Shown here in pieces: positions 1 to 45,053 of a stretch of DNA of 45,053 nucleotides. Below the pieces are notes generated by a model. The model ran no database searches and was not told the DNA's origin. It worked only from the letters and a program-made list of their open reading frames with translations. A program made the translations under genes and the position numbers. The stretch's first letter is position 1. Every line of letters begins with the position of its first letter. The stretch comes from Escherichia phage Msk, in sequence record MW057918; one strand, written 5' to 3'.

Positions 1-150
1 TATAGCGAGAGAAGGTCTTAGCTTTAAACTTGGTGGTGATGATATATTTCCAGGTCAAGAATACGGTTGTCGTTGCTGGTCAGTTCCTGATTGGGAATCA
101 TAATGTGAGGATAAACGATGAATTTGATGGCTTTTAGTGAGGAGAATTAA

Positions 151-1236
151 ATGAGTAAAATCCGCTATGACAGCGCAAAGTTTAAGGCAACAATCGACGA
201 GAATGGATTCTTAGTCGATACACCAGTAGTCGCACGTCTAGGTGTGCAAGTCTACTACATGGAGGACGGTCGCACTGTTCGAGAGTTTCGCCCAGCAGAG
301 GAGGTTTTCAAGGATGAATCACTCTCCAGCTACCAGGGTAAGCCAATGACTCTGGATCATGTTTTCGTTAACTCAGAGAACGCTAAAGAGGTAGTGGTAG
401 GTTCCGTTACTGGCAAAGCTGAGCCATTGGGTAGCTCAGTGGTTGCTCCGATTGTTGTTTACGATAACACAGCCATTCAGGAAGCTATGGCAGGTAACGC
501 CAAGGAGTTATCCGTTGGTTACTCTGCAATTCTTGACGAAACCCCTGGCTGGGGTGACCCTATTACTGGTGAGTACGTACTTAAATCTGATGGTGATCAA
601 TTCGATGCGCCAGATGGTTGGCAGGAGTTCGACGCAATTCAGCGTGACATTAAAGTGAACCATCTCGCAATGGTGTATCGAGGTAGGGCAGGTATTGCCA
701 AATTGAATATGGACGGTGAGCAGGAAAACCCGTATACTACTGACGTTGATATCAATAAAGAGGATAAACAGGAAATGATTAAGATTAAACTCGACGGCGC
801 GCAGGAATTTGAGGTTGCCCCGGAAATCGCTTCTCACATCGAAGCACTGAACGCAAAGGCTGACACCGCAATCGCTGAGCGCGATGCACTGAAAGCTAAA
901 GTTGATGCAATGCCTGCTGAAATTGAGGCCGCAGTTGCTAAAGCGAAAGCTGACGCTGATGCCCTGGCGGCTCTGGTAGCTGTTGCCGCTGAAGCTGGTG
1001 TCAAGGCTGACGGCCTGGATGCTAAAGGCATTAAAGTGGCTTACGTTAAAGAAATCTCCGGCCTTGATGTTGGCGAGAAGTCTGACGCGTACATCGACGC
1101 AGCGTTCGACATTGCCAAAGAATCTGATAAAATGGCTGAAGTACGTAGAGCGACTACCGCTTCCGACAAATCTGACAGCGCCGTAGAGCCTAAGAAATTA
1201 GACCCGCGTGCTCGTTTAGCTAAAATTAAGAAATAA
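151..1236 (+). CDS. Prohead protease/scaffolding-like protein with Ala/Lys-rich coiled-coil C-terminus
   Basis: 361-aa ORF directly upstream of decoration-like and major capsid genes; C-terminal third is low-complexity AEAKA-rich as in scaffold proteins; position in head module. Confidence 0.45.
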   Translation: MSKIRYDSAKFKATIDENGFLVDTPVVARLGVQVYYMEDGRTVREFRPAEEVFKDESLSSYQGKPMTLDHVFVNSENAKEVVVGSVTGKAEPLGSSVVAPIVVYDNTAIQEAMAGNAKELSVGYSAILDETPGWGDPITGEYVLKSDGDQFDAPDGWQEFDAIQRDIKVNHLAMVYRGRAGIAKLNMDGEQENPYTTDVDINKEDKQEMIKIKLDGAQEFEVAPEIASHIEALNAKADTAIAERDALKAKVDAMPAEIEAAVAKAKADADALAALVAVAAEAGVKADGLDAKGIKVAYVKEISGLDVGEKSDAYIDAAFDIAKESDKMAEVRRATTASDKSDSAVEPKKLDPRARLAKIKK

Positions 1237-1247
1237 GGAGTTATAAC

Positions 1248-1466
1248 ATGGCAATTCGTTCCGTAGCACTGGCTGGTATGGTTTCTGATACCTCTCTGTA
1301 CAACATCGATGGCGCTTGTGTAGTTGGCGGCGCAGCAGCCATTCCGGTTGGCACTTTTGTTGGCGTTACATCCGCTCAGCCTGTAGATGGTCACAAGGTT
1401 GTTGGACTCCCAGTCGTAACTGGCTCGGCAGTTAAACCTTATGGTGTTGTTGTTAAATCTCAATAA
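1248..1466 (+). CDS. Head decoration-like small Gly/Val-rich protein, N-terminal segment (same frame as 1512-1757, separated by a TAA)
   Basis: Strong SD AAGGAG 8 nt upstream of ATG; Gly/Val/Ala-rich beta-type composition; located between scaffold and capsid genes. Confidence 0.45.
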   Translation: MAIRSVALAGMVSDTSLYNIDGACVVGGAAAIPVGTFVGVTSAQPVDGHKVVGLPVVTGSAVKPYGVVVKSQ

Positions 1467-1511
1467 GAGACTCCAGATGGCACAGCTCGCGTAAATGAAG
1501 CGGTTAACGTA

Positions 1512-1757
1512 ATGACACATGGTCGAGTCTGGGTTCGTACAAATCTAGCGGCTGCGCCAGCTTTTGGTGGCAAGGTTTTTGTAAACGCGAGTGGCGTTGT
1601 TGTCGCAGAAGCGGCAGGTGCTACTTGGGAGACTGGTTTTACATTTGCTGGTGGTTACATTAAAAACACGAGCACAGACCCGCAAGACCTAAGCGTTGAT
1701 GGCGCACTAGTTGAAGTTCAGCTTATTCAATCCGCAGGCTCAACTGTTGCAGCTTAA
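1512..1757 (+). CDS. Head decoration-like protein, C-terminal segment (possibly continuous with 1248-1466)
   Basis: Same reading frame as 1248-1466 with a single intervening TAA at 1464-1466; no convincing SD of its own; followed by strong terminator. Confidence 0.35.
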   Translation: MTHGRVWVRTNLAAAPAFGGKVFVNASGVVVAEAAGATWETGFTFAGGYIKNTSTDPQDLSVDGALVEVQLIQSAGSTVAA

Positions 1758-1774
1758 TAATTAAGATATATAAA

Positions 1775-1797
1775 GCCTCCTTCGGGAGGTTTTTTTA
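1775..1797 (+). terminator. Rho-independent terminator (CCUCC-UUCG-GGAGG hairpin plus U-run)
   Basis: aagcctccttcgggaggttttttt seen directly. Confidence 0.7.
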
Positions 1798-1803
1798 TGT
1801 CAT

Positions 1804-1831
1804 TGCGTGGGCTAAAAACTCGTGTATAATG
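1804..1831 (+). promoter_or_regulatory. Sigma70-like promoter upstream of major capsid gene (-35 TTGCGT, 16-bp spacer, -10 TATAAT)
   Basis: ttgcgtgggctaaaaactcgtgtataat; consensus-like hexamers at canonical spacing. Confidence 0.5.
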
Positions 1832-1868
1832 AATACGTAAACACATAACTGAAAAGGAACAATAAAGA

Positions 1869-2813
1869 ATGGCCATTAAATTTGATGCAGAACAAGCAAA
1901 AATCACCGCTCACCTCGAGCAAATGGGCGTAGAAAAAGCTGATGCCGCTGGTATCTGGACCGTTAGCCAGCTCACCGCTGCTCTGAACCGTGCTTACGAA
2001 AAAGAATACGCAGAAAACTCAGTTGTTAATATCTTCCCTGTAACAAATGAAATTCCTGGTCACGCGAAGTATTTCGAATACCCAGAGTTTGATGGTGTTG
2101 GCATTGCTCAGATTATCGCTGACTACTCTGACGATCTGCCGCTGGTTGATGCGTTTATGACCGAGAAACAAGGCAAAGTGTTCCGTTTCGGTAACGCATT
2201 CCTGATTTCTACCGATGAAATTAAAGCGGGTGCTGCAACTGGTCAGTCTCTGTCAACTCGCAAGCAGGCATTGGCTTTCGAAGCGCACGATAACTTGCTG
2301 GATAAACTGGTGTGGTCTGGTTCCACTCCTCACGGTATCGTAAGTGTATTCGATCAACCGAACATCAACAACGTTGTTGCCACTCCAAACTGGAGCGTCG
2401 CGCAGAACGCGATTAATGACGTCACTGCGATGATTGATGCGGTTGAGAGCTCAACCCAGGGCCTACATCATGTAACTGACATTCTGCTTCCAGCTTCCGC
2501 TCGTCGAGTGATGCAGGGACTGGTTCCGCAGACAAACCTGAGTTACGGCGAATTGTTCACTCGTAACAACCCGGGTCTGACCATTCGCTTTATGCAGTTC
2601 CTGGACAACTACGATGGCGCAGGTGGCAAGGCTGCTCTGGCGTTTGAAAAGAATCCACTCAATATGTCTATTGAGATTCCAGAAGCTACTAACGTACTTC
2701 CTGGGCAGCCCAAGGACTTGCACTTTAAGTACCCTGTAACATCAAAGGCGACGGGTTTGATCGTTTATCGTCCACTGACGATGGCTGTAATGAAAGGTAT
2801 CACCTTCGCGTAA
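1869..2813 (+). CDS. Major capsid protein
   Basis: 314-aa ORF after scaffold/decoration genes, own promoter and strong terminators on both sides; size and position typical of HK97-fold MCP; not verified by homology search. Confidence 0.55.
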   Translation: MAIKFDAEQAKITAHLEQMGVEKADAAGIWTVSQLTAALNRAYEKEYAENSVVNIFPVTNEIPGHAKYFEYPEFDGVGIAQIIADYSDDLPLVDAFMTEKQGKVFRFGNAFLISTDEIKAGAATGQSLSTRKQALAFEAHDNLLDKLVWSGSTPHGIVSVFDQPNINNVVATPNWSVAQNAINDVTAMIDAVESSTQGLHHVTDILLPASARRVMQGLVPQTNLSYGELFTRNNPGLTIRFMQFLDNYDGAGGKAALAFEKNPLNMSIEIPEATNVLPGQPKDLHFKYPVTSKATGLIVYRPLTMAVMKGITFA

Positions 2814-2817
2814 TAAA

Positions 2818-2842
2818 CCGCCCTCTTCGGAGGGCTTTTTTT
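2818..2842 (+). terminator. Rho-independent terminator
   Basis: gccctcttcggagggcttttttt. Confidence 0.7.
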
Positions 2843-2906
2843 ACGTCTGTACCAAATGGAATTGTTGGGTTATAATCACTCAATCAGATAAACAAAGGAG
2901 ACAAAA

Positions 2907-3152
2907 ATGATTCGTTTAGAACACACTGGCGCTTGCCTTATCGTTTACAAGGGTGAGAAATATTTGCCTGGTGACACTTTCGAGGTTGATGTAATTTGCG
3001 ACGGACTCAAGCGTTTAATCGCAGAGGGTAAACTCACTATTGAAGGTGACGCTAAAGCAACCAAGCAAATCGCGCAAGAAATTGTTAGCAAGAAAAAGCG
3101 CAAAGAACCGAAAACCATCTCCGAAGCTGAGACTGGTAACGAGTACAAATAA
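2907..3152 (+). CDS. Hypothetical small head/neck-associated protein
   Basis: 81-aa ORF with SD AAAGGAG; Lys-rich C-terminus; in structural module. Confidence 0.4.
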   Translation: MIRLEHTGACLIVYKGEKYLPGDTFEVDVICDGLKRLIAEGKLTIEGDAKATKQIAQEIVSKKKRKEPKTISEAETGNEYK

Positions 3153-3193
3153 CAAACAGGGCGCTTCGGCGTCCTTTATTGTATGGAGCTAAT

Positions 3194-3595
3194 ATGAATG
3201 ATGCAATTTTGGCGTTTATGCGCTCTCTTGTTCCTGCGCTTAAAGCGGTGGATGACGAAGCAATTAATGTATGGATTGATTTGGCACGTCTATATGTATG
3301 CGAAAGCAAGTTTGGCGCAGACAAAGATAAGGCCGTAGGACTTTACGCGCTACACCTGATGCTTTCTGATGGCGCATTTAAGGGTGAGAGTGAAAGTCTG
3401 GAAACATACAGTCGAAGAATGGCAAGTTACGCACTGAGCGGTGAATTCTCTATCACCTATGATAACCAATCAGCAATCCAAGGTGATTTATCATCTTCCT
3501 CCTGGGGCCGCATGTACAAAGCACTGCTCCGCAAGAAAGGTGGCGGCTTTGGATTTATTACTTCCGCTGGTGGCGGCGGGTGCGGTTGCCGATGA
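3194..3595 (+). CDS. Hypothetical structural protein (head-tail joining region)
   Basis: ATG at 3194 preceded by GGAG; ORF track start at 3179 is a TTG extension; Gly-rich C-terminus. Confidence 0.4.
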   Translation: MNDAILAFMRSLVPALKAVDDEAINVWIDLARLYVCESKFGADKDKAVGLYALHLMLSDGAFKGESESLETYSRRMASYALSGEFSITYDNQSAIQGDLSSSSWGRMYKALLRKKGGGFGFITSAGGGGCGCR

Positions 3596-3963
3596 ACTAC
3601 AGCGAAATCGAATCAATCACTCGCTCTGGCATTGACTTCTTTAGTGATGCCAATGGCGTTTATGAAATGAGTACTGGTGATGGATATGTTGAAATCGTTA
3701 ACGGCGTTGAAGTTGAAGTTCCTTCGCAAACACTTCAGCTAAAAGGCTTGGTGCGAGAAATCAAGACGCGAGATATCGATGGCGAGTTTATCCAGTTTGG
3801 CGATAAGCGCGGAATCTTCACGGCACAGGTAGAAATCAAGCAGGGTTATCAGATTAAAGTTGATGGCGAGACTTTTGTTGTTGTTGATCCTCGCCCAGTT
3901 AAACCAACTGGTACAGTTGTTGGTTATAGACCAATTCTTCGTAGGGTGACTACTTATGGCTAG
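3592..3963 (+). CDS. Hypothetical structural protein (head-tail connector/closure candidate)
   Basis: ATGA start/stop overlap with upstream gene; position between capsid and tail genes. Confidence 0.4.
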   Translation: MNYSEIESITRSGIDFFSDANGVYEMSTGDGYVEIVNGVEVEVPSQTLQLKGLVREIKTRDIDGEFIQFGDKRGIFTAQVEIKQGYQIKVDGETFVVVDPRPVKPTGTVVGYRPILRRVTTYG

Positions 3964-4405
3964 TTTTATACCGAAGGCTAATGGCGGGGTTATTGAATTT
4001 AGCCGTTCCATTTCTGAATGGATAGATAAGGTTGAATCTGGAGTTGATGAGGTTGTTGCAGGAACCATTATCAAGACAGCCAAGGGTCTGGTAGATCAGT
4101 CACCGGTTGACACTGGTAGATTTAAAGCCAACTGGCAAATAACAGCAAACTCCCCGGCTCAGCAGTCAGTAATTGACTATGATAAACTTGGAACAGAGAC
4201 CAAAAGAGCACTCGCAAGACAGGCAAGGGCGGTAGCCAGAGCAAAGGGAACAAAGGTCATTTACATAACAAACAGGCTTGATTACTCAATTCACCTTGAG
4301 TATGGCGGCTCGGGTCAAGCACCAAACGGCATTATTAGGATTGTTCAGATGCGGCTTGGTCGATACTTCCAGGAAGCAGTAGAGGAGGCTAAACGTGCAC
4401 TATGA
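3956..4405 (+). CDS. Hypothetical structural protein (tail completion/neck candidate)
   Basis: 149-aa ORF, translationally coupled to neighbours. Confidence 0.4.
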   Translation: MASFIPKANGGVIEFSRSISEWIDKVESGVDEVVAGTIIKTAKGLVDQSPVDTGRFKANWQITANSPAQQSVIDYDKLGTETKRALARQARAVARAKGTKVIYITNRLDYSIHLEYGGSGQAPNGIIRIVQMRLGRYFQEAVEEAKRAL

Positions 4406-4796
4406 ATTGTCTATAGCTGCCAGGAAATATGTTAATGATTTGCTGGTGAGTAGCTTCCCAGTCAGATATCCAGTATCTTGGGAAAACGTTGCTTTCACTC
4501 CTCCAGCAGATGGCTCTATCTGGCTAAAGTATGACTACATCGAGGTTGACACCGTAACATACGGGCTGAGCAGGAAGTGCAAATACTATGTAGGGATGGT
4601 GCAGGTTTCTGTCTTCTTCAGTCCAGGCACTGGCATTGATAAGCCTAGACAAATCGCTAATCGATTGGCAGAATCTATCGTTGATGGTACAATGCTTGAC
4701 AGCGGGACCATTTATGAGTCTGGAGTTGTTAACCCGGTTATCAAATCCAAGTCTGGGTGGTTTATCCCGGTTCATTTTTATGTTCGTCTAGACTAA
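4395..4796 (+). CDS. Hypothetical structural protein (tail terminator candidate)
   Basis: GTG start after GGAGG; overlaps upstream stop; 133 aa. Confidence 0.4.
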   Translation: MHYELSIAARKYVNDLLVSSFPVRYPVSWENVAFTPPADGSIWLKYDYIEVDTVTYGLSRKCKYYVGMVQVSVFFSPGTGIDKPRQIANRLAESIVDGTMLDSGTIYESGVVNPVIKSKSGWFIPVHFYVRLD

Positions 4797-4811
4797 CAAA
4801 AGGAAAAATAC

Positions 4812-5468
4812 ATGGCTCATCTCAGCAATGGCACGCAGGTCTTCGTAGAAGGCTCTCGCGGTGACACAATTGATGTAACTGCAATTTCTAACGCAGCTAC
4901 CCCTGTTTTAACTGTATCTGACGCCTCTGGCTTGGTTGTTGGTGATTACCTGCTTTTCACCTCATCGGCCTCTACACTTCTGGCTGACAAGCAAGTACGA
5001 ATTACTGCAATTTCTGGCACTTCGGTAACAGTTGAAGGTATTGATACCTCCAACACCACTAAGTTCCCTGCTGGCTTAACTGGTGAAGTTGTTAAGATTA
5101 CTTCATGGTTCGAAGTCCCGTGTGTTCAGGACGTATCTACTGACGGCGGCGAACAGCAGTTTGTTAACTTCCAGTGCCTTTCTGATGACCGCGAACAGCA
5201 GATTCCGACTTATAAATCTGCGGTAACAAACACCTTCACCTTTGCTCACGAGTACACCAACCAGGTCTATCCGGTTCTGCGTAACTACGATGAGTCTGGC
5301 CAGGTTGTCGCGATTCGTCTGTTCGTACCTCGCGCTCAGGAAATGCGTTTGCAGTCCGGCACTATCACTTTCAACGACACCCCTACCATTGGTGTTAACG
5401 AGATCGAAACGGTATCCATCGCAGTATCAATTCGTGGTCGCCTGTCCTCTGTAGCAGCTGAAGTTTAA
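4812..5468 (+). CDS. Major tail protein
   Basis: 218-aa ORF immediately upstream of chaperone/tape-measure block, followed by strong terminator; Thr/Ser/Val-rich. Confidence 0.5.
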   Translation: MAHLSNGTQVFVEGSRGDTIDVTAISNAATPVLTVSDASGLVVGDYLLFTSSASTLLADKQVRITAISGTSVTVEGIDTSNTTKFPAGLTGEVVKITSWFEVPCVQDVSTDGGEQQFVNFQCLSDDREQQIPTYKSAVTNTFTFAHEYTNQVYPVLRNYDESGQVVAIRLFVPRAQEMRLQSGTITFNDTPTIGVNEIETVSIAVSIRGRLSSVAAEV

Positions 5469-5474
5469 AACACA

Positions 5475-5498
5475 AACCCTCTTCGGAGGGTTTTTTAT
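5475..5498 (+). terminator. Rho-independent terminator
   Basis: ccctcttcggagggtttttt. Confidence 0.7.
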
Positions 5499-5501
5499 TG
5501 C

Positions 5502-5544
5502 ATAGCACTTTTGCTAAAGCACTTATTCAGCTTTACTGTATAGT
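5502..5544 (+). promoter_or_regulatory. Motif-class promoter (variant ATAGCACTTTTGCTAAAG, 22 bp, TATAGT) driving 5578-5826
   Basis: Motif variant with 4-nt core spacer followed after exactly 22 bp by tatagt and conserved leader catctaaacgaaa. Confidence 0.4.
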
Positions 5545-5577
5545 TATCTCATCTAAACGAAATGAGAGATTAAAGAA

Positions 5578-5826
5578 ATGAATAACGTTAAAAACATCAT
5601 CAAACTTGCTGCAGTTCTTGTTGCTTTTTATGCAGTAGTTCAGATTGTTAACCCAACTGGCGAGGCTGATGCCAATAGCAAGGCAAACAAATATACCGTT
5701 GAGTTCGCTAAAGCTGAGCGAGCATGCCAGGAGCTTGTGGGTAGTAAAGTTGACCAAATCATGAAATATGGCAAAGAGGTCTGCAAGGACTCAGCTGCTA
5801 AGATTGCAAAAGAAAACACTAAGTAA
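5578..5826 (+). CDS. Small secreted/membrane protein with N-terminal hydrophobic segment
   Basis: 82 aa; hydrophobic N-terminus KLAAVLVAFYAVVQIV; own motif-class promoter inside tail cluster. Confidence 0.4.
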   Translation: MNNVKNIIKLAAVLVAFYAVVQIVNPTGEADANSKANKYTVEFAKAERACQELVGSKVDQIMKYGKEVCKDSAAKIAKENTK

Positions 5827-5865
5827 TAGAATACATACTCACAAACAATAAGAGGATTAACTAAG

Positions 5866-6180
5866 ATGGCTAAGTTCAAACTTTCACTGGCAGCACTCCC
5901 TGACTTCAAGCTTCCGGTAAAATTCAAGCTGGCTAACGACCAGGATGTAGAGGTTATCTTTACAGTCAAGCATAAGAAAACATCTGAGCTTCAGGAGCTT
6001 TTGCAGAAAGAAGACTTGAGTACTAAAGAATTGATTATGGCAATCGCCTCTGATTGGGATTTGGAAGAAGAATACAACGAGGATAACGTTAATGAGTTCT
6101 CCGACCTGTTCCCAGCGTCAACAGTTGCACTGACTACCGCTTACATGCAGGCACTGGCAGGCCAGCGGGTAAAAAACTAA
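5866..6180 (+). CDS. Tail assembly chaperone (lambda gpG-like)
   Basis: 104-aa acidic protein directly upstream of tape measure gene; ends at slippery AAAAAAC. Confidence 0.6.
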   Translation: MAKFKLSLAALPDFKLPVKFKLANDQDVEVIFTVKHKKTSELQELLQKEDLSTKELIMAIASDWDLEEEYNEDNVNEFSDLFPASTVALTTAYMQALAGQRVKN

Positions 6181-6500
6181 AGAGGGCGGTGTATCTACAG
6201 TACCAGTCAGATCCAACAGATGCCGAACTGGAAGCTATTGGGATGCGCCGCTCTGATTACGAAGACGAAGAGCCTGAAGTTTTGCACTTCGACGATAACA
6301 TGATGAAGGCGTGGGACATTTATTGTTCAATGGCGACACAGTGGAGAGTCGGAGCCAACGGACCAACGGGCCTAGATTACAACGTGCTAAATTTCCTCTT
6401 TAGAGTGTATAATGTTTCTGAAGAGGAATTGGTACTCAGCGATTTACGCATCCTTGAAGCTAAGGCTCTCGAGATGATGGATAACCTGATAAAAAAATAA
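6171..6500 (+). CDS. Tail assembly chaperone frameshift extension (gpGT-like, -1 frame)
   Basis: A AAA AAC heptamer at 6171-6177 immediately before stop; -1 frame open to 6500. Confidence 0.5.
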   Translation, partial: KKLKRAVYLQYQSDPTDAELEAIGMRRSDYEDEEPEVLHFDDNMMKAWDIYCSMATQWRVGANGPTGLDYNVLNFLFRVYNVSEEELVLSDLRILEAKALEMMDNLIKK

Positions 6501-6523
6501 CCCGCTTCGGCGGGTTTTCTATT
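6500..6523 (+). terminator. Hairpin/attenuator before tape measure gene
   Basis: cccgcttcggcgggttttctatt. Confidence 0.4.
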
Positions 6524-6535
6524 ATGGAGGCTTAG

Positions 6536-9514
6536 ATGGCAACAAATGAATTAGCTGGAATCACACTAGCCGTAGACGTCTCGCAGGTAGACAGAGGTAC
6601 GCAGTCCCTGCAGAAGTTCAGGCAGGCAAACCAGCAAGCCGCTTCCGGCATTAGTGAGTTCGTCAATGCTGAGCAGGTTGCTAAAAACCAGGCTAGAGAT
6701 ACCGCTCGCGCACTTGCTGAGCAACAAGCATCTTTAGCTAAATTGCAAACGGCTATTGACCCAACTGCGGCAAAGTTCCGTAAGCTGCAAGAGGCAGCGG
6801 TGGGTCTTGATAAGGCGTTTGCTGCTGGCGTAGTTCCTGATGAGGAGTTTTTCCGCTTAGGTGAGGCACTTGAAACGCAGAACGCAAAACTTGCTCGATC
6901 ACGTGCAGCGCTAACTGAAGAGGGTAGGGCAGCAGCTCAAGCCGCAAAGGATAAGGCAAAGGCAAAGGCTGAAGCTGATAGGTTCATTGCGTCACTTGAG
7001 CGTCAGGCTCAGGCGGCAACATTGACGCGTGAGGAGTACTTAAAATTACAGGCTGCTCAGCTTGGCGTAAGTTCTCAGGCAGCGCCTATTATTGACAGAA
7101 TCGCCGATGCATCACAGAAGGCAAACACCCAGCTAATTGCTCAGAGCAAGGCATTTCAACGCTCTGGATTAAGCGCGGGTCAATACAAGGCTGCAATCTC
7201 TCAATTGCCAGCGCAGATTACAGACATTGGGACATCACTTGCTGGCGGCATTCCGATTTGGCTTATTGCAATTCAGCAAGGCGGGCAAATTAAGGATGCA
7301 TTTGGAGGTATTGGTAACACCTTTAGATTCGCGCTAGCAGCCTTAAATCCATTCAATGTTGCTGTTGGGGTTTTGGGTGGCGCGCTTGTTGCTCTAGGTA
7401 TCGGTGCTGCCCAGGCAGAGAGTGAATTCAGAGCATTAAATTCTGCCATTGCGTTCTCAAACAACTCCACAATCGCATCAATCTCGCAGGTTAGAGATTT
7501 GGTTAGCTCTGTTTCTGATGCTACTGATGCAACCAGAGGACTTGTGACTAGCATCGCAACAAGCCTTATTGAGCAAGGGAACCTTACGCTGACGCAGATT
7601 GACAAGATTACTAAATCTACCGCCAGATGGGCGCAGTTGACAGGTAAGGATGCAAAGGAAATTACTGGTTACTATAACCAGATTGCGAGCGACCCAATTC
7701 AAGGACTTGCTGATTTAGACAAGAGGTTTAACTTCCTTACACAGGGGCAGTTAACAACAATTGAAAGATTGAGAGAGACTAGGGGTGAGGTTGAAGCCGT
7801 AACTGCTGCTATTGATATATTTAGCAAATCACAGGAGGCAAACCTTAACGATATTGCAGCCCAGCTTACTCCTCTTGAATTGGCCTGGAATGACTTCAGG
7901 AAGTACATATCTGATGTATGGGATGCAATTAGTCGCAGAACGGTTGGGGCGCTAAACCTGTTTGTTGACGTAATCGCCGGAACAATTGAGCAAATTAGGG
8001 TCTTCATCAACCAGGGTGATGTGCTGATTGGTGAATTCGTAATTAGCGCAACACAGGCACTGCAGAACATCCCCGGCCTTGATGGTGTTGGTGATGATGT
8101 TATCAAGGGGCAGCAGAAGATTATCGATGCAGCTAAGAAGCAAAACATTGAGCTAGAGAAGTCTATCAAGGAGCGCGATGCCAGAATCAGAGAAGGAGAA
8201 CTTGGTTACGTTACTCGCAGAGAAAATCAGAATACCAATGAGCAGTCAGGCACTGATGAGGAGTTTGCAAAAAGGAAGAAAGCACTTCAGGATGAACTTG
8301 ATGCGATCAAGAAGAACAGGAAAGAAGAAAATGGTAGGGTTAAAGAGCAAAGAGACCTTACAATTGGTTACGAATCTGGCGTACTTGCACTACAGGCACA
8401 ACTCAAGGTGCTTCAGGAAAACAGGGATATTGGCGCAGTAATAAGCAATGAGCGCAAGCAGTATCTTCAGGAGGAGGCTAAATTCAGGATTCTTGAGCAG
8501 AGGCAACTTGATGGCTCAATTACCAAAGAGCAAGCAAGGCTTCTAATTGAAAAGGATAAAGTTCTTGCACTCGCAAGGCAGAAAGCTGAGTTAGGCGATC
8601 AGATTGTTTTGCAGGAGCGCGCCAATAAGTTAGCTGAAGATAACCGCAAGAAGATTCTTCAGATTAACAACGAAGCAAGCAATATTAATTTGGGGGCTGG
8701 TTTGTCATCTCGCGAGCAGCAGAGGGCAAGAGAGATTCAGGCTCTCCAGTCCAATCAGGTTAATGCTGGTGGCTCTCTTGATGATTTTGATTTTCAGCAA
8801 TTACTGGAAGCAAGAAAGGAATACTACAAGCAGGAGGATAATCTTAGGTCTGATTGGCAAGCTGGCGTAACATCAACGCTTGCAGACTTGGCTGAGAAAT
8901 ATACAGACTACAATCAGATAGCTAAGGATTTAACTGTTGCGGCATTCGATGGAATTACAGACCAGATTACAAACCTTGTAACCACTGGTGAGACCAACTT
9001 CAGGGAGTTCACCGCAAACATCCTCAAAATGATTGCGAAGATTGCAACTCAGTTACTTTTGGTTAAGGCCATCGAATCAACATTGACTAGTTTTGGTGGT
9101 GGAGGAGGTAACGCGTTTGGCTCAATTGCTTCCGGGTTAGGTTTCGCTGGTGGCGGCTACACTGGTGATGGTGGAAAATATCAGCCAGCAGGAACGGTAC
9201 ACCGAGGTGAGTTTGTATTCACAAAAGAAGCGACAAGCAGAATTGGTGTGAAAAACCTTTACGCACTAATGAAAGGTTACGCGAATGGCGGTGTTGTTGG
9301 TGGCCCTTCTGGTTATGCGAATGGTGGATTGGTTTCTGGAGGCGCAGATGTTAATGTTAGCGGGATTACTGTTAGCGTTAATAGTGGGATTGGAAGCAAC
9401 CCAGAGCAGGCCAAGGCGCTGCAAAATGGCGTTAAGGCAATCGTAGCTGAAGAGATTGCTCAGTCATTCCAGCAGGGGGGCAGAGCTTATCAGTACCTTC
9501 GCGGATTCAACTAA
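6536..9514 (+). CDS. Tail tape measure protein
   Basis: 992-aa ORF, long coiled-coil-type low-complexity regions, Gly-rich C-terminal segment, canonical position after G/GT. Confidence 0.8.
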   Translation: MATNELAGITLAVDVSQVDRGTQSLQKFRQANQQAASGISEFVNAEQVAKNQARDTARALAEQQASLAKLQTAIDPTAAKFRKLQEAAVGLDKAFAAGVVPDEEFFRLGEALETQNAKLARSRAALTEEGRAAAQAAKDKAKAKAEADRFIASLERQAQAATLTREEYLKLQAAQLGVSSQAAPIIDRIADASQKANTQLIAQSKAFQRSGLSAGQYKAAISQLPAQITDIGTSLAGGIPIWLIAIQQGGQIKDAFGGIGNTFRFALAALNPFNVAVGVLGGALVALGIGAAQAESEFRALNSAIAFSNNSTIASISQVRDLVSSVSDATDATRGLVTSIATSLIEQGNLTLTQIDKITKSTARWAQLTGKDAKEITGYYNQIASDPIQGLADLDKRFNFLTQGQLTTIERLRETRGEVEAVTAAIDIFSKSQEANLNDIAAQLTPLELAWNDFRKYISDVWDAISRRTVGALNLFVDVIAGTIEQIRVFINQGDVLIGEFVISATQALQNIPGLDGVGDDVIKGQQKIIDAAKKQNIELEKSIKERDARIREGELGYVTRRENQNTNEQSGTDEEFAKRKKALQDELDAIKKNRKEENGRVKEQRDLTIGYESGVLALQAQLKVLQENRDIGAVISNERKQYLQEEAKFRILEQRQLDGSITKEQARLLIEKDKVLALARQKAELGDQIVLQERANKLAEDNRKKILQINNEASNINLGAGLSSREQQRAREIQALQSNQVNAGGSLDDFDFQQLLEARKEYYKQEDNLRSDWQAGVTSTLADLAEKYTDYNQIAKDLTVAAFDGITDQITNLVTTGETNFREFTANILKMIAKIATQLLLVKAIESTLTSFGGGGGNAFGSIASGLGFAGGGYTGDGGKYQPAGTVHRGEFVFTKEATSRIGVKNLYALMKGYANGGVVGGPSGYANGGLVSGGADVNVSGITVSVNSGIGSNPEQAKALQNGVKAIVAEEIAQSFQQGGRAYQYLRGFN

Positions 9515-9544
9515 TTAATGGGGCTTCGGCCCCTAAGGATTTTT

Positions 9545-9895
9545 ATGGCTATTGATACTTTTAACTGGTGCACGCAGATTCAGGGCGGGTCCGCATCTTT
9601 CAGTAACACAAACAACGTCCGCATTGTTAGCTTCGGTAATGGTTATGAGGCTAGAGGCACTGGCGGTTATCGCAGCAATAAGCGCAGCTACCAGATGACC
9701 TACACTAACAAGGACTGGAGAGATGTGATGGATTTCTGCCTCAACCACATCATTACCCCGTTCTTCTGGACTACGCCGCAGGGCGACACATCCATGTTCG
9801 TTATTCAGCAGGATAGTATTAGCGTTACACCAGTCAGTAAGGAAGTTCAGACTGTAAGCATGCAATTCGTAGAAGTATTTAGTTCAATGCGTTAA
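9545..9895 (+). CDS. Minor tail protein (lambda gpM-like)
   Basis: ATG at 9545 with AAGGA SD; about 117 aa, first gene after tape measure as in lambda M-L-K-I-J order. Confidence 0.5.
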   Translation: MAIDTFNWCTQIQGGSASFSNTNNVRIVSFGNGYEARGTGGYRSNKRSYQMTYTNKDWRDVMDFCLNHIITPFFWTTPQGDTSMFVIQQDSISVTPVSKEVQTVSMQFVEVFSSMR

Positions 9896-9898
9896 ACT

Positions 9899-9922
9899 AA
9901 GCCCCTATGCGGGGCTTTTTTA
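9899..9922 (+). terminator. Rho-independent terminator/attenuator
   Basis: agcccctatgcggggctttttt. Confidence 0.5.
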
Positions 9923-9934
9923 TTGGAGAAATAT

Positions 9935-10690
9935 ATGCTAAGTTCAAAGTTTGAAAATCAGTTGCAAAGCCTTTTCCCTGGCGAGATTGTGACGCTAATC
10001 CAGGTTGACGGAACCTCCTTCGGAAGTCTCGTTTACAACTTCCACAATGAGAACATTTCATACACGCCAGAAGAGATTATGATGGCTCAAATGAATGGCG
10101 AGCCACTACCAGAGAAGACTATTACATTTCGTGGTGAAGAGTATGGCCCCAGACCTTTTGGTATCTCGGGCATCAATATGACCTCTGACGGCAAGGCCAA
10201 CAAAGTTACGCTAACAGTATCAAACGTAGACCAGCGAATTAGCGCATTGATTCGAACATACAACGGACTTGTTAAAGCTAAGGTTACCATCTGGATTACT
10301 ACGCGAGACAACATCAACGAAGATGGAAGCATTGCTGATGGGGACTATCGCAGATTTGTTTACTTCATTGAGCGACCGAAGCAGGTTGATTACAAAACCG
10401 CATCATTTGAGCTAAGTAGCCCAATGGATATGGATGGCATTTACATCCCAGCGAGACCTGTTCAGTCTGTTTGCTATTTCGCCTCTAGGGGCTGGTATCG
10501 AAGTGGTAATGGTTGCACCTATGCTGGTAATAGATATTTCGACAAGGATGATAATCCAGTGGCGGACCCTTCATTAGACTTCTGTGCGGGGACTGTCAAT
10601 AGCTGCAAAATCAGGTTTGGTGAGAATAATCAGTTAGATTTCGGCGGTTGCGCTGCCGCAAGCCTTCAGGCTAAAGCCAACCAGAGTTAA
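9935..10690 (+). CDS. Minor tail protein (lambda gpL-like)
   Basis: ATG at 9935 after GGAGAAA; C-terminal Cys cluster as in gpL Fe-S region; position. Confidence 0.55.
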   Translation: MLSSKFENQLQSLFPGEIVTLIQVDGTSFGSLVYNFHNENISYTPEEIMMAQMNGEPLPEKTITFRGEEYGPRPFGISGINMTSDGKANKVTLTVSNVDQRISALIRTYNGLVKAKVTIWITTRDNINEDGSIADGDYRRFVYFIERPKQVDYKTASFELSSPMDMDGIYIPARPVQSVCYFASRGWYRSGNGCTYAGNRYFDKDDNPVADPSLDFCAGTVNSCKIRFGENNQLDFGGCAAASLQAKANQS

Positions 10691-10700
10691 GGGGGAGCAA

Positions 10701-11459
10701 ATGTTAACACCAAAAGTTAAGCTGCAAATATTCCAGCATGCAAAAGAAGTTTACCCGCACGAATGTTGCGGGGTTGTAACGCAGAAGGGCCGAGTCCAGA
10801 AATACCACAGAATCACCAATGCCAGTAAAGACCCAGAAAATGAGTTTATCCTTGATTCAAATGATTATTCTGATATCGCATTTGGCTTAGCTGACAATGA
10901 GTCAATTGTTTACGTAGTTCACTCCCACACGGGTGATGGAGTCACAACAAGACCTAGCCCAGCGGATATTTGCAGCTGCAACGAGTGTGAGATTCCTTAT
11001 GTTATCGTCAGCATTCCGGAGGGAGATATGCGCATCCTTGAGCCATCATCTATGCCACTGATTGGTCGCCCGTGGGGGCTTGGTAGCTTTGATTGCTGGG
11101 GGCTTGTGATGGAATTCCACAAGAAATACGGAGTAAAACTGAATGACTACCGCGTCAATTACCCGTGGTGGGAGAAACGGTACAATGAAAATATCTATGA
11201 CGACAACTGGATTAAGGAAGGATTTGAGCTGGTAAAAACTTCAGATATTCCTATTGGCTCGATGATTATGATGCAGGTGCAAAGCGAGGTGACAAACCAC
11301 GCAGGAATCTACATTGGCAATAACAGATTCATTCATCACCTTTATGGCAAAATGAGCTCCGTTGATATCTACTCCGATTACTGGCGAGAGCGCACAGTGC
11401 GAATCGTTCGCCATAAGGATTTACCAGAGGATGTAATTTATGACCCAGAAACTGATTGA
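10701..11459 (+). CDS. Tail tip assembly protein (lambda gpK-like; JAMM/MPN plus NlpC/P60-type domains)
   Basis: HSHTGDG...S..D JAMM-like motif and Cys/His-containing peptidase-like region; position. Confidence 0.6.
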   Translation: MLTPKVKLQIFQHAKEVYPHECCGVVTQKGRVQKYHRITNASKDPENEFILDSNDYSDIAFGLADNESIVYVVHSHTGDGVTTRPSPADICSCNECEIPYVIVSIPEGDMRILEPSSMPLIGRPWGLGSFDCWGLVMEFHKKYGVKLNDYRVNYPWWEKRYNENIYDDNWIKEGFELVKTSDIPIGSMIMMQVQSEVTNHAGIYIGNNRFIHHLYGKMSSVDIYSDYWRERTVRIVRHKDLPEDVIYDPETD

Positions 11460-12012
11460 TATTAAGTTAGGCTTGTCTCTAGGCCGCAAGTTTGGAAAGA
11501 TTCACCAGATGGCAGTGAATAGCGTGCCAGAGGCTATGCGAGCGCTTTGCTCTCAGATTCCTGCATTCAAGGAGTTCATGAGCAGCCACGTTGGGCAGAA
11601 CACAAGATACGCAGTCTTTGTAGATGGTAAAAATGTGAACGAGCATCGAATCTCTGATTTTAGTGCCGTTCAGGAGATACGCATCTTGCCAATCCCGCAA
11701 GGCAGAAAGTCCGGCGGTTTGTTTCAGACAATTTTAGGTGCAGCGCTTATCACGGTTGGCATCTTCACTGGGCAGATTTATCTTGTTGGTGCTGGCGTAT
11801 CTTTGGCAGCAGGTGGTATTGCCCAGCTACTCTCACCGCAGGCAACTGGATTAAAGACCCAGAACAACCAAACAAGCAACAGAGCATCTTACGCATTTGG
11901 CTCCGCTGTAAACACGGTGGCTGCTGGTTATCCTGTTTGCCTTCCTTACGGCTATCGGACGGTTGGAGGATCTGTGTTTAGTGCCGGCAGCTACGCTGAA
12001 GATAATGCTTAA
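11440..12012 (+). CDS. Tail assembly protein (lambda gpI-like)
   Basis: 190 aa, overlaps K-like gene, hydrophobic Gly/Ala-rich C-terminal half; position. Confidence 0.5.
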   Translation: MTQKLIDIKLGLSLGRKFGKIHQMAVNSVPEAMRALCSQIPAFKEFMSSHVGQNTRYAVFVDGKNVNEHRISDFSAVQEIRILPIPQGRKSGGLFQTILGAALITVGIFTGQIYLVGAGVSLAAGGIAQLLSPQATGLKTQNNQTSNRASYAFGSAVNTVAAGYPVCLPYGYRTVGGSVFSAGSYAEDNA

Positions 12013-12019
12013 ATATCAT

Positions 12020-12043
12020 ACCCGCCTAGTGCGGGTTTTTTAT
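12020..12043 (+). terminator. Hairpin with U-run between I-like and J-like genes
   Basis: cccgcctagtgcgggtttttt. Confidence 0.45.
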
Positions 12044-12053
12044 TTAGTGTAGA

Positions 12054-15000
12054 ATGGCACAAATGATCAAAACAAACATGAGGCTTTGTGATATGGCTGA
12101 AGATATTAAGATTTATGGTGCTAAAGGCGGCAGCCAGAAGCAGCATCAACCAGTGGAGCAGGAAGACAACCTGATTTCATTAAACAAGGTCAAGGTATTA
12201 CTTGCGGTTGCTGACGGCGAGGTTGACCCTAACTTCTCAATGAAAGATTTATACCTTGCTGACGTTCCGGTGCAAAACCAGGATGGTAGCTACAATTATG
12301 AGGGTGTTCGCGCTGAGTTCCGTGCTGGCACGCAGTATCAGGACTATATCGCCGGGCTTGACGGTGCTAACTCAGAGATTCAGGCATCCAGAGAAATCAA
12401 GAACGATACCCCGTACATCATTGCGGTTAACAATACTCAGCTTTCAGCAATTCGAGTTAAGCTATTCTGGCCTCGACTGGTCAAGCAAGAGAGCAACGGT
12501 GACCTGAACGGAACTACATGTGAGTATGCAATTGATCTTTCTGTTAATGGTGGCGCTTATCAGGAATATACTCGCGGAGTTGCTAACGGCAAGACCACTA
12601 CAGGTTACGACCGCAGCATTCGCGTGAACCTTCCGGCTGAATTTGATAGCGCACTGGTTCGCATCCGTAAGATCACACCAGACTCAACAAGTAGCACCCT
12701 GGTTAACGGAATGCAGATAACAACCTATCAGGAGGTAATCGACGCTAAATTCCGCTATCCGCTTACAGCCCTGGTTTATGTTGAGTTCGGCTCTGACCTT
12801 TTCCCTAACGGGATTCCAACAATCTCAATCAAGAAGAGATGGAAGCTGATTCAGGTCCCAACTAACTACGACCCTGAAACCAGAACTTACAGCGGGACAT
12901 GGAATGGCCTATTCAAAATGGCATGGTCAAACAACCCAGCGTGGGTTCTGTATGACTTAGTGACAAACCGCCGCTACGGTCTTGATCAGCGAGAGTTGGG
13001 TGTAGAGATTGATAAGTGGGGCCTGTATGAAGCCGCGCAATTCTGTGACCAGATGGTTCCTGATGGTAAGGGTGGAATGGAGCCGCGCTACCTGTGCGAC
13101 ATGGTTGTACAGAATAAAGTTGAGGCTTACACGCTAATTCGTGACATCTGCTCAATCTTCCGTGGCCTGACTTTCTATGACGGCGAAAAGATTGGTATTG
13201 TGGTTGATAAGCCACGCAACCCATCATACATCTTCACGAATGATAACGTTGTTAATGGATTGTTCAGCCGCACATTTGCCAGTGATAAGAGCCTTTACAC
13301 CACTGCAAACGTTCAGTTTGATGATGTTGAGAACAACTATCAGCAAGATGTTGAGCCTGTTTTTGAGCTCGAGGCCACTCGCCGATTCGGCTTCAATCCA
13401 GTCGACCTTACGGCAATCGGCTGCACTCGAAGAAGTGAAGCAAACAGACGCGGCAGATGGCTCCTAAAAACCAATCTGAGAAGCGAAACTATCAGCTTCA
13501 CCACTGGGTTGGAGGGCATGATTCCGATGATTGGCGAGGTGATTGCGGTCAATGATGCTGCATGGTCTAGCAACTATCAGCTAAACCTTTCCGGTCGTAT
13601 TGAATCAGTTCAGGGGTTGCAGGTTTTTACCCCGTTTAAAGTTGACGCAGCGCCAGGTGACAGAATTCTTCTGAACAAACCCGACGGAAGCCCTGAAGCA
13701 AGAACTATTGCCAGCATTTCGGAAGACGGTAGAACCATCAACCTGAACACGGCGTTCAGCTTTGTAGCTCAGCCTGATACTGTGTTCGCAATTGATAAGG
13801 ATAATCTGGCACTTCAGCAATATGTTGTGACCGGTATTCAAAAAGCAGATACTGATGGTAAGGACTCATTCCAGTATACGATTACTGCGGTAGAGTACGA
13901 CCCTAACAAGTATGACGAGATCGACTACGGCGTTAACATTGCTGACCGCCCGACTTCAATTGTAGAGCCTGACAGATTATCGCCACCAGAAAACCTGACG
14001 GTATCAAGCTACAGTAAGGTTGTTCAGGGTTTATCAGTTGAGACGATGGTTATCGGATGGGATAAGGCTCCATACGCAAAAACCTACAATGTTCAGTGGA
14101 GGAAAGAGAATGGCAACTGGATTAACGTACCAAGAACAGCTAGTACAGAGGTTGATATCGAAGGTATTTACGCAGGAATCTATGACGTTAGGGTTCGCAG
14201 CGTATCAGATACTGAAAACGTGTCTGCCTGGTCTGATATTGTAACGGTATCGCTAACTGGCAAGATTGGTCGCCCATCTGCGCCTACGGTTATCACGGCG
14301 TCAACTGATGAGGTATTTGGCATCCGTGTTAAATGGGGATTCCCTGATGGCTCTGGTGATACTGCTTACACTGAGCTTCAGCAGGTTCCTGATAATGGCG
14401 ATGGTACTTACAATCCTGATAACGCAAGCTTGCTGACGTTGCTGCCTTATCCAGCCTATGAATACTGGCATACTCCTATTCAGCCAGGTAAGGTTATCTG
14501 GTATCGCGCAAGATTGATTGACAGAATAGGTAATACGTCTGATTGGTCTAGTTTCGCAAGAGGCATGAGTACTGACGACGAAAACATTATCAATGATTAC
14601 ATCAAAGTTGATATTGAAGGCTCAGAAGGATTCAAATACCTCGAGCAGAATGCGATTCAAAAGAATCAGGACATTCAGAACCAGGCAGAATCAATTCTTG
14701 AGAACGCATTAGCTAATGACACTGATGTTCGTCGCATGACTAAGGAGAACGGCAAACGTAAGGCTGAATATGTTCAGGCTGTTAATCTCATAGCCGATGA
14801 GACTCAGGCGCGTGTAGAGGCTCTCGCAGCTCTTAAAGCGCAGATAGATGATGAAGTTGTAGCATCGATTACAGAAGTTCAGACAGCGCTAGCCACCGAG
14901 ACAGAAGCAAGGACTACTGCAGACACGGCTCTATCAGCAAGATTGGGTGATAACGAGGCGGCACTAAACCAGAAACTGGATGCTTTCTCTAATGCCACAT

Positions 15001-15479
15001 CCACTGGTGTGCAGTACGGAATTAGTCTTGGCCTTAAATACAATGGACAGACTTATTCATCCGGCATGAGTATGGAGCTTGTTGGCACTGGTGGTAATGT
15101 TCGCAGTCAGTTCATCTTTGACGCAAACAGATTCGCAATCAGTAATGGTATTGGTTCTGGCTCCGGTCAATGGCAGCTCCCCTTCGTTGTCGAGAACGGA
15201 AACGTAATGATCCAAAGCGCAGTAATCGGAGATGGCTCAATTACTAACGCGAAGATTGGTAACAGGATTCAATCTAACAGCTACGTTCCTGGCTCTCAAG
15301 GATGGGCGATTGACAAGTCAGGAAGTGCGGAATTTAGTAACGCCACTGTAATGGGTAACCTGTATGCCAATAATGGTAACTTCGCATTTAACGGAACCAA
15401 TAACACGGTTCAGATTAACAATAACGGAATCACTGTAAACTTACCGAACGGAGGAAGAGTGGTAGTTGGAGTGTGGTAA
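12054..15479 (+). CDS. Central tail fiber / host specificity protein (lambda gpJ-like)
   Basis: 1141-aa ORF at end of tail cluster; size and position match gpJ. Confidence 0.75.
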   Translation: MAQMIKTNMRLCDMAEDIKIYGAKGGSQKQHQPVEQEDNLISLNKVKVLLAVADGEVDPNFSMKDLYLADVPVQNQDGSYNYEGVRAEFRAGTQYQDYIAGLDGANSEIQASREIKNDTPYIIAVNNTQLSAIRVKLFWPRLVKQESNGDLNGTTCEYAIDLSVNGGAYQEYTRGVANGKTTTGYDRSIRVNLPAEFDSALVRIRKITPDSTSSTLVNGMQITTYQEVIDAKFRYPLTALVYVEFGSDLFPNGIPTISIKKRWKLIQVPTNYDPETRTYSGTWNGLFKMAWSNNPAWVLYDLVTNRRYGLDQRELGVEIDKWGLYEAAQFCDQMVPDGKGGMEPRYLCDMVVQNKVEAYTLIRDICSIFRGLTFYDGEKIGIVVDKPRNPSYIFTNDNVVNGLFSRTFASDKSLYTTANVQFDDVENNYQQDVEPVFELEATRRFGFNPVDLTAIGCTRRSEANRRGRWLLKTNLRSETISFTTGLEGMIPMIGEVIAVNDAAWSSNYQLNLSGRIESVQGLQVFTPFKVDAAPGDRILLNKPDGSPEARTIASISEDGRTINLNTAFSFVAQPDTVFAIDKDNLALQQYVVTGIQKADTDGKDSFQYTITAVEYDPNKYDEIDYGVNIADRPTSIVEPDRLSPPENLTVSSYSKVVQGLSVETMVIGWDKAPYAKTYNVQWRKENGNWINVPRTASTEVDIEGIYAGIYDVRVRSVSDTENVSAWSDIVTVSLTGKIGRPSAPTVITASTDEVFGIRVKWGFPDGSGDTAYTELQQVPDNGDGTYNPDNASLLTLLPYPAYEYWHTPIQPGKVIWYRARLIDRIGNTSDWSSFARGMSTDDENIINDYIKVDIEGSEGFKYLEQNAIQKNQDIQNQAESILENALANDTDVRRMTKENGKRKAEYVQAVNLIADETQARVEALAALKAQIDDEVVASITEVQTALATETEARTTADTALSARLGDNEAALNQKLDAFSNATSTGVQYGISLGLKYNGQTYSSGMSMELVGTGGNVRSQFIFDANRFAISNGIGSGSGQWQLPFVVENGNVMIQSAVIGDGSITNAKIGNRIQSNSYVPGSQGWAIDKSGSAEFSNATVMGNLYANNGNFAFNGTNNTVQINNNGITVNLPNGGRVVVGVW

Positions 15480-15483
15480 TAAA

Positions 15484-15512
15484 TAAAGCCCCTTAATTGG
15501 GGCTTTTCTTTT
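15484..15512. terminator. Bidirectional rho-independent terminator between convergent genes
   Basis: aagccccttaattggggctttt with A-run upstream and T-run downstream. Confidence 0.6.
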
Positions 15513-16482
15513 AGTAGAAGTTTGGAATGAATGGAAGTTCCATTGATATGTTCGTGTCGAAAGGAAACCGAGCGCCTGATTGCGTCGAGTAGTTACCAAT
15601 TACAGAGCCAGGAACAGCCCTAACAGAGCCTCCAGACATGCAGACCCCCTTGTACCTTAAGTTGTTATAACCTCCAGTAACTCTAGTCGTAGCGCCGCAT
15701 CTAAGCAGCGGGAAGAATCCACCATTTATTGACTGGTATCCATTATTGATCTGAATGAATCCACCAAGAACAAATGGGCGGCGAACACTTGAAAAAACAA
15801 TCTGACCAGAACTATTCGACATTGTTAGTCCTGGTCCGGCTGGTGGGGGTTCATTTCTGAATATCACCAACTGAACATAAGTACTTGCCGCAATATCATC
15901 TGTACCTCCGTAGGTTATATCCCTACACCATATTGTTGATCCATCTGATTCAAGTGATACGTTTGGATTATCCCACTTGCCGAATGGTATGCCGCTAACT
16001 GGTAGCGATGCCGCCCTGTTAACCTGTATTCCTCCAACCCATGCTGCTGACATTAGTCTAGAGTTGCTTGATATAGCAAGGAAATCAGTTGAGTTTTCAA
16101 CGAGTATCCCTGGGCTTGATGAAGATGATGCTGGTAGAATTTCAAAGCAATTCCCAGCAAAGTCAATTATTCGACCTTTAGCACCATTGAAGTTGCTGAG
16201 CGTTATCCTACCAGTGCCGTCATTTACCTTTTGAAACCCGTTCATGTAATAAACTTCGGGTATAACATCATAAGCGTCAACGTGGACTGCCTTCGTTGGT
16301 ATGCAGAAAGCCGTAGAACCGGGGGACATTGTCAATCCAAAATCCCACGAACTTGCTGGGGTTGAAAGTCCATTGGTATTTATTGATCCAGTCACAGCAG
16401 GCGCCCTTAATCCTGCCGTTATTTCCATCGCTGGTCTTCCGTCATTGAGGTCAATCAATATACCCTGCGGCATTATTTCCAC
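15511..16482 (-). CDS. Putative receptor-binding / tail fibre-like protein (Gly/Ser/Thr/Asn-rich)
   Basis: 323-aa beta-rich composition; convergent with J-like gene; cotranscribed with and overlapping the lipoprotein gene by 10 nt. Confidence 0.35.
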
Positions 16483-16718
16483 TCCTTACTGCCATGATCT
16501 GCAACAGATCCGCCGTAACCTCCGCCAGCTTTGCTTTCAATGCCAGCGTATCGAATATCAACCTCACCAGCCGGAACAACCAAACCGCCTTTCCACTTAG
16601 CTACGCACACGCCGTTTGCTTGCGTTGCACACCAACCATCAGGACGGGGACCTGATGAACAACCAACTGCCATGATTACTGCTGCTGCGATGATTGCTGA
16701 TTTGATGAAGTTATTCAT
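16473..16718 (-). CDS. Lipoprotein, putative superinfection-exclusion (Cor/Llp-like)
   Basis: ATG at 16718 with AAGGAA SD; signal peptide ending in lipobox AVGC followed by Cys-containing mature part; ORF-track 5' extension rejected. Confidence 0.5.
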
Positions 16719-16756
16719 TTTGTATTCCTTAGTAATTTCGTTTCGATGGAGTAATA

Positions 16757-16800
16757 GTATCGCATCCTTGCGATCAGTGTTTAGCAATTCGTGCTATTTA
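16757..16800 (-). promoter_or_regulatory. Motif-class promoter (TAAATAGCACGAATTGCTAA, 22 bp, TACTAT) for lipoprotein operon
   Basis: Perfect motif on minus strand at 16781-16800, hexamer 22 bp downstream, conserved leader ccatcgaaacga. Confidence 0.5.
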
Positions 16801-17473
16801 TTCTTTCTTTCGCAATTTTAAAGTAATCCGAATCAAGCTCTATACCTATAAAGCTCCTTCTTGTATTGACGCATGCCACGCCAGTGGTTCCGCTACCCAT
16901 GCAGTTATCAAGAACTGTATCCCCTTCGTTTGTATATGTATTAATCAGGTATTCCATTAACGCTACGGGCTTTTGGGTAGGGTGTGCGCCTGTTTCTGTT
17001 GCGAATTCAAGAATTGTGGTTGGGTATCCAGTAACTGTTTGTCTTGTTGTCTTACTGCACTCATTGTAATTTCCGCGATTGGTTCTTGAAACCATCACAT
17101 CCGTTTGCCTTGTCCCTTGCGGGTTGTATGTTGGCTGATTTGCATAAAACACCGCTATATCTTCAGTGTTTATAAGTGGTTGCTTTTTCGCATTTAGATG
17201 TCCAGTAGGTTTTGATTTTTTCCAAATCCAGCAATATTTAAATTCCTTTAGATTGCTTGTTATCAGCGCGGACGTGAAAGGCTGTGCGCAAGTAAGAACA
17301 ACCGCCCCACGGCTTATGCGGCGGTATTGACGCCAAAGTAACCGCAAATCGATGATGACATCCCATCTGTTTCTCGTTGTTCCATACGGCAAATCACATA
17401 AAATAAGGTCTATACTCTTGTCTGGGATATCATTCATCATCTCTAAGCAGTCGCCATTCATTAATTTAATCAT
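16781..17473 (-). CDS. DNA methyltransferase, beta-class N6-adenine/N4-cytosine type (DPPY motif before FxGxG motif)
   Basis: [10 protein letters not shown] (motif IV) near N-terminus, NCMGSGTTG (motif I) near C-terminus, PTQKP segment; no adjacent restriction gene. Confidence 0.8.
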
Positions 17474-17511
17474 TTTCTATCTCTCTCTTCGTGTTTTTGA
17501 TGTGGTAATAA

Positions 17512-17553
17512 TACAGCCGCCGCTGCGGAATGTCTTTAGCTATTCGTGCTATT
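17512..17553 (-). promoter_or_regulatory. Motif-class promoter (variant AATAGCACGAATAGCTAA) for methyltransferase gene
   Basis: Variant motif at 17536-17553 on minus strand, tattat about 23 bp downstream. Confidence 0.4.
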
Positions 17554-17610
17554 GTATACGCGTAATCGATGTAACTCGATGTATACAATTTCATCCGCGG
17601 AAAATGGTAT

Positions 17611-17706
17611 ACGCGCTGTTACGCCAATTTACGCATTAGTTACATTGAAATATCTATATATATCAACCTTTTACTCTTATTATTATTATTATACATATTA
17701 CTGTGT
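17611..17706. repeat. AT-rich intergenic block with (TTA)n microsatellite; homologous to 36971-37073
   Basis: tatctatatatatcaacc...ttattattattatta shared with second locus; several GTATAC palindromes nearby. Confidence 0.6.
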
Positions 17707-17947
17707 ATATCATGTAACTACTTCTATAGAGCGTTCCGGTTATAATTTTAATATCATGTGGATTTATACAGTATTGCGTGGCAGCTATACTAATGCACCC
17801 CCTGCAAGAAACGGTATACACGATATACACGATGGTTACATTTAGCTATAGCTGGGATGAGATGCCATTTTACGTAACAAGTGGCAATGCCTACACGGAA
17901 TTACAATGATTCGCACGTAAACTTAAATCAACGATTGGCAAAACCAA

Positions 17948-17975
17948 TTGGACTGGTTACCGTGCTGAATATATA
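17948..17975 (+). promoter_or_regulatory. Sigma70-like early promoter (-35 TTGGAC, 16-bp spacer, -10 TATATA) for plus-strand operon starting at 18015
   Basis: Hexamers at canonical spacing about 40 bp upstream of first ATG. Confidence 0.4.
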
Positions 17976-18014
17976 GTTAACCCATCTAAAGCAAACAACC
18001 AGAGAGATACAGAA

Positions 18015-18209
18015 ATGACCCACTACATTATCAAAGAGAAAAACAACGCACTGTTCGGTGATTGCTACTTTGGTGGCCCTGCTGGATACACCACAGATAA
18101 GAGTGAAGCTGACAGATTCGAGACTAAAGAAGAAGCCCGAGATGTGCTGACTGGCTACTTCACCGAGGAAGACCTCAAGTCTGTTAAAGTAGTTAAGGTT
18201 AAGGAATAG
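18015..18209 (+). CDS. Hypothetical small protein
   Basis: 64-aa ORF, first gene of plus-strand early operon. Confidence 0.4.
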   Translation: MTHYIIKEKNNALFGDCYFGGPAGYTTDKSEADRFETKEEARDVLTGYFTEEDLKSVKVVKVKE

Positions 18210-18212
18210 GAT

Positions 18213-19178
18213 ATGAGCTTTAAAGTTTTTACGAGAAATGAGCTAAGCAACGAGGCTTACCACTCTGAGACTGATCACATCTCAGGATCCTCACTTGTCG
18301 AGATTATTCAGGGTTCACCAGCCAAGTGGAAATTCAAGCAGCGCAATAGCGATAGCAAGGCTCTTAAGTTTGGCACCCTAAGCCACACGATGATTTTAGA
18401 GCAAGATGTATTTGATAAAGAATACCTTCGAGCTACAGACCTTGACGCGATTGAAGGATTAATTACAAGCCAGGCTGGACTGTCGGCAGCACTTAAAAAA
18501 AATGGCGTGGCTGGCACGTCCGGGAAGGGCTGTAGCGAGCTCGTGGAGATGATGTACAGCTCTGGCGAGGATTGGCCTGTTAAATGGCTAATTGAGCAGC
18601 AGGAGAGCGCTCAAGCGCTTGTGGAGGGTAAGGAGCTAGTTAGTGCCGCTGACTACGATAAAGTTGTGGCTATGCGTGAGGTTCTTTGCAATATACCGGC
18701 ATATAATGCAATCGTGAATAGTGAGACAGCACAAAAAGAGCTATCAATATTCGGTGAGATTCTTGGTGTCGGCGTGAAGATTCGAATTGACCACGTTGAC
18801 GTTGTTGATGGGGTGGTAATGATCAACGATTATAAAACTACCGCAGACGCAAGCCCGGAAGGGTTTGGTAAATCGGCATTCTCGCACGGATATCTTGCAA
18901 AAATGGCATTGCAGCGAGATCTGTTTGTGAAGGCATTTAACGAGAAGCGCAAGGTTGTTGTGGGATTACTGGCACAGGAGAAGGTAGAGCCATACTTGCC
19001 AATGCGATACACGCTAACAGATGAACAGCTACGAATCGGTAGATTGCAGTATCTTGAGGCGCTTGCCACTTACAAGAAGTGCAAGGAGCTTGATATCTGG
19101 CCTGGCTACTCAAATGGCATTACAGAGCAAGAGCTATTGGTTCCTGAGTGGGCATTAAAACAATACAAAGAAATCTAA
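18213..19178 (+). CDS. PD-(D/E)xK family exonuclease (recombination exonuclease)
   Basis: IDHVD...MINDYKT nuclease motif; followed by annealing protein and SSB. Confidence 0.65.
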   Translation: MSFKVFTRNELSNEAYHSETDHISGSSLVEIIQGSPAKWKFKQRNSDSKALKFGTLSHTMILEQDVFDKEYLRATDLDAIEGLITSQAGLSAALKKNGVAGTSGKGCSELVEMMYSSGEDWPVKWLIEQQESAQALVEGKELVSAADYDKVVAMREVLCNIPAYNAIVNSETAQKELSIFGEILGVGVKIRIDHVDVVDGVVMINDYKTTADASPEGFGKSAFSHGYLAKMALQRDLFVKAFNEKRKVVVGLLAQEKVEPYLPMRYTLTDEQLRIGRLQYLEALATYKKCKELDIWPGYSNGITEQELLVPEWALKQYKEI

Positions 19179-19222
19179 ATAGCACTAATTGCTAAAAACA
19201 AAATTGAAAGATTGGGTATGAT
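19177..19222 (+). promoter_or_regulatory. Motif-class promoter (AAATAGCACTAATTGCTAAA, 22 bp, TATGAT)
   Basis: Motif overlaps exonuclease stop codon; hexamer at 19217-19222; leader taccacatcaacaacgaacgagg. Confidence 0.45.
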
Positions 19223-19253
19223 TACCACATCAACAACGAACGAGGTTAATCTA

Positions 19254-19403
19254 ATGAAAGTCTACATTGTAACGTCACACGATCAATATGATTACGATAC
19301 AGAAATTGTGTCCGCATTCCTTAGTGAAGAACTAGCAAGTGCATTTATTGACAAGTCAATCTTGCCATGCCTAATGATTGAAGAAGTGGAGGTATCTGAG
19401 TAA
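19254..19403 (+). CDS. Hypothetical small acidic protein (MKVYI family; paralog of 35622-35801)
   Basis: ATG at 19254 downstream of motif promoter; N-terminus MKVYIVTSHDQYDYD resembles MKVYILNGYTNYDGF of minus-strand ORF. Confidence 0.45.
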   Translation: MKVYIVTSHDQYDYDTEIVSAFLSEELASAFIDKSILPCLMIEEVEVSE

Positions 19404-20053
19404 TGCAAATTTCAGAGTCATGCAAATCAATTTTAAACGCGCTGCACACTGCTAAATCGCTATTCGCAAAGGCTGAAAAGTCTAAGCAGAACTCACACCT
19501 TAAGAATAAATACGCTACCCTAGAAGACGTTTTGGCGGCCGTTGAGCCTGGACTTGATGAGTGCGGATTGGTGATGTTCCAGAGTGTGCTTGATGATGAA
19601 CAAACTAATCGCATGAAGGTTGAGACAAAGCTATTTCACGCAGAGTCAGGAGAATGGGTTAGCTTCTTGATGATTGTACCAATCAGTAAGAATGATGCGC
19701 AAGGTTACGGCTCAGCTTTAACATACGCTCGACGCTACGGAATCACGGCAGCTTTAGGTCTTAGCCAGGCGGATGATGATGGTAATCTAGCAGCTAAAGG
19801 TGTTAAAGACTTTAAGAGAGAACTCGAGAAATGCAATAATCTAGATGAGCTTCGTAATGTATGGAAAGAAGCCAAGCAATCACTTGATGCGGCAGGATGG
19901 AAGGTTTTTGAGCCTCACATTATCGAGAGAAAAGCAGAAATCGAAGCAAATGCGATGACTGGCTTTAACCCAGCAACACCAAAGAAAGTTGCAGAAAAAA
20001 GTAGTCCTGAAGAAAAGATTAAAGTAGAATCACAACAAATCGACACGTTCTAA
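19403..20053 (+). CDS. Single-strand annealing protein, ERF-like
   Basis: GYGSALTYARRYG segment and placement between exonuclease and SSB; family assignment from memory of motif only. Confidence 0.45.
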   Translation: MQISESCKSILNALHTAKSLFAKAEKSKQNSHLKNKYATLEDVLAAVEPGLDECGLVMFQSVLDDEQTNRMKVETKLFHAESGEWVSFLMIVPISKNDAQGYGSALTYARRYGITAALGLSQADDDGNLAAKGVKDFKRELEKCNNLDELRNVWKEAKQSLDAAGWKVFEPHIIERKAEIEANAMTGFNPATPKKVAEKSSPEEKIKVESQQIDTF

Positions 20054-20094
20054 ATTTAACGGGGCTTCGGCCCCAACAATAGAGAGATAAAAAC

Positions 20095-20529
20095 ATGCAC
20101 GTAATTACCGGTCAGATTCGCCGCGCTCCGTTCACCAAAGAAGGTCAAAACGCCAATGGTAACTGGAAGATGTTTGCGGTTGATTTGAGTGAGAGATACA
20201 AGGATAAAGATGGTCAAACTCAGTACACAAACTACCGCGCAGTACTTTTCGCCAAAGAGTCGATGCTGGATTGGTATAACGAAGCATTTCAGGAAGGTAA
20301 AGTTGTCAGCCTAAGCGCCGAGAGTTTGTCGGTTGATGTTCGCGATAAAGATGGCAAGACTTACGTTACAGTTAATATGAATAATCCTCGACTGGAATTT
20401 AGTCAGCGAGGTGATTCAGCGACACAACAGCAGATGCAAAACCAACAGCGTCAGCAACAGAAGCAGCAGCAACAACAGCGACAACAGCCACAACAGCAAA
20501 GTCAATTTGACGACGACATTCCTTTTTGA
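20095..20529 (+). CDS. ssb: Single-stranded DNA-binding protein
   Basis: OB-fold-sized N-terminal domain, Q-rich linker, canonical acidic C-terminal tail DDDIPF. Confidence 0.85.
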   Translation: MHVITGQIRRAPFTKEGQNANGNWKMFAVDLSERYKDKDGQTQYTNYRAVLFAKESMLDWYNEAFQEGKVVSLSAESLSVDVRDKDGKTYVTVNMNNPRLEFSQRGDSATQQQMQNQQRQQQKQQQQQRQQPQQQSQFDDDIPF

Positions 20530-20539
20530 TGTAAAATAT

Positions 20540-20566
20540 AAAGCCCCTTTCGGGGCTTTTTTATTT
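20540..20566. terminator. Bidirectional rho-independent terminator (ssb operon / tailspike)
   Basis: aaagcccctttcggggctttttt flanked by A-run and T-run. Confidence 0.7.
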
Positions 20567-23015
20567 AATAAATTTTTACATCTGGAGAAATTCCAACGCA
20601 AGTCCAGCGCGAGAACTTGGCATCATAAACGAATGACATTCCAATTTGTCTCCCCTCAGATGGAGTTGTGAATGAGCCAACTCTAAACTTATTGCTAAAT
20701 GAAACGGATGGACGCCGGCCGCCTGAAAGGTTGTAAATTATGAAGTCTATCCTCTGTGCATCTCTTGCGTTATCCTGAACATCAATAACTACAGGACTTG
20801 AATCAATTACAACGGTTGCAAGACTTGTTCTTAGTGGGTTAAATAGAATACTACCACCAGATAGCTGAACCCTTTTTTGAACGGGGTTAGAAGAATCCGT
20901 GTACAACCCTGTGTTTATATTATACAAAGCCTCCCATGAATTCAGTTTTGAGTCATCAATCACTGTTGCATACTGCCCAAATAGTATAGTCCCTTCTACA
21001 TGGTTTCCTGAAGCTCCATTATAAAAATCAAAACCAGAAGCTGATCCACCAACAAACCTATTAGCTCTAGCTCCGTTAACTTGAATTGATGGAGACTGAA
21101 AACCTGACTTCAGGCCATTGAACAAGTTTCCTGTCGCCGTCTTCCTAAGAACGACGTCACCACCAGAGTTGACCTCAAGGTCGCAACCAATAACAGTGTT
21201 AGTTACTGCTGTTATGCCTAGGTCTGACTCATGACCGAAAGAAAACCCATACTTATTTCCCTCGCTGGTTCCACCAATAAATGTCGTATTACTGCAGAAT
21301 GTAGCCTCAATTCCTGATTCTGTTACATGCTCGCAAGTTGGGTTAATAAAAAGATCTGCAGATGTGCCGCGGAAGTTCACAGCGCCAGCCTCTGCGTCAA
21401 TTAATATGCCGTACGTAGGCGTCGTTGTGAAGGTCTCAACGTTACCAGAGCACACAAAGTTATTATGCACGCATAGCTGAGTCCACCAGCAGTGTAAACC
21501 AGCCCTTCTAATGTTCGTAGCCATTAGGTTGTCAAAGCATGATGATATGACACCCCTTAATGAAAAGCCATCACTAGCATACCCATTCCCATCGACAATG
21601 ATGTTGCTCATATATGAGTTGTATGCCCAATAATCTAGGTTTACATCCCTATGATCCATTTGGATGACGTAATCATGAGGTCCGCTAGTTAGTGAGATTC
21701 TTGCGCCTTTCTCACCGATAATTGTTGCTGGCCTCAGAAAGTTTAATGGCTGAGATGTAAGATAATTACCTTTAGGAATATGTATAGCAATAGCGTTGTT
21801 TCTAGATGCCTCAACAGCGGCAAGCAATGCCTGAGTATCATCTGTTACACCATCACCAACAGCGCCAAAGTCCTTCTTAATATCGACATGAGTAAGTAAA
21901 GCGTTTACCTCTGGCTTTGAGTAAACATCAAGATTTGTTCTTGCTGCTGACTTATTTGCAACATCAGAGAAATTCAATGATTTTTGAAAAGTCTCATTTT
22001 TTGAATAAACATCAAGATTTGTTCTTGCTGCTGACTTATTTGCAACATCAGAGAAATTCAATGATTTTTGAAAAGTCTCATTTTTTGAATAAACATCAAG
22101 TAAGTTTCTAGCCCTCGATGCCGTAGCTCCACCTCCGGACTTGCCAGCCTCAACCATCACCATTTCCCTACCTGGTGCATAAACCCTGCTTCCGGGCGCT
22201 CCCACAAACTGAATGTAAATCTCCCTGCTATACTGGTTGCTTGTTGAAGATTGGCCTACAACTCGCAAGGAGTGCGTGGTTGTATTGCTTGACTTTGATA
22301 TTACCTGAATGCATAAAGCAGCAATTGATGTTCCAAATGTTGAGATTATGTCATTTGGAGCATTTATCATTGATGAAACGTTAACCATATAAAGGCCACC
22401 GGATTTAAAAACAAATTCCTGCCAATCAAAATTGCTTATCAATGGCGTAGTGTCTGTCGCCAATCCATATCCGGCAAGAGTTACCAACGTTCCGGCATCC
22501 CCGGCGTTATTAATTGCTTTAATCGTCTGATCTCTTGCTGCAGTGGTCGTGTCTCTTGCACTAATAGCAGTAGCGGCGCTCTCTTCGGCAGCAATCTGGC
22601 TAGCAAGAGCCTCAGCAGCTCCAGTGGTGGATTGTTTTGCAAGCTGCTCGAAGAGAGGCCAGTCGAAAGTGTCTTGACCAATAAATTGCAACAATCCTTC
22701 GATTGATGTCTCCTTTGACTGGTAGTAACGCAAAGTCTCTGCTACATCCTGAGCCAACCCCTGAACGGTAATTCCATCGTGCGCAAGAATTGCATAACCA
22801 GTTCCGGAAGGAACAGTTTCAGAGTTAGGGTTGTAAACATTAATCTGAGTATCGCTGATGATTTCAGAGATGGTATAAATCTTCAGGGGGCTGGTTTTAA
22901 AAATAATGGTTGCACCTACGCGAATAAGTGTAAGCGGTGCTTTCCATGTTGTACCCACGCCAGTTACCTCGCCATTTGCGGCCAGCGACGCTGTTCCTAA
23001 GTCATAAATTGCCAT
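20565..23015 (-). CDS. Tailspike with pectate-lyase-type beta-helix (putative polysaccharide depolymerase)
   Basis: ATG at 23015 with GGAGAA SD; DFGAVGDGVTDDTQAL signature of pectate_lyase_3-type tailspikes; internal perfect 28-aa tandem repeat. Confidence 0.7.
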   Translation of the reverse strand: MAIYDLGTASLAANGEVTGVGTTWKAPLTLIRVGATIIFKTSPLKIYTISEIISDTQINVYNPNSETVPSGTGYAILAHDGITVQGLAQDVAETLRYYQSKETSIEGLLQFIGQDTFDWPLFEQLAKQSTTGAAEALASQIAAEESAATAISARDTTTAARDQTIKAINNAGDAGTLVTLAGYGLATDTTPLISNFDWQEFVFKSGGLYMVNVSSMINAPNDIISTFGTSIAALCIQVISKSSNTTTHSLRVVGQSSTSNQYSREIYIQFVGAPGSRVYAPGREMVMVEAGKSGGGATASRARNLLDVYSKNETFQKSLNFSDVANKSAARTNLDVYSKNETFQKSLNFSDVANKSAARTNLDVYSKPEVNALLTHVDIKKDFGAVGDGVTDDTQALLAAVEASRNNAIAIHIPKGNYLTSQPLNFLRPATIIGEKGARISLTSGPHDYVIQMDHRDVNLDYWAYNSYMSNIIVDGNGYASDGFSLRGVISSCFDNLMATNIRRAGLHCWWTQLCVHNNFVCSGNVETFTTTPTYGILIDAEAGAVNFRGTSADLFINPTCEHVTESGIEATFCSNTTFIGGTSEGNKYGFSFGHESDLGITAVTNTVIGCDLEVNSGGDVVLRKTATGNLFNGLKSGFQSPSIQVNGARANRFVGGSASGFDFYNGASGNHVEGTILFGQYATVIDDSKLNSWEALYNINTGLYTDSSNPVQKRVQLSGGSILFNPLRTSLATVVIDSSPVVIDVQDNARDAQRIDFIIYNLSGGRRPSVSFSNKFRVGSFTTPSEGRQIGMSFVYDAKFSRWTCVGISPDVKIY
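21923..22100. repeat. Perfect 84-bp tandem duplication (2 copies plus 10-bp partial) inside tailspike coding sequence
   Basis: Identical 84-bp units at 21923-22006 and 22007-22090 seen directly. Confidence 0.85.
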
Positions 23016-23036
23016 TGTGTAAATTCTCCATTTGTA

Positions 23037-23055
23037 AAATAGCACGAATTGCTAA
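23037..23055. promoter_or_regulatory. Motif copy (AAATAGCACGAATTGCTAA) 22 bp upstream of tailspike start codon
   Basis: Motif lies between a TACAAT hexamer and the tailspike SD on the minus strand; lacks the usual downstream hexamer/leader. Confidence 0.35.
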
Positions 23056-23079
23056 GTTGGATTGTAGCATCTTTCAGGC

Positions 23080-23106
23080 ATAAAAAAAACCTCCCAAAGG
23101 AGGTTA
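23080..23106 (-). terminator. Rho-independent terminator after primase gene
   Basis: minus strand reads acctcctttgggaggtttttttt. Confidence 0.65.
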
Positions 23107-24030
23107 GTCTATTAATTCGCTTGCTTTGTATATTCGCTTTCTTATGCCAGACTTGAAAAAATTATCATCATTTGGCATTACAACATCAAGATTGCGATCA
23201 TCAGCAACGGCAAGTAAATCAAAAGAGTGGCGAGTACAAGCGACGCGTAACTTGTAGTTTCTAAGCGCATAAGCAACCATTTCCATGTTGTAGCTGGAGT
23301 GGCAAACAAGCACGCAGCGGTTGCCACTAGCAAGATGAACGCGAACACCATCAATCCAATTATCGACCAGATAAGCGTACTCACTATCCTTAAAGGCACC
23401 AATAACAGCCACAGATTGGCGAGTATAATCTTTTGCAGCATAACTAACATCTCCCTCTTCATTTATAAAAATTACATTGCACATCTCATCTGACACGCCG
23501 TCACTATAAGCCATAAAGCACGGCACTGCGTGTATTAGTTCACCAGATTTAGCCCTACCAACATCAAAGCCGAACTCGCTATAGATACCCTCGTATATAC
23601 TGAGTGGAGTTGATTCTACTCTTTCCGTCCTTCCCATTATCTCTAAGCATCTTTCGTGGTCAATCTGAGCGCCCATTTTGTATGGTGATGTTCTTGAAGC
23701 TCTTTTGTTTGCTTTTGATATAACCTCTACTGGAACTAGATTCAGCCAATCACCAAGCGTATCTATTGTTTCACTATAACTCATTCCGGAACACTTCATT
23801 ACCCAACCAACACCAGAATCATTTCCGCACTGGTTGCATATTGCTGCGCCATTTCCCTTTTCCTGACCTAACTCATCAGTGAAGCGAAACCTATCCCTTC
23901 CAAAGCAGTAAGGGCACGGACCATGTTTCTTGCTGAGATTCTCCTTTGTCCATCCAAGGTGCGATGAGTAGAAATCACTCCACATTCCCTTCATTTTTGC
24001 TATCACTTCGTTCTTATCATGGTGACTCAT
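23104..24030 (-). CDS. Putative DNA primase (zinc-binding motif plus TOPRIM-like region)
   Basis: ATG at 24030 with GGAGGT SD; CPYCFG...CNQCG zinc-ribbon-like motif; acidic D-rich TOPRIM-like C-terminal half. Confidence 0.45.
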   Translation of the reverse strand: MSHHDKNEVIAKMKGMWSDFYSSHLGWTKENLSKKHGPCPYCFGRDRFRFTDELGQEKGNGAAICNQCGNDSGVGWVMKCSGMSYSETIDTLGDWLNLVPVEVISKANKRASRTSPYKMGAQIDHERCLEIMGRTERVESTPLSIYEGIYSEFGFDVGRAKSGELIHAVPCFMAYSDGVSDEMCNVIFINEEGDVSYAAKDYTRQSVAVIGAFKDSEYAYLVDNWIDGVRVHLASGNRCVLVCHSSYNMEMVAYALRNYKLRVACTRHSFDLLAVADDRNLDVVMPNDDNFFKSGIRKRIYKASELID

Positions 24031-24062
24031 AGTTACCTCCATAAACAATAAATGCACTATAC

Positions 24063-24102
24063 ACAATGTATAGCGCCACTGTTTATCAATTCGTGCTATT
24101 TC
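24063..24102 (-). promoter_or_regulatory. Motif-class promoter (variant AAATAGCACGAATTGATAAA, 22 bp, TATAGT) for primase
   Basis: Motif at 24086-24102 minus strand, hexamer 22 bp downstream. Confidence 0.4.
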
Positions 24103-24578
24103 CCTTGCTCTTTAGCTTTTCGCGCTGCCTCGTTAGCGGCCTTAATCTTGCGCCATGATCGACACTCTGTCTTGGTGGCTAATTCAGCCTCAGTAACAAC
24201 ACGCAGCATGTGACGCTTTTTGCAACGAAGAGTTAGCGGCTTCCCGTTACCGTCGAATTGCAAATCTGGTCGGCAGAATGTGGCGCGAAAACCTTCTCCA
24301 TTTCGCTTGTAGTAGTTGTGCGACAGCTGGGCGCCACGTGCCGATATCATGCCGCGCTTAAACCATTGTTCTACAGCCTGTGGTGTTACCTTTAACTGCT
24401 TTGCGATATTCGCCTTTGTGCCGAAGAAATCAAGAACTATCTCCAGGCGTGCCCGTAACCCTGCTCTTACTTCATCCTTTAAAACGTAGTAACCTGAAGG
24501 TCGTTTACGTTGCTTTTTGTCTTCAGTGCGGATAGTTCCGTTGTTGCCGTTAATGGTTCTCTTGTCGACTGTATTCAT
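24096..24578 (-). CDS. Putative HTH DNA-binding regulator (Cro/YdaS-like) with basic C-terminus
   Basis: TKANIAKQLKVTPQAVEQWFKRG helix-turn-helix-like segment; divergent from helicase gene. Confidence 0.45.
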   Translation of the reverse strand: MNTVDKRTINGNNGTIRTEDKKQRKRPSGYYVLKDEVRAGLRARLEIVLDFFGTKANIAKQLKVTPQAVEQWFKRGMISARGAQLSHNYYKRNGEGFRATFCRPDLQFDGNGKPLTLRCKKRHMLRVVTEAELATKTECRSWRKIKAANEAARKAKEQGK

Positions 24579-24679
24579 CTTATTACCTCAATAGCATTTT
24601 TTGTTAAAAGTAATTCTGATTTGATGTTAGTATTGTACTTAATTGAACGCTACAAGACAATTTTTATAGGAGTTTAGAT

Positions 24680-26674
24680 ATGTTGCCTATCGAGAAGCTG
24701 GTTGCAAACTTCGATAAAGAAAGAATCAAGCAGATTCAGAAAGATTACCAGTTTGGCGAGATAACCCCTTACGAATTCCAGTGCGTTACATTTGACGTAA
24801 TTGGGAAGGCTATTGGCAAGTACGAAGCGCCATTTATCGCAGACCTTTCCGTATCGGCTGGTAAGACAATCATTCTTGCTATGATTGGAAAGCGAATGGA
24901 GCAGCTTGGTCTTCCTTATATGGTTCTCTCTCGCCAGTCAGAGATAATCAGCCAGAACTCAGAAGAGCTTCGTAATTTCGGGATCCGTAACAGCGTATAT
25001 TGCGCTGGCCTTAACGTTAAATCAGTTTACTACCCAACCATAGTTGCTAGCGAAGGAACTGCGGCTAATGGCTTATTTAAGGGGCTTGGTGACTATGTTC
25101 CTGCCGTTATAGCTATAGATGAATGTCACATGCTTGATACCATAGATATTGTGGAAGCCGAAGAGAATGAAGAAACATTTGAGCAAATGAGCACAAAGAA
25201 GGGCGAGATGGTTTTTAAGGATGGCGTTAATACTGGATTGCTTGGTACTGGTCGTGCGCAGTACACGCTAATAATCACTGAGATGAAGCGTCGCTGCCGT
25301 GAAAAATACGGGCGGGAGCTTCGTATATTCGGCCTTACTGGTAGCCCTTATCGAAACAATGACCATATCGTCGTCAGCAATCCAAACATCCGTGGGTTCT
25401 GGCGAAAAGCTGTGATTCATGTTCCAACAAATTACCTTGTTGATTTGGGATTCGTGGTTCCTACTGTTTATGGCGAGGTTGGCGATTTAGGTTATGACCT
25501 TAGCGAGTTTGTTCCAGACGGTAGTGATGGCGTGAAAGACTTTAGCAGAAAAGAAATGGATGCAATGGTCGCAAAGATTCACGACAACCAAACCATGACA
25601 CAAAAGATAATGCAGTTTGTCGTCAAAATACTGGAGACTCGCAACGCCGCATTGGTCACCTGCGCCGGAAAACTCCATTGCAGCGAAGCGGCTTCCGCAC
25701 TGCCTGACGGATACCCTTACGCTATTATCACCGATTCTACCGGAGAGAGGAAGCGCAGAGAGATTCTTGCAGATTGCCAGACTGGAAAGTACAAGATTAT
25801 CTTTCAGATTGGATGTCTAACCACGGGTGTAAACCAACCGCTGTGGGATACTAGCGTCATACTACGCAAGATTGGCAGTCTAACCTTAATGATTCAGCTT
25901 CTTGGTCGTGGCATGCGAAAACTAAAAAAGGCGCACATAGATGCTGGGTTCAAGAAGGAGGACCACTTGGTATTAGACTTTGCCGGAGCGCTTGATGACA
26001 TGGCAGAGCTTTACTTTGACCCGATAATTGAAGAGATTCAGGCTGAAAAGTTTAAAACATCAAGGAGGAGTGGTGATGAGGTTCGCCAGTGTCCGCAGTG
26101 TGGATATGATAACTCGCCATTTGCTCGACGCTGTAGCAATAAGATTAATGGCGTTAGATGCGATCACTTTTTCCAGTTCACAACATGTGAGGATATTACC
26201 GACCAACAAACAAAGGCGGTAATCAAGAAAGGTTGTGGAACTAAAAATGACATAGCAGCAAAAGTTTGTCGTGAATGCGGAGAAATGCTTAAAGACCCAA
26301 ACGCTAACCTGACTGGAAAGATGTATCGTCGCGGAGACTATTTGCGTGTTTATGACTTCCAGGTTGGATTAAGCAAAAATAAAACTGGTATAGTAGTTAA
26401 GTATAATATCATGGCGCACAACGGAGAGAGGTTTAACGCGTGGGAGTTCTTTAACCCAGAATCAGACCATAGGGTTTGTAGTGTGCTTTGGAAAAACTTT
26501 TGCCTTGCTCACATTGAAAATCGCGCTGAAGCAGCACGGATTGGTAAAATTCGTAACGCAAAAATGATTATGATGAATGTAGATAAATTCCGTGCTCCAG
26601 TGCAAGTTACACACAGGAAGAACGGAAAGGGGAAGGATGTGATCGCATACAAGAATTTTGGAGAATTGAAATGA
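24680..26674 (+). CDS. SF2 helicase (DExH-box) with C-terminal Cys-rich zinc-finger-like region
   Basis: Walker A VSAGKT, DECH box, later helicase-C-like region, multiple CxxC pairs. Confidence 0.7.
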   Translation: MLPIEKLVANFDKERIKQIQKDYQFGEITPYEFQCVTFDVIGKAIGKYEAPFIADLSVSAGKTIILAMIGKRMEQLGLPYMVLSRQSEIISQNSEELRNFGIRNSVYCAGLNVKSVYYPTIVASEGTAANGLFKGLGDYVPAVIAIDECHMLDTIDIVEAEENEETFEQMSTKKGEMVFKDGVNTGLLGTGRAQYTLIITEMKRRCREKYGRELRIFGLTGSPYRNNDHIVVSNPNIRGFWRKAVIHVPTNYLVDLGFVVPTVYGEVGDLGYDLSEFVPDGSDGVKDFSRKEMDAMVAKIHDNQTMTQKIMQFVVKILETRNAALVTCAGKLHCSEAASALPDGYPYAIITDSTGERKRREILADCQTGKYKIIFQIGCLTTGVNQPLWDTSVILRKIGSLTLMIQLLGRGMRKLKKAHIDAGFKKEDHLVLDFAGALDDMAELYFDPIIEEIQAEKFKTSRRSGDEVRQCPQCGYDNSPFARRCSNKINGVRCDHFFQFTTCEDITDQQTKAVIKKGCGTKNDIAAKVCRECGEMLKDPNANLTGKMYRRGDYLRVYDFQVGLSKNKTGIVVKYNIMAHNGERFNAWEFFNPESDHRVCSVLWKNFCLAHIENRAEAARIGKIRNAKMIMMNVDKFRAPVQVTHRKNGKGKDVIAYKNFGELK

Positions 26675-27090
26675 ATATTACAGACAAAGTTGATTACATT
26701 GAGTTTTACCCGGGCCCGGTTAAGTCATGTCCTAAAGAGGATGACGAACAAATCTTTTGTTCTGATTGGGTTAAGTATAACTACCCGGATATGGTATTTT
26801 TCCACTGCGTGAATGAGGGTAAGAAAACCATTGGTCAAGCAAGAAAGGACCAGGCTAAAGGATTGCTTAAAGGGGTTTCGGACTGCTTATTCCTTATACC
26901 TGAATCACTGCGAGGCAAATACCCATTTGGCGCTATAGAGCTAAAGAGAGCAGGTAAAACGCAAGCTAGCCCAGTTAGCGATGAGCAGAAGTCATTCCTA
27001 AAAAGCGTAAGAGAATCAGGTGGCTTCTCCGCAGTAGCCTATGGCAGAGGTGGCTTTCTTGCAGCATTCGCAGAGATGATTCGAAAATAG
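26671..27090 (+). CDS. VRR-NUC domain nuclease
   Basis: GAIELKRAGKTQASPVSDEQKSFL pattern typical of VRR-NUC; overlaps helicase stop. Confidence 0.6.
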   Translation: MNITDKVDYIEFYPGPVKSCPKEDDEQIFCSDWVKYNYPDMVFFHCVNEGKKTIGQARKDQAKGLLKGVSDCLFLIPESLRGKYPFGAIELKRAGKTQASPVSDEQKSFLKSVRESGGFSAVAYGRGGFLAAFAEMIRK

Positions 27091-27133
27091 CACGAATTGC
27101 TAAAGACGAATCGGTGAGGTGGTGTATTATCAA
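27085..27133 (+). promoter_or_regulatory. Motif-class promoter copy 1 of duplicated block
   Basis: aaatagcacgaattgctaaag, 22 bp, tattat, leader catcgaaacgaaa. Confidence 0.45.
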
Positions 27134-27166
27134 CTCATCGAAACGAAACACTCACAAAAAAGGTGA

Positions 27167-27266
27167 GAAGTTGCAAACGTAGGCCGGAGCAACGAAAGAC
27201 GTTTCAAAATATGATGTGACAAACCCATGAGAAAGGAAGTTGCAAACGTAGGCCGGAGCAACGAAA
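27167..27266. repeat. Two direct copies of 31-bp element gaagttgcaaacgtaggccggagcaacgaaa (27167-27197, 27236-27266)
   Basis: Exact direct repeat 69 bp apart in a non-coding region; contains gttgc/gcaac inverted repeat. Confidence 0.8.
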
Positions 27267-27294
27267 ATCACATCATAATAAATTATAACTTAGT

Positions 27295-27343
27295 AAATAG
27301 CACGAATTGCTAAAGAGGAATCGGTGAGGTGGTGTATTATCAC
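27295..27343 (+). promoter_or_regulatory. Motif-class promoter copy 2 of duplicated block, driving 27377
   Basis: Near-identical to 27085-27150 (aaatagcacgaattgctaaag...tattatca...catcgaaacga). Confidence 0.5.
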
Positions 27344-27376
27344 TTCATCGAAACGAGACGCAGAGAGAGAAATAAA

Positions 27377-27571
27377 ATGTCTACTATCTTTACTGGTAAA
27401 ATCTACGAATCACGCAAAACTGGTTACGAGTATGAATTAGTAATCACCGCTGATGGTTATGTTCTTGACGATGGTGAAGGTTATTCTTTCGAAGTCAGCC
27501 CAACCTACAAAGATGATTTAGAAACTGTTAAAAACGAATTTGGCGAAAAATTTGATGAGATATCTGAATAA
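27377..27571 (+). CDS. Hypothetical small acidic protein
   Basis: ATG at 27377 after AGAGAGAAATAAA; ORF-track 5' extension would overlap the promoter. Confidence 0.45.
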   Translation: MSTIFTGKIYESRKTGYEYELVITADGYVLDDGEGYSFEVSPTYKDDLETVKNEFGEKFDEISE

Positions 27572-27789
27572 TGCAAATCTTAACCTTTGACAAACAATGG
27601 GAGCTATTTCAGGCAATGGCGGTTCAGGAGCTACACAATGCTGGTTATAAAGGTGACTCATGGTTTTTAGCAGGATGCCTTGATTACAGCTTTGAAGAAG
27701 ATTACTTGCGAACGGACATCGAAACATGGCGCGAACGCATGGTTGCAGACATTGCAGAAATGAAGAAAGATATCCCGGAGGATTTTTAA
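27571..27789 (+). CDS. Hypothetical protein
   Basis: 72-aa ORF coupled by ATGA-type overlap. Confidence 0.4.
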   Translation: MQILTFDKQWELFQAMAVQELHNAGYKGDSWFLAGCLDYSFEEDYLRTDIETWRERMVADIAEMKKDIPEDF

Positions 27790-27868
27790 CAATGAAAATC
27801 GTAGATAAAGAGATTTTCCAGATTGCTCAAATTTATGCGAAGCAAGCAGTTAGAGATAATGACAATTA

Positions 27869-28162
27869 TTGCTGGATGCTAGCAAAAGAGTATATAAAAA
27901 TGGCTTATGGCTTATGATAGTTGAAACCGGACGAGACGCAGTATGGGCGCACTGTGGAGAGGCGGGGTTGCAGGATGACATTAAGCAGATATCCCGCTTC
28001 TTTGACATAAAAGATATCAGCGTTGTGTTTAATGGTAAATTCTCTTACATGGATGAGCGACCAAGAAAATACGTAAGAGTTAAGCCAGGTGTGAGAATTG
28101 ATGTTAATGAGTTCCTTAAATCAAAGGGACTCAAGTTTAAGATAACGAATCCTAAGGATTGA
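27869..28162 (+). CDS. Hypothetical protein (true start may be the internal ATG near 27913)
   Basis: 97-aa ORF; alternative coupled start downstream. Confidence 0.35.
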   Translation: MLDASKRVYKNGLWLMIVETGRDAVWAHCGEAGLQDDIKQISRFFDIKDISVVFNGKFSYMDERPRKYVRVKPGVRIDVNEFLKSKGLKFKITNPKD

Positions 28163-28313
28163 TTATGAAGCCACAAGAATATTCAGCATTGGTTAACGGG
28201 TTGCTTGATATTTCTATAAAATTCAAGGACACGCAGCAGTTAAGAGAGCAGCTATCGCGAGAACTATCAAGGCATGGTATTAGGCCGAGACATAAGATGA
28301 AAAAGGATTAAAC

Positions 28314-28565
28314 ATGTTGGGTTTAGATTTTCAGCCAGATCATTATGATTTAGTTCATGGCAGTAGCGGTGCTAAGTTTAGGGCGATACCTATTGCTGAT
28401 TGGTTCCCACCTGATTATGTGGATGTTAATGCTAAGACGAAGGATGGTAAGTGGGTACATATTTACTACTCGCCAGCTTGCGGTAATCTATGCATGACAG
28501 ACCTGGACCAGAAATTAGCAATTAGTGCGGATTTAATTGATTATTGGTTGAAAGAGGTTGTATGA
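28314..28565 (+). CDS. Hypothetical protein
   Basis: 83-aa ORF. Confidence 0.4.
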   Translation: MLGLDFQPDHYDLVHGSSGAKFRAIPIADWFPPDYVDVNAKTKDGKWVHIYYSPACGNLCMTDLDQKLAISADLIDYWLKEVV

Positions 28566-28646
28566 AGTACGCCGCCCTAGTAGCATTAGTACCACTGTTT
28601 AGCTTTACTATCTTATATTTTATCGTGATGAACTAAGGACTTAAAA

Positions 28647-29777
28647 ATGGCAGTAGCAAAGATTACCAACGAGCAGCTTATCGAAGAGTTGAAAAATGGC
28701 ATGACTAACAAGGCGATTGCAGAGAAGTATGGCATGAACATTCGCAACGTCGAGCTTCGTCGCAGCAAGTTGGCTAAGAGTGGAGTTGGGCATGGTAATG
28801 AGGGTATCAATAAGCTAGTACCGGATGGATATTTAGTCAAGGGCACTTCAACCATGATTGATGCGGAAGGGAATGAGAAGCTGCGCTGGGTTAAGACGAG
28901 CGTTGATAATGAGCGCCTTGAGGTTTTAATGGAGCAAGCTCGAGAAGCGTTTTGCTCTGAGTTGCCAAAGGCAGATTCGGTCAACCACTCAGGTAATGAG
29001 GTCAATTCTGAATTAATGACTCTTTACCCGATTTTCGATATCCATATCGGCATGATGGCTCATCGACATGAGTCTGGTGAAAATTATGACACGAACACAG
29101 CAGAGAAATTGATGGGGTCATATTTTGACCATGCAATTTCTGTATCACCAGCCTCGGAGAAAGCCGTGATTTTAGTTGGCGGCGACTTCCTTCACTCTGA
29201 TGGACTGGAGGCTGTAACCCCAGCAAGCGGACACTGCCTTGATCAAGATAGTCGATATGCCAAGTTAGTTTATGTAGCAATTCGATCAATTCGCGGTGCG
29301 GTAGAGAAGATGCTTAAGAAACACAAGGAGGTCGAGATTCAAATCATAGAGGGCAATCATGATCAAAGTGGTATGATTTGGCTTCGCGCTGCAATGGCTG
29401 CATTTTATGAAAGAGAGAGTCGAGTGTTTGTTGATACCAGTCCGGCAATCATGCACAAGACGCGATTTGGCTCAACATTACTTGGTTACACGCACGGTCA
29501 CACGATGAAGAAAGCCGAGGGTCGACTAGCAGCAATGGCGACCGACTACCGCAAAGACTTTGGTGAATGTGAGTTTGTTTACTGCCACTCCGGCCATTTC
29601 CATCATGCAACTGTTACAGAGTGCACTCTTGGGATTGATGAAGTCCACCCTGCACTTGCTAGCAAGGATGCATATGCGGCACGGGGAGGGTGGAGATCAT
29701 ATCGACAAGCGGCTGCAATTATTTACCACAAGAATTTTGGCGAGGTTGGTCGACACATTTATCGCCCAGGTATGTAA
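28647..29777 (+). CDS. HTH domain fused to calcineurin-like metallophosphoesterase
   Basis: N-terminal MTNKAIAEKYGMNIRNVELRR HTH-like; MPP motifs DIHIG, GGDFLHSD, EGNHD, GYTHGH, GHFH. Confidence 0.6.
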   Translation: MAVAKITNEQLIEELKNGMTNKAIAEKYGMNIRNVELRRSKLAKSGVGHGNEGINKLVPDGYLVKGTSTMIDAEGNEKLRWVKTSVDNERLEVLMEQAREAFCSELPKADSVNHSGNEVNSELMTLYPIFDIHIGMMAHRHESGENYDTNTAEKLMGSYFDHAISVSPASEKAVILVGGDFLHSDGLEAVTPASGHCLDQDSRYAKLVYVAIRSIRGAVEKMLKKHKEVEIQIIEGNHDQSGMIWLRAAMAAFYERESRVFVDTSPAIMHKTRFGSTLLGYTHGHTMKKAEGRLAAMATDYRKDFGECEFVYCHSGHFHHATVTECTLGIDEVHPALASKDAYAARGGWRSYRQAAAIIYHKNFGEVGRHIYRPGM

Positions 29778-29851
29778 ATAGTACTTTTTGTTAATAAAGC
29801 CTCAAAGGATTGAGGCAAAATGAATAAACGATAAAGAGATGAGGAATTGTA

Positions 29852-30325
29852 ATGATTTACGTATTTGATATCGATGGAACTATAGCTAATAATGAGCATA
29901 GAAGTAACCTCTTGCCATTCAGCGACCTTCACTTGACTTCAAGTTGGAAGGATTACAATAAAGCCTGTTCTGGAGACTCACCAATAATTCCAATGATAAA
30001 CATGATGAATACGTTATCCGACTCATCGCCAGTTTACATCATGACCTCAAGAAGTGATGAAGTTGAATGGAGGACTCTTGAGTGGCTTAAGGATAATGAG
30101 GTTGAGTATGATTCGATATACATGAGAAGTCGATATGACAACCGAAAAGATTACAAAATAAAAGAGGAATGGCTTAATGAAATCAGTGGTGGCGATAAAA
30201 GCAATGTGATTATTTTTGAAGATAACCCACAAGTAATTAAGCACCTAAGAAGTTGCGGATACACCGTTATGGCTGTATGTGAATATGAAGACCTACCTAA
30301 AGACTGCGAATCTCACGGAGAATGA
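29852..30325 (+). CDS. HAD-superfamily phosphatase (T4 Pnk 3'-phosphatase-like / nucleotidase)
   Basis: Motif I FDIDGT at N-terminus; C-terminal FEDNPQV...GY pattern resembles T4 Pnk phosphatase domain end. Confidence 0.55.
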   Translation: MIYVFDIDGTIANNEHRSNLLPFSDLHLTSSWKDYNKACSGDSPIIPMINMMNTLSDSSPVYIMTSRSDEVEWRTLEWLKDNEVEYDSIYMRSRYDNRKDYKIKEEWLNEISGGDKSNVIIFEDNPQVIKHLRSCGYTVMAVCEYEDLPKDCESHGE

Positions 30326-30879
30326 AAATGACTAAATTATTTATCCTTAATGGCCCAGCTGGAGTTGGCAAGGACACTATAGCGGATATGATGGTTGAGA
30401 CTGGTGTCGCAAAAGAAAAGGTATCATTCAAGTCACCAATATTTAGAGTTGCAAAAGGAATGCTATCAAGCGATGAATTTGATGAATTCATCAAGAATTA
30501 CGACAATAGAGACTATAAGGAATCACCTCATAGATTTCTTGTCGGTATGACAGTTCGTGAATTTATGATTTGGATTAGCGAGTCTGTAATGAAGCCAGCC
30601 TTTGGTGATGATGTTTTCGGTAAAAGGCTAGCGCAGTCACTTGGTGATGGCTGCTACATTTGCGCTGACGGTGGATTTGCTAGCGAGATTAAGCCACTGA
30701 TCGACGCTGGTGTTGAGGTCACGTTAATCAGATTGCATAGGGCAGGGTACACATTTGATGGCGATAGTCGCTCATACATTCACGGGGTGTGCGCAAGAGA
30801 AATTGATGTTCGTGTTGTTGATTGTGATATTAATGGAACATCAGCATTGGTAAGGCACGTAATAAATAGCACAAATTGA
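30322..30879 (+). CDS. P-loop kinase, deoxynucleoside-monophosphate-kinase-like
   Basis: Walker A NGPAGVGKDTIAD resembles T4 gp1 dNMP kinase P-loop SGVKRSGKDTTAD; 4-nt overlap with HAD gene. Confidence 0.45.
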   Translation: MKMTKLFILNGPAGVGKDTIADMMVETGVAKEKVSFKSPIFRVAKGMLSSDEFDEFIKNYDNRDYKESPHRFLVGMTVREFMIWISESVMKPAFGDDVFGKRLAQSLGDGCYICADGGFASEIKPLIDAGVEVTLIRLHRAGYTFDGDSRSYIHGVCAREIDVRVVDCDINGTSALVRHVINSTN

Positions 30880-30909
30880 TAAAGATAATAATAAAAACTT
30901 AGTTATCAT
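30864..30909 (+). promoter_or_regulatory. Motif-class promoter (variant AAATAGCACAAATTGATAAAG, 22 bp, TATCAT)
   Basis: Variant motif overlapping kinase stop; leader acatcgaaacgag. Confidence 0.4.
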
Positions 30910-30950
30910 TAACACATCGAAACGAGATTAACTAAACGAGGAAACACAAA

Positions 30951-31127
30951 ATGACTAAAATGATTTATTGCACCAAAAACAACTCCAAGACTCTGCCATT
31001 TACAGTTAACCAGCCGTACAACGCAGAGTACCAGGGCGATGGATATTACAAGATTTATGGAGACGATATGACGCACATCTTAGCGCCGATTGATGGTTCG
31101 TTGGTTGAATTTATTATCGCTGACTAG
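30951..31127 (+). CDS. Hypothetical small protein (58 aa; not in ORF track)
   Basis: ATG with GAGGAAA SD downstream of motif promoter; translation done by eye. Confidence 0.35.
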   Translation: MTKMIYCTKNNSKTLPFTVNQPYNAEYQGDGYYKIYGDDMTHILAPIDGSLVEFIIAD

Positions 31128-31152
31128 CGCAGCAAAAACATAATGTTACGAA

Positions 31153-31180
31153 CGGGGAGCCTTTTGGCTCCCTTTTTTTA
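31153..31180 (+). terminator. Rho-independent terminator
   Basis: ggggagccttttggctcccttttttt. Confidence 0.7.
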
Positions 31181-31257
31181 TGCTTCTTTTCCGAGCGGTG
31201 CTAATGTATCATTCTTTTATTAACTTAAGAATTGACAAATACATAAAGGTGGATCAC

Positions 31258-31473
31258 ATGAGGGAAGTAATCAACGCCGCTACAGCATCAACTGGCGGTG
31301 CTGCGTTTACTGGAGCGGCAACTGGTCAAATGACTATAGCAATAATCAGCCTTATCGCTCTAATCATTTTTGGAGCTTGGGGTGCTTACTGGAAGTATAA
31401 GGATAGTCAAGCTATCAGGCGGGCGCTTGAATCTGGAGACTTGAAAATAGCAATCAATATAAGGAGCAAATAA
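31258..31473 (+). CDS. Putative holin (single TMD)
   Basis: ATG at 31258 after AAAGGTGGA; 71 aa with hydrophobic segment and charged C-terminus, immediately upstream of endolysin. Confidence 0.5.
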   Translation: MREVINAATASTGGAAFTGAATGQMTIAIISLIALIIFGAWGAYWKYKDSQAIRRALESGDLKIAINIRSK

Positions 31474-31959
31474 ATGAAGCAGAAGCTGCTAATTGGCGCG
31501 GCTACGGCTGCGGCGATATACATCGCAGCGCCGCTTGTTGAGCTCGTTGAGGGTGTGGAGAATAATCCTTACATGGACATTGCCGGAATCCCTACGGTAT
31601 GTTCCGGTATTACTGGACCTGATGTTGTTTGGGGTAAGACTTACAGCAATAGGGAGTGCCGGAACCTACTGGAGAAGCACATCCAGATTCATGCTAAGTA
31701 TGTTCAGGATGCGGTTACTTACCCAATTGCACAGCAGACAAGGGCAGCGTTAATTAGCTTTAGCTACAACGTTGGTGGTCATGCCATGAAGAACTCAACG
31801 GCAGTTCGACTTATCAACCAGGGTAAAGTGGAGCAGGGTTGCAAGGCTCTCGGAATGTGGAATAAGGCTACCGTTAATGGAAAAAAGGTTGTCGTTAAGG
31901 GTTTGGTGAATCGCAGGAATGAGGAGATTAAGTTATGCTTAAGCGGATTGCAGCGTTAG
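31474..31959 (+). CDS. SAR endolysin (T4-lysozyme-type catalytic E-D-T triad with N-terminal signal-arrest-release domain)
   Basis: Hydrophobic N-terminus LLIGAATAAAIYIAAPL followed by E-x8-D-x5-T pattern. Confidence 0.7.
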   Translation: MKQKLLIGAATAAAIYIAAPLVELVEGVENNPYMDIAGIPTVCSGITGPDVVWGKTYSNRECRNLLEKHIQIHAKYVQDAVTYPIAQQTRAALISFSYNVGGHAMKNSTAVRLINQGKVEQGCKALGMWNKATVNGKKVVVKGLVNRRNEEIKLCLSGLQR

Positions 31960-32324
31960 TAATGTGCGTAGCTTTATCTGGATGTTCAGCAACATCTGCT
32001 CTGACCGGCTTGATTGGCAGTAAGCCAGAGATTAGCGCTCAAGCTGGTGCAGAGAACAATAAGATTGGGGTTGGGTTAACTAATAAGGTTGACTCCAGTA
32101 ACTCAAGTGATGCTTCCGTTAAGGATTCTAGTGTTGGCTCTCTGGATAGCTCTAGCGGCAAAAAGACCTCTGACAACTCGATTAAGGCATCCACAATAAC
32201 TGCTGAAAAGATTGAGATCACCAATAACGACTCTTCCGCTCTTCCGTGGATTGGAACAGGGGCTATGGGGTTGCTGGTTTTTATTCTCCTGGCAGTAATC
32301 TTAAGACGTAAAAAAGCCCCTTGA
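31935..32324 (+). CDS. Unimolecular spanin (N-terminal lipoprotein signal plus C-terminal TMD), T1 gp11-like
   Basis: Lipobox LSGC near N-terminus, Ser-rich periplasmic region, C-terminal TMD then RRKK; overlaps endolysin 3' end. Confidence 0.6.
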   Translation: MLKRIAALVMCVALSGCSATSALTGLIGSKPEISAQAGAENNKIGVGLTNKVDSSNSSDASVKDSSVGSLDSSSGKKTSDNSIKASTITAEKIEITNNDSSALPWIGTGAMGLLVFILLAVILRRKKAP

Positions 32325-32345
32325 TAGGGGCTGTATATTTTTATC
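32310..32345. terminator. Bidirectional terminator between lysis cassette and minus-strand genes
   Basis: aaaaagccccttgataggggctgtatattttt. Confidence 0.55.
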
Positions 32346-32356
32346 TACAACTAACT

Positions 32357-32569
32357 TTAAAGTGGGATTAACTGCATTGATTCCACTCTAATTTCAATCC
32401 CGCGCACAAGTCCTTCCAGGCTTGTGGTGATGAATGACTCCGATACGTATCCACCATCAGAGATGGTAGCGATAATGTCACCATCACCCTGCTCTTTAAT
32501 ATCCACGGTCAGGAGGTTGGCTTTTGCTTTTGCAAGTACTGCCATCAGTTTTTCTACTGTGCTCATTTT
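32357..32569 (-). CDS. Hypothetical small protein
   Basis: Start taken at Met of MSTVEKL; ORF-track extension rejected. Confidence 0.35.
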   Translation of the reverse strand, partial: KMSTVEKLMAVLAKAKANLLTVDIKEQGDGDIIATISDGGYVSESFITTSLEGLVRGIEIRVESMQLIPL

Positions 32570-32676
32570 ATATACTCCTGTCTTAATATTATTTTCGGGT
32601 TGGCTTTTAAGCACCCGCGCTTCGATGGATTAATAATAGCAAAAGCCCTCTAGGGGCTTTTAACAAAAAGGGCTAT

Positions 32677-33012
32677 TTAATAGAATAATTCGTCGTCAGT
32701 CATTTTTCCTATGTTCATCATCTCTTTTATGTACTTGCTCTCATACCCGCTAAGTGACTCAAAGTTGAAGCTAAATGGCCTATTTAAACTCCCCTTGCTA
32801 ACAAACTCCCCACACTTACCATCAATGTATCCAGCAGTTAACATCTTTGCGCAAAACTCCTTTGAAGCAGCGCTGCAAAACTCTCTATGCGATAACCCTG
32901 CCGCCTTGCTAAATCTCTTAGAATCCTTATGTTGGTAGATGAATCGCGCCAAATGCTGGCGCGTGAAATAGGAATACGACTCGCAGAACTTAAATATATC
33001 GAGCAGGAACAT
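32677..33012 (-). CDS. Hypothetical protein
   Basis: 111-aa ORF. Confidence 0.4.
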   Translation of the reverse strand: MFLLDIFKFCESYSYFTRQHLARFIYQHKDSKRFSKAAGLSHREFCSAASKEFCAKMLTAGYIDGKCGEFVSKGSLNRPFSFNFESLSGYESKYIKEMMNIGKMTDDELFY

Positions 33013-33101
33013 AATTAACTCCAGGATATGCTTAAAACAACTACGATACCAAAAATCAATACAAAGAAATCAAGCAATATAAGTAGAATTTCAATCATCT
33101 A

Positions 33102-34685
33102 TCACCCCAGCAGTCGTGGATTAATGTAAACTTTATCACCAATCAGGCACGTATAGTTTTTCTCATCAAGCATTGGTAGTAAGTGGTCTTTAATCTTCGT
33201 CATTACTCCCGCTTGACCCTCGAACGGCTTAACCTTGCGAGCAGCTTCATATAGAGACCGGATGCCTACTACGCCTTTCCCATTTTTTACTTGCTTAATC
33301 AGAATATCAATCAGCTTATTCATCTCTGCATTGTCGCCAGCGTGACCCGCAGCGTTGGCAGATGACAAATAAGTCTTGCTAAGTTCCTGGAACATAATTA
33401 CAGCTTCCTGCATTGTATCAAGCTCAATTTCTCTCGACTTCTGAGGGCTACCGCCATTTGGGTTGAACCAGTTACGCACAGTGTGAAGAACCGCCGCAAT
33501 CCTGATTGCCTGCTTATCGAACTTACCCAACGCGCCTCGCAACATTGTGTGTGAATACTTCCCGCCGTCAGCAAGGTGCGGTTCCATTTCCTGACGAGCG
33601 CGGTTGAGATATTTCATTGCTGAATTACTAACTGTCAACTTAACTTCTTGCTCATTCATTATCTCGTGAACTAAACGGAAGTAATCAGCCTTCAACCCGG
33701 CATCAATTGGCTCATAAGTCGATTCGCCATTTTCATCAACGAATACACGCTCGCCCAGGAGTGACTTTTCACGTACAAGCAGGAAACGCTCAGATACACC
33801 GATACCACGCGCGCCAGCGTTCATGATAGCGTTGATTGTCTCATCCTGCGCAATTACAGAGATGCAACCCATAGCTACGAAGCTCATGTTGTTTTCAGCG
33901 TTAGCACGAGCGATAGATACGTTGCCAGCATCCCATGCCTTCAGTACAAGCTCGCTGTTCGTTTTCTTTGATCCGTCACCATAGGTCATGCCAAGTAGTG
34001 AGTTTACACTCGTTGCCTCATCCGAGATTACTGCAAAGTTACCCTGACGATTGTTTATTCGCGCAAGACCTTCCGGTGTGGTATCTGAAACCGGGAAAAC
34101 GATATCGCATAGTTTCTCGAGCTTTTCCTCAAGATCTTCTTTCTCCTCAAAAAGCGATTTCATCTCAGATGGTGACTTTTCCTGCTTCATCTCTTTGGAT
34201 AACGCAGATAGTTTAGCCATAATCTTTTTGCGCTCGCGCTTTCGAACTTCATTCAGTCGCTGAGTCTCGGCAATCATTGGCGCAATAGAAAGTGAGTTAA
34301 TTGCTGATTTACCAGTCGATGGTGGCTGACTCGTTACGACGTAAAGCGAGGTTGGCTGCTGAGTTCCGTGATACTCTACGGTAAAACGTCCAAGCATGGC
34401 AGCGGAAATACACCCCAGGAAGTGCATGTATGCGGACGACTCCGGGAATTGCACGCTCCGAGCAATGTTAGCTGACAGCTTACCAACAACATCAATATCA
34501 TTTCCGAGTGATATTACAGGGTACTTATCATTTGCCGCATCAATCTCGACAGGAGCCTTCCAGAATGATTGAGACTGGCGATAGCCATTTGCATTAATAG
34601 CGACGCGCAAAGGTGGAAGGTTGTCTGCGGCAGCAATTGCCATAACCTGTTCAACAGATAGTTTATCTTCGTTGAAATCAAACAT
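33102..34685 (-). CDS. P-loop NTPase of unknown function (possible replication-associated ATPase, DUF3987-like)
   Basis: Walker A-like SQPPSTGKSA and Walker B-like FAVISDEATS; N- and C-terminal segments duplicated in pseudogene 37864-38283. Confidence 0.4.
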   Translation of the reverse strand: MFDFNEDKLSVEQVMAIAAADNLPPLRVAINANGYRQSQSFWKAPVEIDAANDKYPVISLGNDIDVVGKLSANIARSVQFPESSAYMHFLGCISAAMLGRFTVEYHGTQQPTSLYVVTSQPPSTGKSAINSLSIAPMIAETQRLNEVRKRERKKIMAKLSALSKEMKQEKSPSEMKSLFEEKEDLEEKLEKLCDIVFPVSDTTPEGLARINNRQGNFAVISDEATSVNSLLGMTYGDGSKKTNSELVLKAWDAGNVSIARANAENNMSFVAMGCISVIAQDETINAIMNAGARGIGVSERFLLVREKSLLGERVFVDENGESTYEPIDAGLKADYFRLVHEIMNEQEVKLTVSNSAMKYLNRARQEMEPHLADGGKYSHTMLRGALGKFDKQAIRIAAVLHTVRNWFNPNGGSPQKSREIELDTMQEAVIMFQELSKTYLSSANAAGHAGDNAEMNKLIDILIKQVKNGKGVVGIRSLYEAARKVKPFEGQAGVMTKIKDHLLPMLDEKNYTCLIGDKVYINPRLLG

Positions 34686-34742
34686 TACTTCTCTCCGTGT
34701 TGTTTCTGAGAGGCCATTATATCAACGACCTCTTACAATTCA

Positions 34743-34761
34743 TTATCAATTTGTGATATTG
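34743..34761 (-). promoter_or_regulatory. Degenerate motif-class promoter (ATATCACAAATTGATAAT, 22 bp, TATAAT)
   Basis: Half-motif followed by tataat at 22 bp on minus strand upstream of 33102-34685. Confidence 0.3.
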
Positions 34762-34871
34762 GTTGTTCTTAATCCACTTTAGGCACATCCACAATCCAGC
34801 CCCATAAAATGCAATCTTAAGAATTTCAACCAACAAAAGGATAATAAAGTAACCACCACCAAGTAAATCAA

Positions 34872-35111
34872 TCATTTTTTAATCTCCATTTCCACAATTT
34901 CATAACTTATGTAATTATTTATCATTCCAATAAGTGATTTTTGGTATGTTTTCATATGCTCCCTAGCGGAATCTTCATCAAGATGCGCTGATATGTTGTG
35001 AAAATTGTATTCATAATCCATGCCCATTAGTATGTATATCTTATCGTGCGCCTTAATGAGGTTATTTGATTTTATTTCCCCAAGCGACCATCCTTTTCCT
35101 TTTCTAATCAT
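34872..35111 (-). CDS. Hypothetical protein
   Basis: 79-aa ORF. Confidence 0.4.
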   Translation of the reverse strand: MIRKGKGWSLGEIKSNNLIKAHDKIYILMGMDYEYNFHNISAHLDEDSAREHMKTYQKSLIGMINNYISYEIVEMEIKK

Positions 35112-35461
35112 TTGTATTGAGCCTCAAATCGATAGTCGCCGCAAACTGTAACAAAGCCAACATCTTCGTCACGATATAGCTGCCAGGCGCTGCCCTCTTT
35201 ATCGTAAATGTATCCAGCACGCTGCCCAAGTCCAGCATGGAGATCTACTTGATATCTCTTCCCTTCAGTGAAGTACTTACGAATGGATGAGCGATGATTA
35301 ACATTTGTGCAGTAAATGGTCTTTGTCTTGATGTACTTGCCCCGCTCTTCAAGGTTAATCCATTTTCCATCTTTCTTGATTTGCTCTACTCCATTTTTAA
35401 CGCGAGCTTTATAGAGTACATTTTCGTTGCTGATCCAGTTTTTAGTTAGTGTAGTAGTCAT
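35108..35461 (-). CDS. Hypothetical protein
   Basis: 117-aa ORF with 4-nt overlap. Confidence 0.45.
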   Translation of the reverse strand: MTTTLTKNWISNENVLYKARVKNGVEQIKKDGKWINLEERGKYIKTKTIYCTNVNHRSSIRKYFTEGKRYQVDLHAGLGQRAGYIYDKEGSAWQLYRDEDVGFVTVCGDYRFEAQYK

Positions 35462-35621
35462 TTTGTTACTCTCTTAGTTGTCCACATGAATTTGTTAGGT
35501 ACTGATTTGCGCACGATTCGCACAACAATCTTGTCAACCTTCTGAACTAAACCGTAAATCTTTCCATCAGGTGAGGCTCGGTAAAAAGCCTCATCAATTG
35601 CGTCATTAAAGTTGTCGAACA

Positions 35622-35801
35622 TTAAATCTCTACCTTAACGTCAAACTCTTCAATAAGATAATAATCAGGACCAATTTCAAGATCTTTATCGATACCTGAT
35701 AGTCTATTTTTTTCCAATTCAGCCAGTTCATATGTATCAAAAACACCAAAAATTTCAAAACCGTCATAGTTAGTGTAACCATTAAGTATGTAAACTTTCA
35801 T
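35622..35801 (-). CDS. Hypothetical small acidic protein (MKVYI family; paralog of 19254-19403)
   Basis: 59-aa ORF not in track; downstream of motif promoter at 35856-35874. Confidence 0.4.
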   Translation of the reverse strand: MKVYILNGYTNYDGFEIFGVFDTYELAELEKNRLSGIDKDLEIGPDYYLIEEFDVKVEI

Positions 35802-35855
35802 TTTTTATCTCCCGTTTAGATGAGATGAATATACAGGAAAAGCCCCTGAAGGGTT

Positions 35856-36017
35856 TTAGCAATTCGTGCTATTGCGTGCCTTTTCTATCGCCTTAAGCAT
35901 AATTTCGTGACTTTCCAGTAAGTCCTCTCGGAACCAGTCCCCGCAAGGCCAACCCTTTCCGCTGTATGCGCTAATAACTTCCAGATCGAAGTAGTTTATC
36001 TCAGATGGTAATAGCAT
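35856..36017 (-). CDS. Hypothetical small protein ending in NSTNC (C-terminus encoded by promoter motif)
   Basis: 53-aa ORF translated by eye; last five codons plus stop are the motif AATAGCACGAATTGCTAA. Confidence 0.3.
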   Translation of the reverse strand: MLLPSEINYFDLEVISAYSGKGWPCGDWFREDLLESHEIMLKAIEKARNSTNC

Positions 36018-36028
36018 CAGTAATCATC

Positions 36029-36214
36029 CTATTCTTCTGGTTCGAAATCCCATACGATATATTCGCCTAATCTCTGAATTTCCGCACCAGACAGAAAATC
36101 GCCTAAAGCGAAAGATCTGTCTTCATCAGTTTTAAACGACTCCAAAGGGTACCGCTCGTAAAACTTATTAATTAAGTGTGCAATGTCAAATTTATCTGAT
36201 TGATTAGTCATCAC
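36029..36214 (-). CDS. Hypothetical small acidic protein
   Basis: 61-aa ORF. Confidence 0.35.
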   Translation of the reverse strand: MMTNQSDKFDIAHLINKFYERYPLESFKTDEDRSFALGDFLSGAEIQRLGEYIVWDFEPEE

Positions 36215-36450
36215 TTCACCTCGTCAAAAGTTGCAATACCAGGAATAAACATTTTAACCTTCCAGCCTTCGATAGCAATCCAGCCAGAATCGTTCTTGTG
36301 CGGTCTCTCAGCGCCATTAATCAACCACTCGTTCGGGATTACCTTGCCGTTAATGATTAGTGGCTCAGCGTCGTATACAGAGCCTTTAACGAACGGTGTT
36401 AACACTTTTTTGTCGGTACTTGTAATGCAATTGGTGCAGCGAATTTTCAT
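36211..36450 (-). CDS. Hypothetical protein with N-terminal CxxC
   Basis: 79-aa ORF, 4-nt overlap. Confidence 0.4.
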   Translation of the reverse strand: MKIRCTNCITSTDKKVLTPFVKGSVYDAEPLIINGKVIPNEWLINGAERPHKNDSGWIAIEGWKVKMFIPGIATFDEVK

Positions 36451-36461
36451 ATCTCAATCCT

Positions 36462-36640
36462 CAAATAAATGGTAGGCATTCGGCGCATCCAAGTCCATCA
36501 CAGCACAGGAATTCATCCTCTGACTGGAATTGCTTAGCCAAATATATGTCTAACTTTCCGCGCAACACAAGGTCGGTGTAATCTTCGTTAAGCTCAATCA
36601 GTGCGCAATCGTGGCGCAATTCATCTTTATCAATCTTCAT
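36462..36640 (-). CDS. Hypothetical small Cys-rich protein
   Basis: 59-aa ORF translated by eye with CCDGLGCAEC segment. Confidence 0.3.
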
Positions 36641-36970
36641 ATCTATACCCTCGTTGTTGGTGAGTTAACTATAGCCTCGCCACCAGCACATGTCTTTAGC
36701 AAAAAGTGCTATTCATTAGATTTATGTATTGTTGCATATATTGCAATGATTCACATGATTATTGCACATACAGCAATATTGCTTCAGATGCAATGATGTT
36801 TTTGATTGTTGCGGATTGAGCAATTAAGTGGTGAGTGAGTGAATGAAAGATGGATGGACTACCATACAAGTTGATTTTGATTCTTGCTAAGCTACTTTCA
36901 CGCATACACGTTATAAAAGTTATGCCGTGTAGATGCGCCAGCTCCCCGTTGGAATCATGTACGTCTATCA

Positions 36971-37073
36971 CGCTAAATTACGCAATGGTTACATAATAAT
37001 ATCTATATATATCAACCATTTAGTACTATTATTATTATTATTATTATATACGCGTATATAATGTATATAGTGG
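36971..37073. repeat. AT-rich intergenic block with (TTA)6-7 microsatellite and TATACGCGTATA palindrome; homologous to 17611-17706
   Basis: Shared tatctatatatatcaacc-(tta)n block; palindrome atatacgcgtatat seen directly. Confidence 0.6.
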
Positions 37074-37342
37074 ATATTGGATATTGCGATAGTTTTCTAT
37101 GATTTTTTCCTACAAGTGTAGGAATTGGATGACACTGTAGGAATAAATAGGCATATATGGGCCAATGCTCCATGAAAGCCGATGTACAAGCTATACGCAG
37201 TGGTTACATTGAGCTATATCTGGGGTTTGGAACTGAAAAGCGTAAATAAATTGAATTCAACCATAAATAACAATTGATAACATGTAACCTCAATGATACC
37301 ATGCACCCATCTTAACGAGAGCAACCAATCAGGAGTATATCT

Positions 37343-37864
37343 ATGTCAAATCGCATTCAACCAGTAAGCCTTGGTGATGTTATCCGCTACATGGCTAAGC
37401 AGGCACTTAAGGCCGACAACAGGACTTTTCATGCTCCAATCAATCTTATAGCTCGCCAGGTTTACGGGCTAACGTCTGATGATATGGGTCGAATCAGCGC
37501 TGAGGATCTAGATAGTGGTGGCAAATACAGCCTGGCAAAGCTGAAGGCTTCATATGTCTCTAACACGGTTGCCAGGATGCCAGAAATTCAGGCGGCGAAC
37601 GTTCGGGCTAAGCTGTCAATCAAGGACGGAGACTTCGGGGATGATGTTGATGTTCGATGCGCATACATCACCTTGGTTGATGGGGCAATACAAACGGGAA
37701 GGAGAGTTAAAGCCAACAATCAGATTGCACAGAATGCGGTGAACGACTTCAAGGATAGAATCCTTAAGCTGATGCCATCTGTGACAGATTTTGAAGGAGA
37801 TGAGATTACAGGAGCAATCAAAGCAATCAAGATGTACCAAGAAATGATTAAGGAGACAAAATAA
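37343..37864 (+). CDS. Hypothetical protein
   Basis: 173-aa ORF, first gene after large AT-rich intergenic region. Confidence 0.45.
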   Translation: MSNRIQPVSLGDVIRYMAKQALKADNRTFHAPINLIARQVYGLTSDDMGRISAEDLDSGGKYSLAKLKASYVSNTVARMPEIQAANVRAKLSIKDGDFGDDVDVRCAYITLVDGAIQTGRRVKANNQIAQNAVNDFKDRILKLMPSVTDFEGDEITGAIKAIKMYQEMIKETK

Positions 37865-38283
37865 TGGGGATGTTTGATTTTAACGAAGATAAGCTGACTG
37901 ATGATGAGATTATGAAGATTGCCATGCGGGACGGGCTTCCACCGCTGCGGGTTGCTATCAATGCCAATGGCTATCGGTAATCACAGAGATTCTGGTGCAG
38001 TGTTGAGGAGTTGCTAAGCACAAAACTCAGCAGTAAGTTAGGTGTGGTTGTGCGCAAGATTCACGGTCAGAGCAGGAATGGTAAAGGGGTTGTAGGTATT
38101 CGATCAACATACGAAGTGCTGAGAAAGGTCCAGCCATTTGCAGGACTCGGCGGGGTCATGTATGACATGAAAAACAACATCCTGCCATCGCTACAGGACG
38201 CGGGAATCATCTGCTTAATAGGGGATAAGATTTACGTTCATCCATACGTAGTGGGCATGCATGCGATAGAAGTTGAAGAGTAG
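37864..38283 (+). pseudogene. Nonsense-mutated, internally deleted paralog of the 33102-34685 P-loop ATPase gene
   Basis: N-terminal 38 codons match MFDFNEDKL...PPLRVAINANGYR of the large gene then TAA where the large gene has Gln; same frame continues into a C-terminal segment matching NGKGVVGIRS...CLIGDK(V/I)Y. Confidence 0.6.
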
Positions 38284-38411
38284 TGCAAAGACTGGGATGA
38301 AGGTGAGCGCGCTAGTAGACTACCATACCACTTGCGGTACAGTGAGGAAGAGGTGGAGAAGGCCATCGAGTTCTTCCGGAAAGCGAAAGCTCTCCTGAAT
38401 GGTGAATATTA

Positions 38412-38627
38412 ATGCTTATAAAATGCGTTTACGTAAGGCAAGCCAATAGCCACAACCTTTCAGTTGTAAATGGCGGGATATACGTAGCTAAGCCAATACC
38501 TTGTTTTAATGGCTCATACCACATCAAGATTGATGACAATGAGTACATAGTAAAGACGGTAGGTGAAGCCCTCATGATAAAGAGCCTAGGTATCATAATG
38601 GCTAAATTCGAAATCGTTAGCAAATAG
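38412..38627 (+). CDS. Hypothetical small protein
   Basis: 71-aa ORF; stop codon lies inside motif copy at 38622-38641. Confidence 0.4.
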   Translation: MLIKCVYVRQANSHNLSVVNGGIYVAKPIPCFNGSYHIKIDDNEYIVKTVGEALMIKSLGIIMAKFEIVSK

Positions 38628-38668
38628 CACGAATTGCTAAACAATGGATCGGGTAGTCAGCTATGATT
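38622..38668 (+). promoter_or_regulatory. Motif-class promoter (CAAATAGCACGAATTGCTAAA, 22 bp, TATGAT)
   Basis: Perfect motif, hexamer at 38663-38668, leader taccccatcgacaacaaagagg. Confidence 0.5.
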
Positions 38669-38697
38669 ACCCCATCGACAACAAAGAGGAAATTAAG

Positions 38698-38886
38698 GTG
38701 ATTAACCTAACTGATGATGAGTGCATTGCTGTAATAAAGGTTTCTAAGTTGATGAGTCAAAGATTTGACACGCTTTCACTAAAGCATGGTTTTGCCTGGG
38801 AGATTTTTGATGATCATGTCAACCTGGATGACTTCATGTCAGCATCTATTAAGATTAAAGAATATATAAAAGAGGTGAGTGAATAA
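38698..38886 (+). CDS. Small ribbon-helix-helix-like protein, paralog 1 (GTG start)
   Basis: GTG after AAAGAGGAAA; INLTDDECIAVIK N-terminus resembles the two downstream paralogs; ATG at 38644 rejected because it sits between motif and -10. Confidence 0.35.
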   Translation: MINLTDDECIAVIKVSKLMSQRFDTLSLKHGFAWEIFDDHVNLDDFMSASIKIKEYIKEVSE

Positions 38887-38887
38887 G

Positions 38888-39079
38888 ATGATTACTATCA
38901 ACCTGTCAGAGGAGATGGCTGCCGACCTTCTTGATTCGCTAAGCCTGGTCAAAATTCGCTACGGAACTTACCACAGAAGCGAATCAGTAAAGGAGGTGGT
39001 AAAGCAAGTTAAGCAGCAGGTCGGAGTGGTCAAGATCGAATTGCAGAACACCCCATACGATTTTAAGAAAGGTGAATAA
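38888..39079 (+). CDS. Small ribbon-helix-helix-like protein, paralog 2
   Basis: ATG at 38888 after GAGGTGAG; N-terminus MITINLSEEMAADLLDSL has RHH-like beta-strand/helix pattern. Confidence 0.4.
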   Translation: MITINLSEEMAADLLDSLSLVKIRYGTYHRSESVKEVVKQVKQQVGVVKIELQNTPYDFKKGE

Positions 39080-39080
39080 G

Positions 39081-39299
39081 ATGATTACAATTAACCTGTC
39101 AGATAAGCAAGCAGCAGAACTGAAGTCCATGCTGTCAATCTTTGAGAAGCCAAATGACCGAGCAATTTCAAAAGAGGTTATTACTCAAATCAACAACCAG
39201 CAATTCGACGTAAGTGACTTCGAGTCATCACGACAGTACGAGGCGCTTAGCGTCAATGCGGCATACCTGACTAATTGGGATAAGGCGACTAATAAATGA
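39081..39299 (+). CDS. Small ribbon-helix-helix-like protein, paralog 3
   Basis: Identical start context AGGTGAATAAGATGATTAC; N-terminus MITINLSDKQAAELKSML. Confidence 0.4.
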   Translation: MITINLSDKQAAELKSMLSIFEKPNDRAISKEVITQINNQQFDVSDFESSRQYEALSVNAAYLTNWDKATNK

Positions 39300-39525
39300 T
39301 TCTAAATGTTGATTTTGCAAGCTCCAGAGCTTGTAATATTTTGGATTCCGACGCGGCATGAAGTTGATTGCTGTAGTAAACGAACGCGGAATCCTCACAG
39401 TTAAATAACCGAAGACTGGCGTGCATATGCACGTAAAAGAAAATGGCGGAAGAGTTTTTATCAGATCAATGTCTGGTGAAACAATGGTAGCATCCTCAAA
39501 AATATAAGTACAAGGCGAATAAGAA

Positions 39526-39669
39526 ATGATTTACATCCATACATACTACACTGGTAAGTTTAACAGCGTTAAGCACGTTCGAGTGTACGAGGGGTTTCAT
39601 AAAGCATTTGAGCAGCAGAGGGTTCTTGGTGGAACTATTAAGTGGTGTGAAGTTGTCAAAGAATGCTAA
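39526..39669 (+). CDS. Hypothetical small protein (47 aa)
   Basis: ATG with AAGGCGAATAAGAA upstream; stop overlaps motif; preferred over antisense ORF 39496-39708. Confidence 0.3.
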   Translation: MIYIHTYYTGKFNSVKHVRVYEGFHKAFEQQRVLGGTIKWCEVVKEC

Positions 39670-39713
39670 ATAGCACGAATTGCTAAACGCAGTCGCCACG
39701 GATGGCATATAAT
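39668..39713 (+). promoter_or_regulatory. Motif-class promoter (AAATAGCACGAATTGCTAAA, 22 bp, TATAAT)
   Basis: Perfect motif and perfect -10 hexamer at 39708-39713; leader tacccagtcaacacaaagagag. Confidence 0.55.
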
Positions 39714-39743
39714 TACCCAGTCAACACAAAGAGAGATTGAGAA

Positions 39744-39914
39744 ATGTTAACGATAATGATGACTAACCTTGAGTTAAATGAATTCAGCATTCTAGCTTTT
39801 ATTATGCCAATACTGCTAATTCTTCCATTCGCTGCGTACGTCGTAATGAAAGATAATGCAGAGTGGAAGCGGATTGATAAGAAAATCAAAGAAGCAACGC
39901 ACAGGAATAAGTAA
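39744..39914 (+). CDS. Small membrane protein
   Basis: 56-aa ORF with hydrophobic core FSILAFIMPILLILPFAAYVV. Confidence 0.35.
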   Translation: MLTIMMTNLELNEFSILAFIMPILLILPFAAYVVMKDNAEWKRIDKKIKEATHRNK

Positions 39915-39915
39915 A

Positions 39916-40155
39916 ATGTTCGGACTAAATGAAGCTATGTTTAATGCAGTAAAGCGCCAGGCTAAAAAGCTCAACGATAAGTATGAGTCATTAAGCAAGC
40001 TTGACCGCAAGAATGATAAGTTAGTTGCGGGTATAATCACTGAGATTTGGCAACCAGTTTCTACAGTTATTAGCAGGGATCGATTTGTGTGGGTAGCCGG
40101 GTATCTCAAAGGTCGAGTTGGTCATGACGAGAATGGGAATAGCCTTTATGAGTGA
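39916..40155 (+). CDS. Hypothetical protein
   Basis: Start at internal Met MFGLNEAMF; ORF-track 5' extension overlaps upstream gene. Confidence 0.35.
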   Translation: MFGLNEAMFNAVKRQAKKLNDKYESLSKLDRKNDKLVAGIITEIWQPVSTVISRDRFVWVAGYLKGRVGHDENGNSLYE

Positions 40156-40478
40156 GTTAACAATCTGGTTTATCGCGGGACTGATTGCTTGGGGTTACTT
40201 TTTAATCGTTTAGATGAGATTGTTAAAAAGAGCTTGCATCACTGACCGGAATTATCTAACATTAACAACGTAGACAAACGAGGCCACCAAGTGGCAACGG
40301 CGCACGGAGCGAACTACACGGTAAGCCCGCTGTTCATTAAGTAGCATATGCGGCACATTGGACCAAGAGGATAAGGCGTAAACCTCAACCCTTATGGGAC
40401 TTGGAAGACCTAGCGCAAATAGGCAGATTAACCGGCTGTATCAGGCAGCCCCGGAGCCGTAACCGGGACTCATTCAAA

Positions 40479-40556
40479 GCTCCGCTAGCTCAATTGGATA
40501 GCAGCAACGACCTTCTAAGTCGTAGGTTACTGGTTCGAGGCCAGTGCGGAGCGCCA
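40479..40556 (+). tRNA. tRNA-Arg (anticodon UCU)
   Basis: Cloverleaf by eye: acceptor GCTCCGC/GCGGAGC, anticodon stem ACGAC/GTCGT with loop CTTCTAA, T-arm ACTGG-TTCGAGG-CCAGT, discriminator G and encoded CCA. Confidence 0.75.
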
Positions 40557-40582
40557 AATTTAACCAATAATCCTGGGGGATT

Positions 40583-40769
40583 CATGAAAATTGTAACATT
40601 CATCGTGAAAGATTCAGAAACAGGTTCCGTTCAGAAGTTTAACGCAAAGATGGACTTCACGGAAACCCGAGTGGTCAAAGGATCACTTAATGGAGTTTCT
40701 GTATCCGCGCAGCTTCCGCATGGTTTTGATTACTTATTCGGAAAACAATCAGCAAATGACGATGAGTAG
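40583..40769 (+). CDS. Hypothetical small protein
   Basis: ATG at 40583 after GGGGGATT; longer ORF-track version overlaps the tRNA. Confidence 0.35.
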
Positions 40770-40953
40770 CTTGTGGGATGTGAAGTTGTCCATTCGCTTA
40801 ATGGGCCGCTCGTGCAAGAATTGCACTCAAGATTACATCGCGTCAGTTGCCGCAATCAGCGCTGAGGATGCGGTAGCGAAAGTAAAGAGTATGTCAGGAG
40901 CTGCCCCTGATACTCACAAATTCCTGGTAGCTTACGTTCGTGAGCGAAAGTAA
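40756..40953 (+). CDS. Hypothetical small protein
   Basis: Overlapping coupled start; 65 aa. Confidence 0.3.
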   Translation: MTMSSLWDVKLSIRLMGRSCKNCTQDYIASVAAISAEDAVAKVKSMSGAAPDTHKFLVAYVRERK

Positions 40954-40996
40954 AAAGCGTTATACCCTCGTTAAGTTTCGTTTCTCTCGTTGTTTT

Positions 40997-41023
40997 TAGC
41001 CCTCGCTTGAGGGCTTTTTTTCG
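40997..41023 (+). terminator. Rho-independent terminator
   Basis: agccctcgcttgagggcttttttt. Confidence 0.7.
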
Positions 41024-41064
41024 TCTGTAATATGGTATAATCTGACCTCAACAAAGGAGGATTT

Positions 41065-41571
41065 ATGAGCAAAGCAGCATTAAAGATTGGTGAGGGAAAC
41101 TTCAAGGCGCTCTACAACAAGAAGTATGGCGATATTGCTATGGTCGCAATCAACCGTAAGTACACGCCCGAGGAGGTATTTGACTTTGCAGTGAGATACT
41201 TTTCATGGGCTGAGAATGAGGCAATCAAGGCCATTGAGACGGCTGCATTCCAGGGTGTGGTTAGCGAGAGCCTGGTTCACAAGCCTCGAGTGTTCACCTT
41301 AACTGGCCTGGCGCTATTTATGGGTGTCAATATCAATAGATTCGCTCGCTGGCGTACTGAGGCTGGTTACTCTGACGTGATGGAATTCATTGATAACGTA
41401 ATTTATGAGCAGAAGTATCAGCTTGGCGTTGCAGGCATCATCAACTCCACAATCGTTGGTAAAGAGTTAGGGATTGATAAGCCGCAGGAGATTACCATTA
41501 GCAACAACTCCACAGCTAACGACGTTGATAGCATGAAGGAAGCGCTGGAGTCTGTGATTAGTAAGTTATAA
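41065..41571 (+). CDS. Terminase small subunit
   Basis: 168-aa ORF immediately upstream of large terminase with strong SD AAAGGAGG; assignment by position. Confidence 0.45.
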   Translation: MSKAALKIGEGNFKALYNKKYGDIAMVAINRKYTPEEVFDFAVRYFSWAENEAIKAIETAAFQGVVSESLVHKPRVFTLTGLALFMGVNINRFARWRTEAGYSDVMEFIDNVIYEQKYQLGVAGIINSTIVGKELGIDKPQEITISNNSTANDVDSMKEALESVISKL

Positions 41572-41589
41572 CAATAAGAGGGTATAACA

Positions 41590-43155
41590 ATGTCTTTAGT
41601 GTGGGAAGAAATGACCATTCAGGAGAAGATGGCGGTTAAGGCTATATCAGAACACAGCTTCGAGGGTTTCCTTCGGTGCTGGTTTTCAATAACCCAGGGA
41701 GAACGATACATCCCTAACTGGCATCACAAGTACTTGTGCAGAATCATTGACGAGATTATCGCAGGAGAGCGCAAGGATACCATCATTAACATAGCGCCGG
41801 GCAGCGGAAAGACGGAAATCGCTTCAATACACTTCCCGGCATACTCGATGGTTAAGCTGAAGAAGGTGAGGAATCTTAACATCTCATTTGCCGACTCCCT
41901 TGTAAAGCGCAACTCGAAACGCGTACGTGACCTTATCAAGTCTCAAGAATTTCAATCACTCTGGCCTTGCAAGTTTGGCACATGCAAGGATGATGAGCTT
42001 CAGGTTCTTGATGAGAGCGGAAAGGTTAGGTTTGAGTCAATATCAAAGGCGGCTGGAGGCCAGATTACTGGTGCTCGCGGTGGCTACATAACTGAAAATT
42101 ACAGTGGTGCGGTGTTGTTAGATGATTTCGATAAGCCCGCAGATATGCTTTCTCCGGTTTATCGAGCTAATAACCACGTAATGCTCAAGAACACAATTCG
42201 ATCACGTCGCGCTAGCTCTGTAAAAGGAAAAGCGACACCAATCATTTCGATACAGCAGCGTCTGCACGTCAATGACTCAACCTGGTTCATGATGGAAGGT
42301 GGGATGGGCATCGATTTTGACTTGATTAAGATACCAGCGCTAGTTACTGAGGATTACATCGACTCGCTCCCTGACTGGATTAAAGAGCAGTTTGCGGAAG
42401 ACGTTTTAAGCAGTGAGTACATTGAGAGAGATGGCGTAAAGTACTATAGCTACTTCCCAAAAAAGGAGTCAGTAAACGACCTGGTTGCGATGTGGGATAG
42501 TGACCCGTACACTTTTCTCAGCCAGTATCAACAAGAACCAGTAGCACTTGGTGGCAATCTGATTAACGTAGACTGGTTCCAGCGTCTTAGTGATACATTC
42601 AGGCATCCAGCCAAGTACGATTATAGATTTATAACTTGCGATACTGCGATGACCACAAAGAGTTATAGTGACTTCTCTGTACTTCAGTTGTGGGGATATA
42701 AGGATGCTAAGATTTACCTGATAGACCAGCGCAGGGGTAAATGGGAGGCTCCAGAATTAGAGGCTGAATTACTTGACTTCGAGAAGAAATCAAGGGCAAC
42801 CAGTCAGTCAGATGGCATCCTACGAAAAATCATTATCGAGAAGAAAGCCTCTGGTATCGGCTTGATTCAATCTGCAGGCAGGGTAATGCGAACTCCGATA
42901 GAGCCATACGTACCGGATAGCGACAAGCTGACTCGCGTGATGAGCGCGTTACCACAGATCAAGGCTGGTAACGTCGTCCTTCCAGAGTCTGCGCCATGGC
43001 TAAATGGATTGCTTACGGAGGTTGCGGCTTTTACGGCAGATGACTCGCATAAGCACGACGACCAAATTGACTGTCTAACAATGGCAGTAAACCTTGTTCT
43101 CAATATCGCGGATGATCCTAAGGCACGACTAATGCGCATAGCGGGAATTAAATAG
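41590..43155 (+). CDS. Terminase large subunit
   Basis: 521 aa; P-loop-like GSGKTE, acidic Walker B-like VLLDDFD, C-terminal nuclease-like acidic residues; followed by portal. Confidence 0.8.
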   Translation: MSLVWEEMTIQEKMAVKAISEHSFEGFLRCWFSITQGERYIPNWHHKYLCRIIDEIIAGERKDTIINIAPGSGKTEIASIHFPAYSMVKLKKVRNLNISFADSLVKRNSKRVRDLIKSQEFQSLWPCKFGTCKDDELQVLDESGKVRFESISKAAGGQITGARGGYITENYSGAVLLDDFDKPADMLSPVYRANNHVMLKNTIRSRRASSVKGKATPIISIQQRLHVNDSTWFMMEGGMGIDFDLIKIPALVTEDYIDSLPDWIKEQFAEDVLSSEYIERDGVKYYSYFPKKESVNDLVAMWDSDPYTFLSQYQQEPVALGGNLINVDWFQRLSDTFRHPAKYDYRFITCDTAMTTKSYSDFSVLQLWGYKDAKIYLIDQRRGKWEAPELEAELLDFEKKSRATSQSDGILRKIIIEKKASGIGLIQSAGRVMRTPIEPYVPDSDKLTRVMSALPQIKAGNVVLPESAPWLNGLLTEVAAFTADDSHKHDDQIDCLTMAVNLVLNIADDPKARLMRIAGIK

Positions 43156-43166
43156 CCGTGATAAAC

Positions 43167-43192
43167 TAAGCCCCTATATGGGGATTTTCTAT
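43167..43192 (+). terminator. Hairpin with U-run between terminase and portal genes
   Basis: aagcccctatatggggatttt, near-identical to 9899-9922. Confidence 0.45.
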
Positions 43193-43203
43193 TGGAGAAA
43201 AAC

Positions 43204-44472
43204 ATGGTTAAGACAGACAGCTACGCCAATATCTTTCTAGGCGGCAGTGATGGTAGTGAGATTTACGGGAGTTTGCAGAGCCAATCCCCTACAATTCTGG
43301 CTTCGCTTTATGCGGACAATGCGCTGGTGCGTCGAATCATCGACACAATCCCGGAAACAGCACTAGCGGCAGGATTCCACATTGATGGAATTGATGATGA
43401 GCCTGCATTCTGGTCGCGCTGGGACTATCTAGAACTAACAAAGCACATCAATGAAGCCTGGTCGTGGGCTAGATTGTTCGGTGGGGCAGCAATTGTTGCT
43501 ATCGTTAAGGACAATAGAGCTCTAACAAGCCCGGTCAGAGAAGGGGCGGAACTTGAAACCGTTCGCGTTTACGACCGTACTCAAGTAAAAGTACAAACTC
43601 GCGAAGAGAATCCCCGCAACGCACGTTTTGGCAAGCCACTAACCTATCGCGTCACCACTAATGAGAGCGATATGTTCTATGATGTGCACTACAGCCGAAT
43701 TCACATCATTGACGGAGAGCGAATCCCTAACGTAATGCGTCGGCAGAATGATGGCTGGGGCCGCAGCGTTCTTTCCAGTGACATTCTTGACTCAATCAAG
43801 GATTACACCAACTGCGAAAGACTCGCCACCCAACTACTGAGACGAAAGCAGCAAGCAGTGTGGAAAGCCAAAGGTCTGGCTGAGTTGTGTGATGATAGCG
43901 AGGGATTTGGTGCCGCAAGGTTGCGCCTAGCACAGGTTGATAACAATAGCGGCGTTGGTCAGGCGATTGGCATTGACGCGGAATCTGAAGAGTATAGCAT
44001 CCTAAACTCTGATATTGGCGGGATTGATGCGTTCCTGGATAAGAAGTTTGACAGAATCGTTGCACTGAGCGGCATTCATGAGATTATCCTGAAGAATAAG
44101 AACGTTGGCGGCGTATCATCAAGTCAGAACACCGCATTGGAGACATTCCATAAACTAGTCGATCGCAAGCGTAACGCTGAACTACTGCCGATTCTCGGGT
44201 TCCTGATTCCGTTCATTTCAGACGAGCAAGAATGGTCAGTGGAGTTTAATCCCCTAGCGCAGGAATCAAGTAAGGATAAGGCCGAGATTCTTGAGAAGAA
44301 CGTAAACAGCATTGCGACACTAATTGCAGCTGGCGCTATGGACATTGACGAAGCTAGGGATACATTGCGCACAATCGCTCCAGAGGTTAAGATTAGTGAC
44401 GGTTCAGTAGAAACAGAGGTGACAATTAGTGAAGCCAGTAATGACCCGCTGGAAGTACCCACAGACAATTGA
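43204..44472 (+). CDS. Portal protein
   Basis: ATG at 43204 after GGAGAAA; about 420 aa following TerL; assignment by position and size. Confidence 0.6.
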   Translation: MVKTDSYANIFLGGSDGSEIYGSLQSQSPTILASLYADNALVRRIIDTIPETALAAGFHIDGIDDEPAFWSRWDYLELTKHINEAWSWARLFGGAAIVAIVKDNRALTSPVREGAELETVRVYDRTQVKVQTREENPRNARFGKPLTYRVTTNESDMFYDVHYSRIHIIDGERIPNVMRRQNDGWGRSVLSSDILDSIKDYTNCERLATQLLRRKQQAVWKAKGLAELCDDSEGFGAARLRLAQVDNNSGVGQAIGIDAESEEYSILNSDIGGIDAFLDKKFDRIVALSGIHEIILKNKNVGGVSSSQNTALETFHKLVDRKRNAELLPILGFLIPFISDEQEWSVEFNPLAQESSKDKAEILEKNVNSIATLIAAGAMDIDEARDTLRTIAPEVKISDGSVETEVTISEASNDPLEVPTDN

Positions 44473-45053
44473 GAGCCAGGTAAACCGCAATCTTAGCATT
44501 GCGGTAACTGAGCTAATTTCAGCAATGAGGGAATCAGCAACAAGACTTAAAATTGATACTGCAGAGGAGCTGGAGGAAGAGGATGGATATCTTGACGGGA
44601 TAATTGCGGCGCTGGTGGCTTCATTTATATCAACAATCCCAACCATAGGTGCAGCTATATACAGATACAATAGCTCGCAATTTCTTGTGCTTGCAATCAA
44701 GACTGGCGGGAGGTCAAACCCTAGCGTTCTAGACCTTGAAGTTAATGGCATCAATGGCGATGAGCCGTGGTATAATGATGACCTTAATCAGTGGGTTTAC
44801 ACCACAAACAAGTCAGTGATTAAATTGCTGAATAACATTAAAGATGACTTTTTGCAGACGGCGTCAACAATCCAGAATGGGGACTACGTTAAGTTATCCG
44901 ATAGGTACAAAACATACAGGAAGCGAACGGCAAACATTGCATCTGGAATTGTCTCAAGTCTGAACTCAACACTTATGAGACGTAGGCTTGAGGATGCTGG
45001 TGTTAGCCGATACGTCTGGCATGGAATGCTAGATGAAAGAGAGCGCCAATCTC
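44441..45053 (+). CDS. Head morphogenesis protein (Mu F / SPP1 gp7-like), 3' end beyond window
   Basis: Frame open from 44423 to window end; ATG at 44441 (alternative 44525); follows portal as in many siphophages. Confidence 0.4.
   Translation, partial: MTRWKYPQTIESQVNRNLSIAVTELISAMRESATRLKIDTAEELEEEDGYLDGIIAALVASFISTIPTIGAAIYRYNSSQFLVLAIKTGGRSNPSVLDLEVNGINGDEPWYNDDLNQWVYTTNKSVIKLLNNIKDDFLQTASTIQNGDYVKLSDRYKTYRKRTANIASGIVSSLNSTLMRRRLEDAGVSRYVWHGMLDERERQS

What the first reader, a model, noticed from the sequence alone, without database searches (positions are those of the whole stretch)
40216..40560. tRNA-Arg(UCU) preceded by a 260-bp hairpin-rich non-coding stretch
A canonical 78-nt tRNA with anticodon UCU (reads AGA/AGG, rare in enterobacteria) lies at 40479-40556 with encoded CCA. 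Upstream, 40216-40478 has no credible ORF but several stable hairpins (gccaccaagtggc; ggctgtatcaggcagcc; cccggagccgtaaccggg). These could be a processed leader, a degenerate second tRNA or a small RNA. The ORF-track protein 40401-40769 overlaps the tRNA and is rejected.
Basis: seen in the sequence. Interest (0 to 1): 0.45.

Follow-up and report, generated by a model that had tools for sequence, protein, structure and literature searches.

The report
New phage leader RNA before tRNA-Arg
The tRNA-Arg gene is real and ordinary, but the 210 bases in front of it are a conserved, folded RNA of an uncatalogued family that also occurs in the classic phages T1 and P1 and in many Pseudomonas-type phages, often with a transfer RNA gene placed directly behind it.

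Summary
The window is Escherichia phage vB_ecoS_OzMSK, an Rtp/T1-like phage. The tRNA-Arg(UCU) at 40479-40556 is confirmed and already annotated. AGA and AGG make up 40% of the phage's Arg codons, so codon supply is a sufficient reason for it.

The upstream stretch is not unusually stable on its own (z = 0.19). Comparison shows it is a real RNA on the + strand. A conserved sigma-70-type promoter lies at 40234-40262, and the leader runs from about 40270 to 40478.

The 3' core is a hairpin, an A-rich linker, and two abutting hairpins, one with an ANNCGUAA loop. Its pattern matches 95 IMG/VR contigs and 37 bacterial genome contigs, about 29 of which a covariance model confirms as Proteobacteria. 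It also occurs in the P1 ban-operon leader and, without any tRNA, in T1. No Rfam family matches and no paper in the library contains the motif.

The gene behind the leader varies: Arg-UCU, Arg-CCU, Ser-GCU, Asn/Thr, or an ORF. My best reading is an RNA gene whose 3' end RNase P makes at the adjacent tRNA. Its function is unproven. An antitermination role at the terminase terminator failed a direct check.

The parts
40118..40213 (+). Small conserved hydrophobic ORF (31 aa, ...LTIWFIAGLIAWGYFLIV*). It bounds the non-coding stretch on the left and is not part of the RNA.
   Evidence: ORF list. The sequence is conserved in relatives (alignment A1) and annotated as 'putative membrane protein' in EC3a. 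It is unannotated in OzMSK.
40220..40262 (+). Promoter: an A-rich tract at 40220-40233, -35 TTGCAT at 40234-40239, a 17-nt spacer holding the conserved CTGANNGG, and -10 TAACAT at 40257-40262.
   Evidence: Read from the sequence. The positions are conserved, with hexamer-type variation: TAATAT, TAAAAT or TAGTAT in relatives, TTGACC-18-TAGTAT in T1 and TTGACG-17-TAAATT in LF82-12. Where an ORF has been inserted upstream (AugustePiccard, DTL), the promoter stays attached to the RNA. The simple scanner does not list it because only 3 of 6 bases match in the -35. No transcript mapping exists.
40270..40478 (+). Structured leader RNA, about 209 nt, starting with the invariant GUAGAC and ending at the RNase P site of the tRNA.
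   Evidence: Covariation on alignment A2. Covariance model R1 scores 178 bits here, though the window sequence is in its seed. No Rfam match at E<=10. The ends are inferred, not mapped.
40279..40299 (+). P1 hairpin (GGCCAC-CAA-GUGGC core at 40283-40295, plus two outer pairs).
   Evidence: Four of its pairs change on both sides: GCCAC/GUGGC, CCAUC/GAUGG, CUAGC/GCUAG and ACCAC/GUGGU. T1 has GCGC-AACUAA-GCGC and LF82-12 has GCGCU-UAG-AGCGC at the same place.
40296..40312 (+). Invariant block AACGGCGCACGGAGCG with the P2 hairpin (GCGC-ACGGA-GCG).
   Evidence: The 16-mer is identical in 19 of 21 relatives. The P2 pairs never vary within Braunvirinae. T1 (GUGAGA-CGAU-UCUCAC) and LF82-12 (GCAUCA-CGUU-UGAUGC) have a different hairpin at this position.
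40325..40354 (+). P3 stem with an inner hairpin (outer 40325-40330 with 40350-40354; inner 40332-40334 with 40343-40345).
   Evidence: 100% paired. G-C changes to A-U in TR2 and ES. One pair is U-G, C-G or U-A, with U-G in 14 sequences, which would be a C-A mismatch on the other strand.
40355..40408 (+). Variable insert with optional small hairpins (GAGG...CCUC at 40367-40386; CCC-UUAU-GGG at 40389-40398).
   Evidence: Present, absent or replaced among relatives. EC3a, BEK6 and 12210I lack it, and Rtp has a further insert elsewhere.
40409..40434 (+). Hairpin CCUA-GCGCAAA-UAGG (40409-40423) followed by the A-rich linker CAGAUUAAC-CG (40424-40434).
   Evidence: 93% paired but with no covariation. 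Across the family a hairpin and an A-rich linker always precede the core. Linker base -4 covaries in Watson-Crick fashion with base 6 of the P4 loop: CG 21, GC 9, UG 5, other 8.
40435..40449 (+). P4: a 4-bp stem closed by G-C, with the 7-nt loop UAUCAGG (family pattern U-N-N-N-A-N-N).
   Evidence: The two pattern-free pairs covary: CG 25/UA 9/AU 8 and GC 26/CG 14/UA 3 in 43 diverse sequences, 100% paired.
40450..40467 (+). P5: a 5-bp stem directly abutting P4, with the 8-nt loop AGCCGUAA (family pattern A-N-N-C-G-U-A-A).
   Evidence: The pattern-free pairs covary: GC 35/CG 3/GU 2 and CG 30/UA 9/GC 2, 99% paired. Model R2 matches window 40421-40474 at 54.9 bits.
40479..40556 (+). tRNA-Arg(UCU) with encoded CCA.
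   Evidence: ARAGORN, Rfam tRNA at 53 bits, GenBank annotation.
40584..40953 (+). Two small annotated ORFs of the same transcription unit (40584-40769 and 40690-40953).
   Evidence: GenBank CDS_014 and CDS_015; ORF list.
40998..41022 (+). Intrinsic terminator (AGCCCUCGCUUGAGGGCU followed by U7) that closes the unit.
   Evidence: Terminator scan. Conserved in relatives and annotated in EC3a, MM01 and T1. The conserved extended -10 promoter TGGTATAAT (41033-41041) for terS follows it directly.

Best explanation
The locus is a short, self-contained transcription unit in five parts: a sigma-70-type promoter (40234-40262), a structured leader RNA of about 209 nt (40270-40478), tRNA-Arg(UCU) (40479-40556), two small ORFs, and an intrinsic terminator (40998-41022).

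The tRNA supplies decoding of AGA/AGG, which the phage uses about five to six times more often than E. coli does.

The leader is not junk spacer and not a decayed tRNA. It belongs to an uncatalogued family of phage RNAs. The conserved core of that family is a hairpin, an A-rich linker, and two abutting hairpins. P4 has a G-C-closed stem and a 7-nt loop, U-N-N-N-A-N-N. P5 has an 8-nt loop, A-N-N-C-G-U-A-A. One linker-to-loop tertiary pair is also supported.

I read the RNA itself as the product. It is made from its own promoter, and in this phage its 3' end is cut by host RNase P when that enzyme matures the adjacent tRNA, so one cut yields both molecules. That would explain why unrelated phages have repeatedly placed different tRNA genes 5-36 nt behind the same core.

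The near-invariant loops, kept across phages of different hosts (gamma- and beta-proteobacteria in the bacterial-genome scan), point to binding of a conserved host component. Given the linkage to tRNA genes, I guess that this component belongs to the tRNA-handling machinery.

Shown here: the tRNA; the codon bias; the conserved structure and its strand; the family's distribution; the swapping of the downstream gene; and the terminator followed by a separate terS promoter. Inferred: the transcription start, the RNase P release, the stability of the freed RNA, and its target and function.
For: The tRNA is confirmed. AGA+AGG are 40% of Arg codons, 19.1 per 1000.

Structure in 21 Braunvirinae: 98.5% of cells paired, 9 pairs changed on both sides, 52 such cells against 15 +/- 3 in shuffles, and slid controls at 20-43% paired.

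Strand: U-G pairs in P3 (14 of 21 sequences), and G-U or U-G pairs in P4, P5 and the tertiary pair. These would be A-C mismatches on the other strand.

Family: the 19-base pattern matches 95 IMG/VR contigs and 37 bacterial genome contigs. Of the latter, 29 score 25-72 bits with model R2, and these are mostly Pseudomonas, Alcaligenaceae and Herminiimonas, plus Citrobacter. The positions the pattern leaves free covary: 99.5% paired, covariation score 0.397 against 0.100.

P1 carries the core 5 nt upstream of trnA in the ban-operon leader. T1 has a divergent copy at the same genome position with no tRNA, behind TTGACC-18-TAGTAT.

The core sits close to a promoter in Braunvirinae, T1, LF82-12, L050 and L046.

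The gene behind the core varies: Arg-UCU in three sequence types, Arg-CCU, Ser-GCU, Asn+Thr, Ser-UGA and Met-CAU. BEK2's core is 100% identical to OzMSK's while its tRNA is only 72% identical.

No Rfam family matches, and no paper in the library contains the motif string in this sense.
Against: There is no transcript, end-mapping or stability data for any member, so the start at G40270 and the RNase P release are inferences.

Most members outside Drexlerviridae and P1 have no tRNA within 40 nt: only about 4-5 of about 86 loci do (Rfam adds one more, L079). RNase P therefore cannot be the general way the 3' end is made.

No terminator follows the core, and the genes downstream are on the same strand. 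That also fits a cis-acting leader element.

About 13 nt at the 5' end are unpaired, so the RNA is not an obvious 5'-end protector.

Within Braunvirinae the sequences are closely related, so part of the signal is inherited rather than independent.

The family-wide alignment was gathered with a pattern that fixes 19 positions. Conservation at those positions is circular, and only the free positions count as evidence.
Confidence: 0.4

Rival explanations
1. The leader is a cis-acting element that acts on transcription elongation, either put-like or Nus/boxA-like. As it emerges, the nascent RNA would bind the RNA polymerase that is making it. This would protect the long untranslated transcript (leader plus tRNA) and the downstream genes from pausing, Rho or terminators.
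For: It is promoter-proximal in at least five lineages. The core is two hairpins, many phages carry two copies, it is on the same strand as diverse downstream genes, and it has no terminator of its own. HK022 put RNAs share this grammar: about 70 nt, two stem-loops, two copies, just downstream of early promoters (PMC9378689). A weak boxA-like string (GCUCAUUAA) sits in P3.
Against: The terminator upstream of terS does not need to be read through. A conserved extended -10 promoter (ATATGGTATAAT; ATATGGTAAAAT in T1) lies between it and terS in Braunvirinae and T1. Outside Braunvirinae I found no enrichment of downstream terminators. Model R2 finds nothing in HK022. In P1 the strong DicF-type terminator lies upstream of the element. 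By my own estimate the boxA-like match is within chance, p of about 0.1-0.5. This idea also does not explain the repeated placement of tRNAs 5-36 nt behind the core.
Confidence: 0.17
2. The leader is a cis-acting platform for processing or expressing whatever lies behind it. It would guide RNase P or RNase E cleavage, or the folding of the adjacent tRNA or mRNA, and have no life of its own.
For: tRNAs of many kinds, or a ribosome-binding site, sit at short and fairly fixed distances behind P5: 5-12 or 34-36 nt to a tRNA, and 17-30 nt to a start codon in 7 loci. The leader stays constant while the downstream gene is swapped.
Against: Most members have neither a tRNA nor a nearby start codon. 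In the bulk of 113 instances the next ORF starts 50-300 nt away. E. coli tRNAs need no such leader (established knowledge). About 20 near-invariant bases and a tertiary pair are more than a cleavage guide would need.
Confidence: 0.12
3. The core is a small self-cleaving ribozyme or a ligand-binding aptamer of a new class.
For: There are about 20 near-invariant bases in a core of about 50 nt with a tertiary pair. It lies in phage non-coding regions, where small ribozymes are common. tRNA-adjacent HDV-like theta ribozymes set a precedent (PMC10879173).
Against: It matches no ribozyme or riboswitch model in Rfam, even at E<=10. There is no expression platform: no terminator and no sequestered Shine-Dalgarno sequence. 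The downstream genes are of no consistent class. The helix order does not fit an HDV-like fold, judged by my own threading rather than by a tool.
Confidence: 0.1
4. The stretch is a decayed tRNA gene or a DNA-level site (pac, origin or operator) with no RNA function.
For: It lies next to a tRNA and upstream of the terminase genes. In T1 and LF82-12 the P4 loop (AUAGUGGUAA) looks like a D-loop, and the P5 loop ends like an anticodon CGU followed by AA.
Against: No tRNA is detected there. Compensatory changes including G-U pairs are specific to one strand. The element is kept in more than 100 unrelated phage and prophage contigs and in many different gene contexts. It stands alone in T1.
Confidence: 0.04

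Closest known systems
Phage T4 stable RNAs 'species 1 and 2' (rnaC, rnaD) in the T4 tRNA gene cluster (from my own knowledge, not tested here)
   Same: These are phage-encoded, structured, non-tRNA RNAs. They are transcribed together with tRNA genes and freed by the host tRNA-processing enzymes. Their function is still unknown.
   Different: They lie among and behind the T4 tRNAs rather than at the 5' end of the transcript. I did not compare sequence or structure. The family here is not tied to tRNAs in most of its members.
HK022 putL/putR antiterminator RNAs
   Same: Both lie close to a promoter, have about two hairpins, occur as two copies per phage, act without a dedicated phage protein, and are found in early operon leaders (PMC9378689).
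   Different: Model R2 finds no similarity in HK022. In OzMSK the only downstream terminator is followed by its own promoter. The put RNAs are not linked to tRNA genes.
ROOL and GOLLD large ornate RNAs of phages and prophages (Rfam families)
   Same: They are conserved, structured phage RNAs of unknown function. From my own knowledge they are often adjacent to tRNA genes.
   Different: They are 500-800 nt long, against 130-300 nt here. No Rfam match was found at E<=10. The hosts are mainly Firmicutes and gut or lake metagenomes, against Proteobacteria here.
HDV-like theta ribozymes next to phage tRNAs (PMC10879173)
   Same: Both are small structured phage RNAs placed within a few nucleotides of tRNA genes, with a proposed role in making RNA ends.
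   Different: Theta ribozymes sit at the 3' end of the tRNA, have a nested double-pseudoknot fold, and occur in Bacteroidota and Bacillota gut phages. This element sits 5' of the tRNA, has a different helix order, and occurs in phages of Proteobacteria.
P1/P7 C4 antisense RNA, whose precursor is cut by RNase P (from my own knowledge)
   Same: It is a phage RNA whose end is made by host RNase P, and phage P1 carries both C4 and the element described here.
   Different: C4 is a 77-nt antisense repressor with its own Rfam family. No match to it was found here.
E. coli argU, tRNA-Arg(UCU)
   Same: It has the same anticodon and the same decoding task (AGA/AGG).
   Different: The phage copy has its own sequence, and within Braunvirinae it has been replaced several times: 70-79% identity between types, and CCU in TR2 and ES.

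Membership tests
tRNA (Rfam RF00005), isoacceptor Arg-UCU | Cloverleaf that scores above the family threshold, with a 7-nt anticodon loop carrying UCU | tested here: met
   53 bits against a gathering score of 29. ARAGORN reports anticodon tct at position 36.
tRNA (second, degenerate copy in 40216-40478) | Any detectable cloverleaf or partial tRNA match upstream | tested here: not met
   ARAGORN finds one tRNA only. No tRNA-clan match was found in 39800-41100 at E<=10 other than the real tRNA.
Any curated Rfam 15 family | Covariance-model match at the gathering score, or at least E<=10 | tested here: not met
   Window, 14 family loci, a Pseudomonas prophage member and the P1 member. Only tRNAs and chance-level hits were found.
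HK022 put antiterminator RNA | Sequence or structure similarity to putL/putR | tested here: not met
   Model R2 has no hit at E<=1 in the whole HK022 genome. A motif regex finds nothing in the immunity region.
HK022 put antiterminator RNA | Lies just downstream of a promoter and upstream of terminators that must be read through | tested here: inconclusive
   It is promoter-proximal. However, the one downstream terminator is followed by a conserved extended -10 promoter for terS, and there is no terminator enrichment in other lineages.
HK022 put antiterminator RNA | Binds the RNA polymerase beta' zinc-binding domain and suppresses termination | not testable with these tools
   This needs in-vitro transcription or reporter assays.
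RNase P RNA (minimal catalytic core) | Long-range P4 helix between a CR-I-like (AAGUCCG) and a CR-V-like (AACCGGCU) segment | tested here: not met
   Both strings exist, but their bases covary with local partners in P3 and P4 instead. The proposed P4 loses pairs in 8 sequences. No RNase P model matches.
HDV-like / theta ribozymes | Nested double pseudoknot, with the cleavage site at the 3' end of a tRNA | tested here: not met
   The element is 5' of the tRNA. After the P4 hairpin there is no strand that could form P1 (sequence reading). No HDV-family match was found. Placement of theta ribozymes is from PMC10879173.
T-loop motif (in the P4 loop) | Five-base U-N-N-R-A turn on a G-C closing pair, with the two following bases free to pair elsewhere | tested here: inconclusive
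   The loop starts with U in at least 90% of the 43-sequence set A3 (76 of 80 loops by my tally). Base 6 of the loop covaries with linker base -4. However, A at loop position 5 and the closing G-C pair were fixed by my search pattern, the fourth base is not always a purine, and no 3D test was possible.
T4 species 1/2 stable RNAs | Homology to rnaC or rnaD | not tested
   The T4 region was not fetched. The resemblance is functional only and comes from memory.

The most novel reading that the evidence does not exclude
The conserved P4-P5 core copies the D-arm plus anticodon-arm half of a tRNA. The two helices abut as they do in a tRNA. The T1-type P4 loop AUAGUGGUAA looks like a D-loop. The P5 loop ends in CGU-A-A, like an anticodon followed by A37 and A38.

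On this reading the core is a phage-made decoy or docking RNA for a conserved host enzyme that works on anticodon loops, such as an anticodon nuclease used in defence or a tRNA-modifying enzyme. Phages of many hosts would then express it from strong early promoters alongside their spare tRNAs. That would make it a new class of RNA-based counter-defence, directly testable in T1 and P1.
Probability: 0.12. Interest if true: 0.85.

Novelty: new variant of a known kind. Interest (0 to 1): 0.6.

Why it matters
T1 and P1 are among the oldest laboratory phages, yet this conserved RNA in both is unannotated, absent from Rfam, and not found in the searchable literature.

It gives a compact, covariation-supported RNA with near-invariant loops. 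It occurs in more than 100 phage and prophage contigs of Proteobacteria. It is also repeatedly fused to tRNA genes, which are now a focus of work on phage counter-defence.

Because genetics is easy in OzMSK, Rtp, T1 and P1, the function can be tested directly by deletion, compensatory mutants, RNase P dependence and pull-down.

For genome annotation there are two practical points. The 'gap' before the Braunvirinae tRNA is a gene-like feature. And the tRNA behind it is a swappable insert, not a fixed partner.

Tried and rejected
1. Single-sequence folding. Neither strand is more stable than shuffles (z = 0.19 and -1.05), so thermodynamics alone gives no support.

2. RNase P-like core. AAGUCCG...AACCGGCU resembles CR-I/CR-V and could form a P4 helix with a bulged U. 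I rejected it because those bases covary with local partners, and no RNase P model matches.

3. HDV/theta, hammerhead, pistol and hatchet ribozymes, and cobalamin, ykkC and other aptamers. I recalled resemblances in short strings, but there are no Rfam hits at E<=10.

4. Antitermination of the terS terminator. I first argued there was no room for a promoter between the terminator and terS. Reading the sequence showed a perfect extended -10 (TGGTATAAT), conserved from Rtp to T1, so that argument failed.

5. Terminator enrichment downstream of the core. The peak at +250 to +750 comes only from Braunvirinae.

6. Fixed spacing to a start codon. Only 7 of 113 instances have a start codon 17-30 nt behind P5.

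7. A pseudoknot between the P5 loop and an upstream ACGNN. It is present in all Braunvirinae, with one compensatory change in LF82-12. Family-wide it is at chance level: 12 of 70 against about 20% expected.

8. A boxA-like string in P3. By my own estimate it is within chance.

9. Gene neighbourhood. Pfam on 19 flanking proteins gave unrelated functions: portal, DnaB, DNA polymerase A, methylases, RdgC and Zeta-toxin-like kinase. There is no constant protein partner.

10. Medea1 and phiPSA1. They match only the upstream part of the Pseudomonas elements and lack the core, so their cI-adjacent position cannot be carried over to the core.

11. Finding HK022 putL/putR as an inverted repeat gave nothing usable.

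12. Literature searches for Drexlerviridae non-coding RNA, T-loop phage RNAs and the motif string. Nothing relevant was found. The supplement of the 10,006-candidate phage RNA survey is not held, so I cannot exclude that this motif is among its unnamed candidates.
Full report
IDENTITY OF THE WINDOW. The window is the complete genome of Escherichia phage vB_ecoS_OzMSK (PQ659294.1, 45,053 bp), rotated so that window position = record position + 36,771. Its closest named relatives are Rtp, FP, EC3a and the BASEL phages AugustePiccard and JeanPiccard, all Drexlerviridae of subfamily Braunvirinae.

THE OBSERVATION. ARAGORN finds a single tRNA in the window: tRNA-Arg(tct) at 40479-40556 on the + strand. 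Rfam's tRNA model gives 53 bits against a threshold of 29. CCA is encoded, and GenBank annotates the gene. Between the stop of CDS_012 (40155) and the tRNA nothing is annotated. The only ORFs are 30-34 aa on the minus strand and a TTG-started ORF that runs through the tRNA.

Over the 74 annotated CDS, AGA (161) and AGG (100) make up 40% of Arg codons, 19.1 per 1000 codons, equally in structural and other genes. From general knowledge, E. coli uses these codons at roughly 3-4 per 1000 in total. Codon supply is therefore a sufficient reason for the tRNA.

As a single sequence, though, the stretch folds no better than shuffled versions (z = 0.19 on the + strand and -1.05 on the minus strand). On that evidence alone 'hairpin-rich' would be chance.

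COMPARATIVE EVIDENCE WITHIN BRAUNVIRINAE. The non-coding stretch is present in 88 phage records, 74 of them over at least 80% of its length. I aligned 21 distinct versions from the predicted RNA start to the tRNA. There are 63 invariant columns, including a 16-mer, AACGGCGCACGGAGCG, that is identical in 19 of 21.

RNAalifold and my own refinement give helices P1, P2, P3 (with an inner hairpin), a small hairpin, P4 and P5. On this structure:
- 98.5% of cells are standard pairs.
- 9 pairs show changes on both sides, in 52 cells, against 15 +/- 3 in column shuffles.
- Sliding the partners by 1-3 columns drops pairing to 20-43%.

P1 appears as GCCAC/GUGGC, CCAUC/GAUGG, CUAGC/GCUAG and ACCAC/GUGGU. 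P4 appears as GGCUG/CAGCC or GGUCG/CGACC. P5 appears as CCCGG/CCGGG or GCUGG/CCAGC. A U-G pair in P3 (14 sequences) and other G-U pairs would be A-C mismatches on the opposite strand, so the structure belongs to the + strand RNA. A variable region between P3 and the small hairpin holds optional hairpins or is absent, as is usual for structured RNAs.

PROMOTER AND ENDS. Directly upstream lies TTGCAT-17 nt-TAACAT (40234-40262), preceded by an A-rich tract. In relatives the -10 reads TAATAT, TAAAAT or TAGTAT while the T, A and final T stay fixed. In phages where an extra ORF has been inserted upstream, the promoter stays attached to the RNA. The invariant GUAGAC begins 8 nt after the -10, so I place the start at about G40270. 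The 3' end would be the RNase P cut at 40478/40479. Both ends are inferred.

Downstream come two small ORFs and a strong intrinsic terminator at 40998-41022.

THE SAME ELEMENT OUTSIDE BRAUNVIRINAE. The 16-mer occurs only in Braunvirinae-type contigs; its other IMG/VR hits are chance matches inside unrelated sequence. A pattern built from the invariant positions of P4-P5 has 19 fixed bases: CGGNNGNNNNANNCNNCNCNGGANNCGTAACCNG. It matched 95 IMG/VR contigs. By my own estimate less than one match is expected by chance, because such a pattern occurs about once per 2.7x10^11 positions.

Most of these contigs are unrelated and of higher G+C. The positions left free by the pattern covary strongly. In 43 diverse sequences P4 and P5 are 99.5% paired, with pair types such as CG 25/UA 9/AU 8 and GC 26/CG 14/UA 3. 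The covariation score is 0.397 against 0.100 in shuffles, and slid controls are 20-47% paired.

The same pattern matched 37 contigs in the one-genome-per-species bacterial set. Of these, 29 are confirmed by covariance model R2. All 29 are Proteobacteria: mostly Pseudomonas, Alcaligenaceae, Herminiimonas and Burkholderiaceae, plus Halopseudomonas, Aliidiomarina, Citrobacter, Geminicoccus and Nitratidesulfovibrio. The Actinobacteria, Acidobacteria and Bacteroidota hits fail the model, in line with the 4 or so chance hits expected.

A mutual-information scan found one more contact. Linker base -4 pairs with the sixth base of the P4 loop (CG 21, GC 9, UG 5, other 8). A weaker neighbouring pair is also seen.

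The common core is therefore a hairpin, an A-rich linker, then CG-P4 (4 bp, G-C closed, loop U-N-N-N-A-N-N) abutting P5 (5 bp, loop A-N-N-C-G-U-A-A), followed by CA. Model R1, built on the whole Braunvirinae leader, aligns other members convincingly only over this core. P1-P3 are thus a Drexlerviridae-specific 5' extension.

P1 AND T1. One IMG/VR member turned out to be P1-like. In phage P1 the core lies at record 69,297-69,350, 5 nt before trnA. It sits in the long leader of the C1-controlled ban operon, downstream of the 'dicF-like region' and its terminator. A weaker second copy follows trnT. Nothing is annotated there in P1 or in 575 E. coli plasmid-prophage records.

Phage T1 has no tRNA at the equivalent place. 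Yet the 164-nt gap between gp58 and gp57 holds TTGACC-18-TAGTAT, then GUAGACAGACGAG, two hairpins of different sequence at the P1 and P2 positions, and a divergent P4-P5 with the loop ...CCCGUAA. The ribosome-binding site of gp57 follows 23 nt later (R2 18.4 bits, E = 6e-5). This T1 segment is kept at 92-100% identity over its full length in 63 of the 70 Tunavirus-type records that match it.

Another T1-like phage, LF82-12, has the same leader followed after 9 nt by tRNA-Ser(GCU).

THE GENE BEHIND THE LEADER IS SWAPPABLE. Behind the core one finds the following:
- nothing, or an ORF (T1 and most Pseudomonas-type members);
- tRNA-Arg(UCU) in three sequence types that are 70-79% identical;
- tRNA-Arg(CCU) (TR2, ES, Rao1);
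- tRNA-Ser(GCU);
- tRNA-Asn plus tRNA-Thr (P1);
- tRNA-Ser(UGA) and tRNA-Met/Ile(CAU).

BEK2 has a core 100% identical to OzMSK's but a tRNA only 72% identical. A tRNA within 40 nt is rare among the other members, about 4-5 of 86 loci. By my own estimate that is still far more than the roughly 0.1% expected for a random intergenic site, and it has arisen with different tRNAs in at least six lineages.

Many phages carry two copies 25-1000 nt apart. The flanking proteins are unrelated from one phage to the next, and the downstream genes are on the same strand.

WHAT IT IS NOT. No Rfam family matches any member, even at E<=10.

An RNase P-like reading (AAGUCCG pairing with AACCGGCU) is contradicted by covariation.

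Theta ribozymes sit on the other side of tRNAs and have another fold.

HK022 has no match.

My own idea that the leader lets RNA polymerase read through the terminator into the late genes failed. A perfect extended -10 promoter (TGGTATAAT, 41033-41041) lies between the terminator and terS and is conserved from Rtp to T1. The leader-tRNA unit is therefore insulated, and the late operon has its own promoter.

No general downstream terminator, no fixed spacing to start codons and no family-wide pseudoknot from the P5 loop were found.

HOW IT MOST LIKELY WORKS. The facts to explain are these:
- position at the very 5' end of a transcript from a good promoter;
- about 20 near-invariant bases and a tertiary pair in a core of about 50 nt, kept across phages of different hosts (gamma- and beta-proteobacteria);
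- no constant protein neighbour;
- tandem copies;
- repeated capture of tRNA genes a few bases downstream.

I read the RNA itself as the product, a phage non-coding RNA that binds a conserved host component. I read the tRNA as a useful passenger that also provides a clean 3' end through RNase P. T4's stable RNAs and the P1 C4 precursor use the tRNA-processing machinery in a similar way (my own knowledge). I put this at about 0.4.

The rivals are a cis-acting element on transcription elongation (0.17), a pure processing platform for the downstream gene (0.12), a new ribozyme or aptamer (0.1), and a DNA-level site or dead tRNA (0.04).

A speculative refinement is that P4-P5 mimics the D-arm and anticodon-arm half of a tRNA and acts as a decoy for an anticodon-loop enzyme or nuclease. 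I give that about 0.12.

NOVELTY AND VERDICT. The tRNA is known and ordinary. The leader is a real, selected RNA structure that is unannotated in every record examined, absent from Rfam 15, and absent, as a sequence string, from the searchable literature. I could not check the unnamed candidates of the 2023 phage RNA survey.

It is best filed as a new family within a known kind, namely phage structured RNAs co-transcribed with tRNAs, with function unknown. Its presence in T1 and P1 makes it unusually easy to test. Interest 0.6.

Noticed in passing
window 40998-41064: An intrinsic terminator is followed at once by a perfect extended -10 promoter (ATATGGTATAAT, 41030-41041) and the terS ribosome-binding site. 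The pair is conserved in Rtp, EC3a, FP, DTL, MM01 and ACG-M12, and as ATATGGTAAAAT in T1. It looks like the late-operon promoter of Drexlerviridae, and the simple promoter scanner misses it.
   Followed up: partly
window 40118-40213: An unannotated 31-aa hydrophobic ORF (MVMTRMGIAFMSELTIWFIAGLIAWGYFLIV) is conserved in relatives and annotated as 'putative membrane protein' in EC3a. It overlaps the end of CDS_012.
   Followed up: partly
window 40240-40256 (promoter spacer): The spacer motif CTGANNGG(A/T)A is conserved between Braunvirinae, T1 and LF82-12, although promoter spacers normally drift. It may be an operator for a phage or host regulator.
   Followed up: no
L132 (phage P1 NC_005856) 1674-1727 and 2056-2110: The P1 ban-operon leader carries the RNA core 5 nt before trnA. 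A weaker second copy follows trnT, on the strand opposite the annotated plp gene. Neither copy is annotated, and the 'dicF-like region' with its terminator lies about 400 nt upstream.
   Followed up: partly
L041, L055, L068, L109 and similar Pseudomonas-type contigs, about 250 nt upstream of the core: An 18-bp long-range stem (GCAUCGGAGUGUGAUCUG ... CAGAUCACACCCCGAUGC) encloses inserts of about 100 nt that differ completely between phages. This upstream part also occurs without the core in Medea1 and phiPSA1, next to the cI repressor region. It may be a separate, larger RNA or a site for mobile inserts.
   Followed up: partly
L010/L019 (TR2, Rao1), L011 (ES), L014/L016 (BEK2, T145P1), L174 (LF82-12), L013 (PCEc3): The tRNA behind the leader differs between close relatives: Arg-CCU in TR2, Rao1 and ES; a 72%-identical Arg-UCU in BEK2 and T145P1; Ser-GCU in LF82-12. 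In PCEc3 the record annotates a 102-nt 'tRNA-Ile' after tRNA-Arg that ARAGORN does not confirm.
   Followed up: partly
tRNAs next to the core in L074/L132, L097, L126, L050, L174 and Braunvirinae: Most tRNAs found beside the core read ANN codons: Arg-UCU/CCU, Ser-GCU, Asn-GUU, Thr-UGU and Ile/Met-CAU/UAU. These tRNAs share U36-A37 and the t6A modification. Ser-UGA and an upstream Tyr-GUA are exceptions. This was not tested against the background of phage tRNA content.
   Followed up: no
window 40584-40953: The two annotated small CDS (40584-40769 and 40690-40953) overlap by 80 nt in different frames. Relatives mostly annotate a single 183-nt ORF here, so one of the two calls may be wrong.
   Followed up: no
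L099 3482-5053 and L097 6109-7725 (minus strand in the locus): Proteins of about 530 aa with a Zeta-toxin/AAA_33 kinase domain lie just upstream of the RNA core in two unrelated viral contigs. T1 and OzMSK encode polynucleotide-kinase-like and phosphatase proteins elsewhere. This may be a link to RNA repair, or a coincidence.
   Followed up: no
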